Shown piece after piece: positions 1 to 64,000 of a DNA stretch of 64,000 nucleotides. The notes beneath the pieces were generated by a model. It was not told the DNA's origin. It saw nothing but the letters and a program-made list of their open reading frames with translations, and did no database searches. Position 1 is the first letter of the stretch, and each line of letters starts with the position of its first letter. The translations under genes and the position numbers were made by a program. This DNA is from Macrostomum hystrix (Eukaryota > Animalia > Platyhelminthes), in assembly GCA_950097015.1 (NCBI GenBank), contig CATNEN010000011.1, positions 3,038,001-3,102,000 of the forward strand. The letters are read 5' to 3'.

Positions 1-519
1 TATAATTTGGGGTGGGTGTAGATTGTATAATTTGGGGTGGGTGTAGATTGTGAAACTTGGGGTGGGTGTAGATTGTATAATTTGGGGTGGGTGTAGATTG
101 TATAATTTGGGGTGGGTGTAGATTGTGTAATTTGGGGTGGGTGTAGATTGTGTAATTTGGGGTGGGTGTAGATTGTATAATTTGGGGTGGGTGTAGATTG
201 TATAATTTGGGGTGGGTGTAGATTGTGTAATTTGGGGTGGGTGTAGATTGTGTAATTTGGGGTGGGTGTAGATTGTATAATTTGGGGTGGGTGTAGATTG
301 TATAATTTGGGGTGGGTGTAGATTGTGTAATTTGGGGTGGGTGTAGATTGTGTAATTTGGGGTGGGTGTAGATTGTATAATTTGGGGTGGGTGTAGATTG
401 TGTAATTTGGGGTGGGTGTAGATTGTGTAATTTGGGGTGGGTGTAGATTGTGTAATTTGGGGTGGGTGTAGATTGTGTAATTTGGGGTGGGTGTAGATTG
501 TGTAATTTGGGGTGGGTGT
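1..519. repeat. 25-bp G-rich minisatellite (intron of channel gene; truncated by window start)
   Basis: Unit T(A/G)TAATTTGGGGTGGGTGTAGATTG, about 20 copies. Confidence 0.97.
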
Positions 520-566
520 GCTGCATTGTGTCGCATTTTAAATAACATTTACATTTTTTGATTCAG

Positions 567-1048
567 CTGGCCATTGTCCATGGCGCTCGCCTGTTATGCG
601 TTAACTTAAACAAGCCGGCTGCTCCTCAGCAGCATCAGCAGCAGCAGCTGCTGCAGCAGCAGCATCAGAAATCAAGCAACAGAAATCAGCAGCAGCAGCA
701 GCAGCGGAAGCATCAGCAGCAGCGCCCGGAGGAGCTTCCAATGCACGCGACAGGAATCCACTCGCCTGGTTTCACCAATCAGAACCAGGTCGGCCACAAC
801 AGCGGCGGTAGTCCCACCTCCACGACTTCTTATTCAACAACGGGGCGCAGGGGACACCACCTGCTGCCGTTGCAGCATCAGCAGCAGCAGCAACAGCAGC
901 AGCAGCAGTATCCCAACTTCAACGCAGAAGATGTCTACCATCAGGCGCATCATCAGCAGCGCGGAGGGCTTATGGGGGCCGCCGGCCCCTCTTCGCAGCC
1001 TGGAGTTTTTGCTGAAGTTGACGAAATGCTGCTGCAGTGCTTGCCAAG
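567..1048 (+). CDS. Cys-loop ligand-gated ion channel (nAChR-like), penultimate exon: polyQ-rich M3-M4 intracellular loop; gene is 5'-truncated by the window
   Basis: Acceptor ttttgattcag|CTG at 566/567 (phase 0) and donor CCAAG|gtgggt at 1048/1049 (phase 2). Translates LAIVHGARLLCVNLNK...QQQ...LLQCLP and splices in frame to exon 1643. Confidence 0.75.
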
Positions 1049-1145
1049 GTGGGTCCGCGACCGTTCAGTCCATGGACAGAATCCTAATTTCTAACCTCAT
1101 AGTATGATTCCAGCTTTCCACTGTGCAACAAGCTCAGTAGTCTGC

Positions 1146-1453
1146 CAATCTAATCTACCAATCTAATCTACCAATCTAATCTAGCAATCTAATCTACCAA
1201 TCTGTCTACCTTTCTGTCTACCTTTCTGTCTACCAATCTGTCTACCTTTCTGTCTACCTTTCTGTCTACCAATCTGTCTACATTTCTGTCTACCAATCTG
1301 TCTACCTTTCTGTCTACCAATCTGTCTACCTTTCTGTCTACCAATCTGTCTACCTTTCTGTCTACCTTTCTGTCTACCAATCTGTCTACCTTTCTGTCTA
1401 CCAATCTGTCTACCTTTCTGTCTACCAATCTGTCTACCTTTCTGTCTACCTTT
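1146..1453. repeat. 12-bp minisatellite (channel gene intron)
   Basis: Unit (AA/TT)TCTGTCTACC. Confidence 0.95.
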
Positions 1454-1503
1454 CAATATTTGCACATTGTTCATCTCACGCAGGTGTGTACATCTACTCT
1501 GAC

Positions 1504-1555
1504 TTTCTCATCGTCAGGCAGTGTACACTCTCACTGTGCCTTGGAGGTTGGCCCT
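1504..1555 (-). mobile_element. Truncated copy of the SINE 3' tail
   Basis: The reverse complement matches about 19730-19782 with 3 mismatches (AGGGCCAACC.CAAGGCACAGTGA.AGTG..CACTGCCTGACGATGAGAAA). Confidence 0.7.
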
Positions 1556-1642
1556 TAAGTTTCTAAATTGTGCAAACGACAACCCCAAGCCTTCTCTCCG
1601 GTGTTGCACATCTCAGTAAACTTGAATTGATCTGTCATCTAG

Positions 1643-1685
1643 GCAACTGCTCCTGCAACAGCAGCAGCATCAGCAGTTGCTCCGT

Positions 1686-1718
<33 letters not shown>

Positions 1719-2042
1719 CAGAGGCAGCAGCACAGATCTGGCGGCGGCTCCGAGATGTTCCCAGCTGCCGTTCTAGACGCCGCCACTCGTCGTCGCATCA
1801 ACATGCTGACCAAGGATGTTCAAGACATTGTCAAGGCCCTGCGCTATATTCAGCGCCTGCACGAGAATCGGGAACGCGTCAACAAGATCGTGCAGGAGTG
1901 GCGCAGTGTCGGCCTTGTGCTGGACCGTTTGTTCTTTGTCATCTATTTCATCACCATCGCAGTCTCCTCGGTGGGATTTTTCAGCTCTAGCGATACCGTG
2001 GACACCACCATATTGCCAAACGCAAATAATTCACCCACATGA
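1643..2042 (+). CDS. Cys-loop ligand-gated ion channel, terminal exon (MA helix and M4)
   Basis: Acceptor tcatctag|G at 1642/1643, phase 2 matching the upstream donor. DIVKALRYI...EWRSVGLVLDRLFFVIYFITIAVSSVGFF matches the nAChR/5-HT3 EW..V..V.DRLF M4 signature. Stop TGA at 2040-2042. Confidence 0.88.
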
Positions 2043-3721
2043 GGCACTAGCTGTTAGCAACCGCAGCAGCGAAGTAAATTATGCTCATCCTAAACCTTGA
2101 AGTAAGGTGCTGACCAATTAAAATTTGGAGGGGCATCAAACGCAAACAGATTTCAAGGTTTCCTTGTCCCGCTTTCTGCTTTCGAATGTGAGTTATAACA
2201 AATTATGCTTTACCGTTAACTATACGTTTCTCAAATGAATTTTTACGTGCTTATAGTTTGTGTTTAAAATACCTTGCCTAACGAAGTGTTCTATAAAATA
2301 TAAACTTTGTCTCCATGATGTAACAGGAGTTGATTTATTCCTTATTATTTACTTTGCGATTTTTGATACACTTTAAACGTAGATAGACTTAAGTACAACT
2401 TGCTCTTAGGTATTATCATTATTTGCTCAAACAATTTCATACGTGTTTATTTATATTAGATAAAAAATATCTTTTTGTTTTAACGTAAGCCCGGAACTTT
2501 CTTCCAACAGTTGGTTGCACATCGTGCACGGATTAAACCAGGACTTGCTGAAAAGAATATTTTTGTGAAGGCATTGTCAATTGCAGATTCATAAGATTAT
2601 CACTGAAGTACTTACTATTCGCGTAGTTATAAAGTTGATTTATGGTGTTTCATTAACTTACCATAAATAAACTTTCTTTCTTAACTTTGAGTATCTAAAA
2701 AATAATTACAGATTTTTTTCTTGAAATCCAAATTAAAAAATATATATAAACTTTTGAAACATTTGAAACGTTCTAAAAATGCAATTAGTGAATTCTATTA
2801 GGCCTTGTATTAATTAAAATAATTGTATCTTTGATAAATAAAATGGATTTTTATCTTCAAATGACATTAAAACAGAGTCTAATTCACGTCATATACGTCA
2901 TATAGTTAAGAAAACCACCAGATTCCAAGAAAAAACGAAAAAATTGCTTTAAAATCTTAAATTAAGCTACATAAACAAAAGCGACTATATAAATTGCCAA
3001 TGCCTGATAGCCGTAGGACTTTTTATTTTATTTTTTGAAAATTTTTCGTGTACCTTGCATGTTTTATTTGTATGTAGTATTGCGCAACAAAGTTAGCTGC
3101 TAAATTTGATGCATATTGACCTCAATTTAGTACACAATTTCTATGAACTTAAAGTCTTATTAGTGATAAAAATGCGAAAATGTTACCTATAATCGGACTC
3201 ACTGCTGCATGCGCGATCAGTATCAGATTCTTGTCATTTTTTTACTTTTTAGTAAAAACACTTCAGTCAGCTTTCGTCGATGCCTATTTTGTAGTAATTG
3301 CATGCGTAAGAAAGTCACTCTTCTAAAAAAATAGTTGCTCATTTAAATATTTTACATAACCAGTAACTTTTATTTATAACAAAAGTGTTAAAAAACTGCG
3401 TGATCACGTTATGGCTTTAAATTCTGATGCTTTCTTTTTCTGCGCCGTTAATTGAATACAAAAGCTTTAAAAATTGATCGAATGCAAAATAGTATTGATT
3501 TGTTTTTTAAGACTATATTATATCGTTCGTTTTATAGTAATTTTCAATGATTAGCAACTTGAGTAAATATTTGAATAAATATAAATGAGTCCATTGAGTT
3601 ACTAATAAGAGTCTGTGGATTACCAATTAATGTCTGTTAATCACTGATGCGACTGCGAAAAATAACGAGAAACTGTGAATTTACAGTCTGAGCCAATGAA
3701 CTAACAATGAGTCTAAATAAT

Positions 3722-4376
3722 AGTAAGAGTCTGTGAACGATAGTGAGAGTCTGTGAATGGTTGTGAGAGTCTGTGAACGATAGTAAGAGTCTGTGAACGA
3801 TAGTAAGAGTCTGTGAACGATAGTGAGAGTCTGTGAATGGTTGTGAGAGTCTGTGAATGGTTGTGTGAGTCTGTGAATGATTTTGAGAGTCTGTGAACGA
3901 TATTGAAAGTCTGTGAATTCTTGGGAGAGTCTGTGAACGATAGTGAGAGTCTGTGAACTACAGTGAGAGTCTGAATGATTGTGAGAGTCTGTGAACGACA
4001 GTGAGAGTCTATGAACGATAGTGAGAGTCCGTGAATGATTCTGAGAGTCTGTGAACGACAGCGAGAGTCTGTGAATGGTTGTGAGAGTCTGTGAACGACA
4101 GTGAGAGTCTGTGAACGACAGTGAGAGTCTGTGAATGATTGTGAGAGTCTGTGAACGACAGTGTGAGTCTGTGAACGATAGTGAGAGTCCGTGAATGATT
4201 TTGAGAGTCTGTAAACCACAGTGAGAGTCTTTGAACGACAGTGAGAGTCTGTGAATGATTGTGAGAGTCTTTGAACGACAGTGAGAGTCTGTAAGTTGTT
4301 GGGAGAGTCTATGAACGATAGTGAGAGTCTGTAAATTATTGGGAGAGTCTGTGAACGACAGTGAGAGTCTGTGAAC
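3722..4376. repeat. 20-bp minisatellite
   Basis: Unit GTGAGAGTCTGTGAACGA(T/C)A, degenerate. Confidence 0.93.
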
Positions 4377-4930
4377 CAAATTATCGTTATGCAAGTTAAT
4401 TGCAAAGGTTTTTTTAAGATTCTCGATTGTAAACGACTGTGAATGAATGAAACTTCACAGACGCAAACTTTTTTCGTCAAACGTTTTATTAATTAAGGAT
4501 TAGGTCGTATTTCCATATTTATCCATTTTCGCATCGAAAAAATTATTTTAGACAGAAAAATCCGACAGCCTTCAAGTGAATCCGCTTTATTCCTTTCTTT
4601 TCCAATTGCTGGCTTCAGAAAGATTTACAATGCCGAATTTCCAGGAATACTCGATAGGATTAGGAAATAATAAATTCTGAAGGTATTATCTGGCAGGTAT
4701 TTTCCTCACGGAACGGATATTGTCTAGCAAGTCTATTTATTTTGGATCATTTTTTCCTCCTTAAAATTCCAATTAACTGCTCCAGGTGAACTGCCAGAAA
4801 TGTCAGCCGAGTAAGAAGTTTGTGTTAGATTGTGTTCCAGACATTCTGCATCATTTTAAGTTGCTCAGGCCTGAGACTTGAGAAGAGTTGAAAGAGGTAA
4901 TTAGTTAGGGACTGGATGAGGGAATACAAG

Positions 4931-5290
4931 AGATTAGATCAGAGATTAGATCGGAGATTAGATCAGAGATTAGATCAGAGATTAGATCAGAGATTAGATC
5001 AGAGATTAGATCAGAGATTAGATCAGAGATAAGATCAGAGAATAGAAGAGGTTAGATCAGAGAATAGAAGAGATTAGATCAGAGATAAGATCAGAGATTA
5101 GATCAGAGAATAGAAGAGATTATATCAGAGATAAGATCAGAGATTAGATCAGAGAATAGAAGAGATTAGATCAGAGAATAGAAGAGATTAGATCAGAGAT
5201 AAGATCAGAGATTAGATCAGAGAATAGAAGAGATTAGATGAGTGAGGATCAGAGAATAGAAGAGAGTAGATCGGAGATTAAATCAAAGAT
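4931..5290. repeat. 12-bp minisatellite
   Basis: Unit GAGATTAGATCA with GAATAGAA variants. Confidence 0.92.
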
Positions 5291-5974
5291 TATATTGGAG
5301 TTGATTTCAGAGAATGTTACTTTCGATTTTGAGTTGCCTGTATTACAGTATTATATGTCAATTGTACTGATCACTGTAGAATTTCAAAATATTGTGAACT
5401 ACCAATTAATCGGCGACAAAGCCATCAGAAACTAATTTCCTGATATTGTGAAATTGTAAATCTAAAATTTATGATGTTAATAATAGGTAAAATTAGTTTT
5501 GCAAAAAAGCAAATAGTCGCCGAGATAATAAGATTGAGTAAAATCTTTTATGAAGATCCTTAATAAAGCAAGAAATAAGACCCCACGACAGACCTGTCTG
5601 TAAGCCCTATTAAGATACTCCTGCCCCATTACCGATAGAACTCAAATTTCATTAATGAGCTGCAGCACCCATTGTTGGTCAATGGAAAATAGATTTTTAT
5701 TAAGAGTTTGATAGGATTAAACCTTTTTTAATTAACAATGGTGGCACGCCTTAGCAACTGTTGCTATGTGGTGACTTTTTATCTGAAAAAATCGAAATAG
5801 TCGCTAAGATGAAAGACTTAAAATCCCAGTGTGTCCATTAAAAAACAATATTACTTTTATCACTGCATTCTAGTGCTTAGTACAAGGGGAAGTCTGTGAA
5901 TTGATTGCTAGCGCCTGTGATGTACAATCACGAAAAAAATATATTAAAAGCCCAAGGAAATCCGTGACTACACG

Positions 5975-6757
5975 AAGAAAGTGTGTGAATACACTAAGAA
6001 TGACTGAATCCACTAAGAAAGTGTGTGAATCCACTAAGAAAGTGTGTGAATCCACTAAGAAAGTGTGTGAATCCACTAAGAATGACTGAATCCACTAAGA
6101 AAGTGTGTGAATACACTAAGAATGACTGAATCCACTAAGAAAGTGTGTGAATCCACTAAGAAAGTGTGTGAATCCACTAAGAAAGTGTGTGAATCCACTA
6201 AGAAAGTGTGTGAATCCACTAAGAAAGTGTGTGAATCCACTAAGAAAGTGTGTGAATCCACTAAGAAAGTGTGTGAATCCACTAAGAAAGTGTGTGAATC
6301 CACTAAGAAAGTGTGTGAATCCACTAAGAAAGTGTGTGAATCCACTAAGAAAGTGTGTGAATCCACTAAGAAAGTGTGTGAATCCACTAAGAAAGTGTGT
6401 GAATCCACTAAGAAAGTGTGTGAATCCACTAAGAAAGTGTGTGAATCCACTGAGAAAGACTGTGAATCCACTAAGAAAGTGTGTGAATCCACTAAGAAAG
6501 TGTGTGAATCCACTAAGAAAGTGTGTGAATCCACTAAGAAAGTGTGTGAATCCACTAAGAAAGTGTGTGAATCCACTAAGAAAGTGTGTGAATCCACTAA
6601 GAAAGTGTGTGAATCCACTAAGAAAGACTGTGAATCCACTAAGAAAGTGTGTGAATACACTAAGAAATACTGTGAATCCACTCAGAAATACTGCGAATCC
6701 ACTAACAAAGACTCTGAATACACTAAGAAAGACTGTGAATCCAATAAAAAAGTGTGA
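5975..6757. repeat. 21-bp minisatellite
   Basis: Unit GAATCCACTAAGAAAGTGTGT. Confidence 0.97.
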
Positions 6758-6774
6758 GAATCACGCTGAGAAAA

Positions 6775-7260
6775 CACACTGTGAGAGTCTGTGAATCACA
6801 CTGTGAGAGTCTGTGAATCACACTGCGAGAGTCTGTGAATCCCACTGTGAGAGTCTGTGAATCACACTGTGAGAGTCTGTGAATCACACTGCGAGAGTCT
6901 GTGAATCACACTGTGAGAGTCTGTGAATCACACTGTGAGAGTCTGTGAATCACACTGTGAGAGTCTGTGAATCACACTGTGAGAGTCTGTGAATCACACT
7001 GTGAGAGTCTGTGAATCACACTGTGAGAGTCTGTGAATCACACTGTGAGAGTCTGTGAATCACACTGTGAGAGTCTGTGAATCACACTGTGAGAATCTGT
7101 GAATCCCACTGTGATAGTCTGTGAATCCCACTGTGATAGTCTGTGAATCACACTGTGATAGTCTGTGAATCACACTGTGATAGTCTGTGAATCACACTGT
7201 GAGAGTCTGTGAATCCCACTGTGAGAGTCTGTGAATCACACTGTGAGAGTCTGTGAATCA
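6775..7260. repeat. 22-bp minisatellite abutting the 21-bp array
   Basis: Unit CACACTGTGAGAGTCTGTGAAT. Confidence 0.97.
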
Positions 7261-8117
7261 AACAAGTTACTATTGGTTAAAAATCATGCAGTGAAAGATG
7301 TTATGCTAAGTATTCTGTCATTTTATACCGTACGTAGAAGGCTCTGGACATAAAATGGCAGCATTTCTCCCATGCTGCCTGTGACAGAACACATGAAACG
7401 AAATTACAAGCAACGAAACTAAATCAAGGCCTCTGACTGTCCAGATTCCCAACAGATTTTGTGTCGCCTACTGTGTCTCAAACTGCTTGAGTAATTGCAT
7501 AAAATATCGCGCTGCCTGCATGATGCACTCATTTAGTTTGACAATCGGATCGAAAGTAACTTTCGTCAGCAATATGATTTATCGATTTCTATCCCGACCA
7601 GGATGAAGTCTAAAGCCAAGCTTTGGTTAACGTAAACTGCAGTGAACAAATTTCGATGCTCTAGTCGATTACTGCCTACTTACGAGTAGAAATGAATATT
7701 TTCTGTGAATATTTTTAGTCTTGCATCTAAAGAATACTTGTTGCTAAAAAATAAATAATGCACACTCGAGACTCTATCTAGAGAATATCAAGAAATACTT
7801 GATTTAAAACGTGTTGCTAGTTGAACTGAATTTATTAGAATCAAATGTCGATATCGAGACCAAAGCTTTAAACCTACTAGGCAAGAATCTTAACTTAATA
7901 AAAAATTAGGTTATGCTAATGCTGGTTCTGTATACACCGCAATAAACTTTCTAAAATATCAACTGTATCAATGATTTAGTTGTTCAAGCAAGGTCGATCG
8001 CAACACCGAAATATAATACTGTAAAAACAGAACCCTTGCTTGCTTCTTTCGGGCAAATGAATTTTAATATTAGCGAATTGGCCAGGTGTAATGTAATTAG
8101 CATAAGTAACGCAGGTC

Positions 8118-8127
8118 TATATATAAA
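8118..8127 (+). promoter_or_regulatory. Candidate TATA box of amnionless
   Basis: TATATATAAA about 60 nt upstream of the ATG at 8185. Confidence 0.4.
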
Positions 8128-8184
8128 CTTGGAAGCTTTCAAAGCAAAACAAAAAACACATTTTATTCTCTTGAATTTGTAAGC

Positions 8185-8766
8185 ATGGCTACAAGCAACT
8201 GCCTAAATCTATTGCTGTTTCTTCTTGTCTGCCTGCAGCAACAGCAGCAGCATCAGGTGTTTGCCCTGCACACTACTCATGCTCAGCCTAGAATATGGGA
8301 TTTTATCCCAACGGCAAATTTTCGCCAGAAAGAAAATTGGATCGGGGGTCGCGTGCCATGCGCCAAAGATTCCGTCAGCCTGACCTCCACGCCGGCCCTC
8401 ATCGGCTTGACATTGCCGATGCTGAGACAGCGCGAGATTCGATTCCCCGACGCTGACGGCTCGGCGACTCTCGTCCTATTTAACGGCGCAGGCATCGAAG
8501 CATTTGACGAGTCGCTGATATCCGGCGAGGAGCAATGTCCTGGCGGTCGCATCAGAAATTTGAAATTTAACTTTACTAATCCAACTGACTGGTTCCTCAC
8601 AGATAATTGGCTATTGAGTACTGCTACAGGTGTGATCAATAAGGTTGAGTTCAATGCTCTGCCAGTGGACTTGCTGCCCGGTGCATGCGACACAGTCAGG
8701 TTTAGAGACAATGCAACATTCCTGGTTAAACTGATGGGACACAGCGACCAGTTTCGAGTTGGTCAG
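8185..8766 (+). CDS. AMN: Amnionless, exon 1 of 5 (model 8185-8766, 9433-9967, 11538-11700, 12111-12265, 12350-12465)
   Basis: Signal peptide, then IWDFIPTANFRQKENWIGGRVPC..D.V, W...DNW and LPGACDTV.F, all resembling the AMN N-terminal region. Donor GGTCAG|gtgagt, phase 0. Confidence 0.88.
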
Positions 8767-9010
8767 GTGAGTTGTATTGGCTGCCATTTTAGGTCATTAT
8801 TTAATATCACGGCTCACTCCTTCACCCAACCGCTAAATTCTAACCAACTTTTCCTTGAATATTAGCCCCGTCAATTGGCTTATTTCTTAGTTTTTTCCTA
8901 GAATTCTTCCCTCCTCAATCCACTCCGTTTCCAAGAAACACTGCCTCATCCATCTGCTTTATTTCCAAGAATCCCAGCCCGTTCATCTACTCGGTTTTCT
9001 TGAATCTTGC

Positions 9011-9245
9011 CTCCATTCGCTCCGTTTCCTAGAATACTACCTATACTCCATTCGCTTCGTTTCCTAGAATCCTAACTATACTCCATTCGCTTCGTTTCCT
9101 AGAATCCTAACTATACTCCATTCGCTTCGTTTCCTAGAATCCTAACTATACTTCACTCGCTCCGTTTCCTAGAATCCTAACTATACTTCACTCGCTTCGT
9201 TTCCTAGAATCCTACCTATACTCCATTCGCTCCGTTTCCTGGAAT
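9011..9245. repeat. 35-bp minisatellite (AMN intron 1)
   Basis: Unit TTCCTAGAATCCTAACTATACTCCATTCGCTTCGT. Confidence 0.92.
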
Positions 9246-9432
9246 CCCAGCCTCCACCATCTACTCCGTTTCTTAGAATCGACCCACTCCGTATATTAGA
9301 AGCCTGGCCTCTTTCACCGTTTCCTGGAATCTGCCCGCTCTAATTCAAAGAAACCTGACCATTTTCTTAGAATCTCCGCCGTCCCTTCCGCCCCTATGCT
9401 CACATAAAATTATTTCCTATCGACACCAACAG

Positions 9433-9967
9433 CTACAACTGGCTGGTCGAACATTCAGCACTGAAGACGATGAGAACCAGTTGAAGAGCCTATGGCTTCA
9501 GTCAGACTTCATGAAGAGCCAGTTTGTCTATTCCAACGGAGATTACGTCGAGAAGGCGCCATTTTTAATTGTCCAACCAGCCGATTTAAATCGGTGCGAA
9601 ATTCCCACCGCGCTGCAGTCGCCAAAGTGGATGTCTCGAGTTTGCGAGTCTAATGATCGATTTAAGAAATCAATGATTAGCTGCTCGTCTCCAATTCCAT
9701 CTGACCAAGTGTCTGGAGCCTGCTCAGACCTATGCGGCAGTGTTGTCATCAAATTTCGTGCATCTGTTGACAATTTTAATTTTCAAAACCTGATCGAAAA
9801 ATTAACGCAACGGATTGAAGCTGGCGAAACTCATTACACAGTGCGCCTGTCCGCATTTCGCTTGCAGATTGGCGTGCCTGAGTATCAACTGGTGTTGAGC
9901 ATAGCCGATGGGAATAATCACGCCATTTTGGCCGTGAATAATGCCCTGCTGTGGCTAGAGAGCAATG
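9433..9967 (+). CDS. AMN: Amnionless, exon 2 (Cys-rich/VWFC-like region)
   Basis: Acceptor ccaacag|CTA, phase 0. LQLAGRTFSTEDD and CSDLCGSVV resemble human AMN ALGRTF..ED and CCDLCGAVV. Donor AATG|gtttga, phase 1. Confidence 0.88.
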
Positions 9968-10008
9968 GTTTGATTCCTATGTTTTTGTGGGTTTAAACCT
10001 CAATTAAC

Positions 10009-11462
10009 TGGTGACGCCCATGTCTAACAGCTGACACCCATGTCTAACAGGTGACACCCATGTCTAACAGGTGACGCCCATGTCTAACAGGTGACACCCA
10101 TGTCTAACAGGTGACACCCATGTCTAACAGGTGATAACAATCTCTAACAGGTGACACCCATGTCTAACAGGTGACACCCATGTCTAACAGGTGACACCCA
10201 TGTCTAACAGGTGACACCTATGTCTAACAGGTGATAACAATATCTAGCAGGTGACGCCCATGTCTAACAGGTGACACCCATGTCTAACAGGTGACGCCCA
10301 TGTCTAACAGGTGACACCCATGTCTAACAGGTGACGCCCATGTCTAACAGGTGACGCCCATGTCTAACAGGTGACACCCATGTCTAACAGGTGACACCTA
10401 TGTCTAACAGGTGATAACAATATCTAGCAGGTGACGCCCATGTCCAACAGGTGACACCCATGTCTAACAGGTGACGCCCATGTCTAACAGGTGACACCCA
10501 TGTCTAACAGGTGACACCCATGTCTAACAGGTGACACCCATGTCTAACAGCTGACACCCATGTCTAACAGGTGACACCCATGTCTAACAGGTGACACCCA
10601 TGTCTAACAGGTGACGCCCATGTCTAACAGGTGACACCCATGTCTAACAGGTGACACCCATGTCTAACAGGTGATAACAATCTCTAACAGGTGACACCCA
10701 TGTCTAACAGGTGACACCCATGTCTAACAGGTGACACCCATGTCTAACAGGTGACACCTATGTCTAACAGGTGATAACAATATCTAGCAGGTGACGCCCA
10801 TGTCTAACAGGTGACACCCATGTCTAACAGGTGACGCCCATGTCTAACAGGTGACACCCATGTCTAACAGGTGACACCCATGTCTAACAGGTGACACCCA
10901 TGTCTAACAGGTGACACCCATGTCTAACAGGTGACACCCATGTCTAACAGGTGACACCCATGTCTAACAGGTGACGCCCATGTCTAACAGGTGACACCCA
11001 TGTCTAACAGGTGACACCCATGTCTAACAGGTGACACCCATGTCTAACAGGTGACGCCTATGTCTAACAGGTGACACCCATGTCTAACAGGTGACGCCCA
11101 TGTCTAACAGGTGACACCCATGTCTAACAGGTGACATGGCCATGCCTAACAGGTGACACCCATGTCTAACAGGTGACACCCATGTCTAACAGGTGACATG
11201 GCCATGTCTAACAGGTGACACCCATGTCTAACAGGTGACGCCCATGTCTAACAGGTGACACCCATGTCTAACAGGTGACACCCATGTCTAACAGGTGACA
11301 CCCATGTCTAACAGGTGAAGCCCATGTCTAACAGGTGACACCCATGTCTAACAGGTGACAACCATGTCTAACAGGTGACACCCATGTCTAACAGGTGACA
11401 CCCATGTCTAACAGGTGACACCCATGTCTAACAGGTGACATGGCCATGCCTAACAGGTGATA
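10009..11462. repeat. 20-bp minisatellite (AMN intron 2) with a 540-bp higher-order duplication
   Basis: Unit CAGGTGACACCCATGTCTAA, about 70 copies. Confidence 0.98.
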
Positions 11463-11537
11463 CCCTACAAATAGGTAAACATTTATTTTGTACTGTCAGT
11501 TGCAAGAAATTAATAACAATTGTTTTCTAAACTTCAG

Positions 11538-11700
11538 CTGACGCGTTCAAGTTCAGCATAATTAATACTCTGAGAAGTAGCGACATCGGGATAGTTTCAG
11601 CTGAAACTAGCAAGCTATCTACTGCCTACACTGTTGGTCTGACGACTCTCTTCATCCTACTAATAGTAATAGCAGCGATTTTAGCTGCTGTTTTTGTGGG
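11538..11700 (+). CDS. AMN: Amnionless, exon 3 (transmembrane helix)
   Basis: Acceptor acttcag|CT, phase 1. Hydrophobic segment VGLTTLFILLIVIAAILAAVFVG. Donor GG|gtaagt, phase 2. Confidence 0.85.
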
Positions 11701-12110
11701 GTAAGTTAAAAATTTAAATAAAAACACGAAAAAAGCTTTCGGTTAACAGTTGAAAGAACACGCTATTTATCCCACTGAGGAAAAACCACGGGGATATTTC
11801 AAATACCCGCTGCCTACTTCACGACAGCTCCCAAACCGAATGACCGATTTTCGTGAAAGTCCACCATCTGACTCAAAAACTTTTTTAGCAGAAATGCCTG
11901 TGTGCCTATAGAATGTTACAGAATGTTATTTTTTGCAACCAGACAAAAATTGTAATGTGGTCTGGATTTTCATGGCAATCGGTTAAATATTTTCAGGCGA
12001 TACATGAAAATAGAAAAATAAAGAGTATTTGAAATACAAACCGAGGTCTTCCTAGTGTTAATTTATAAAGTTAAATCCACGCCAAAACTGTTATTTTTAA
12101 TTTAACGCAG

Positions 12111-12265
12111 TCGCAAACGCGGTTGGCTGAAGGACCTATCCGATGTACATCCGCGAAGCGTCTGGCAGGCGTGGAATCAGTGGCGTCATCGAACGCTGAA
12201 GGAAGAAGCCACGGCTGCGGGGGTCGAGTTTACGGCTGCCACCGGCAGTGTGGAATTCTCGTCAG
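12111..12265 (+). CDS. AMN: Amnionless, exon 4 (cytoplasmic)
   Basis: Acceptor taacgcag|T, phase 2. Stop-transfer RKR, then GWLKDLSDVHPRSVWQAW. Donor TCAG|gtgaga, phase 1. Confidence 0.8.
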
Positions 12266-12349
12266 GTGAGAATTTTATACAACGTCGTTTTTGAAGCTTT
12301 ATAATTTTACCATTATTTCAATCCCCTCTTTTAAAAAATCGTTTCTTAG

Positions 12350-12465
12350 GTAACGCACGAGAACCAGCTATAAATATGACCTTCACAAATCCAGTCTATA
12401 ATACTTCTCAACCGGAGATTGAGCTCTCATCGGTGCAACATGTTCAGGCGGATCGAGAACTTTGA
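12350..12465 (+). CDS. AMN: Amnionless, exon 5 (FxNPxY endocytosis motif)
   Basis: Acceptor tttcttag|GT, phase 1. Reads NAREPAINMTFTNPVYNTSQPEIELSSVQHVQADREL*, stop TGA at 12463-12465. Confidence 0.85.
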
Positions 12466-12769
12466 GAACATTGTCTGTGGCTCACTTCTCAATACTTCAC
12501 TATATTATATACCGATTTCATGAAACGCTACACATTACTAAATTGATTACTAGATATTTCGCTATGCATGCAATCGTGTCGTGTAGTAGATGCCTCGAAT
12601 TTGTGCAGAAATAAAACAAAAATACGATTTAATTATTACATGCTCGTCATTTAAAAGTATTTCTCTTACCTCTTGCGCTAGGGCTGATGCAACCGCTTCA
12701 ATATGAGATTAATCCCCTTAATGTTAGGGGATTTATATGTAAATCTATACTGCATGCGTACAGTATATG

Positions 12770-14290
12770 TCCCAACGCCATCATTGCTGCTGATTCCATC
12801 TGCCATCGCAAGCAGTTGATCGTCGACTGCACAGCCGCGTTCGTCGCGTTGCCTTGGAAGCCCTGAGCTATCGCCGCCTGACCTGTGGAAGCGGTCGAAG
12901 ATCGTGCCGATTCCCAAGAAAGGCTACTCCAGCTCGCTCGATAGCCTCAGGAGCATATGACTTGAATAGCCTCAGGAGCATGACTTGAATAGCCTCAGGA
13001 GCATGACTTGAATAGCCTCAGGAGCATGACTTGAATAGCCTCAGGAGCATGACTTGTATAGCCTCAGGAGCATGACTTGAATAGCCTCAGGAGCATGACT
13101 TGAATAGCCTCAGGAGCATGACTTGAATAGCCTCAGGAGCATGACTTGAATAGCCTCAGGAGCATGACTTGAATAGCCTCAGGAGCATGACTTGAATAGC
13201 CTCAGGAGCATGACTTGAATAGCTTCAGGAGCATGACTTGAATAGCTTCAGGAGCATGACTTGAATAGCCTCAGGAGCATGACTTGAATAGCCTCAGGAG
13301 CATGACTTGAATAGCCTCAGGAGCATGACTTGAATAGCTTCAGGAGCACGATTTTATGGAATGCCCCGTGCTGATGTTGGATGTTTAATAGGCGGTCATA
13401 GACTTGTATTGCGGCTCGAGCACCTTCGTCAACAACAGTGTTGGCCCAACTGAGGAATTCCAAACGACATCCGGAGTCCTCCAAGGCGATAAGAGCTGTC
13501 TCCCTTCCACTAAGTGTAGTTGTCGTTGACTTCATTTTGCGACAGGCCATCAGCTAAGAGGGCAGGTTCATCGTTGCGAGCTGCTGAGCCATCGCGCTCC
13601 TGAGCCGTGACCCCGAGGCGACTCAGCGAGCCCTGCATCGCCTGGTGCTGGAGTGTGCTATAGTCGGACTGCATATCAACGCACCAAGAAGAAGTTGCTG
13701 CACGTTGGCATCGCAACAAGGCCTGACCTCTACCTGCCGGACGGCGCGGGTGGACGCCTGCGAGGATTTATGTTACCTGTGGGCGTGTCGGTAATGAGCG
13801 CTGACGTGATGGTGGAGACACGCAAGTGTATGACCTGGCGCGCAACGCACCTCCAGCGCTCGATCTTCAGATCCGCGGCCACCAATCAGCTCAAGCTGTC
13901 CTTGTTCCAAGCAGCAGTTGAATCTGTGCTGGCCTATGGCTTGAAAGCGGTTCCCTCAACGCCGGCGCGCGATGTCACCATCAACGCTGCGCAACAGCTG
14001 AAGCGAGCTGGTCTGGGCATCAGCCCGCTAAAGTTAAGCTGCACCGCCTATGCTGCTGGGCCACTGCCTCCGCGACCACCAGCGCAACTGCGGTCCGCTC
14101 CTGGCTGACATCCTGGCAAGGGGCGCCGCTGCGTAGAGGACAAGCCGGTTACTGCACCTTAAAGTTCCATCGCTTTTCGTCCCAAAAGTCACTCCGTCGT
14201 CCACATCTCGGACACCTTCGACATGGATCTTGTCCCAACTTGGACTTCCTCATACCCCGTCCCCCAGCTATAGTCCCCCAGCTACTCTTC
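12770..14290 (+). mobile_element. Decayed non-LTR retrotransposon (RTE-like LINE) reverse-transcriptase remnant
   Basis: PPDLWKRSKIVPIPKKG (12874-12924); SGVLQGD (13473-13490) followed after a frameshift by VVVDFILRQAI; IALLS...LHRLVLECAIVGLHIN; KLSLFQAAVESVLAYG. Multiple stops and frameshifts, and the YADD motif is not recognisable. Ends are approximate. Confidence 0.82.
12941..13348. repeat. 23-bp minisatellite inside the LINE remnant
   Basis: Unit CTTGAATAGCCTCAGGAGCATGA, about 17 copies. Confidence 0.97.
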
Positions 14291-14699
14291 CACTTAGACT
14301 ATCTAATCCCCTCTTCCCACAAGCTACACAAACGGACTACTTAATTTGTTGTCCAGAAATAAAAAATAAGTCAAAATCGGATCTTCCGCTCTGATAACAG
14401 ATACACTGCACCTAGATGTATTACAGCTCTAAAGCAATAAAATAAACACTCTTTTTACCATCCCTTGCTACATAACCTACAATAATTATTTTTTGATGTT
14501 ATTTTTCAGTTCAATTGTAAAGTTGGCCTATAGCTATTTTTATTAATTCACGCTTCACAACGTTTTAACAAAAGTTATAACGTTCTGAATTCGTATTTTT
14601 CTAAGAAACAAGGTAGTTTGAACTACAGTTTTCTTTTTACCACTTGCAGTTACTTTTAATATGCTTAAGGACGCGAGTTCTAAGCTATAGGCTATTAGA

Positions 14700-14838
14700 A
14701 TGGTTGCTGCTTTTCCTGTTGCAAAGCTTGCCTACCTGGCAATTAGGCAGCTAAGTAAGCCACTTGCGAATTTTATTAGGGACAGAGCTCGAACAAGTCC
14801 AGTATTCAAGAACTATGTTTGCATGCCACCTGCACAAA
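14700..14838 (+). CDS. OPA3: OPA3-like mitochondrial protein, exon 1 of 2
   Basis: [27 protein letters not shown]...CMPPAQ closely follows human OPA3 ([25 protein letters not shown]). Donor CAAA|gtaagt, phase 1. Confidence 0.93.
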
Positions 14839-15282
14839 GTAAGTTTAGTTATTACGTTTTAGAATGGAATAATGGAGTTGAAGTTTTTATGTTTCTATAT
14901 AGGATCTTGTTATGTAATTTCTATTAAACTTAATTACCCTACATTATGTACCCTTACTTACTTTTGCTACACACATACCTTCAGGCTAAATGTATTGAAA
15001 CAATACACATGATTTTGTTATATGTTACAATTGATATAGGTCTATAGCCTAGCTAAACTAAATGAATGTAACCCTGCATAATTACGTCTCTATTGGCTAT
15101 CTGTATAACTATGTGTATTTTATGATGTAGTGAATTTTTCTACATTTGTAAATATGAAACTACTTTTAATGCTGTTTTTCAGTGTCAGTCTGTATGGCTG
15201 TCATTTTGATATATCCTCTCTACCTAGAATACTTGCAATTCAGGATAAATTCAGGAAAGAAAACTTTTTCCAAGGAAAGCAG

Positions 15283-15939
15283 CCATAGTCCGGATCATGC
15301 TGGACTTATGCCGGAGGAAAAATCCAACATTTTTTGGCACTTACGCCAGACTTATGCCAACCAAAAAAGGTCCCTCTGACTTACGCCACCCAAAAAAGGT
15401 CCTTCACAATTCTTGTTAATCCATGTCTCTTTATTGGCCTCCTTGCTTGCTGCCCTCGACTATTACATGGATGTCTCTCTCACTCTAACCAGCATGTAAT
15501 AGAATAGATGATTCACAATTAATATGTTATTAAATAAATTCAGAAGTTGCAACTGTTTAAAAATCTCACAAGTTGCAAATTCTGAATCAAGTATCAAAGT
15601 AAGCATCTTAAAGCTAAGAAACTTTTGCTATCCTACAATAGATATTCTGCTCTCTCATTTATACAAACTACAATATTTTAATGAACTTTGTTTTAATGCT
15701 GCTCCTTAACATCATAATTAACGCAAATGTGTTATGTTCTATAGTGATACATTTGATCGTGAATGATCTCATTTGTGCTAACATTTACGCCACTTTATTT
15801 ATGCCATGTACTTATGCCAAACACTTACACCAAGGCACATTTTGGCCTATACTTACGCCAAGCACTTACGCCAGCCTCCGATCCCAAACCAGATTTACAC
15901 CGGAGATCTCCGGCGTAAACGACATGATCCGGACTATGG
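15283..15939. mobile_element. MITE / non-autonomous DNA transposon (hAT- or P-like) in the OPA3 intron
   Basis: Perfect 17-bp TIR CCATAGTCCGGATCATG (15283-15299 and 15923-15939), extending imperfectly to about 33 bp. Flanked by the 8-bp direct repeat GAAAGCAG (15275-15282 and 15940-15947). Internal CTTA(C/T)GCCA repeats lie near both ends. Confidence 0.88.
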
Positions 15940-17218
15940 GAAAGCAGTAGCTTTTTTTCATTTGTTATTTCTTATCTTAGAATCCTCATTATGTCAGAAA
16001 AGGTGTCATTGCAGTCATTACTATTTACTATTAGCATTGAGCCATAGTCTGGATTATGGCATAGTGTGGGCCAAAATAAAATATCCATTTTTGTTGCATG
16101 CTAAGAACTAATTTTTGTAAGCCAACTTAATTTACTTATACAAATGTATGTCATGTGTCACTGTTATTTTTTTATATTTAATATCTCACTGAATGTCACC
16201 AAAGTTGTCGTAGTGCTTATAAACTTTATTCAAATACTATCTTTATATCAAAGTTATGAATGTATTTAGTTATTCCCTTTATGTACTTCTTATTTCAATT
16301 CAAATTGGTAGTGTTATATATTAAATCCGGTAGTGTAATATGTTCAATTTGGCTGATATTTATCATCTATATTTAATTTCACTTATAACTTTACTGTATT
16401 ATTTCTTTAAGTACTCTTTATCAGTTTTTATCACTCTTTATCTGTCTTTATCACTCTTTAATTACTCTTTAATCAATCTTCAATTCAGTCTTCAGTTAGT
16501 CTTCAGTCTATCTTGGGCTTTACCAGTGGATCTAGGGTTACAGCTCTTCTTTCACTCTATTCACGTCTCTTTCTCAAGGTCTCTTCAACTAACTTTAAGA
16601 CAAACACTTTAATATTCAAGCTTTCTTATTCTGAACACTATGAAAACACATGTTGCGACTGTACATTGATTTTCTTCTTTCTTTTACTTGTGTATTTATA
16701 CTAAAAACTCACTCTCCCCCTCATCTCCACAACTTCATTAAAACATGTTTTTGGTGCAAATAAACAAAATCAGTGCATTAAAACAAATTCTACATGCAGT
16801 TAAAACAAAATAATAATTTTTGCGGGAAATTATTTTTAAGAAATGTTCAAACGGGGCCCTATCTCACAAGTGTACACCAACAGACATTACCCATAGATCT
16901 GTATAAGTATAATATATAAATGCCTGCATATATAAATATATAAATATGTTTATTTAAGGCCTTATGTATGCATTATTCATATAGGATTCATAAAGTGATT
17001 TTATTATTTTTCTATTGAGTTATTGTCAATTAAAATGGTAATATGCAGGCATTGTCTAGTATAACCAGACTTATTATAACTTCTTATGCTATAAAACCAT
17101 ATATATATATAATAATTGTGTTGCTGAATATACTACTTAAATTAGAATTTTATCTAAGCTTGACTCATTTTTATAAAATGTTTTACAATTTTAACTTGGT
17201 ATTATTAAATTAACACAG

Positions 17219-17544
17219 TGCATCACTGGTATGAGACCAGACTGAAGATGACTGAACTCGGACTTGGCAAACCAAAGAACGTCACCAAATTGAACGAAGA
17301 ACAAGCCCTGGACATCGGTGCTACTATTCTGGGCGAGACCATTATTTACATTGTTGGCGCCATAACCATCTATGCTGAGTACAGGCGACAAGCTAACAAA
17401 GAACAAGCCAAAGAGGAGGCCAACACTGAGAAGATTGCTGGAATTGTCAAAGCTGTGCAAGATCTGAAACAGCTGACTAAAGATCAGGAGTATCAATTGG
17501 AACAGTTGGAAAATTTAATTCGAAAATCTCCTAGTAAAAAGTGA
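17219..17544 (+). CDS. OPA3: OPA3-like protein, exon 2
   Basis: Acceptor taacacag|TG, phase 1 (A+TG = Met). HHWYETRLKM...LNEEQALDIGATILGE.IIYIVG...EYRRQ followed by a coiled coil. Stop TGA at 17542-17544. Confidence 0.93.
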
Positions 17545-17669
17545 TTTAAAAGTACTGTTCAGATAAACTTTAGTGCTGATTGTTATATATTTTCTCTAGT
17601 TGTGTTTTACATTGGCGCTTATGCTTAAACTGTCTTCCCCTAGTATAAATTTGTTCAAACTATCATTCT

Positions 17670-18078
17670 GAAGGATTCGAGTGCTCAGAGTATCTTTCTG
17701 AAGGATTCGAGTGCTCAGAGTATCTTTCTGAAAGGTTCAAGAGGTCAGAATATCTTTCAGAACAACTCGAGTGCTCAAAGTATCTTCCCTGTGGATTCTA
17801 GTGCTCAAAATATCTTCCCTGTGGATTCTAGTGCTCAAAGTATCTTCCCTGTGGGATTCGAGTGCTCAAAGTATCTTCCCTGTGGGATTCGAGTGCTCAA
17901 AATATCTTCCCTATGGATTCGAGTGCTCAAAATATCTTTCCTGTGGATTCGAGTGCTCAAAGTATCTTCCCTGTGGATTCTAGTGCTCAAAATATCTTCC
18001 CTATGGAATCGAGTGCTCAAAGTATCTTTCAGAGGGATTTTAGGGCCCAAACTATCATCCAGGAGGATTTGAGTGCTT
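17670..18078. repeat. ~30-bp minisatellite downstream of the OPA3 stop
   Basis: Unit GTGGATTC(G/T)AGTGCTCAAA(G/A)TATCTTCCCT. Confidence 0.92.
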
Positions 18079-18755
18079 AAGCTATGTTCCCGTAAAGTTG
18101 TCATGCTGGAAGTATATTTTCTTAGGATTTCAGAGCTCAGGGTATCTCCTCTTAGTATTTAAGTGTTTAAGCTTCCCTGTTACTTCATTATATGCTAAAT
18201 ATACTGTAACTAGCATTATATGCTATAACTATTATATGCTATGAAATATATTTATTTTGTACAGAAAACTTTACATTTAATTATTCGTTTAGTTGTTCAC
18301 TTAAAACATAATAATATTATCTGCTTAATATAAATATAGTTGTACGAAGAATTAAAATATAAACTATGTTGTTTTGATGTTAAGCCGGATCATGTGACAT
18401 AATTTGTTATCATTTAGAATATATATGAATTTCCAAAAAAACAAATTTAGCTCTTAAAATTTAACACTTTTCCGTTTCAATTCCACTTATAGTCTTTCTT
18501 TTTGCTCAATCAGAAAAAAAGACATTGTGTTTTTCAATTGTTCCTTTTTAAATTGTTTTTTACTTGCAGACAATTTTTGGGAAGGCAAGGTATTGCCTAA
18601 CAAGTATTACTATTTTACAGATTGTTACTGATTTTTGTTATCTTTACTACATACTACTTACCTGATTTAGGGTCAGTAGTATAAAACGCAAATTTAAAGA
18701 GTTTTGACGATTCAGTCCATTCACCGAGAAGTTTTGTCCACCCCCAAAAAGATAG

Positions 18756-19146
18756 CCAATCGTGGGGCGTGGTTAGAACACTTCATATTCTCTGCTGACT
18801 CCACTAAAACTTGATAGACCTTCAACATATGACCTACCAGTTCAGCGGCGGCGCCCGATTGGCTGTGCTTATCTAGCCCCACCCCACTCTTTTCTTACCC
18901 TTCACGCCACTCTTTCCTACCAGAGGCCGGCGGGCCAGTGGGGTGGTGGGCGCTCACTTCCAATGCTAGGCGGACTAACTTTAGGTTGGGGGTGGGTGGC
19001 GCAACTTGAGAAATCGGATTTGAATTGGTCATAACTGCCGTCCACTGACTGATCCACGCCAAGCGTAAGGGCGACTTGTGCGATCTCATTCCCGAAGTTC
19101 TCAATTGATTCATTTCGCCACCTCTCTCGCTTTGTCCTTATATAAA
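18756..19146 (+). promoter_or_regulatory. Candidate Pol II promoter, probably of the dopamine receptor gene
   Basis: CCAAT at 18756-18760, GGGGCGTGG GC-box at 18764-18772, ATTGG at 18858-18862 and TATATAAA at 19139-19146, in a locally GC-rich island. A strong donor AAG|gtaagc follows at 19456/19457. Confidence 0.4.
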
Positions 19147-19605
19147 TAGATTCTGTTCGAAAGCTAGCTTTGATAATCTTGTCATTGTGCGCTTACTTAA
19201 TATACATTCTCTGGCAGTTGTCACCGCTGTTAATCTTGAAGGGATTTAGTTAGGGGTCTTAGATTTGAAGAGGCCAGACTAAAGCTTTATTGGTGCAGCA
19301 AATTTGGTCTTCACCACAAAGGTTTATTGTTTGTGTATTTTGGTGTTTTGTCTTAGTTTTTTAGATCTAGAATCTGGCATTTGCCGTGTCAGTCTCTTAT
19401 ACTCGACATTCAAAATATTTATCCTGTGTGGCGCCATTTGGACATAAGGCAAGAAGGTAAGCCTTGTATTGTAATAGCTTGCTTTTTAATTTAATGCTAA
19501 TTTTCCAGTTTTAAGTCCTAAGCACTGATTTCTCAAATCGAATTCTATACTTTCTTTGGGTAGTTGTCATAGCGACGCAGACATACGATTTAAAAGTTTT
19601 GTTCT

Positions 19606-19782
19606 GGGGGTCGGTGGCGGAGCGGTTCGCTCGAGCCAAGGTCCCTGGGCTCGATTCTGCGGTGAGGCCACATTCAATTAAGTCGCAGCCGCAGAGGCTT
19701 TGGGGCTTGTCGTGCTATTGACGCCCTCGAGGGCCAACCTTCAAGGCACAGTGAAAGTGTGCACTGCCTGACGATGAGAAAT
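19606..19782 (+). mobile_element. tRNA-derived SINE-like element
   Basis: A-box TGGCGGAGCGG (19615-19625) and B-box-like GGCTCGATTC (19648-19657). The 3' segment (about 19730-19782) recurs inverted at 1504-1555 with 3 mismatches. Confidence 0.6.
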
Positions 19783-20993
19783 TTAGACAATTTTAGTGCT
19801 TTTGCTGCGTAAAATAAAACGATCATTTATGAGCTACTCAATGCAGATTTGCATTCAAGATAACAAATAGATGAGTATAGGAGCAGGAATTTGAGCCAAC
19901 TCGGCTTCAGATCACTATATATATCGTGTTTGTTACTCATTGGCGTGGGAGGATAGGTCTTACACAGTCAGACAGCTTTGCAAGTACGCGATGCATATAG
20001 CGCATTAGAATATGTTATTAATTATTGTTATTCTTGACTCCCAGTCCGACCAACAAGCCTCGCTGCCTTACGCATAGATGGATAAATGCGATAAAATCAC
20101 CGAGAAATGGGCTGCTTCTGGGGAATGTAGGGTAGAAATGGCAGATTCGGTTGCTTGCCCAGTCTCTCACGCGATTGTAAGGCATGCTCAGTAATACTTT
20201 GCGACAGATTTATAGCTCCACTTTAGTTAATTATCGGCTGCTTTAAACTGTTCTCAATTAGCAACCAGTTAGAAGCCACATCGTTCTAAATTCGTTCACT
20301 TGTCAATGGCGAGGAATTGCCACAGCATGTACCTTGGATTCTAGAGTTAATAATAGCCCAACGCCATATATTAATATACACCTGTCCTCAGAAAGGTTAG
20401 CGCGTTTATTGACTCTGATTAACAGATCTGCATGTTAATCATCTGAAAGTAAAACACCAGACTTTATAACTCTTTAGTTGCAGTCCAACCTCATTATTGC
20501 ATCGAGTCTCTTTGACTACAAGTAGAATAGCCTACTTTGTGTACTTTTAGCTGTTTAACGCGACATAAGGCGACAAGGCGGCAATGTTTCATTTTTCATG
20601 AAAAAATGAAGAAGTAGAATTAGAAACGCTATAGAATTTTATTCCGATTTAAGTGTTGGGACTTCTACTAGTTAGAAGATATTGTCTTAAGAATAAGAAA
20701 GACTCATTGAGTTTCTTTATTATAAACTATGAGTGGAACAAAAATTTTCTAGTGGCAACCGTTTTTAATATACTCAAAAAGTCTTGAGTAGGTGATTGCG
20801 ATGCCCTCCAACTGTCGCGAGCTTTTGAAGTGGAGAATTAAAAAACACGACAAATATTTCTCGCTCCAAATATGGCGAGCTTTGAATTGGCTTTGGATTG
20901 AGTACTCCTCACTGGTCTCAAAAAACTGATTATTGCCAGTTCTGATAAAACCATGTTCCGTCTGTTTGACTGGCGTTAGGATAGCCGCAAACT

Positions 20994-22401
20994 CCTGTTC
21001 TCCATCTCGCACAGCTGTTCGGATGACCTCAAACACCTGTTCTCCATCTCACTCAGCTGTTCGGATGACTTCAAACACCTGTTCTCCATCTCACTCAGCT
21101 GTTCGGATGACTTCAAACACCTGTTCTCCATCTCGCACAGCTGTTCGGATGACTTCAAACACCTGTTCTCCATCTCGCACAGCTGTTCGGATGACTTCAA
21201 ACACCTGTTCTCCATCTCGCACAGCTGTTCGGATGACTTCAAACACATGTTCTCCATCTCGCACAGCTGTTCGGATGACTTCAAACACCTGTTCTCCATC
21301 TCGCACAGCTGTTCCGATAAACTCAAACACCTGTTCTCCATCTCACTCAGCTGTTCGGATGACTTCAAACCCCCGTTCTCCATCTCGCACAGCTGTTCGG
21401 ATGACTTCAAACACCTGTTCTCCATCTCGCACAGCTGTTCGGATGACTTCAAACACCTGTTCTCCATCTCGCACAGCTGTTCGGATGACTTCAAACACCT
21501 GTTCTCCAACTCACACAGCTGTTTCGAAAACTCAAACACCTGATCTCCATCTCACTCAGCTGTTCGGATGACTTCAAACACCTGTTCTCCATCTCGCACA
21601 GCTGTTCCGATAAACTCAAACACCTGTTCTCCATCTCACTCAGCTGTTCGGATGACTTCAAACCCCCGTTCTCCATCTCGCACAGCTGTTCCGATAAACT
21701 CAAACACCTGTTCTCCATCTCGCACAGCTGTTCCGATAAACTCAAACACCTGTTCTCCATCTCGCACAGCTGTTCCGATAAACTCAAACACCTGTTCTCC
21801 ATCTCGCACAGCTGTTCCGATAAACTCAAACACCTGTTCTCCATCTCACACAGCTGTTCCGATAAACTCAAACACCTGTTCTCCATCTCGCACAGCTGTT
21901 CCGATAAACTCAAACACCTGTTCTCCATCTCGCACAGCTGTTCCGATAAACTCAAACACCTGTTCTCCATCTCGCACAGCTGTTCCGATAAACTCAAACA
22001 CCTGTTCTCCATCTCGCACAGCTGTTCCGATAAACTCAAACACCTGTTCTCCATCTCACACAGCTGTTCCGATAAACTCAAACACCTGTTCTCCATCTCA
22101 CACAGCTGTTCCGATAAACTCAAACACCTGTTCTCCATCTCGCACAGCTGTTCCGATAAACTCAAACACCTGTTCTCCATCTCGCACAGCTGTTACGATA
22201 AACTCAAACACCTGTTCTCCATCTCGCACAGCTGTTCCGATAAACTCAAACACCTGTTCTCCATCTCACACAGCTGTTCCGATAAACTCAAACACCTGTT
22301 CTCCATCTCGCACAGCTGTTCCGATAAACTCAAACACCTGTTCTCCATCTCGCACAGCTGTTCCGATAAACTCAAACACCTGTTCTCCATATCACACAGC
22401 T
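20994..22401. repeat. 42-bp minisatellite
   Basis: Unit CTGTTCTCCATCTCGCACAGCTGTT(CGGATGACT/CCGATAAAC)TCAAACAC, about 33 copies. Confidence 0.98.
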
Positions 22402-23034
22402 GGTTCAATGGCTTTTCAACCCAATGCTTTCTAGCTCACCAAAATTACGAAATTAGTAATTAGAAATTAGTAAAGTAGTTCTTATCTGCGATATTATATA
22501 TTAATTCCTTTCTTTTCTTTAAATAGTCTTTCAGTATCGAAATCTGAACTCAGATAATGGTCTAAAAAACTTTCCAAGATTATAAAAAAAGTCAGCACTA
22601 AAATTTTCGAAATCTGTTGCTTTACAACATTCTTTAATACAGGATGAGAAATTTATTGGGGTCATTATTTTTTCCGCGTACTTTTAAATGTACTTTTAAA
22701 ATTTTCTCTAACTTCCAAAAGTTATTGTTTACCGTCTGCTAGCCTCGTGCTAATAAAAAGAATTGGCAGAAAATTTAAAAAAAGTTTCTTATTAGTAGTA
22801 CTGATCATATTGATAAACAGTGTGCTACAGTCTAAGGCTATACTAACCCAATCTTGCTTGCCTTATCTGTGTGCTTAACCAATATGTTAGCCAAACTCAA
22901 AGACATGCTCAGAGCCTGAACCACTGCAGGTCTTAAAATGGCCTTCCTTTATAGTCTGGATTTATTTGTGTCCCACCACCCATCGGTTAACTGTCAGTCA
23001 ACCAGCTTCGGTGTCTGGCATAGTTACTAGTGCG

Positions 23035-23545
23035 TGTGTGTGTGTGTGTGTGACAAGCCTGGGTTAGGACATTGCTTTGGCGGAGAGTTGGAGGGGTGAG
23101 ATTTGGAGAGGTGGAGGGGTGAGATTTGGAGAGGTGGAGGGGTGAGATTTGGAGAGGTGGAGGGGTGAGATTTGGAGAGTTGGAGGGGTGAGATTTGGAG
23201 AGATGGAGGGGTGAGATTTGGAGTGTTGGAGGGGTGAGAATATGGAGGGGTGAGATTTGGAGAGTTGGAGGGGTGAGATTTGGAGAGTTGGAGGGGGGAG
23301 ATTTGGAGTGTTGAAGGGGTGAGATTTGGAGGGGTGAGATTTGGAGAGTTGGAGGGGTGAGATTTGGAGAGATGGGGGGTGAGATTTGGAGTGTTGAAGG
23401 GGTGAGATTTGGAGAGATGAAGGGATGAGATTTGGAGTGTTGGAGGGGTGAGAAGATGGAGGGGTGAGATATTGGTAGAGATGGTGGGGTGAGATATTGG
23501 TAGAGATGGTGGGGTGAGATATTGGTAGAGATGGAGAAGTGAGAT
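23035..23545. repeat. (TG)n microsatellite followed by a 23-bp G-rich minisatellite
   Basis: (TG)n at about 23035-23052; unit GAGGTGGAGGGGTGAGATTTGGA from about 23086. Confidence 0.92.
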
Positions 23546-25026
23546 ATTAGAGTTTGAGGAGAGACGATATGCAGAAGAGCTAGCAAAACAATCTTCCCAT
23601 TGTTAGATCAGTTTTTGTCTAAACTCAAACTTTGGTCTGGAAAACAAAGTCACACCTTTAAGAACAGCATCTGCACAGGTGTGTCGCATGAACAGGTTAG
23701 AGAGAAAAAGCAGGCATTAGCTAAAATCTTTGATGGTTTTGAGTTTTTTAGGGAAGACTGGAGTTAGAATGTTTCCCAGACAGAAGTGAAAAATAATGGC
23801 GTGAACGGAGCTGCAGACAGGGGGGCATTGTGACTCGCTTTAAGCTCCATAGTTGTCAGACTTTCCCGACAATTTATGACAGGGATTATCTGATCTTCCC
23901 CTGGCTGGGATCGCTAAACTTATGTTTTCTCGCCTACCCCGCGTCTCAACTCAATGGATGTGTTGCGGAGACAGTTGATTTTTTTCTAACTAGCGTTTTT
24001 GTCGGTTGATTAAGAGGCGTCTTATTAAGAGGTCCTTTCATAGCAGATTATTTCTTGTTTAAAAAATCAGAACGGACAATTAGAGATTTAGGGTTAAGTG
24101 TGGAGGCGAGGGTTAGCTCAGATAATCTAATTTAGCCATCGCAGTTGCTGGATTAAATGCATCACAAAACCGGAGCTTGTCAATGAGTAGTCAGATGATT
24201 ATTTAGTCAGATTAACAAGAATCAAGAATGTCTAGCATGGAAGTGACACAAACAACTTAGTGATTTCTGTTTAAAATTAGTTTTCATTTTAACTTGTGCG
24301 AAATCTTGTGTCAAGAAAACTTTAGCATTTAGATTAGTAAGATCAGGAAAAAGCTCTGATGTGACAAGGCAATATTACATGTCAATCACATGTCAGTTTT
24401 TATCCTGTCCTTGAATCCCATAGTTCTGCTCAAATAATTCACACCAACTAGAATAGTGTTCACTGTTTAACCGATTTTCTATCATTGCTGCCATGCGCGC
24501 ATTTTGAAATTCAAGTAACTCCATTTGAAATTCTTTTTAGTTTTTGCTTACCCAATTCCCTTTATCTTCGACACTGTGGCCTGTGTGGCATATTTCATTA
24601 CTCCTACGAGTCAACTTACAAATCAGTTCAGTGTAACAAAATAGCGCTTTAGCACAGACTTGTACGATCTTTTTTTAACTCCTAAACGAAGTAAACTATA
24701 AGACACTTTTTGTTATTAAGGTCTTTAAAATAGGATAATTTTCTAATTTCTAATAACAACGTCCTGAAACAATCATAAAATTTCCTGAAGGTACCAAGAA
24801 ATGGTCTGAACTTTTTAAATAACAACAGCAGTTAAGTAGCAAAATGGAGAAATAGCAGTATTTCGAAGTATTTCTACTGTTAAGAAACATTATCGATTCG
24901 GCTTCCGTCTTTACATCTGGCCCAACTATCTCTAATGCTCTAATCTCATCTCGGTGAAATGCTTTCAAATTACTACAAGCAACACTCATCAAAACCTACC
25001 AGGCCAGCCAGCCGACAATCTAGACG

Positions 25027-25500
25027 ATGACAGACGCTGACCGAAGCGGACTACTGCAAGCTTTGAACGCTGCCACTCCTATCCTTGACGAAACAAACCG
25101 TCTGTTGAACAATGCCAGTCGTTCAGCGTTAGGACCTGGCAATTCCACTTTTGCCGTCGTCAACTCGTCGCTATCCACCGCGCTGAGGTCGTCCAACGTC
25201 GGTGGTACGTCCTTAAGAGACTTCTCGTCATCGGCGCAGTTCAATTTGACTTCGCCGATCAGCAACAGCTGGCAGAATGCGTCGACAAATGCGGGGCCGG
25301 GTGTTTACGACGAGTATCATTACTGGGTGTTGGTGATGCTGCTGGTTCCTTTCCTCACAATCTTTGGCAACATCCTGGTAGTTCTGGCCGTTTGTCGGGA
25401 ACGCAGCCTGCAGAGCGCCACAAACTACTTCATTGTGTCACTGGCTTTTGCGGACATTCTGGTGGCCGCTATTGTGATGCCTGTTTCGGTTATTGTCGAG
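25027..25500 (+). CDS. DRD2: D2-like dopamine receptor (class A aminergic GPCR), coding exon 1 of 4 (model 25027-25500, 31347-31459, 37718-38547, 40273-40505)
   Basis: Long N-terminus with several N-X-S/T sequons; TM1 [10 protein letters not shown]; ICL1 [19 protein letters not shown]; TM2. Donor GAG|gtgagt, phase 0. Upstream acceptor ctaccag| at 25002/25003. Confidence 0.88.
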
Positions 25501-25519
25501 GTGAGTGCGCGGCTTATCG

Positions 25520-25623
25520 CGAGAGTTTACTGGAGTTCATCGTGAGAGTTTACAAGAGTTTATCGTGAGAGTTTGCTAGAGTTTATCGTGAGAGTTTACT
25601 AGAGTTTATCGTGAGAGTTTACT
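25520..25623. repeat. Short 23-bp tandem repeat just after the receptor exon-1 donor
   Basis: Unit TATCGTGAGAGTTTACTAGAGTT, about 4 copies. Confidence 0.85.
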
Positions 25624-25994
25624 GAATTCCAGCTATTGTGCAAGTTGCGCTAAAAACAAGAGGTGTTATGCGGCTGTCAGTTAAAACTCATGTCTATTTG
25701 AAAATGCGTATTAAAAACTATAATATAAATTCATAGTCAATCAATAAATTTAGTCGATTCTGAGACTTTATTGTTTTTCTTAAATTTGAATGACAGTTTT
25801 TAATTTTAGTGAGTCTTGCAATCTTGAGTACGAATCGGCGTAACACTACAATATTTATTCTTTATCAGGAATGTCAATCAAAAACTATTTTTTTCTCGTA
25901 GTTTCTCGCTTGCTCGTTTAAGTAATGCTAACTGCATGACGATATGAAGAAAATAAGGAGTTTAATGATAATTATCTAGTATTTTTCTCCTAAT

Positions 25995-26408
25995 TAGTGG
26001 ATTAACTGGAGTTATCAGATTAACGGAAGTTATCAGATTAACAACAGAAGTTATCAGATTAACGGAAGTTACCAGATTAACGGAAGTTACCAGATTAACG
26101 GAAGTTATCAAATTAACGGAAGTTATCAGATTAACAACAGAAGTTATCAGATTAACGGAAGTTACCAGATTAACGGAAGTTACCAGATTAACGGAAGTTA
26201 ACAGATTAACGGAAGTTAACAGATTAACGGAAGTTACCAGATTAACGGAAGTTACCAGATTGACGGAAGTTACCAGATTAACGGAAGTTATCAGATTAAC
26301 GGAAGTTATCAGATTAACAACAGAAGTTATCAGATTAACGGAAGTTATCAGATTAACGGAAGTTATCAGATTAACGGAAGTTATCAGATTAATGGAAGTT
26401 ACTAGATT
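25995..26408. repeat. 18-bp minisatellite with 21-bp variants
   Basis: Unit CAGATTAACGGAAGTTA(T/C); variant CAGATTAACAACAGAAGTTAT. Confidence 0.95.
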
Positions 26409-27004
26409 ATCAAAAATTGGAATAAACAAACAGGGGATAGGTATATTAGTTAGCTATTTATAGGTGTTATTTAACGAATAACGAAAAAGCGTTTAGTAAC
26501 GCACCCAAACTTCATAATAATTGAAGCACTTTTTTTAACTGACATGGCGCAACTCGTTGGCACCATTTCAACATACTTTTGCCCAGCCAAATAGCCAGCT
26601 ATTGCTAACTCATATTGAAACAATGGTTTAAACTGCATGTGTTTCTAACTAATATTGGATCAGTGCGGCAAAGTCAGGACAATGCTTCTCCACAATGCTC
26701 TCTCTCTGCTATGCGTGCTATATGCTGACAAATAAAAGAAGCAGTTTTCTTTCCAAAGCACCACTCTTGTCGGTCAATAAGGAAGGCTTAAAGAATGTGA
26801 GCATTTTTGCCTCTTTTAGAGTACTTGAAAGTGACTTGAAAAATGCTGTTCAAATTTTTCTTAAACTTTATTCCGATCCGATTGATTGTTGGCTGACAAA
26901 AATAACTTTTTCCTTCTTCGCCTTTCAACGATTTCTCAATTTGTCTCTCCCTGGCGCTCTGGTTTCTGCCTTACTTCCAGATTTTTTCCTGATTGTCTTC
27001 CAGA

Positions 27005-27820
27005 CTCTCTTCCTGTCTGTCTTCCTGTCTGTCTTCCTGTCAGTCTTCTTGTCTATCTTCCTGTCTGTCTTCCTGTCTGTCTTCCTATCTGTCTTCTTGT
27101 CTATCTTCCTGTCTGTCTTCCTGTCTGTCTTCCTTTCTGTCTTCCTGTCAGTCTTCTTGTCTGTCTGTCTTCCTGTCTGTCTTCTTGTCTGTCTTCCTGT
27201 CTGTCTTCCTGTCAGTCTTCTTGTCTATCTTCCTGTCTGTCTTCCTGTCTGTCTTCCTATCTGTCTTCTTGTCTATCTTCCTGTCTGTCTTCCTGTCTGT
27301 CTTCCTTTCTGTCTTCCTGTCAGTCTTCTTGTCTGTCTGTCTTCCTGTCTGTCTTCTTGTCTGTCTTCTTGTCTGTCTTCTTGTCTGTCTTCTTGTCTGT
27401 CTTCTTGTCTGTCTTCTTGTCTGTCTTCCTGTCTGTCTTCTTGTATTTCTGTCTTCTTGTCTGTCTGTCTTCTTGTCTGTCTTCTTGTCTGTCTTCTTGT
27501 CTGTCTGTCTTCTTGTCTGTCTTCCTGTCTGTCTGTCTTCCTGTCTGTCTTCCTGTCTGTCTTCTTGTATTTCTGTCTTCTTGTCTGTCTGTCTTCTTGT
27601 CTGTCTTACCTTGTATAATTCTGTCTTCTTGTCTGTCTTCTTGTCTGTCTGTCTTCTTGTCTGTCTTACCTTGTATAATTCTGTCTTCTTGTCTGTCTTC
27701 TTGTCTGTCTTCTTGTCTGTCTGTCTTCTTGTCTGTCTTCTTGTCTGTCTTCTTGTCTGTCTTCTTGTCTGTCTATCTTCCTGACTGTCTTCTTGTCTGT
27801 CTTCTTGTCTGTCTGTCTTC
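27005..27820. repeat. 12-bp pyrimidine-rich minisatellite
   Basis: Unit TCTGTCTTC(C/T)TG. Confidence 0.95.
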
Positions 27821-28622
27821 CTCTCGATGGCTTCATCCCCGCCTCCTTAGTCCAGTATTGTTTATATGTCTTCGAAAAGTGCTCTGATCCTGCACGTGGC
27901 CATATCACAGTTTGGAGGCCTCAGACCGTTAAAGTCGCCAGCATTTCAACCAGTAGTTCCCAAAGCAGCATGTCTGATCCACCGAGCTCCGCTGTCCCTA
28001 CTTGTTGTTTTCTAAATTTCTAAATTTAGTTAGCCTCGTCCCCTCATCTGAGACCGTGTGTGCTCATCTCTAGCCTACTCACAGTCTTGCCAACTCCAAG
28101 GCCAAAAAAGCGTAAAAGATAAATGATCTCATGTACTCGCGCGAGCGTTTGCGTGACAAAACTGGCATCAAAACTGGCATGCATTTTATCTTTCTCTTCA
28201 AACAAGAGAAAGATCTCTGAACTAGACTTGTCACGACTTTCCGACCTATTGGCATTGTGTGGGATCAGAGGGACGATCTGAATCCCAATACTCACTTTCG
28301 CGACCAACACAATTAAAGTGGGCTTAACGAGAGGTCAGCCTAGCCGGGACAGAGGCCAAGATTTGTCCTATCCGATGCCACAGTCTAATATTCTCAACTT
28401 ATTCTCAGCTTTATCGAATCTGGCTGGAAATCCTCTTTATAACAAAATGATACGAAAAGTAATAACTCTAAAAAAAGATTATAATTCATTTTCTGCGTTC
28501 TCTAAGTAAAAATAGTCAAGTGGGTTTCATTTTGTAGGAGGGAAAGAAAGTAACTTTTTATTTTGGACGCAATGCTCTTTTAAGAAGTTTGCTTTCAAAA
28601 CTAGCTGGATTAGATTAAAATT

Positions 28623-30248
28623 TGAGATACTGACACTAAAATCTCACCCTCTGACCAATGAGATACTGACACTAAAATCTCACCCTCTGACCAATGAGAT
28701 ACTGACACTGGAATCTCACCCTCTGACCAATGAGATACTGACACTGGAATCTCACCCTCTGACCAATGAGATACTGACACTAAAATCTCACCCTCTGACC
28801 AATGAGATACTGACACTGGAATCTCACCCTCTGACCAATGAGATACTGACATTGGAATCTCACCCTCTGACAAATGAGATAGTGACCCTGGAATCTCACC
28901 CTCTGACCAATGAGATAGTGACCCTGGAATCTCACCCTCTGACCAATGAGATACTGACACTAAAATCTCACCCTCTGACCAATGAGATACTGACACTAAA
29001 ATCTCACCCTCTGACCAATGAGATACTGACACTAAAATCTCACCCTCTGACCAATGAGATACTGACACTAAAATCTCACCCTCTGACCAATGAGATACTG
29101 ACACTAAAATCTCACCCTCTGGCCAATGAGATCCTGACACTAAAATCTCACCCTCTGACCAATGAGATACTGACATTGGAATCTCACCCTCTGACAAATG
29201 AGATAGTGACCCTGGAATCTCACCCTCTGACCAATGAGATAGTGACCCTGGAATCTCACCCTCTGACCAATGATATAGTGACCCTGGAATCTCACCCTCT
29301 GACAAATGAGATAGTGACCCTGGAATCTCACCCTCTGACCAATGAGATAGTGACCCTGGAATCTCACCCTCTGACAAATGAGATAGTGACCCTGGAATCT
29401 CACCCTCTGACAAATGAGATACTGACCCTGGAATCTCACCCTCTGACAAATGAGATACTGACCCTGGAATCTCACCCTCTGACAAATGAGATAGTGACCC
29501 TGGAATCTCACCCTCTGACCAATGAGATACTGACATTGGAATCTCACCCTCTGACCAATGAGATACTGACCCTGGAATCTCACCCTCTGACAAATGAGAT
29601 AGTGACCCTGGAATCTCACCCTCTGACCAATGAGATACTGACCCTGGAATCTCACCCTCTGACCAATGAGATACTGACACTGGAATCTCACCCTCTGACA
29701 AATGAGATACTGACACTGGAATCTCACCCTCTGACCAATGAGATACTGACACTGGAATCTCACCCTCTGACCAATGAGATACTGACACTGGAATCTCACC
29801 CTCTGACAAATGAGATAGTGACCCTGGAATCTCACCCTCTGACAAATGAGATAGTGACCCTGGAATCTCACCCTCTGACCAATGAGATACTGACACTGGA
29901 ATCTCACCCTCTGACCAATGAGATACTGACCCTGGAATCTCACCCTCTGACAAATGAGATAGTGACCCTGGAATCTCACCCTCTGACCAATGAGATACTG
30001 ACCCTGGAATCTCACCCTCTGACCAATGAGATACTGACCCTGGAATCTCACCCTCTGACCAATGAGATACTGACCCTGGAATCTCACCCTCTGACAAATG
30101 AGATAGTGACCCTGGAATCTCACCCTCTGACAAATGAGATAGTGACCCTGGAATCTCACCCTCTGACCAATGAGATACTGACCCTGGAATCTCACCCTCT
30201 GACCAATGAGATACTGACCCTGGAATCTCACCCTCTGACCAGTGAGAT
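28623..30248. repeat. 36-bp minisatellite
   Basis: Unit GAGATACTGACACTGGAATCTCACCCTCTGACCAAT, about 45 copies. Confidence 0.98.
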
Positions 30249-31346
30249 TTCTGTGAGATCTCAGCTTTAAAAAAAAACCAGAAAAGTCTAATGTAATGGA
30301 CAGATTTTTGTGTAACAATATCTATGACTCGAGATTTCAGTTTTCAATGAATTTTTTGTGCCATACAAGAACAAAGGGTTTGTTCCTTATAATCATCTAT
30401 TTCAGTGAGTACCTAAAATTGTGTATTTGATTATTTCAAATCATTCATACTGGAAATGCTTTCTAATTTCACATTGCAACTCACGCACAGTAGCATAAAC
30501 TTCTCTACGAGCAAGTGAACTAAGCTATACACACGGAATCACTATGAGCATATAGACATTATTTAGTGCCAGTATCGGCCGGGGCTATAATAGCTTGCAC
30601 TTATCTGATGTCTCTAGAATATTTTGTTCAGAACTTTCGCACTAGATTTCAATCTAAGGATCGACGCGAACTCAGAACTTCTCTGCGTGCCTGACTCTCT
30701 GACTCAGTGAGATAAAAGTGCATCGGTTAACAGTAGGACTACGAAGGCCTTGAAGGTCCAGCAAATCCGTCTAGATAAAGGAAGGTGACCACCGAAGACG
30801 GAGATGACGCAGGCACATTCGGGTGACATGCTTATCAATTTTGAATGCCTGGCAAGGCCGCACTGAGGCGCAGTGCTAATTCGTGTATTGGGGTGTATGA
30901 AATACACTAGCGCTGATGGGAAAAATCTGACCTTCGACCAGAACCATTGAATATCTCGACGGTCTGAAGACTTCTTGAGTTTCGTGTGCTGGCGTTGTTC
31001 CGTTCGTGTGCAGCGGAAAAAATAGTCGGGAGAATTCCAACCTATTGGTTGTTGTACTGTTAAAATATACCCACTGTGGCCTGCAGTGGTTAGCTGGTGA
31101 ACACAACAGAGCGTTACATCCTTGGTTGTCGAAAAAATCTCTTAAATAACTAACCGTAGTGGGAAAATGTTTTACGTCAAACTTTCTTGTACCATGAACC
31201 ATCATTTGGGATAAACTGTTTACAGTTGGATGTCTTCAGTTGAAGTCTTTGAAGAGCGGTCCTTTATTTGTCTTTTGAAGACATTCACAAAGTTTGACCG
31301 AGTTTTGAATTTGACGAAAACTCGCTCAAAAATTTCATCCGCGCAG

Positions 31347-31459
31347 GTTCGCAACGGTCATTGGGATTTCTCCGATCTGCACTGCGACCTGTGGATCATG
31401 TGCGACGCCTTGTTCAGCACTGCCTCCATTCTTAACCTGGTAGCCATCAGTATTGACAG
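31347..31459 (+). CDS. DRD2: D2-like dopamine receptor, coding exon 2 (TM3)
   Basis: Acceptor gcgcag|GTT. Reads [38 protein letters not shown], including the amine-binding Asp3.32. Donor AG|gtgagc, phase 2. Confidence 0.92.
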
Positions 31460-31506
31460 GTGAGCTTTGCCGCTGCATACATTCTATAACAGCACTTATG
31501 CACGCC

Positions 31507-31865
31507 TCTCTCACCCATCTCCACCTTCCCTCTCACACTCTCCACCTTCCCTCTCACACTCTCCACCTTCCCTCTCACACTCTCCACCTTCCCTCTCACA
31601 CTCTCCACCTTCCCTCTCACACTCTCCACCTTCCCTCTCACACTCTCCACCTTCCCTCTCACACTCTCCACCTTCCCTCTCACACTCTCCACCTTCCCTC
31701 TCACACTCTCCACCTTCCCTCTCACACTCTCCACCTTCCCTCTCACACTCTCCACCTTCCCTCTCACACTCTCCACCTTCCCTCTCACACTCTCCACCTT
31801 CCCTCTCACACTCTCCACCTTCCCTCTCACACTCTCCACCTTCCTTCTCACACTCTCCACCTTCC
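31507..31865. repeat. 21-bp pyrimidine-rich minisatellite after the receptor exon-2 donor
   Basis: Unit CTCTCACACTCTCCACCTTCC, followed by a degenerate pyrimidine tract to about 32008. Confidence 0.96.
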
Positions 31866-32959
31866 TCTACCCCTATTCAACTTGCTCTCTTCCCCTCTTC
31901 ACCTTCCTCTCCCCCTCTCCAACTTCCTCTACCCCTCTCCAACTTTCTCTCCCACTCTCCAACTTCCTCCCTCCCCTAATTTTCCTACCCCTTCCTTCTC
32001 ACCTTCCTAAGTCTCCGTTATCCAATGTGTAATCGATTATCAATAAACAGAACAATAAATTTTCAATCCAGGACTCTCATGTACAATTCAGACTGATCCC
32101 ATGCATAGTATTTTAGCGTAGCCAAAGCCGAAAATGGAACTTTAAAACGATATTCTGTCATTAAAAGTCCAAAGTTCTCCACTGGCAAGCTGTGCTTCCT
32201 GCAATCCAATGCAGCTATCGCTTTCACTTGAAGAAGAACTTTGGAAAGAATCAAATTAGATTGAAAAGTTTGGAAACAACAGTTTGATTAAAGCCGGCGA
32301 TAGACTCGTCCCTATATACCGCAGGGAAATTAAGTCTTTCAACTGCTTTCATTCTCTTCGGATTTTATTTGTTGACAGTTTTTTAAAATAGCTCTATCTG
32401 CCCCCATACACCACTGGGCCTGCAGAGACTATAGCCTATCTATCTTTGATTCAATCTCTTGCCCAGCAACACTCCCTCCTCCTACTTGCCTACCAAATGT
32501 GCTTTTTTATCCCAACGTTTTTCCCGTTTTCAAGCGAGCAGTTTTTTTTTAATTCCCATGCCAAAATCGCACTCATGCTTGTCGGTCGCATTAATTTTTG
32601 TTGACATTAATTAGGCAGTGATTTTACAAAAATTGTGGAATACTGATTGGCTTATAAGTTGTTGTTGTCTCATCAATCTCTACTTTTTCCAAACCTCGAA
32701 CGTCTCTTCTGAATAACAAACTTTCAAAGGCTTGTTAATCACATTTTTTATTGCTGTTAACAAACTTTTAGTCCCAAAAATTGTGAATAATTGGAATTGA
32801 CAATAATTCCGATACAGGCTTCAATTTCAAATTCGATTTATAGACCAGATGATGTTACGGTTGTAAACAGCAGATTCTCGTCATGGTGGTTGGTTAACTA
32901 GACTCGAAAATTTATTATTCTTGAAAGAAATGCCCTAAATGAGATCCTAAATATTTGGG

Positions 32960-35790
32960 TGAGATTTAGGAATATAGATTGGAGAGTGGGTGAGATTTTG
33001 AAACCTAGATTGGAGAGTGAGTGAGATTTTGAAACCCAGATTGGAGAGTGAGTGAGATTTTGAAACCTAGATTGGAGAGTGAGTGAAATTTTGAAACCCA
33101 GATTGGAGAGTGAGTGAGATTTTGAAACCTAGATTGGAGAGTGAGTGAAATTTTGAAACCCAGATTGGAGAGTGAGTGAGATTTTGAAACCTAGATTGGA
33201 GAGTGAGTGAGATTTTGAAACCTAGATTGGAGAGTGAGTGAGATTTTGAAACCCAGATTGGAGAGTGAGTGAAATTTTGAAGTCTAATATTAGAGAGTGA
33301 GTGAGATTTTGAAACCTAGATTGGAGAGTGGGTGAAATTTTGAAACCTAGATTGGAGAGTGAGTGAGATTTTGAAACCTAGATTGGAGAGTGAGTGAGAT
33401 TTTGAAACCTAGATTGGAGAGTGGGTGAAATTTTGAATTCTAATATTAGAGAGTGAGTGAGATTTTTAATTCTAATATTAGATAGTGGGTGAGATTTTGA
33501 AACCTAGATTGAAGAGTGTGTGAGATTTAGAAGTCTAATATTAGAGAGTGAGTGAGATTTTGAAACCTAGATTGGAGAGTGAGTGAGATTTTGAAACCTA
33601 GATTGGAGAGTGAGTGAGATTTTGAAACCCAGATTGGAGAGTGAGTGAAATTTTGAAGTCTAATATTAGAGAGTGAGTGAGATTTTGAAACCTAGATTGG
33701 AGAGTGGGTGAAATTTTGAAACCTAGATTGGAGAGTGAGTGAGATTTTGAAACCTAGATTGGAGAGTGAGTGAGATTTTGAAACCTAGATTGGAGAGTGG
33801 GTGAAATTTTGAATTCTAATATTAGAGAGTGAGTGAGATTTTTAATTCTAATATTAGATAGTGGGTGAGATTTTGAAACCTAGATTGGAGAGTGTGTGAG
33901 ATTTTGAAACCTAGATTGGAGAGTGTGTGAGATTTTGAAGTCTAATATTAGATAGTGGGTGACATTTTGAAACCTAGATTGGAGAGTGTGTGAGATTTTG
34001 AAGTCTAATATTAGAGAGTGAGTGAGATTTTGAAACCTAGATTGGAGAGTGGGTGAGATTTTGAAGTCTAATATTAGAGAGTGAGTGAAATTTTGAAACC
34101 TAGATTGGAGTGTGTGAGATTTTGAAACCTAGATTGGAGAGTGGGTGAGATTTAGAAGTCTAATATTAGAGAGTGAGTGAGATTTTTAATTCTAATATTA
34201 GATAGTGGGTGAGATTTTGAAACCTAGATTGGAGAGTGTGTGAGATTTTGAAACCTAGATTGGAGAGTGTGTGAGATTTAGAAGTCTAATATTAGAGAGT
34301 GAGTGAGATTTTGAAACCTAGATTGGAGAGTGGGTGAGATTTTGAAGTCTAATATTAGAGAGTGAGTGAGATTTTGAAACCTAGATTGGAGAGTGGGTGA
34401 GATTTTGAAGTCTAATATTAGAGAGTGAGTGAAATTTTGAAACCTAGATTGGAGTGTGTGAGATTTTGAAACCTAGATTGGAGAGTGGGTGAGGTTTAGA
34501 AATCTCTAATCGGAGAGTGGGTGAGATTTTGAAACCTAGATTGGAGAGTGAGTGAGATTTTGAAACCTAGATTGGAGAGTGAGTGAGATTTTGAAACCCA
34601 GATTGGAGAGTGAGTGAAATTTTGAAGTCTAATATTAGAGAGTGAGTGAGATTTTGAAACCTAGATTGGAGAGTGGGTGAAATTTTGAAACCTAGATTGG
34701 AGAGTGAGTGAGATTTTGAAACCTAGATTGGAGAGTGAGTGAGATTTTGAAACCTAGATTGGAGAGTGGGTGAAATTTTGAATTCTAATATTAGAGAGTG
34801 AGTGAGATTTTTAATTCTAATATTAGATAGTGGGTGAGATTTTGAAACCTAGATTGGAGAGTGTGTGAGATTTTGAAACCTAGATTGGAGAGTGTGTGAG
34901 ATTTTGAAGTCTAATATTAGATAGTGGGTGACATTTTGAAACCTAGATTGGAGAGTGTGTGAGATTTTGAAGTCTAATATTAGAGAGTGAGTGAGATTTT
35001 GAAACCTAGATTGGAGAGTGGGTGAGATTTTGAAGTCTAATATTAGAGAGTGAGTGAAATTTTGAAACCTAGATTGGAGTGTGTGAGATTTTGAAACCTA
35101 GATTGGAGAGTGGGTGAGATTTAGAAGTCTAATATTAGAGAGTGAGTGAGATTTTTAATTCTAATATTAGATAGTGGGTGAGATTTTGAAACCTAGATTG
35201 GAGAGTGTGTGAGATTTTGAAACCTAGATTGGAGAGTGTGTGAGATTTAGAAGTCTAATATTAGAGAGTGAGTGAGATTTTGAAACCTAGATTGGAGAGT
35301 GGGTGAGATTTTGAAGTCTAATATTAGAGAGTGAGTGAGATTTTGAAACCTAGATTGGAGAGTGGGTGAGATTTTGAAGTCTAATATTAGAGAGTGAGTG
35401 AAATTTTGAAACCTAGATTGGAGTGTGTGAGATTTTGAAACCTAGATTGGAGAGTGGGTGAGGTTTAGAAATCTCTAATCGGAGAGTGGGTGAGATTTTG
35501 AAATCTCTAATTGGAGAGTGGGTGAGATTTTGAAATCTCTAATTGGAGAGTGGGTGAGATTTTGAAATCTCTAATCGGAGAGTGGGTGAGATTTTGAAAT
35601 CTCTAATTGGAGAGTGGGTGAGATTTTGAAATCTCTAATCGGAGAGTGGGTGAGATTTTGAAATCTCTAATCGGAGAGTGGGTGAGATTTTGAAATCTCT
35701 AATTGGAGAGTGGGTGAGATTTTGAAACCTAGATTGAAGAGTGGGTGAGATTTTAAAATATAGATAGGAGAGTTGGTGAGATTTTGATTT
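32960..35790. repeat. 31-bp satellite with a 969-bp higher-order duplication
   Basis: Unit AGATTGGAGAGTGAGTGAGATTTTGAAACCT with GTCTAATATTAG variants. Confidence 0.98.
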
Positions 35791-36439
35791 CTCTAATCGG
35801 TATGGTTGTGAGATGTTTTTAAAGTAGACTTGTAAATTTTTATGAGCTAGGAAAAAAATCCTAGCTAAAAATGCGTGCTCAAATATTTTCCAGATAAAGA
35901 ATACTACTCACATCGCACTACTGCTCAGCTTAGTGCAGTTAGTTATCCCAGTTACACAGAGCTACTCTGATTCACCCCCTTGCTCGCCCAGCTGTCCCCA
36001 AAATTGTCAGAGTTCGCGGCAAGTGCACTTTTTGGTCAGCGCCTGGATACAACAACCTCCCCGCCGCCCACTTCTTACCTTTAGTCGCTGAGTATTTATA
36101 AACACGAAATCAAATTTCCAAAATCCAATGAGACTCCCGGTGGGACCAAAGCAGGCTATGAGGATATTTTTCTAGGCGCTGGTTTTTAAGGGTAAAGAGA
36201 TTTTCGTTGAATTTTTTTTCACTTACGGCTTATCTGGCTCGTGTTTATGCGTAAAATTAGCTTCGCAAACTTGTGTGGGGCTGGAACTCCTGCTCAGAAC
36301 TTTCTGAGTACAGTGGGGAAATTTTTTTGATCGAGGAGCGCGCAACAAATTATCATCTTATGAGCATTTTTTAGATTGCCTGTAATCCAGAATCTAAAAT
36401 GTGCACTAATCTACTTTTTAGAATCCTCATCATCCATTT

Positions 36440-37288
36440 TCAGAAATCCTCAAAATCCGCTCTTTTGAGATCCTCAAAATCAACTCTTTTGAAATCCTCA
36501 AAATCAACTCTTTTGAGATCCTCAAAATCAACTCTTTTGAGATCCTCAAAATCAACTCTTTTGAGATCCTCAAAATCAACTCTTTTGAGATCCTCAAAAT
36601 CAACTCTTTTGAGATCCTCAAAATCCACTCTTTTGAGATCCTCAAAATCCACTCTTTTGAGATCCTCAAAATCCACTCTTTTGAGATCCTCAAAATCAAC
36701 TCTTTTGAGATCCTCAAAATCAACTCTTTTGAGATCCTCAAAATCAACTCTTTTGAGATCCTCAAAATCAACTCTTTTGAGATCCTCAAAATCAACTCTT
36801 TTGAGATCCTCAAAATCAACTCTTTTGAGATCCTCAAAATCCACTCTTTTGAGATCCTCAAAATCCACTCTTTTGAGATCCTCAAAATCCACTCTTTTGA
36901 GATCCTCAAAATCAACTCTTTTGAGATCCTCAAAATCAACTCTTTTGAGATCCTCAAAATCCACTCTTTTGAGATCCTCAAAATCCACTCTTTTGAGATC
37001 CTCAAAATCCACTCTTTTGAGATCCTCAAAATCAACTCTTTTGAGATCCTCAAAATCCACTCTTTTGAGATCCTCAAAATCCACTCTTTTGAGATCCTCA
37101 AAATCAACTCTTTTGAGATCCTCAAAATCCACTCTTTTGAAATCCTCAACATCCGCTCTTTTGAGATCCTCAAAATCAACTCTTTTGAAATCCTCAAAAT
37201 CCACTCTTTTGAGATCCTCAAAATCAACTCTTTTGAGATCCTCAAAATCCACTCTTTTGAGATCCTCAAAATCAACTCTTTTGAAATC
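36440..37288. repeat. 24-bp minisatellite
   Basis: Unit GAGATCCTCAAAATC(A/C)ACTCTTTT, about 35 copies. Confidence 0.98.
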
Positions 37289-37344
37289 CTTAACATACAC
37301 TCTTTAGAAATTCTTCAAAGCCGTTCTTTAGAATTCCTTGAATT

Positions 37345-37737
37345 CCAATGAAGGTTCTATCCAGTCACACCCACCCCATCCACACCCACCCCATCCACAC
37401 CCACCCCATCCACACCCACCCATCCACACCCACCCCATCCACACCCACCCCATCCACACTCAACCCATCCACATCCACCCCATCCACACCCAACCCATCC
37501 AATGCAGTTTCAGTGCAGTCACACCCACCCCATCCACACCCACCCCATCCACAACCACCCCATCCACAACCACCCCATCCACAACCACCCCATCCACACC
37601 CACCCCATCCACACCCACCCCATCCACACCCACCCCATCCAATGCAGGTTCAGAGCAGTCACACCCACCCCATCCAATACAGGTTCACAGCAGTCACACC
37701 CACCCCATCCAATGCAGGTTCATAGCAGTCACGCAGC
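37345..37737. repeat. 15-bp/35-bp composite repeat that includes copies of the receptor exon-3 splice acceptor
   Basis: 15-bp unit CCACCCCATCCACAC interleaved with 35-bp units CCAAT(G/A)CAG|GTTCA.AGCAGTCAC. Confidence 0.92.
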
Positions 37738-38547
37738 CCATTAAGTACGCCAAGCACAAGAACTCGAAGCGAAGTCACGTGACCATCGCGGCCACCTGGC
37801 TTCTGTCTATCGGCATCGCTTTGCCCATCGGCTGCGGGCTCCAGAACATGCAGGGCCTTCGTTATCATGAGAAGTTCCGGCACGTGTGCACCTTTTTCAA
37901 TGGCGATTTTCTGATCTATTCCAGCCTTGGCAGCTTCTACATACCCTGCATTGTGATGATTGTGCTCTACTACAGAATCTTCACCGTCATCAGAGAGCGC
38001 GCCAATAAGGCCAACAAGGCCAAGAAGCTGCGCTCCCTGCCGAGTGAAAGCCGCATGACTGCCCCCAAGCAGCAGCAGCGCGGCTCCGATGCCAATCACG
38101 CTCAGCAGCTGCGACGTCCGCAGAGTTTGACACCCTCAGCCAGACGGTCGGCGCCGCTGATCACCGACAGCAGTCACGAATGCGCTGCCTGTCAGTCCGA
38201 TGGCGTCTGCCACGGTGACAAGCCGACTCCTCACACCTGCCAGCTCAGAAGCAAGGCAGCCACCCGCAGTCCCGTTGACTCGCTTCAGCACCAACTGACC
38301 GAGAGTCAGACCCTGGCTGGCCCCTCCAACTCTGACAACAACAGCGTGTGTGCTCAGAGTGAGAACAGTGGCAACAATGACAATAATTCCAATGCCGACA
38401 ATGCGACTAGCAAACGGCCCTCCACTCAGCAAAAGAAGCAGCAGCTGTTTCAACAGTTGAAACTACGCAAGAAGTCTACAAGCAAGGCGGACAGATCTGC
38501 GGCTAGGAGGGAGAAGAAGGCGACAAAGACTTTGGCCATTGTGCTGG
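37718..38547 (+). CDS. DRD2: D2-like dopamine receptor, coding exon 3 (ICL2, TM4, TM5, long ICL3, start of TM6)
   Basis: Acceptor ccaatgcag|G, phase 2. FIAVTQPIKY; TM5 FLIYSSLGSFYIPC with Ser5.42/5.43/5.46; REKKATKTLAIVLG. Donor G|gtgagt, phase 1. Confidence 0.92.
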
Positions 38548-38577
38548 GTGAGTTTGGGCTAATGAAAAAGTTGGGCG

Positions 38578-40210
38578 GTACACTCGCTCCACCCCAACGC
38601 CCTTAAAATTCACTTATCTCAGATTTACAGTCGCTCCACCCCAACGCCCTTAAGATTCTCTTCTCTCCGATGTACACTCTCTCACACAACCCCTTAAAAC
38701 TCTCTTCTCTCCAATGTACACTCGCTCCACCCCAACGCCCTTAAGATTCTCTTCTCTCCTATGTACACTCGCCCCCTTAAGATTCTCTTCTCTCCGATGT
38801 ACACTCGCTCACACAACCCCTTAAAACTCTCTTCTCTCCAATGTACACTCGCTCCACCCCAACGCCCTTAAGATTCTCTTCTCTCCTATGTACACTCGCC
38901 CCCTTAAGATTCTCTTCTCTCCGATGTACACTCGCTCCACCCCAACGCCCTTAAGATTCTCTTCTCTCCGATGTACACTCGCTCCACCCCAACGCCCTTA
39001 AGCTCTTCTCTCCGATGTACACTCGCTCCACCCCAACGCCCTTAAGATTCTCTTCTCTCCGATGTACACTCGCTCAAACCCAACGCCCTTAAGATTCTCT
39101 TCTCTCCGATGTACACTCGCTCCACCCCAACGCCCTTGAGATTCTCTTCTCTCCGATGTACACTCGCTCAAACCCAACGCCCTTAAAATTATATTCTCTC
39201 CAATGTACACTCTCTCACACAACCCCTTAAAACTCTCTTCTCTCCAATGTACACTCGCTCCACCCCAACGCCCTTAAGATTCTCTTCTCTCCTATGTACA
39301 CTCGCCCCCTTAAGATTCTCTTCTCTCCGATGTACACTCGCTCCACCCCAACGCCCTTAAGATTCTCTTCTCTCCGATGTACACTCGCTCCACCCCAACG
39401 CCCTTAAGATTATATTCTCTCCAATGTACACTCTCTCACACAACCCCTTAAAACTCTCTTCTCTCCAATGTACACTCGCTCCACCCCAACGCCCTTAAGA
39501 TTCTCTTCTCTCCTATGTACACTCGCCCCCTTAAGATTCTCTTCTCTCCGATGTACACTCGCTCAAACCCAACGCCCTTAAGATTCTCTTCTCTCCGATG
39601 TACACTCGCTCCACCCCAACGCCCTTGAGATTCTCTTCTCTCCGATGTACACTCGCTCAAACCCAACGCCCTTAAAATTATATTCTCTCCAATGTACACT
39701 CTCTCACACAACCCCTTAAAACTCTCTTCTCTCCAATGTACACTCGCTCCACCCCAACGCCCTTAAGATTCTCTTCTCTCCTATGTACACTCGCCCCCTT
39801 AAGATTCTCTTCTCTCCGATGTACACTCGCTCCACCCCAACGCCCTTAAGATTCTCTTCTCTCCGATGTACACTCGCTCCACCCCAACGCCCTTAAGATT
39901 ATATTCTCTCCAATGTACACTCTCTCACACAACCCCTTAAAACTCTCTTCTCTCCAATGTACACTCGCTCCACCCCAACGCCCTTAAGATTCTCTTCTCT
40001 CCTATGTACACTCGCCCCCTTAAGATTCTCTTCTCTCCGATGTACACTCGCTCCACCCCAACGCCCTTAAGATTCTCTTCTCTCCGATGTACACTCGCTC
40101 CACCCCAACGCCCTTAAGATTCTCTTCTCTCCGATGTACACTCGCTCCACCCCAACGCCCTTAAGATTATATTCTCTCCAATGTACACTCTCTCACACAA
40201 CCCCTTAAAA
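38578..40210. repeat. 47-bp minisatellite with ~36-bp variants (receptor intron 3)
   Basis: Unit TACACTCGCTCCACCCCAACGCCCTTAAGATTCTCTTCTCTCCGATG. Confidence 0.97.
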
Positions 40211-40272
40211 GTCTTGGCTCTCCAATGTACAAATGTACATATCCCTAGCCACAACCACCAAACTCTGTCCAG

Positions 40273-40505
40273 GTGTTTTCCTACTCTGCTGGCTTCCGTT
40301 CTTCATCACCAACCTGATGTGGGCCGCCTGCCTGAAGAATTTTGACAACCAGGACTCCCTAGGTGTGATCTGCCAGTATGACAGGCGCATCAACGTCTTC
40401 ATCGTGTGGTTGGGCTACGTCAACAGCTTCCTGAACCCGCTTATCTACACCATCTTCAATACGGAGTTTCGCAAGGCCTTCAAAAAGTTGCTTCACATTC
40501 AGTGA
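40273..40505 (+). CDS. DRD2: D2-like dopamine receptor, coding exon 4 (TM6-TM7, helix 8)
   Basis: Acceptor tgtccag|GT, phase 1. [13 protein letters not shown]...[29 protein letters not shown], with the short C-tail typical of D2-like receptors. Confidence 0.93.
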
Positions 40506-40956
40506 ACGGCCAGATTTTAATAACTACCCCAATGCACTTTAAGCACAATATTGTCTATCGTTGTTAAAATGCACGGAGTTAGCTGGGGATATTCGTATAT
40601 CAATGACTGCACTGATCATTTTCAATCATTTGCCATTGGTTGCCACAGTGTTAATAAATGGTCTATTATTTTTTGCAATTTCTGCACTGAGCACACTCCT
40701 AATTATACCTGTATCTGTATGATCTGTTTAGTTTATTAAATATTGTTTTGTTGCTGTCCCTGTTTGAAACATATATTCTAGATTTTTAGAATATTTCAAA
40801 TACAATCCAAGAATGCTAGACGCTTTGGCTGCTTGCAGCAATGTTTACTAAAGCGCGATTAGTCTGTCAGACAGCTCACAGCAACAGCTCACAGGATTGG
40901 CTTATAATACAAGCCGTTTGCGGTTTGAGCATCATTTTAACGAAGAACTCACTTCA

Positions 40957-41519
40957 GATAGAAGAGCTCAGATCTACTCAGATAGGAGAGCTCAGATCTA
41001 CTCAGATAGGAGAGCTCAGATCTACTCAGATAGGAGAGCTCAGATCTACTCAGATAGGAGAGCTCAGATCTACTCAGATAGGAGAGCTCAGATCTACTCA
41101 ACTCAGATAGGAGAGCTCAGATCTACTCAGATAGGAGAGCTCAGATCTACTCAGATAGGAGAGCTCAGATCTACTCAGATAGGAGAGCTCAGATCTACTC
41201 AGATAGGAGAGCTCAGATCTACTCAGATAGGAGAGCTCAGATCTACTCAGATAGGAGAGCTCAGATCTACTCAGATAGGAGAGCTCAGATCTACTCAACT
41301 CAGATAGGAGAGCTCAGATCTACTCAGATAGGAGAGCTCAGATCTACTCAGATAGGAGAGCTCAGATCTACTCAACTCAAAAAGTAGAGCTCAGATCTAC
41401 TCAACTCAGAAAGGAGAGCTCAGATCTACTCAACTCAGAAAGTAGATCTCAGATCTACTCAGAGAGGAGAGCTCAGATCTACTCAACTCAGAAAGGAGAG
41501 CTCAGATCTACTCAGATAA
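40957..41519. repeat. 24-bp minisatellite
   Basis: Unit GATAGGAGAGCTCAGATCTACTCA, containing the palindromes GAGCTC and AGATCT. Confidence 0.97.
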
Positions 41520-41996
41520 AACTCATAAACCAAACATTTTTTCGCGTTAGCTGTCAAAAATGAGAAATCGCATGGGAAATTCCTACTTGATTATTGCATC
41601 ACGCGAAAAGTTGCAAAGATTTTTTCATTGCCAAAAATCGCAAAATTAAATATCAGGAACACACTCGAACGTCAAGTTCGATCGTTTTCAGACATGAGAT
41701 TAGTCGTTGAATCAACTTTTGGCAGGAATATTTGATGAAGATGTCGGCCTACAATTCCCGAATGTCGTGTGCCAGATTGAGTGATTGCTATCAGACAAGT
41801 GAACTCTCGGACAGACAGGGAAAGTTTTAGCCCGAGTCGAACAGAATTTTTCGTGACAATCATATTTTCGAAAGGTAATAAACTTTTTAATCTAGAAATT
41901 TTCCTCATTGACTCTTGACTTCTTGTCAAATTGATTTTATCTGTCACGGCATTAACGGTGCAACTAAGTGTGTGACTTCTTCAATATATTTTCATA

Positions 41997-44146
41997 TCTA
42001 ATTCACCTGTTCCTAGATTAGACTAGTTCACCTGTTCCTAGATTAGACTAGTTCACCTGTTCCTAGATTAGACTAGTTCACCTGTTCCTAGATTAGACTA
42101 GTTCACCTGTTCCTAGATTAGACTAGTTCACCTGTTCCTAGATTAGACTAGTTCACCTGTTCCTAGATTAGACTAGTTCACCTGTTCCTAGATTAGACTA
42201 GTTCACCTGTTCCTAGATTAGACTAGTTCACCTGTTCCTAGATTAGACTAGTTCACCTGTTAGATACAGACTAGTTCAGCTGTTAGATACAGACCAGTTC
42301 ACTTGTTAGATACAGACTAGTTCACCTGTTAGATACAGACTAGTTCACATGTTAGATACAGACCAGTTCACTTGTTAGATACAGACTAGTTCACCTGTTA
42401 GATACAGACTAGTTCACCTGATAGATACAGACCAGTTCACCTGTTCCTAGATTAGACTAGTTCACCTGTTCCTAGATTAGACTAGTTCACCTGTTAGATA
42501 CAGACCAGTTCACTTGTTAGATACAGACTAGTTCACCTGATAGATACAGACCAGTTCACCTGTTCCTAGATTAGACTAGTTCACCTGTTCCTAGATTAGA
42601 CTAGTTCACCTGTTCCTAGATTAGACTAGTTCACCTGTTAGATACAGACCAGTTCACTTGTTAGATACAGACTAGTTCACCTGATAGATACAGACCAGTT
42701 CACCTGTTCCTAGATTAGACTAGTTCACCTGTTCCTAGATTAGACTAGTTCACCTGTTCCTAGATTAGACTAGTTCACCTGTTCCTAGATTAGACTAGTT
42801 CACCTGTTCCTAGATTAGACTAGTTCACCTGTTCCTAGATTAGACTAGTTCACCTGTTAGATACAGACCAATTCACTTGTTAGATACAGACTAGTTCACC
42901 TGTTAGATACAGACTAGTTCACCTGTTAGATACAGACCAGTTCACTTGTTAGATACAGACTAGTTCACCTGTTAGATACAGACTAGTTCACTTGTTAGAT
43001 ACAGACTAGTTCACCTGTTAGATACAGACTAGTTTACCCGTTAGATACAGACCAGTTCACTTGTTAGATACAGACTAGTTTACCAGTTAGATACAGACCA
43101 GTTCACTTGTTAGATACAGATTAATTCACCTGTTAGATACAGAACAGTTGACCTGTTAAATACAGACTGTTAGATACAGACTAGTTCACTTGTTAGATAC
43201 AGACTAGTTCAGCTGTTAGATACAGACTAGTTCACCTGTTAGATGATTAGTTCACTTGTTAGATACAGAGTAGTCACCTGTTAGATACAGACTGTTAGAT
43301 ACAGACTAGTTCACTTGTTAGATACAGACTAGTTGACCTGTTAGATACAGACTAGTTCACCTGATAGATACAGACTAGTTGACCTGTTAGATACAGACTA
43401 GTTCACTTGTTAGATACAGACTAGTTCACCTGATAGATACAGACTAGTTGACCTGTTAGATACAGACTGTTAGATACAGACTAGTTCACTTGTTAGATAC
43501 ATACTAGTTCACTTGTTAGATACAGACTAGTTCACCTGTTAGATACAGACTAGTTCACCTGATAGATACAGACCAGTTCACCTGTTAGATACAGACTAGT
43601 TCACCTGTTAGATACAGACTAGTTCACCTGTTAGATGCAGACTAGTTCACCTGTTAGATACAGACTAGTTCACCTGTTAGATACAGACTAGTTCACCTGA
43701 TAGATACAGACCAGTTCACCTGTTAGATACAGACCAGTTCACCTGTTAGATACAGACTAGTTCACCTGTTAGATGCAGACTAGTTCACCTGTTAGATACA
43801 GACTAGTTCACCTGATAGATACAGACCAGTTCACCTGTTAGATACAGAGTAGTTACCTGTTAGATACAGACTAGTTCACCTGTTAGATGATTAGTTCACT
43901 TGTTAGATACAGAGTAGTCACCTGTTAGATACAGACTGTTAGATACAGACTAGTTCACTTGTTAGATACAGACTAGTTGACCTGTTAGATACAGACTAGT
44001 TGACCTGTTAGATACAGACTAGTTCACCTGTTAGATACAGACTAGTTCACCTGTTAGATACAGACTAATTCACATGTTAGATACAGACTAGTTCACCTGA
44101 TAGATACAGACCAGTTCACCTGTTAGATACAGACTAGTTCACCTGT
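41997..44146. repeat. 25/23-bp satellite
   Basis: Units GACTAGTTCACCTGTTCCTAGATTA and GACTAGTTCACCTGTTAGATACA. Confidence 0.98.
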
Positions 44147-45240
44147 AGACAATATTTTCTGTCTAATCTTTGATTTTTACTATCAATCAAGCTGTTTTAT
44201 GATTTCGTTTTCAATCTCGATTAAATATAAAAGTGGCTAAAATATCTACTGAAAGTAGTCATAGAATAGTTTTTTCAAAGTCGCTCGTTTGCAGAGTTAA
44301 TTCCCGTAGATTCATTGTAGAAACATTAAATTAGCATTCTTTGGGTAGTATATATTTACAAGGAAGTATTACAATTTAGTTTACAACTTTCGATAACTTT
44401 CTACCTGGATCTACTACACAATCCCAGCCCACGGACCAGTTATGTATCAAACATAGTGATACACGCAAACTGATATATAAAAACCTGTTCGCCTGAAATA
44501 AATATAGTCAGACAAGTTTTCCACTGAACCAAAAACGGCAACTTTTTTCTTCTGATACAAACAGATGAAAACATTGTAGGTTTTGTCTTGCAGTTTCGCT
44601 ACATTCGACTGGGATGTGTTCTAAAACTGAAACTTTGTATTCAAAATTACGCATGTCTGGAGTTTCGCAAAATTTGTTTTAAAATTTCTCCTAGTTGTCT
44701 TTGAAATAGCAGAAACAGTTCTATAACAATAGTTTCTTGTATTTTACACAGCATGTAACTCGAAATAATTTTTATTATGAGTTACTCAGCAGTGACTTTG
44801 ATCAGTCTATCAATCTCCTAAACTCCCAAACCTCTCAAAATCCCTTAAAATTCACGATTCCCTAAATGTCAGAATTCATAAACTTCATAATTTCCAAACT
44901 TTATAATCCCTAACTAAAAAATCACCAGCTTTCAAAATCGTAAATAAAAAAATCGTTTTTTTCCCAATAGCTACTTAAAGTAGTTAAAAAGCTTTCTCCG
45001 CTAATATTCGCATGAACCGTAGACACTACAAGGCTAAGCAGAGTCGCAAAATATCCCAAATCTTCTCTTCCCCAACCTCTGCTGCAATGTCCAACATCGG
45101 GATCAGGCCATTACTTCTCATTGGCCGCAGGAGAGACTATATCCTCGACACACCCGATGCCAAATCCTATCAAATACAGCAAGCTTTCGAAATCCACTTC
45201 GCCAGACTAATCTGTTTGGAGAATATCAACAGCAGTGCGA

Positions 45241-45533
45241 ATGAGGATTAAGCAGCTAAATCCCGGCTTGTCGTCTGAGCAGCAGCAGGAGCAGCAGCAG
45301 CAGCAGCAGCAGCAGCGGCAGTTTCTGTCCCAAGCAATGCTTCAGAATTCTCAGAGGCAGCACCTGCACTACCAGCAGTTCTCTGCTTCCCAGCTAGTTT
45401 CCGGTTATCTTTCGGAAGCAGCAACAAGCGGTGTGCATCAGCAGCCTCCAGGGCAGAATTTCCTTCACATTCTGCCGCCACCGCCTCTGCTGACAGAGCA
45501 GCAGCAGCAGCAGCAGCAGCAGCTAACAGCGAT
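45241..45533 (+). CDS. C2H2 zinc-finger transcription factor, putative exon 1 (polyQ/Pro-rich); start uncertain
   Basis: MRIKQLNPG...polyQ...PPPP...polyQ. Donor GCGAT|gtaaat, phase 2, is compatible with acceptor 46238. An in-frame stop lies upstream at 45208-45210. Confidence 0.55.
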
Positions 45534-45619
45534 GTAAATCAGATTTGTAGAATTGTGTCTTTCAAAACCAACAGTATCTGAATTACGTATTGCAGAAGAA
45601 ATTGCAGTTCGAATAATTC

Positions 45620-46168
45620 AAGGAACCGCAGCAGGAACAGTAGAAGGAATCACATTTGAAAAGTTAGAAGAATCGCAGCAGAAGCAGGAGTAGTAGAAAT
45701 CGCAGCACGAATGGTGGAAAGAATCGCAGAAGGAACAATAGAAGGAATCGCAGCAGGAACAGTGGAAGGAATAGCAGCAGGAATGGTAGAAGGAATCGAA
45801 GTAGGAACGGTGGAAAGAATCGCAGCAGGAACAGTAGAAGGAATCGCAGCAGGAACAGTAGAAGGAATCGCAGCAGGAATAGTAGAAGGAATCGCAACAG
45901 GAACAGTAGAAGGAATCGCAGCAGGAACAGTAGAAGAAATCGCAGCAGGAACAGTAGAAGGAATCGCAATAGGAACAGTAGAAGGAATCGCAGCAGGAAC
46001 AGTAGAAGAAATCGCAACGGTAACTGTAGAAGGAATCGCAGCAGGAACAGTAGAAGGAATCGCAGCAGGAACAGTAGAAGGAATCGCAGCAGGAACAGTA
46101 GGAGTTAAAGCAGAAACAGCGGAACATTTGAAGGAATCGAAGCAGGAACAGTAGAAGGAATCGCAGTA
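45620..46168 (+). repeat. 24-bp minisatellite, arm A (zinc-finger intron 1)
   Basis: Unit GAAGGAATCGCAGCAGGAACAGTA, about 22 copies. Confidence 0.96.
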
Positions 46169-46237
46169 GAAATCGAAGCAATAATCGCATCGATCAATCC
46201 AAAGGAGTATTTATCAGTTTGTCCCACTAATTTGCAG

Positions 46238-46521
46238 CGGCTGCCCCACGAATCCCGGAGAGCTGCCCTGTCTATTGAGTCATCAGCCGTCCCAACAATC
46301 GCCAAATCCACCGTGCCATCTGTGTGGCAAGGATTTTCGACTTGAAAAAAATCGTCTTAAACACCTGACTAAAGCGCATGGAGTAACTGCTGCTGCTGCT
46401 GCTGTTGCTGCTGCGGTCAACACGACACGACACAAGTCCGAGTCCGTACTCAAGTGCAAACTGTGCTCGTATATCACAAAGCACTACAGCAATATGTACG
46501 TGCACATTAGAACTCACACCG
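46238..46521 (+). CDS. C2H2 zinc-finger transcription factor, exon 2 (fingers 1 and 2)
   Basis: Acceptor tttgcag|C, phase 2. CHLCGKDFRLEKNRLKHLTKAH, a poly-Ala spacer, then CKLCSYITKHYSNMYVHIRTHT. Donor ACCG|gtaaga, phase 1. Confidence 0.88.
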
Positions 46522-46554
46522 GTAAGAATTGAGTACCATTGGCTAATAAGTTCC

Positions 46555-47490
46555 ACTGTTCCTGCTGCGATTCCTTCTACTGTGCCTGCTGCGATTCCTT
46601 CTACTGTTCCTGCTGCGATTCCTTCTACTGTTCCTGCTGCGATTCCTTCTACTGTGCCTGCTGCGATTCCTTCTACTGTTCCTGCTGCGATTCCTTCTAC
46701 TGTGCCTGCTGCGATTCCTTCTACTGTTCCTGCTGCGATTCCTTCTTTTGTTCCTGCTGCGATTCCTTCTACTGTTCCTATTGCGATTCCTTCTACTGTT
46801 CCTGCTGCGATTCCTTCTACTGTTCCTATTGCGATTCATTCTACTGTGCCTGCTTCGATTCCTTCTACTGTTCCTGCTTCGATTCCTTCTACTGTTCCTA
46901 TTGCGATTCATTCTACTGTTCCTATTGCGATTCCTTCTACTGTTCCTGCTGCGATTCCTTCTACTGTTCCTATTGCGATTCATTCTACTGTGCCTGCTGC
47001 GATTCCTTCTACTGTTCCTGCTGCGATTCCTTCTACTGTTCCTATTGCGATTCATTCTACTGTGCCTGCTGCGATTCCTTCTACTGTTCCTGCTGCGATT
47101 CCTTCTACTGTTCCTATTGCGATTCATTCTACTGTGCCTGCTGCGATTCCTTCTACTGTTCCTGCTGCGATTCCTTCTACTGTTCCTGCTGCGATTCCTT
47201 CTACTGTTCCTGCTGCGATTCCTTCTACTGTTCCTGCTGCGATTCCTTCTACTGTTCCTGCTGCGATTCCTTCTACTGTTCCTGCTGCGATTCCTTCTAC
47301 TGTTCCTGCTGCGATTCCTTCTACTGTTCCTGCTGCGATTCCTTCTACTGTTCCTGCTGCGATTCCTTCCACCATTCCTGCTGTGATTCCTTCTACTGTT
47401 CCTGCTGCGATTCCTTCCACCATTCCTGCTGTGATTCCTTCTACTGTTCCTGCTGCGATTCCTTCAAATGTTCCGCTGTTTCTGCTTTAA
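46555..47490 (-). repeat. 24-bp minisatellite, arm B, inverted relative to arm A (zinc-finger intron 2)
   Basis: Unit TACTGTTCCTGCTGCGATTCCTTC is the exact reverse complement of the arm A unit; about 39 copies. Confidence 0.97.
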
Positions 47491-47970
47491 ATCCTTCTAC
47501 ATTTCCGATAAGTTATGAGTTAATTCTTGCTCAAAATATTGTGAGATTTCTGAAGCAGGATTTTTGGATATGCTGTAGCAGTATCGAATTTGAATGGCGT
47601 GCACCATGTGGGACTCACTGTATGTTTGTAAAATAGCTCGTACATAAAGAGAATTTACATCAGTTTCCTTACAAATTCACAAGTCAAAGAGATTTAGTGT
47701 CATACGACAAAAAGGATTCGATCTCAGAGTTTGAGTCTATCTACAAGATCGACTATTTAATGCTATTTGATACAACACCCCGCTTTTTATGTAGAATGCA
47801 CATTTGCAGAATAAATATTTGATAAAATTGTGAGCTTGAGGCAAAATCGACTGCTAAAACTAATTGCGCAATTCTAAGTAAGAAGGAAAAATCAAGAAAA
47901 ATGCTTTCGTGCGCGCGTCCGTTGAACAGCTAAAGTTGATTCAGAGCTTCTGCATAAAGGAAGGAAGAAA

Positions 47971-48346
47971 TGCAGCAGGAGAGGTAGAAGGAATCGAAGG
48001 AGAGGTAGAAGGAATCGAAGGAGAGGTAGAAGGAATCGAAGGAGAGGTAGAAGGAATCGAAGGAGAGGTAGAAGGACTCGAAGGAGAGGTAGAAGGACTC
48101 GAAGGAGAGGTAGAAGAAATCGAAGGAGAGTTAGAAGGAATCGAAGGAGAGGTAGAAGGAATCGAAGGAGAGGTAGAAGGAATCGAAGGAGAGGTAGAAG
48201 GAATCGCAGGAGAGGTAGAAGGAATCGAAGGAGAGGTAGAAGGAATCACAGGAGAGGTTGAATGAATCGAAGGAGAGGTAGAAGGAATCGCAGGAGAGGT
48301 AGAAGGAATCGCAGGAGAGGTAGAAGGAATCACAGGAGAGGTTGAA
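47971..48346 (+). repeat. 21-bp minisatellite, arm C, related to arm A (zinc-finger intron 2)
   Basis: Unit GAGGTAGAAGGAATCGAAGGA shares GTAGAAGGAATCG with arm A. Confidence 0.95.
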
Positions 48347-48396
48347 TGAATCGTCTCAGAATACACAGGGTGAGAATGTACATTTACAGTGTGCTT

Positions 48397-48806
48397 TTGT
48401 ACATCTAGTGTTTACTTATGAACATCTAGTGTGTGCTTATGTACATCTAGTGTTTACTTATGAACATCTAGTGTGTGCTTATGTACATCTAGTGTTTACT
48501 TATGTACACCTAGTGTGTGGTTATGTACATCTAGTGTGTGGCGCTCGTACACCTAGTGTGTGGTTATGTACATCTAGTGTGTGGCGCTCGTACATCTAGT
48601 GTGTGGTTATGTACATCTAGTGTGTGGCGCTCGTACATCTAGTGTGTGGTTATGTACATCTAGTGTGTGGCGCTCGTACATCTAGTGTGTGGTTATGTAC
48701 ATCTAGTGTGTGGTTATGTACATCTAGTATGTGGTTATGTACATCTAGTGTGTGGTTATGTACATGTGTGTGGTTATGTACATCTAGTGTGTGCTTATGT
48801 ACATCT
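48397..48806. repeat. 21/22-bp minisatellite just upstream of the zinc-finger exon-3 acceptor
   Basis: Unit TGTACATCTAGTGTGTGGTTA. Confidence 0.94.
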
Positions 48807-48844
48807 AAAGTTTGTGATTCTCAGTTCCGATCTCGCGTTCGCAG

Positions 48845-49428
48845 GCGACAAGCCGTACTGGTGCGGAGGCTGCGGCGCCTCCTTCACGCAGGGCAGCTCT
48901 CTGAAGCTGCACATCCGCAGTCGGCATCAGGACAACATGGCTTATTTCTCGCTTAATAAGAAGTTGGGCAAGAACAATCTGACTCGCTTGTGGCAACGAG
49001 TACTACGTTACGAGCGAGTCGGGACTAGCGACATTGGCGATATGAATCAGCAGCAGCAGCAGCGGCAAGACTCTCTTCTGCTACTAGGAGCAGTGAAGAC
49101 TGAACAGGGGGACGCCGAAACAAAGTCTTCTGGGGCGGAGGTTTGCGAACGATCCACTATGACGGAGATTCACGGAGACCTGTTGCCGTCAACTCTGCTG
49201 CAGCAACAGGGGACCACACCGCTGAGCCAACTGGCAGTCGAGAACCAAAGACTTCGGATTGAGCTGCGAGAGGCTCGACAGACGGCTGCCCGGCTCCTGA
49301 CTGCCGCGTTCGCTCAACTGCCGGCCACGTCGTCCGGACAGCAGGGCGGAGCTGGAGGCAGCTTCAGCAGGTTTCTAGGCCTTCCGCAGCAACTGCAGCA
49401 GCAACAGCAGCAGCAGCAGCAGCAGTGA
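48845..49428 (+). CDS. C2H2 zinc-finger transcription factor, exon 3 (finger 3 and C-terminus)
   Basis: Acceptor ttcgcag|GC, phase 1, completes the TGDKPY linker. Then CGGCGASFTQGSSLKLHIRSRH, the segment DNMAYFSLNKKLGKNNLTRLWQRVL, a coiled-coil-like stretch and terminal polyQ. Stop TGA at 49426-49428. Confidence 0.9.
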
Positions 49429-49547
49429 TCAATGCTTTAAACAAATCATTACTGCAACACATTTGTGTACTGCAATTTTTTTCTCATCGTCATGCCTGTC
49501 GCACAATGTTCTATGGTGTCATCACCTTTAGTCCAGTGCTAATAGCT

Positions 49548-51273
49548 TCAGACAAGAATCTGACCTGTTAGACAAGAATCTGACCTGTTAGACAAGAATC
49601 TGACCTGTTAGACAAGAAATTCAAATGTAATTTGATTATAGCCGTATTAGGATGTTTTGTAGACCTAGTATTTTTTTTAAACATTTTGTGCAAATAAAAA
49701 ACATACAATACATCCATGAAGAAATCAAACATTATTGTTCATAATCTCCTCTAAACCATTGTTAATCACAAATTGGTAACGACATTTAGGCGAATACCAA
49801 TGTACTCAAATTAATTGATAAATTAATGTTCTGAAATATATTCTAGTAAATTAGAAAACATTCAGTTCTCTTTTCTGATATTTTCTTTACGACAATATGA
49901 CGTTTTAAAAAATGATCTTGCATGTTAGACAAGAATCTGACCTGTTAGACAAGAATCTGACCTGTTCGACAAGAATCTAACCTGTTAGACAATAATCTGA
50001 CATGTTAGACAAGAAGCTGACCTGTTAGACAAGAATCTGACATGTTAGACAATAATCTAACCTGTTAGACAAGAATCTGAAATGTTCGACAAGAATCTAA
50101 CCTGTTAGACAAGAATCTGACATGTTAGACAAGAAGCTGACCTGTTAGACAAGAATCTGACCTGTTAGACAAGCATCTGACATGTTAGACAATAATCTGA
50201 CATGTTAGACAAGAAGCTGACCTGTTAGACAAGAATCTGACCTGTTAGACAAGCATCTGACATGTTAGACAATAATCTAACCTGTTAGACAAGAATCTGA
50301 CATGTTAGACAAGAAGCTGACATGTTAGACAATAATCTAACCTGTTAGACAAGAAGCTGACATGTTAGACAATAATCTAACCTGTTAGACAAGAATCTGA
50401 CATGTTAGACAAGAATCTGACCTGTTAGACAAGAATCTGACATGTTAGACAAGAATCTGACCTGTTAGACAAGAATCTGACATGTTAGACAAGAATCTGA
50501 CATGTTAGACAAGAATCTGACCTGTTAGACAAGAATCTGACATGTTAGACAATAATCTAACCTGTTAGACAAGAATCTGAAATGTTCGACAAGAATCTAA
50601 CCTGTTAGACAAGAATCTGACATGTTAGACAAGAATCTGACCTGTTAGACAAGAATCTGACATGTTAGACAAGAATCTGACCTGTTAGACAAGCATCTGA
50701 CATGTTAGACAATAATCTGACATGTTAGACAAGAAGCTGACCTGTTAGACAAGAATCTGACCTGTTAGACAAGCATCTGACATGTTAGACAATAATCTAA
50801 CCTGTTAGACAAGAATCTGACATGTTAGACAAGAAGCTGACATGTTAGACAATAATCTAACCTGTTAGACAAGAAGCTGACATGTTAGACAATAATCTAA
50901 CCTGTTAGACAAGAATCTGACATGTTAGACAAGAATCTGACCTGTTAGACAAGAATCTGACATGTTAGACAATAATCTAACCTGTTAGACAAGAATCTGA
51001 CATGTTAGACAAGAATCTGACCTGTTAGACAAGAATCTGACATGTTAGACAAGAAGCTGACATGTTAGACAATAATCTAACCTGTTAGACAAGAAGCTGA
51101 CATGTTAGACAATAATCTGACCTGTTAGACAAGAATCTGACATGTTAGACAAGAAGCTGACATGTTAGACAATAATCTAACCTGTTAGACAAGAAGCTGA
51201 CCTGTTAGACAATAATCTAACCTGTTAGACAAGAAGCTGACCTGTTAGACAATAATCTAACCTGTTAGACAAG
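49548..51273. repeat. 20-bp minisatellite (3 units at about 49548-49617; main array 49920-51273)
   Basis: Unit GTTAGACAAGAATCTGAC(C/A)T; the rare variant AATGTTCGAC recurs at 50081 and 50581. Confidence 0.97.
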
Positions 51274-52354
51274 AACCTCACACTTAGATGCTGAGACTAA
51301 ACTCGTCAAGAAATTTTCTCCATCCAATACTGAATTTGAAAGCTTTGAACTCAAAGCTGAAATTCTTATGCAAATTAGTGCGCACACGCATACATACATA
51401 CAAAAACAAGACATACGCTAGTAAATATAAAATGCATATGTAGTGCATGTTTGCCAATGGTCTAATCCTGACCATATACGCGCGTATATTCTGAGTCTAG
51501 CTATCGTAGGCCTACATGAATAATTCATTTATCCATAACAAATGCCATTTATATTCACTGTGTGTAGACATTGCATTATAATAAATGACGATAATAAAAT
51601 TAATATTATACACGAATCTACAGCTACACAGATATATTAGCGATAGAAAGGGATAGAGAAGGAGAGAGATGGGAGAAGGAGAGGGTGTAACATAAAATTA
51701 GATAAACATGGAAAGCAATTTTTGTTAGTATAATGTAAGATCTGCTATACATACACTAGCACATATACATACATACGAATTTTAGTTTACTGGACTAGTA
51801 CACACGCCATTCGCAAAGCAGTCTGTTTTTTCGTTTGATAGTCATTCCCGTTGTGGAGAAATGAAATATTGAGGAGGAGGCCAGGTTGAGATGGGAGCAG
51901 GGACGAATGGATGTGGCTGAGTATGAACTCACATGTATATACATACATATCATAAGCTAGCTTATGACTCTAGACATAGGAAATCATTATTATTCATGTA
52001 GATATTAGAGATTGTATAATGCAAGCGGAACGTGCATTAGAAAACAGATCAGCTCTATGAGTGCTTGCCACTGACAACGATGTGTATAACCTTACTTAGA
52101 CTAAATTAGCATTGTAGATTTAGTTATAAGACGGCTAATTTATGAATATTTCGGCTAGTAATTTAAATATATAAAATATAAAAAGGCAGATCAGGACTAG
52201 AAGAAACGAATGGAGCTGGAAATTGAGGGAAGAGAGCTCGGAATGTAGGGAATTAAGGGTGATCAGGAAATGTAGGGAGTGAAGGGAGATTCGGAGATGT
52301 AGAGAATGAAGGGGGATGATGAATTAAAGACAATGAATATAGTTCAGGAAATGT

Positions 52355-55300
52355 AGGGAATGAAGGGAGATTCGGAAATGTAGGGTATGAAAGGAGATTC
52401 GGAGATGTAGAGAAAGAAGGGAAATCATGAATTAAAGAGAATAAATAGAGTTCAGGAAATATAGGGTATTAATTGAGATTCGGAAATGTAGGGTATGAAG
52501 GGAGATTCGGAAATGTAGGGTATGAAGGGAGATTCGGTAATGTAGGGAATGAAGGGAGATTCGGAAATGTAGGCAATGAATGGAGATTCGGAAATGTAGG
52601 GAATGAAGGGAGATTCGGAAATGTAGGGTATGAATGGAGATTAGGAAATGTAGGGAATGAATGGAGATTAGGAAATGTAGGGAATGAATGAAGATCAGGA
52701 AAGGTAGGGAATGAAGGGAGATTCGGAAATGTAGGGAATGAAGGGAGATTAGGGAAGGTAGGGAATGAATGGAGATTAGGGAAGGTAGGGAATGAAGGGA
52801 GATTGGAAATGTAGGGTATGAATGGAGATTAGGAAATGTAGGGAATGAATGGAGATCAGGAAATGTAGGGAATGAATGGAGATCAGGAAATGTAGGGAAT
52901 GAATGGAGATCAGGAAATGTAGGGAATGAATGGAGATTAGGAAATGTAGGGAATGAATGGAGATTCGGAAATGTAGGGAATGAATGAAGATTAGGAAATG
53001 TAGGGAATGAATGGAGATCAGGAAATGTAGGGAATGAATGGAGATTAGGGACTGTAGGGAATGAAGGGAGATTCGGAAATGTAGGGAATGAATGGAGATT
53101 AGGAAATGTAGGGAATGAATGGAGATTAGGAAATGTAGGGAATGAATGGAGATCAGGAAATGTAGGGAATGAATGGAGATTAGGAAATGTAGGGAATGAA
53201 TGGAGATTAGGAAATGTAGGGAATGAATGGAGATTAGGGACTGTAGGGAATGAATGGAGATTCGGAAATGTAGGGAATGAATGGAGATTCGGAAATGTAG
53301 GGAATGAATGGAGATCAGGAAATGTAGGGAATGAATGGAGATCAGGAAATGTAGGGAATGAATGGAGATCAGGAAATGTAGGGAATGAATGGAGATTAGG
53401 GACTGTAGGGAATGAAGGGAGATTCGGAAATGTAGGGAATGAATGGAGATCAGGAAATGTAGGAAATGAATGGAGATCAGGAAATGTAGGGAATGAAGGG
53501 AGATTAGGGACTGTAGGGAATGAAGGGAGATTCGGAAATGTAGGGAATGAATGGAGATCAGGAAATGTAGGGAATGAATGGAGATCAGGAAATGTAGGGA
53601 ATGAATGGAGATCAGGAAATGTAGGGAATGAAGGGAGATTAGGGAAGGTAGGGAATGAATGGAGATCAGGAAATGTAGGGAATGAATGGAGATCAGGAAA
53701 TGTAGGGAATGAATGGAGATCAGGAAATGTAGGGAATGAATGGAGATTAGGGAAGGTAGGGAATGAAGGGAGATTAGGAAATGTAGGGAATGAATGGAGA
53801 TTCGGAAATGTAGGGAATGAATGGAGATTAGGAAATGTAGGGAATGAATGGAGATTCGGAAATGTAGGGAATGAAGGGAGATTCGGAAATGTAGGGTATG
53901 AATGGAGATTAGGAAATGTAGGGAATGAATGGAGATCAGGAAATGTAGGGAATGAATGGAGATCAGGAAATGTAGGGAATGAATGGAGATCAGGAAATGT
54001 AAGGAATGAATGGAGATTAGGAAATGTAGGGAATGAATGGAGATTCGGAAATGTAGGGAATGAATGGAGATTCGGAAATGTAGGGAATGAAGGGAGATTC
54101 GGAAATGTAGGGTATGAATGGAGATTAGGAAATGTAGGGAATGAATGGAGATCAGGAAATGTAGGGAATGAATGGAGATCAGGAAATGTAGGGAATGAAT
54201 GGAGATCAGGAAATGTAGGGAATGAATGGAGATTAGGAAATGTAGGGAATGAATGGAGATTCGGAAATGTAGGGAATGAATGAAGATTAGGAAATGTAGG
54301 GAATGAATGGAGATCAGGAAATGTAGGGAATGAATGGAGATTAGGGACTGTAGGGAATGAAGGGAGATTCGGAAATGTAGGGAATGAATGGAGATTAGGA
54401 AATGTAGGGAATGAATGGAGATTAGGAAATGTAGGGAATGAATGGAGATCAGGAAATGTAGGGAATGAATGGAGATTCGGAAATGTAGGGAATGAATGGA
54501 GATCAGGAAATGTAGGGAATGAATGGAGATTAGGGACTGTAGGGAATGAAGGGAGATTAGGAAATGTAGGGAATGAATGGAGATTCGGAAATGTAGGGAA
54601 TGAATGGAGATTCGGAAATGTAGGGAATGAATGGAGATCAGGAAATGTAGGGAATGAATGGAGATCAGGAAATGTAGGGAATGAATGGAGATTAGGGACT
54701 GTAGGGAATGAAGGGAGATTCGGAAATGTAGGGAATGAATGGAGATCAGGAAATGTAGGAAATGAATGGAGATCAGGAAATGTAGGGAATGAAGGGAGAT
54801 TAGGGAAGGTAGGGAATGAATGGAGATTCGGAAATGTAGGGAATGAATGGAGATCAGGAAATGTAGGGAATGAATGGAGATTCGGAAATGTAGGGAATGA
54901 ATGGAGATTCGGAAATGTAGGGAATGAATGGAGATTCGGAAATGTAGGGAATGAATGGAGATTCGGAAATGTAGGGAATGAATGGAGATCAGGAAATGTA
55001 GGGAATGAATGGAGATTCGGAAATGTAGGGAATGAATGGAGATCAGGAAATGTAGGGAATGAATGGAGATTAGGGAATGTAGGGAATGAATGGAGATCAG
55101 GAAATGTAGGGAATGAATGGAGATTAGGGAATGTAGGGAATGAATGGAGATTAGGGACTGTAGGGAATGAATGGAGATTAGGGACTGTAGGGAATGAATG
55201 GAGATTAGGGACTGTAGGGAATGAATGGAGATTAGGGACTGTAGGGAATGAATGGAGATTAGGGACTGTAGGGAATGAATGGAGATTAGGGACTGTAGGG

Positions 55301-55385
55301 AATGAATGGAGATTAGGGAATGTAGGGAATGAATGGAGATTAGGGACTGTAGGGAATGAATGGAGATTAGGGACTGTAGGGAATA
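52355..55385. repeat. 27-bp purine-rich satellite (~3 kb)
   Basis: Unit GGAAATGTAGGGAATGAATGGAGAT(C/T)A, with degenerate copies from about 52230. Confidence 0.98.
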
Positions 55386-56129
55386 GAGACCAGGAAATGT
55401 AAATAAGAGTGGAGATCAGGAGCCATAGGGTCGGGCATTAGGCAAACAAAAACTACAATCGTTTGTGATAAAAGTTATTTTAAGAAACATTCGGTCGACA
55501 CACAATTGTAATGTTTATAATTATACCTATGAAGTAATCAAGCATATAAATTAGTTTATTTATTTAAAACAGAACACGAGAGAGCAAACTGACAGGCTTG
55601 AATCTCATTGGCTGATTTGTTTAACCGGTTAGTTTTTTCCGAATCGATTTTTTAAATAGTCAGCAACTGACAATTGGACATAAATTGGGAATAAAAACCA
55701 CGAAGTCAATAGCGAATTTTCGTCAAACAACCTAGAAATCTAAGACTGAGCAGCAAAAATTAAGTTAAACTCAGGCGCTAATAAATGCGGCTGAGTTTAT
55801 TGGGGCATTTTCCACCTAGGAAATATTAAACAAAGGTTTGCTGAGTTAGAACTAGAGCTAGCTCTGCATAGACAATGTGGGTCAGATATAAAAATGACAG
55901 GATTTTTTAGGTCTTAAATCAAAGATAGGAGAAGTGCGGTAGCAGTGTACAAAATAGTATTCTTTTTTCAAATTTTGAAAGGCAAGCAGCAAAGAAATGA
56001 GGGACACGAAATACTTGCTTTAAGGGGAGAATTCGATGGGAATAAACGGGAGAAAAGACAGAGGGTAGAGGGCGAGGGAAGAAGACAATGGTATATAAAG
56101 GGGTAGAATTCAAGCGGAATAAAACAGCG

Positions 56130-56730
56130 GGAAAAAGACATGGGGAAGAAGACATAGGGAAGAAGACAAGGGGAAGAAGACAAGCGAGAAGAAGACATGG
56201 GGAAGAAGACATAGGGAAGAATACATAGGGAAGAATACATAGGGAAGAAGACATAGGGAAGAAGACAAGGGGAAGAAGACATGGGGTGAGAAGACAAAGG
56301 GAAGAAAATCAGAGGAAGAAGACATGGGGAAGAAGACATAGGGAAGAAGACATAGGGAAGAATACATAGGGAAGAATACATAGGGAAGAAGACATAGGGA
56401 AGAAGACACAGGGAAGAATACATAGGGAAGAATACATAGGGAAGAAGACATGGGGAAGAAGACAAGGGGAAGAAGACAAGGGGAAGAAGACATGGGGTGA
56501 GAAGACAAAGGGAAGAAAATCAGAGGAAGAAGACATGGGGAAGAAGACATGGGCAAGAACACATGGGGAAGAAGACATGGGGAAGAAGACATGGGCAAGA
56601 AGACAAGGGGAAGAAGACATGGGCAAGAAGACATGGGGAAGAAGACATGGGGAAGAAGACATGGGCAAGAAGACAAGGGGAAGAAGACATGGGCAAGAAG
56701 ACATGGGGAAGAAGACATGGGGAAGAAGAC
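56130..56730. repeat. 15-bp purine-rich minisatellite
   Basis: Unit GAAGAAGACAT(G/A)GGG. Confidence 0.95.
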
Positions 56731-57179
56731 AATGGAAGGAAGACAAGGGATGAAAAGCAAGTAAACAGACAGCTAATGAGTCAGGAAATGTGTATGACAA
56801 GCCTGGAAAGCAATTATTCAATAGAACAGGGCAGTCGGTAGTTACACATGCAAGTTTTAGAATACATCTGCACAGAGCATGCCAGAATAACAAGAGAATA
56901 TTTATAAATAAAGTAAAAACTAGAGCAACAGTTGAGGCAATAAGAATTTGTCATACATCTCAAAAAGAGAATATGTACTTTTAGAGCAAAGCATTTAGAC
57001 AAAGTTGCGTTAAGTTAAATGTTAAAGAACACGCCACTTTCAACATTAAATTTTTACACTACACAAATTTTTAAGCTTAAATGCTACTGTCAGTACGAGT
57101 AATGTGTAGAACATTTTTAACATTCCTGCTTAAAAAGCACATATAAATTTTAAGGGGCAAAAGTAGAAGGATTTTCAAA

Positions 57180-57966
57180 GGGGTAGAACTGGAAAGACTG
57201 TGGAGGGGTGGAACTAGAAGAATAGCAAAGGAGTAGAACTAAAAGCCGAGGGGTAGAAATAGAAGAATAGTAGAGGGGTAGAACTTGAAGGATAGCAGAG
57301 GGGTAGAACTAGAATGGTTGCAGATGGGGTAGAACTAGAAGGGTTGCAGAGGGGTAGAACTAGAAGGGCTTCAGATGGGGTAGAACTAGAAGAATAGCAG
57401 ATGGGTAGAACTAGAAGGGTTGCAGAGGGGTAGAACTAGAAGGGTTGCAGAGGGGTAGAACTAGAAGGGTTTCAGATGGGGTAGAACTAGAAGGATTGCA
57501 GATGGGGTAGAACTAGAATGGTTGCAGATGGGGTAGAACTAGAATGGTTGCAGATGGGGTAGAACTAGAAGAATAGCAGATGGGGTAGAACTAGAATGGT
57601 TGCAGATGGGGTAGAACCAGAAGGATTGCAGAGGGGTAGAACTAGAAGGATTTCAGATGGGGTAGAACTAGAAGGATTTCAGATGGGGTAGAACTAGAAG
57701 AATAGCAGATGGGTAGAACTAGAAGGGTTGCAGAGGGGTGGAACTAGAAGGGTTGCAGAGGGGTAGAACTAGAAGCCGAGGGGTAGAAAAAGAAGAATAC
57801 CAGAGGGGTAGAACTAGAATGGTTGCAGAGGGGTAGAACTAGAAGAATAGCAGAGGGGTAGAACTAGAAGAATTGCAGAGGGGTAGAACTAGAAGAATAG
57901 CAGAGGGGTAGAACTAGAAGAATAGCAGAGGGGTAGAACTAGAAGAATAGCAGAGGGGTAGAACTA
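57180..57966. repeat. 25-bp minisatellite immediately downstream of the UBE2M stop
   Basis: Unit GGGGTAGAACTAGAAGAATAGCAGA. Confidence 0.95.
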
Positions 57967-58011
57967 AAAGCGCGAGTACTAACGATGCCTAAAATGATAA
58001 AAGCGGCGCAT

Positions 58012-58155
58012 TCACTTAAGCAGACACTTCTCAAAATAGTCCTCTCCAACGTAGCCGCCTCTCATAGATCTGAGCACATTCTGCTCAAACAGTCGGCGAT
58101 TCGATTTTAAAACCTCGGCCGCTTCGCGATTTAACGGATCGTCCGGATTCGGCTC
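58012..58155 (-). CDS. UBE2M: NEDD8-conjugating enzyme Ubc12, exon 3
   Basis: Acceptor ctccag|GAG. Reads [47 protein letters not shown]. Confidence 0.95.
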
Positions 58156-58371
58156 CTGGAGTGTTGGCGTGGGGAGGAACTGTGACTGAGTTGTTTTTAA
58201 TGATTTTCTGAGCACACTACTGCTTAGTTCCTATCAACTACTCATTAGACGACAGAAAATATCAAGGAATTTGACTGATTTGATCGAGTATTTACTAATC
58301 GAAGAGAGTGGATAAAGATAATAAGGAAGTTGATTGAGAAAAATGGTAAGCGGGTATAAATTATTGGGAAG

Positions 58372-58720
58372 TGGATAGAGATAATGAAATAGTTGATAGA
58401 GATAATGAAATAGGGGGAGGAGATAATGGAATAGTGGAAAGAAATAATGAAATAGTGGATAGAGATAATGGAATAGGGGGAGGAGATTATGGAATAGTGG
58501 ATAGAGATAATGGAATAGGGGGAGGAGATTATGGAATAGTGGATAGAGATAATGGAATAGGGGGAGGAGATTATGGAATAGTGGATAGAGATTATGGAAT
58601 AGTGGATAGAGATAATGGAATAGTGGATAGAGATAATGGAATAGTGGATAGAGATAATGGAATAGTGGATAGAGATAATGGAATAGTGGATAGAGATAAT
58701 GGAATAGTGGATACCGATAA
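58372..58720. repeat. 21-bp minisatellite (UBE2M intron 2)
   Basis: Unit GTGGATAGAGATAATGGAATA. Confidence 0.94.
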
Positions 58721-58822
58721 CGAGAAAATTAACAGAGTTGAAGGGGAAATCGGATAGAAATAAATAGAATCAGAGTAAGTGGGTAGACCCATCAGGAGCT
58801 CAGGAATCAAAAGTCAAGGCAC

Positions 58823-59127
58823 CTGGAACAGCAGCTGCAGGCCATAGATGACGGAGTTGATTGACAGCACAGGTTTCCAGTCCTCGCGCAGTACATTTAG
58901 ACAGACATTGCCTTCCAGGTCAATATTTGGATGGTAGACTTTAGTTTCGCATTTCACTTTAGGCGCCTCGTGCGGATACTGATCAGTGACGTGGAAGTTA
59001 AAGACAAACAAACCGCCTTTGTAGAAGCCCTCATCTGGCGCGATTGCCAACTTGAAGTTCATCAGATCGTTGGGATTCGGGTAGGTCAGCCGGATGCAGC
59101 GGTTCTTGGCATCGATGTCAGACAAGT
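58823..59127 (-). CDS. UBE2M: NEDD8-conjugating enzyme Ubc12, exon 2 (UBC catalytic core)
   Basis: Acceptor tgcag|[14 protein letters not shown] and [36 protein letters not shown] with the catalytic Cys. Donor CAG|gtgcct, phase 0. Confidence 0.95.
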
Positions 59128-59276
59128 CTGCATTTTAAAGATTGGCAGACAGAAATTAATGACAGGCTTTAAATTAAGGTTCTGCAACTTATTGTTAGTG
59201 ACAGAGTGGTAATGAGAGCTAGGCGTCTATTTTATCTATCTGATATGTTAAAAAATAAATACACAATTCCTTTTAC

Positions 59277-59367
59277 CTTTCTGAACTCTGAGATAAGCAG
59301 GCGAGCTCTTAGAAGTGGCCTTGCTAGCATTCTTGTTCTCTTGAGACTTTTTGTGCAAATTTAACAT
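59277..59367 (-). CDS. UBE2M: NEDD8-conjugating enzyme Ubc12, exon 1 of 3 (59367-59277, 59127-58823, 58155-58012; 179 aa)
   Basis: MLNLHKKSQENKNASKATSKSSPAYLRVQK resembles the Ubc12 N-terminal extension (S.A.LR.QKD). Donor G|gtaaaa, phase 1. Confidence 0.85.
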
Positions 59368-62300
59368 TTTATAACTGAAAAATCAAATCAGTTTGTTGTG
59401 AATGTTATAGCGAAGTTCAAAAATATCTAAAAAAAATGTTTATTAAAATACACAAGCTAGATCATGTAATTAAACATAGAAAAGCACAAAGAAGTTAATT
59501 AATAAAATGGACATTTAGTAAATATATGTGTACATGCACCATATTAGACTGAATATAATTGTTAGACCCACCTATTTATTAATATTAAAAAACTACTTTT
59601 AATGATATGTAAAGCTAAAATATAATTTTTTATTATTTCTTTTTTATCTCCGTAATGTATTTCTATAAATAAAACAGCTACGTGGTGATTTCATGAAAAT
59701 ATAGGAACGCAAATACCATAAAACATTTTTAATGCTTCACCTATCTATAAATGTGCACCTCTCCATCAAAAAATTTCTATACCATGTGCACCTACATTTA
59801 AATGTATTTTATAATGTGTCGTAATGTTCATAAATTTAAATACACAAGGTGCACAAATTTATAAAGAACACAAGATTTTAGCACAAGGGTGCACTGTTTG
59901 TTATACATCTACATACTTGCAACAACTTTACACACACAAGGTGTGGCTACGCGGACAGAAATTTATTTCATGCAGCCATGCAGGCAATTTTTTCATAAGC
60001 ACGCTGGATACTGTCCGCAAAAACCCCTATTTGCTCCAATAGGGACCATACCTACAAAAAACAAAATGGCTAGGGTAATGTATCATCAACCGAACAGTGT
60101 ATCTTCAAAACTGAACAAGAATTTTGACTCCTTCCTTGGTCTCGTACAAGACAGAAACAAGCTATTGTGTTTCACAGAACAAGTAATTTGAAAGTTGAAG
60201 AAATTATCTACAAGCTGATGCATGATGTGCAATGAAGCACTAAGAGGAAAGAAAGATATTGATGTTTCAGTAGAAATTTTTATTGCAAAAGCATACTTTT
60301 TAACAACATTTTTTTAGTATGTACTTATAGACGAATATTGTATGTGGTTGATTGCCAATTAAATGACCATAAATGTAGTTATTTATAGAGCATGAAAAAT
60401 GCTTTCAAATTACATAATTCATGACAGTTCACTCCTTAAAATAAGATTAAACCACTCACTCAAATTGTAAAACCAAACATCAAATTCTCTGTTTGGTTTG
60501 AAGATACATGAAAATCACTCTTCGGTTTTAGATAAAAAGCAGGAATAACTTTTTTCTATTTGATAAAATAGCAAAAGCAGATACTTTTTAGAAAGATGTA
60601 ACTGTTTTTTATAACTTGGCTTTTGATTTATCATTATATCTTGAATAGAAAATCTGTAGCTTAGGTTTGAAGTTAAAAAAATACACATTCTTGTTTGGTT
60701 GATAATATATTGCCCTAATCAGAGGCTTAAGGCCTATGGCAAAATTCAGCTTAAGCTTTCTTCATTTTACACCAAATTATGCCAAGTGGAAAACTGGCTT
60801 TAAAGATTTATGCCAAATTATGCAAATCAAAATTAAGAAAATTTTTCAAAGTGGTTAGGCCCTAGTATTAAATAAGTACTGTTTTAAATTGATGTTTTAA
60901 TTTATGGTTTAAAAGACATCAATAAACAGTAACAAAGAGCTAACAGGTGAACAATAAATAAAATATAGGCCTATATGTACGATAATAAGTTAGGCCTAGA
61001 ACCAAAAAGATTTGAAAAGTTTATAAATTTACTTTAGGCTTAGGCCTACTATAACTATAAACATTGCACAATTTGCAACCAAAGCTAGGCCCCTATGCTA
61101 ATAATTTACTTGTTTCTTACTCCATCAAAACTTTTGCAACAATAAATGCATGCCAGAATAGATGCCAGTTGATTTGCTTGAAATTTTAGGCCAACTACAC
61201 CAATGTCATCATAGCATCCAAATTTTAGGCTGGAAATTTCTGGCATAAACTAGGCCTAGATGATCCAGACTAGGCCTATAGTATGGTGACAATGATAAAA
61301 GGCAGAACAATGTTAATGTCTTAAAAGCTGTTGTTGAAAATCTTTAAATTCGCATGTTGAAATTTGTAAAAATTTGAGCTGTTGGGGTCAGGGTGCGGGC
61401 AGAATTAATTGAAAGTTTTATTCTTCAATGTTGCCAGCATTAGGCCCTATCTCTGCCCAGCAACTTTATAACTTAGAAACTTGTGAAAAACCCTAGAATA
61501 ACTTATTACTGATGCGAAGTAGGTCACAATCGGCTCTATGACAAAATGAATAATAGTTATTTATAGCTTATAGGCCTATAGCCAATAGTTAGTCAGAACT
61601 GCGATAGAGCCTAGAAGGTAAGTTTACCACGTTAGCCGGTAGGTCTAGCATTAGGCCTAATTGTAAACAATAAAAGATGTCACCGAGATAACTATAATTA
61701 TTTTTATGCATTTATTATCTATAAAAAGAACATGCTGAATGAATAGGGCATGATTCATCCAAGTGAAAACAAATGAATCCAATCCATCCAGAATGAAATC
61801 GAACTTCATTTTCTCGTCGATCGACATTCTCATTAGTTCACATTTCTCGGAATTCGCGTTTCTATTTTGTACGTACTTGCGGTGATCGTTATTTTGACAC
61901 AAAAGTTTTCTTTTTACATTTATTTAACCTTTTGCATTTAGAATTTCGCCTTCACCTTTCATCTAGGTGCGAATTTCATGGAGTTCATTTTGCTGCTGGA
62001 TAGTTTGCTAGAGAAAGCTAACTCCGAGATGTTGAAATGGAAGAACAAACAGGTTCTACCTTAGAGCTACCAATGACATTCAGAAGTATAGTAGTACGGA
62101 GGGATGAGGCCTGGTTCTCCCATTTCTATCCCCTGGGAGCGAAATGGGGCGACATCAGTTAGTCAAATGGTTAGAGTCTAGAGACTAGACTGGAGACAAG
62201 AGAAAGATTTAGACGTTGAAAAAACAAAGGGTGAGATGAGACACGGGAGAGATATGAGACACGGGAGTGATGAGATAAGTGCGAGCGCATTTTGATTTCG

Positions 62301-62622
62301 CGACGTTGCAGATGCATCGATGGAAATTAAACGATTGCTGTTAATCAGAATATGGTCTAGTAGCTTACTGCTATCCATGTGCACTATATATCGACACTAT
62401 AAGAGCTATTTGTGTCTTTATAACAGGAAGTTTTTGTCGTCCTGTTACCTTTTGCTACAGTAACAGAGACAACGCTCGATGGGTTAGCTAGAGGCCCGTT
62501 TATGTGTGGACTCCGGTAAAATTTACATATAAATACGTAGTATAGCTTATTTAGCTAGTCTGTAAATCACTTTTAAATCACTCTTCCGTCAATTTCGTTT
62601 TAAACTATTCCGACAAGTGAAT

Positions 62623-62683
62623 ATGAGTTCAAATTTGTTTTACTACTTTATTTTGGCTGCATTTGGCCTGATCGAAAAAGCTG
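62623..62683 (+). CDS. Secreted CUB-domain protein, exon 1 (signal peptide)
   Basis: MSSNLFYYFILAAFGLIEKA with donor G|gtaaat (phase 1), joining acceptor tttcag|AA at 62780 in frame. Confidence 0.65.
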
Positions 62684-62779
62684 GTAAATAAAATATTTTC
62701 GTTTGAACAGAGTCTTGTGAGTGTACATAACAATTGTTTTGTTAATTATTATTATATAATTATGTTGAACGCATTTCAG

Positions 62780-63146
62780 AAGCATGCTGGAGTGAAAATC
62801 GGTACTCGGGTAATGGAACGATCGCTTGTCCTACAGAGTCGCCAGGATTTAGTAGCAGTAGCTACCCTAACAACCTGAATGTTGGATGGACAATCCACTC
62901 TTCGCGGATTAAAATTCGCTTTACAAAGCTAGACATTCAACCTAGAGTGCTGTGATAAAATACATATTTATGAGTCGATAACACTCCGGAACGCTAACTA
63001 TGAGAAATTCCGGCTTTGGGGATCGGACGCGGTTGAATCCGAGTATTGGCTGGATGGCCCGGTCCATATCATCTTCGTTACCGGTAGTGTAGTGCCCAAG
63101 ACTGGATTTCGGCTTGTTTACGAGACAAGAAATGACTCGTTTTCAG
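62780..63146 (+). pseudogene. CUB-domain exon with a +1 frameshift at about 62941 (pseudogene, null allele or sequencing error)
   Basis: First frame ACW...ESPGF..SYPNNLNVGWTIHSSRIKIRFTKLDIQ; after one extra base LECCDKIHIYE...HIIFVTGSVVPKTGFRLVY, a CUB-like pattern. Donor TCAG|gttagt. The 367-nt exon becomes a symmetric phase 1-1 exon of 366 nt if one base is removed. Confidence 0.72.
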
Positions 63147-63185
63147 GTTAGTGGAGACTTATTGTCGAATAGAGTACGCGTTCTT

Positions 63186-63482
63186 GAGGCCGTGTCCTTG
63201 AGGGACCGCGTCCTAGCTTGAGGGACCGTGTCCTTGAGGGACCGCGTCCTTTAGGGGGCCGCGTCCTTGAGCGGGCCGTGTCCTTGAGGGGCCGTGTCCT
63301 TGAGGGACCGCGTCCTTTATAGGGGTCGCGTCCTTGAGGGGCCGTGTCCTTGAGGGACCGCGTCCTTTATAGGGGTCGCGTCCTTGAGGGACCGCGTCCT
63401 TTATAGGGGTCGCGTCCTTGAACGGGCCGCGTCCTTGAGCGGGCTGTGTCCTTGAGGGAGCCGCGTCCTTGAGCGGGCCGTG
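63186..63482. repeat. ~17-bp GC-rich minisatellite after the CUB exon donor
   Basis: Unit GGACCG(C/T)GTCCTTGAG with TTTATAGGGG variants. Confidence 0.9.
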
Positions 63483-64000
63483 TCTTTCGTACAAAAATCC
63501 GACGTCGGCTGAATTTCTCTTGTCGGCTGGCAAATGGAACTTTTACATTACGCCGAAGAAATCCGATGAAACGAAAATTGTACAATTATACATGCAAAAA
63601 CAACGAAAAATCATCAAAAGACGCAAGATCAGCTTAAAACGCGAACGTCGACTGAACGTTGGTGCAATCTAAAAGTTCCTATATAATTTGCCATCGACGT
63701 CGCATTACATCAGAAAATCTGCAGACGTTGGTGACGCGATCGGATTGTTGTACGGGTCTTTTAGGGGGCCAACTTGGATTTGGGAGGTAGCGACACCTTA
63801 ATTGGATTAGTGATTTTCGCTATTTCTCGAAAGCTCAACACTGATAGTTATTCGATTTATAGAAATAATATATCTGAATGGTGCATGTACTTATAGGCGC
63901 AGTCGAATTCGTGAGGCAGCGGAGCGGTGTTCGCGTCAGCCACCCAGCGGGCATCTCAAGCTCCTATCCAACGCCGCCGAGCTACTCGTACATGAAAACA

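Follow-up and report, generated by a model that had tools for sequence, protein, structure and literature searches.

The locus examined here, in the flatworm Macrostomum hystrix, raises a simple question: does a zinc-finger exon enclosed by two inverted minisatellite arrays, with a third related array further downstream, represent a splicing switch or an accident of repeat turnover? The window, that is, the whole stretch of DNA that was analyzed, comprises 64,000 nt, and positions are those of the window. The structure is real and well defined, its function is unproven, and a switch formed by the three arms is not supported.

The gene consists of three exons. The coding part of exon 1 (45241..45533, forward strand), delimited from its open reading frame and splice context, starts with ATG at 45241 and is followed by the donor GT at 45534. 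It comprises about 98 codons and is polyQ-rich, and a Pfam search of this part found no family. Exon 2 (46238..46521, forward strand; 284 nt, phase 1 at both ends) has a single open frame, the one encoding C2H2 fingers 1 and 2, and its borders are canonical (acceptor TTTGCAG/C and donor G/GTAAGA, the slash marking the border). Exon 3 (48845..49428, forward strand) encodes finger 3 and the C-terminal tail and ends with a stop codon at 49426-49428. Intron 1 occupies positions 45534-46237, and intron 2 occupies positions 46522-48844. Read codon by codon, the junction of exons 1 and 2 gives ...LTA-I-GCP..., and that of exons 2 and 3 gives THTG-DKPY, the classic zinc-finger linker. Compared with PF00096, exon 2 scores at the cut-off (E 2e-5, 25.2 bits), and exon 3 scores below the cut-off of 25.2 bits (E 4.6e-4, 20.9 bits). 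The reading frames, the Pfam match, and the splice borders all agree with the preliminary description of this locus, which had recognized a 284-nt exon with fingers 1 and 2 at 46238-46521.

Homology searches were performed with each exon queried separately, not with a joined spliced model. The exon 2 peptide yields single-stretch matches with 55-72% identity in trematodes, cestodes, and a monogenean, and the exon 3 peptide matches flatworm proteins with 72-80% identity across finger 3 and the subsequent motif. These three-finger C2H2 proteins, auto-named "zinc finger protein 333" in Echinococcus and Schistosoma records, have in common with the M. hystrix protein the finger 1-2 block, the THTGDKPY linker, finger 3, and the KNNLT.LW motif. 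With its fingers, its conserved linker, and similarity at the level of orthologues, the gene falls into the flatworm three-finger C2H2 group; judged by these similarities, it is a conserved three-finger C2H2 protein gene with orthologues across flatworms. A short polyQ N-terminus and an Ala-rich insert that separates fingers 1 and 2 distinguish the M. hystrix protein from those of its flatworm relatives. No Macrostomum product of the gene is present among the matches of the exon 2 and exon 3 peptides, and protein collections may omit records from this and near genomes. The intron after THTG occupies the same place in M. hystrix and in the flatworm relatives. Many of the orthologous gene models end just past THTG or start at GDKPY, and a Logan contig has a GTGAGA donor exactly after THTG; thus, the position of this intron is conserved across flatworms. 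No arrays were found beside the corresponding exon in Logan contig L032, but this relative, from a flatworm-like sample, is too distant for the comparison to carry weight.

Four arrays were called with TRF between exons 1 and 3. Array A (45620..46166, forward strand), located in intron 1, is purine-rich and has a period of 24, 22.5 copies, and 80% matches, with degenerate units running on to about 46185. Array B (46551..47478, reverse strand), located at the start of intron 2, has the same period of 24 with 38.7 copies and 91% matches; it is more homogeneous than A, follows a 72-nt higher-order pattern, and contains no AG dinucleotide. Array C (47977..48353, forward strand) has the orientation of A, a period of 21, 18 copies, and 94% matches. 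Its unit is the A unit minus 3 nt, that is, a 21-bp derivative. Array D (48376..48807, forward strand) is an unrelated 21/43-bp minisatellite that is predicted to pair with itself; its end is separated from exon 3 by 37 nt. A coding role of the arrays was considered, and nothing spoke for it: the 24-bp unit is open in all frames by construction, and the 25-bp periods at related loci break any frame.

After rotation, the consensus units of A and B are exact reverse complements, whereas the whole arms are 88-92% complementary over 424-436 nt (88.6% over 572 nt in a second comparison), with a longest perfect match of 76 nt. Hence, the exact complementarity of A and B claimed in the preliminary description holds for the consensus units and not for the arms as wholes. 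Its distances fare similarly. Array A, thought to end about 70 nt before the exon 2 acceptor, ends 71 nt before it, and B indeed adjoins the donor, with a gap of 29 nt instead of about 33 nt. The claimed relationship of C both to A, by similarity, and to B, by complementarity, is confirmed: the 13-mer GTAGAAGGAATCG occurs in exact copies in A (11), in the reverse complement of B (27), and in C (10), and C is about 74% complementary to B. Complementary matches are therefore present in both introns near exon 2, together with canonical splice sites, as in the layout of exons that form circular RNAs.

The origin of the inverted arms can be traced by a 33-nt non-canonical marker. One copy is located at the exon-proximal end of A (46107..46139, forward strand) and the other at the exon-distal end of B (47456..47488, reverse strand); they are inverted relative to each other and have 0 mismatches. 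A pattern search of the whole 220-Mb genome found no further copies at up to 3 mismatches. The homology around the marker extends over about 70 nt with 4 mismatches and then decays. A marker found only twice in 220 Mb indicates that the arms arose by local inverted duplication, and A, B, and C form one local lineage, sharing a unit variant with GTAGAAGG. Elsewhere the 24-bp family is found at at least 36 loci, all with a different half-unit (GTAGCTA type) and 75-88% identity, never above 88%, and each of the 18 loci retrieved has a single orientation. Array B is an inverted copy that was made at the locus and expanded afterwards. Two orders of events can be envisaged: (i) an inverted copy arose from a short piece, consisting of the marker and a few units, and expanded later, or (ii) the whole array was copied and the marker was converted later.

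Two other sources of the inversion were rejected. Foldback (FB) transposons have long terminal inverted repeats composed of short tandem repeats, and A and B resemble them in being inverted arms of tandem repeats around a central segment. However, the segment between A and B is a conserved host exon that lies where it belongs, the marker is found at no other locus, and each of the other family loci retrieved is a single array in one orientation. A foldback-type transposon would be expected to recur in the genome with these inverted arms, and no such further copies were observed. Chance similarity of A and B is contradicted by the marker, which is found only in these two arrays, and by the controls for the folding analysis.

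In that analysis, cofolding of A and B gave a predicted gain of -860 kcal/mol with 525 bp, and cofolding of B and C gave -437 kcal/mol with 354 bp; the gain for A and C was -7 kcal/mol. Composition controls with B reversed or shuffled gave -202 to -222 kcal/mol for the A:B pair, and the control for B:C gave -217 kcal/mol. Compared with what purine-rich and pyrimidine-rich composition alone provides, the A:B gain is about fourfold and the B:C gain is about twofold. In the minimum-energy fold of the pre-mRNA (45400-48900, 3.5 kb), A (45628-46169) pairs with the proximal part of B (46562-47096) over 485 bp, C (47959-48331) pairs simultaneously with the distal part of B (47097-47498) over 309 bp, and D folds on itself. 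Masking of A costs 686 kcal/mol, and masking of C costs 285 kcal/mol and extends the A:B pairing from 485 to 526 bp.

According to these predictions, the pairing across the exon is more stable than its alternatives, and a stem of about 500 bp around exon 2 should be expected in the pre-mRNA. Pairing of A and B over hundreds of base pairs, looping out the exon, had been foreseen in the preliminary description, and the folds give it about 485-526 bp. The predicted loop with exon 2 and its splice sites measures about 390 nt. In the same geometry, the 5' end of A and the 3' end of C are brought together; the former lies 86 nt downstream of the exon 1 donor and the latter about 510 nt upstream of the exon 3 acceptor. 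In the model, C adds to the structure and does not compete with A for B, since B with its 38.7 units has room for both A (22.5 units) and C (18 units). Transcription proceeds from A through the exon to B and then C, an order that also favours this fold.

The mechanism that we propose is as follows. Array A and the proximal 22 units of B would zip into a stem of about 500 bp with exon 2 in the loop, and the remaining 16 units of B would pair with C. The donor side of exon 1 and the acceptor side of exon 3 would thereby be brought together at a three-way junction. Reverse-complementary intronic flanks are known to promote back-splicing in the case of inverted Alu pairs in mammals, complementary matches in C. 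elegans, and short repeats at laccase2 in Drosophila. From this established rule on flanking complementary introns we infer that, should the stem form in vivo, exon 2 would be back-spliced into a 284-nt circle in some cases, skipped in some, or both. The putative circle has stops in two of its three frames and hence no endless reading frame. Skipping would shift the frame and lead to a finger-less peptide; the resulting frame reads RQAVLV...GQHGLFLA with a stop at 48954-48956. Both this ending, which had been placed at 48956 beforehand, and the sequences that had been given for the back-splice and skip junctions match the DNA. The duplex would also be a possible target of ADAR or Dicer. According to a review (PMC5814467), flanks complementary over more than 30-40 nt can cause an exon to circularise, an effect opposed by ADAR. 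In M. hystrix, dsrm lies next to A_deamin on one strand at two loci (C9:212636-215438 and C2:4197903-4205264), which makes an ADAR-type enzyme plausible, and editing of the A:B duplex is possible in principle.

The locus shares with known back-splicing exons complementarity in both flanking introns, canonical splice sites, a short exon (284 nt), and a complementary partner within one intron. It differs from the Alu, C. elegans, and laccase2 cases in several respects: the arms are minisatellite arrays born at the locus rather than dispersed transposons, their length exceeds that of an Alu pair 5-10 times, and their pairing register is free in 24-nt steps. Furthermore, the within-intron partner C is non-competing, as B is long enough for both. 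Literature searches on minisatellites in combination with back-splicing or flanking introns, and on circular RNA in flatworms or Macrostomum, revealed nothing relevant. An exon looped out by complementary introns is a known principle, whereas locally inverted minisatellite arms in this role appear undescribed in the literature searched.

How the structure should be interpreted depends largely on its surroundings. The window contains 33 arrays, which account for 44% of its length; arrays fill about 75% of intron 1 and intron 2, and each splice site of the gene has an array at a distance of 29-86 nt. The unrelated array D, ending 37 nt before exon 3, demonstrates that array-abutted exons are the norm in this gene. 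In M. lignano, simple and tandem repeats constitute 15% of the genome (PMC5730564), and the M. hystrix genome paper leaves repeat content unexplored (PMC10468722). Given the abundance of arrays in the window, in the introns, and near every splice site of the gene, the structure, a locally born inverted duplication, is probably a constitutive by-product of rapid array turnover, neutral or mildly costly, and not an evolved switch. The neutral reading rests on this context. A long stem around an exon encoding conserved DNA-binding fingers should be costly, and the persistence of the stem, with about 6% divergence round the marker, could hint at mechanisms of tolerance or at some use.

A rather less likely explanation, yet one to be taken seriously, is that the stem never matters: owing to co-transcriptional splicing of intron 1, to helicases, or to RNA-binding proteins, the gene yields normal mRNA, and circles, skipped transcripts, and small RNAs do not rise above noise. 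Co-transcriptional splicing, helicases, or protein coating could keep the stem from forming in vivo. The intact frames, canonical splice sites, and conserved fingers imply that normal splicing must predominate, and in a genome full of arrays the splicing machinery must cope with them. Moreover, Solnick and Lee (1987) reportedly saw much less skipping of looped-out exons in vivo than in vitro. On the other hand, B starts just 29 nt past the donor, and by the time B is transcribed, A has already been made. Complementarity of 30-40 nt suffices for circles in other animals (PMC5814467), and the predicted stem has about 500 bp and a gain of -860 kcal/mol. If the stem is indeed without effect, the locus is a clear case of an intron overwritten by repeats, with the exon and a few dozen flanking bases preserved.

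At the opposite extreme, minisatellite arrays rather than transposons could be the main source of complementarity between introns in Macrostomum. Inverted arrays bracketing exons would then form a genome-wide class that drives circularisation or skipping according to copy number and provides heritable, fast-evolving tuning of isoforms, at this locus of the dose of a conserved zinc-finger transcription factor. We consider such a generalization doubtful. Its more modest counterpart is conditional: if the stem forms and affects splicing, the turnover of tandem repeats alone, without any transposon, could build and retune structures that choose among linear, skipped, and circular products. One would then also have to ask how splicing stays accurate in a genome whose introns consist largely of arrays. 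Transgenesis tools are available in a sister Macrostomum species (PMC5730564).

Another reading treats the intronic hairpin as a source of endo-siRNAs, with RNAs cut by Dicer from the A:B duplex acting on its own pre-mRNA or on the dozens of other transcripts that bear the family. The predicted stem of about 500 bp and the 390-nt loop fit the sizes of hpRNA loci in Drosophila, some of which are said to be built of tandem repeats (work attributed to Okamura and to Czech, both 2008). Like those loci, A and B form a long near-perfect inverted repeat, partly of tandem units, in a Pol II-transcribed region. Potential targets are provided by the other family members (at least 36 loci, 75-88% identity). 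Nevertheless, this identity is low for siRNA targeting. In contrast to an hpRNA, this hairpin has its arms in two different introns of a protein-coding gene, and its loop contains a coding exon; such an intronic hairpin would compete with splicing. Nothing marks it as more than an accident, and a role in endo-siRNA production is improbable.

The regulated switch suggested in the preliminary description survives even less well. In that scheme, exon 2 is looped out or circularised when A pairs with B and released when B pairs with C; the copy number of the arrays sets the ratio, so that the locus acts as a VNTR rheostat on a transcription factor. The geometry and the frames of the scheme are correct, arrays are intrinsically variable in copy number, and in mammals pairs across an exon are known to compete with pairs within an intron, as reportedly documented by Zhang et al. 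in 2014. A switch of this kind requires mutually exclusive pairings on the same sequence. Comparison of the A:B and B:C energies in the folded pre-mRNA, a check proposed along with the scheme, shows instead that the two pairings are additive and occur together. B is long enough for both partners, A and C use separate halves of it in the minimum-energy fold, and removal of C changes the A:B pairing by just 41 bp. Since A is transcribed before C, the kinetics favour A:B as well. Hence, folding leads us to reject C as a competitor, and the switch as a whole is very unlikely.

The least credible possibility is an error of the long-read assembly, either a misjoin or a palindrome from chimeric reads, that would have inverted B relative to A; the preliminary description had allowed for a misassembly. 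In its favour, array-rich DNA is hard to assemble, but an artefactual palindrome would have near-identical arms, and those observed are unequal: A measures 547 nt and B 928 nt, their internal homogeneity is 80% and 91%, respectively, and their higher-order patterns differ. The arms are also just about 89% complementary, are separated by a unique, correctly oriented, conserved exon, and belong to a structure of less than 2 kb, far shorter than the reads. The M. hystrix assembly was obtained from an inbred line and consists of 42 contigs with a reported QV of 42.8 (PMC10468722); its size is 220,453,370 bases.

Two minor observations can be added on the arrays. An inverted pair of 23-bp arrays was observed at locus L012, with about 89% complementarity over 860 nt and a GC-rich spacer of 585 nt. 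Recurrence of such pairs would agree with a mutational process that acts often, and equally with a genome-wide class that has a role. Within the gene described here, the 5' start of array A weakly resembles the marker region.

The inverted 24-bp minisatellite arms A and B, which flank exon 2 of the zinc-finger gene, share a perfect inverted match of 76 nt (window positions 46026-46101 and 47273-47348). If the two arms recombined with each other, the genomic orientation of exon 2 would be flipped. The arms also differ in composition. Array B (46551-47478) contains no AG dinucleotide in its 928 nt and is 74% pyrimidine, whereas array A and its 21-bp derivative, array C, are 74-82% purine and carry repeated GAAGGAA, the type of motif to which SR-type splicing factors bind. 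Proteins binding the arrays could count as much as RNA pairing. The unrelated minisatellite array D (48376-48807) pairs with itself, with a predicted monomer energy of -148 kcal/mol and 162 internal pairs in the predicted minimum-energy fold of the pre-mRNA (45400-48900); the acceptor of exon 3 lies 37 nt past its end.

Other array pairs are found around the zinc-finger gene. Two 20-bp arrays (10005-11465 and 49921-51282) form a weak inverted pair with 69.5% identity over approximately 1.4 kb; they are 38 kb apart and enclose the whole gene. The flanking arrays at 41998-44146 and 49550-51282 share the common core ACCTGTTAGA in direct orientation. Altogether, 33 minisatellite arrays (period of at least 10 counted) constitute 44% of the window, compared with a RepeatMasker repeat content of only 22.9% for the whole M. 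hystrix assembly, the kind of repeats being left open by the genome paper (PMC10468722).

Another inverted pair, formed by a 23-bp array related to array C, is observed at a separate locus of the genome (L012, G000:C33:4132709-4135501). Its arms (L012 positions 2210-3031 and 3616-5002) are complementary at about 89% over 860 nt. The 585-nt spacer between them is GC-rich, contains an open frame and has a donor-like GTGAGT site near 3537, and may be a further exon bracketed by inverted arrays.

At two loci in the assembly, G000:C9:212636-215438 and G000:C2:4197903-4205264, an adenosine-deaminase domain is immediately preceded by dsRNA-binding motifs encoded on the same strand, the domain arrangement of ADAR. 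Contig C25 carries a third A_deamin locus, which has no dsrm close by and may be ADAT1-like.

Among flatworm gene models of the zinc-finger family, many stop right after THTG or begin at GDKPY (P0002, P0008, P0013, P0015, P0029, P0034, and others). The conserved intron that follows finger 2 has evidently disrupted automatic annotation in several flatworm species.
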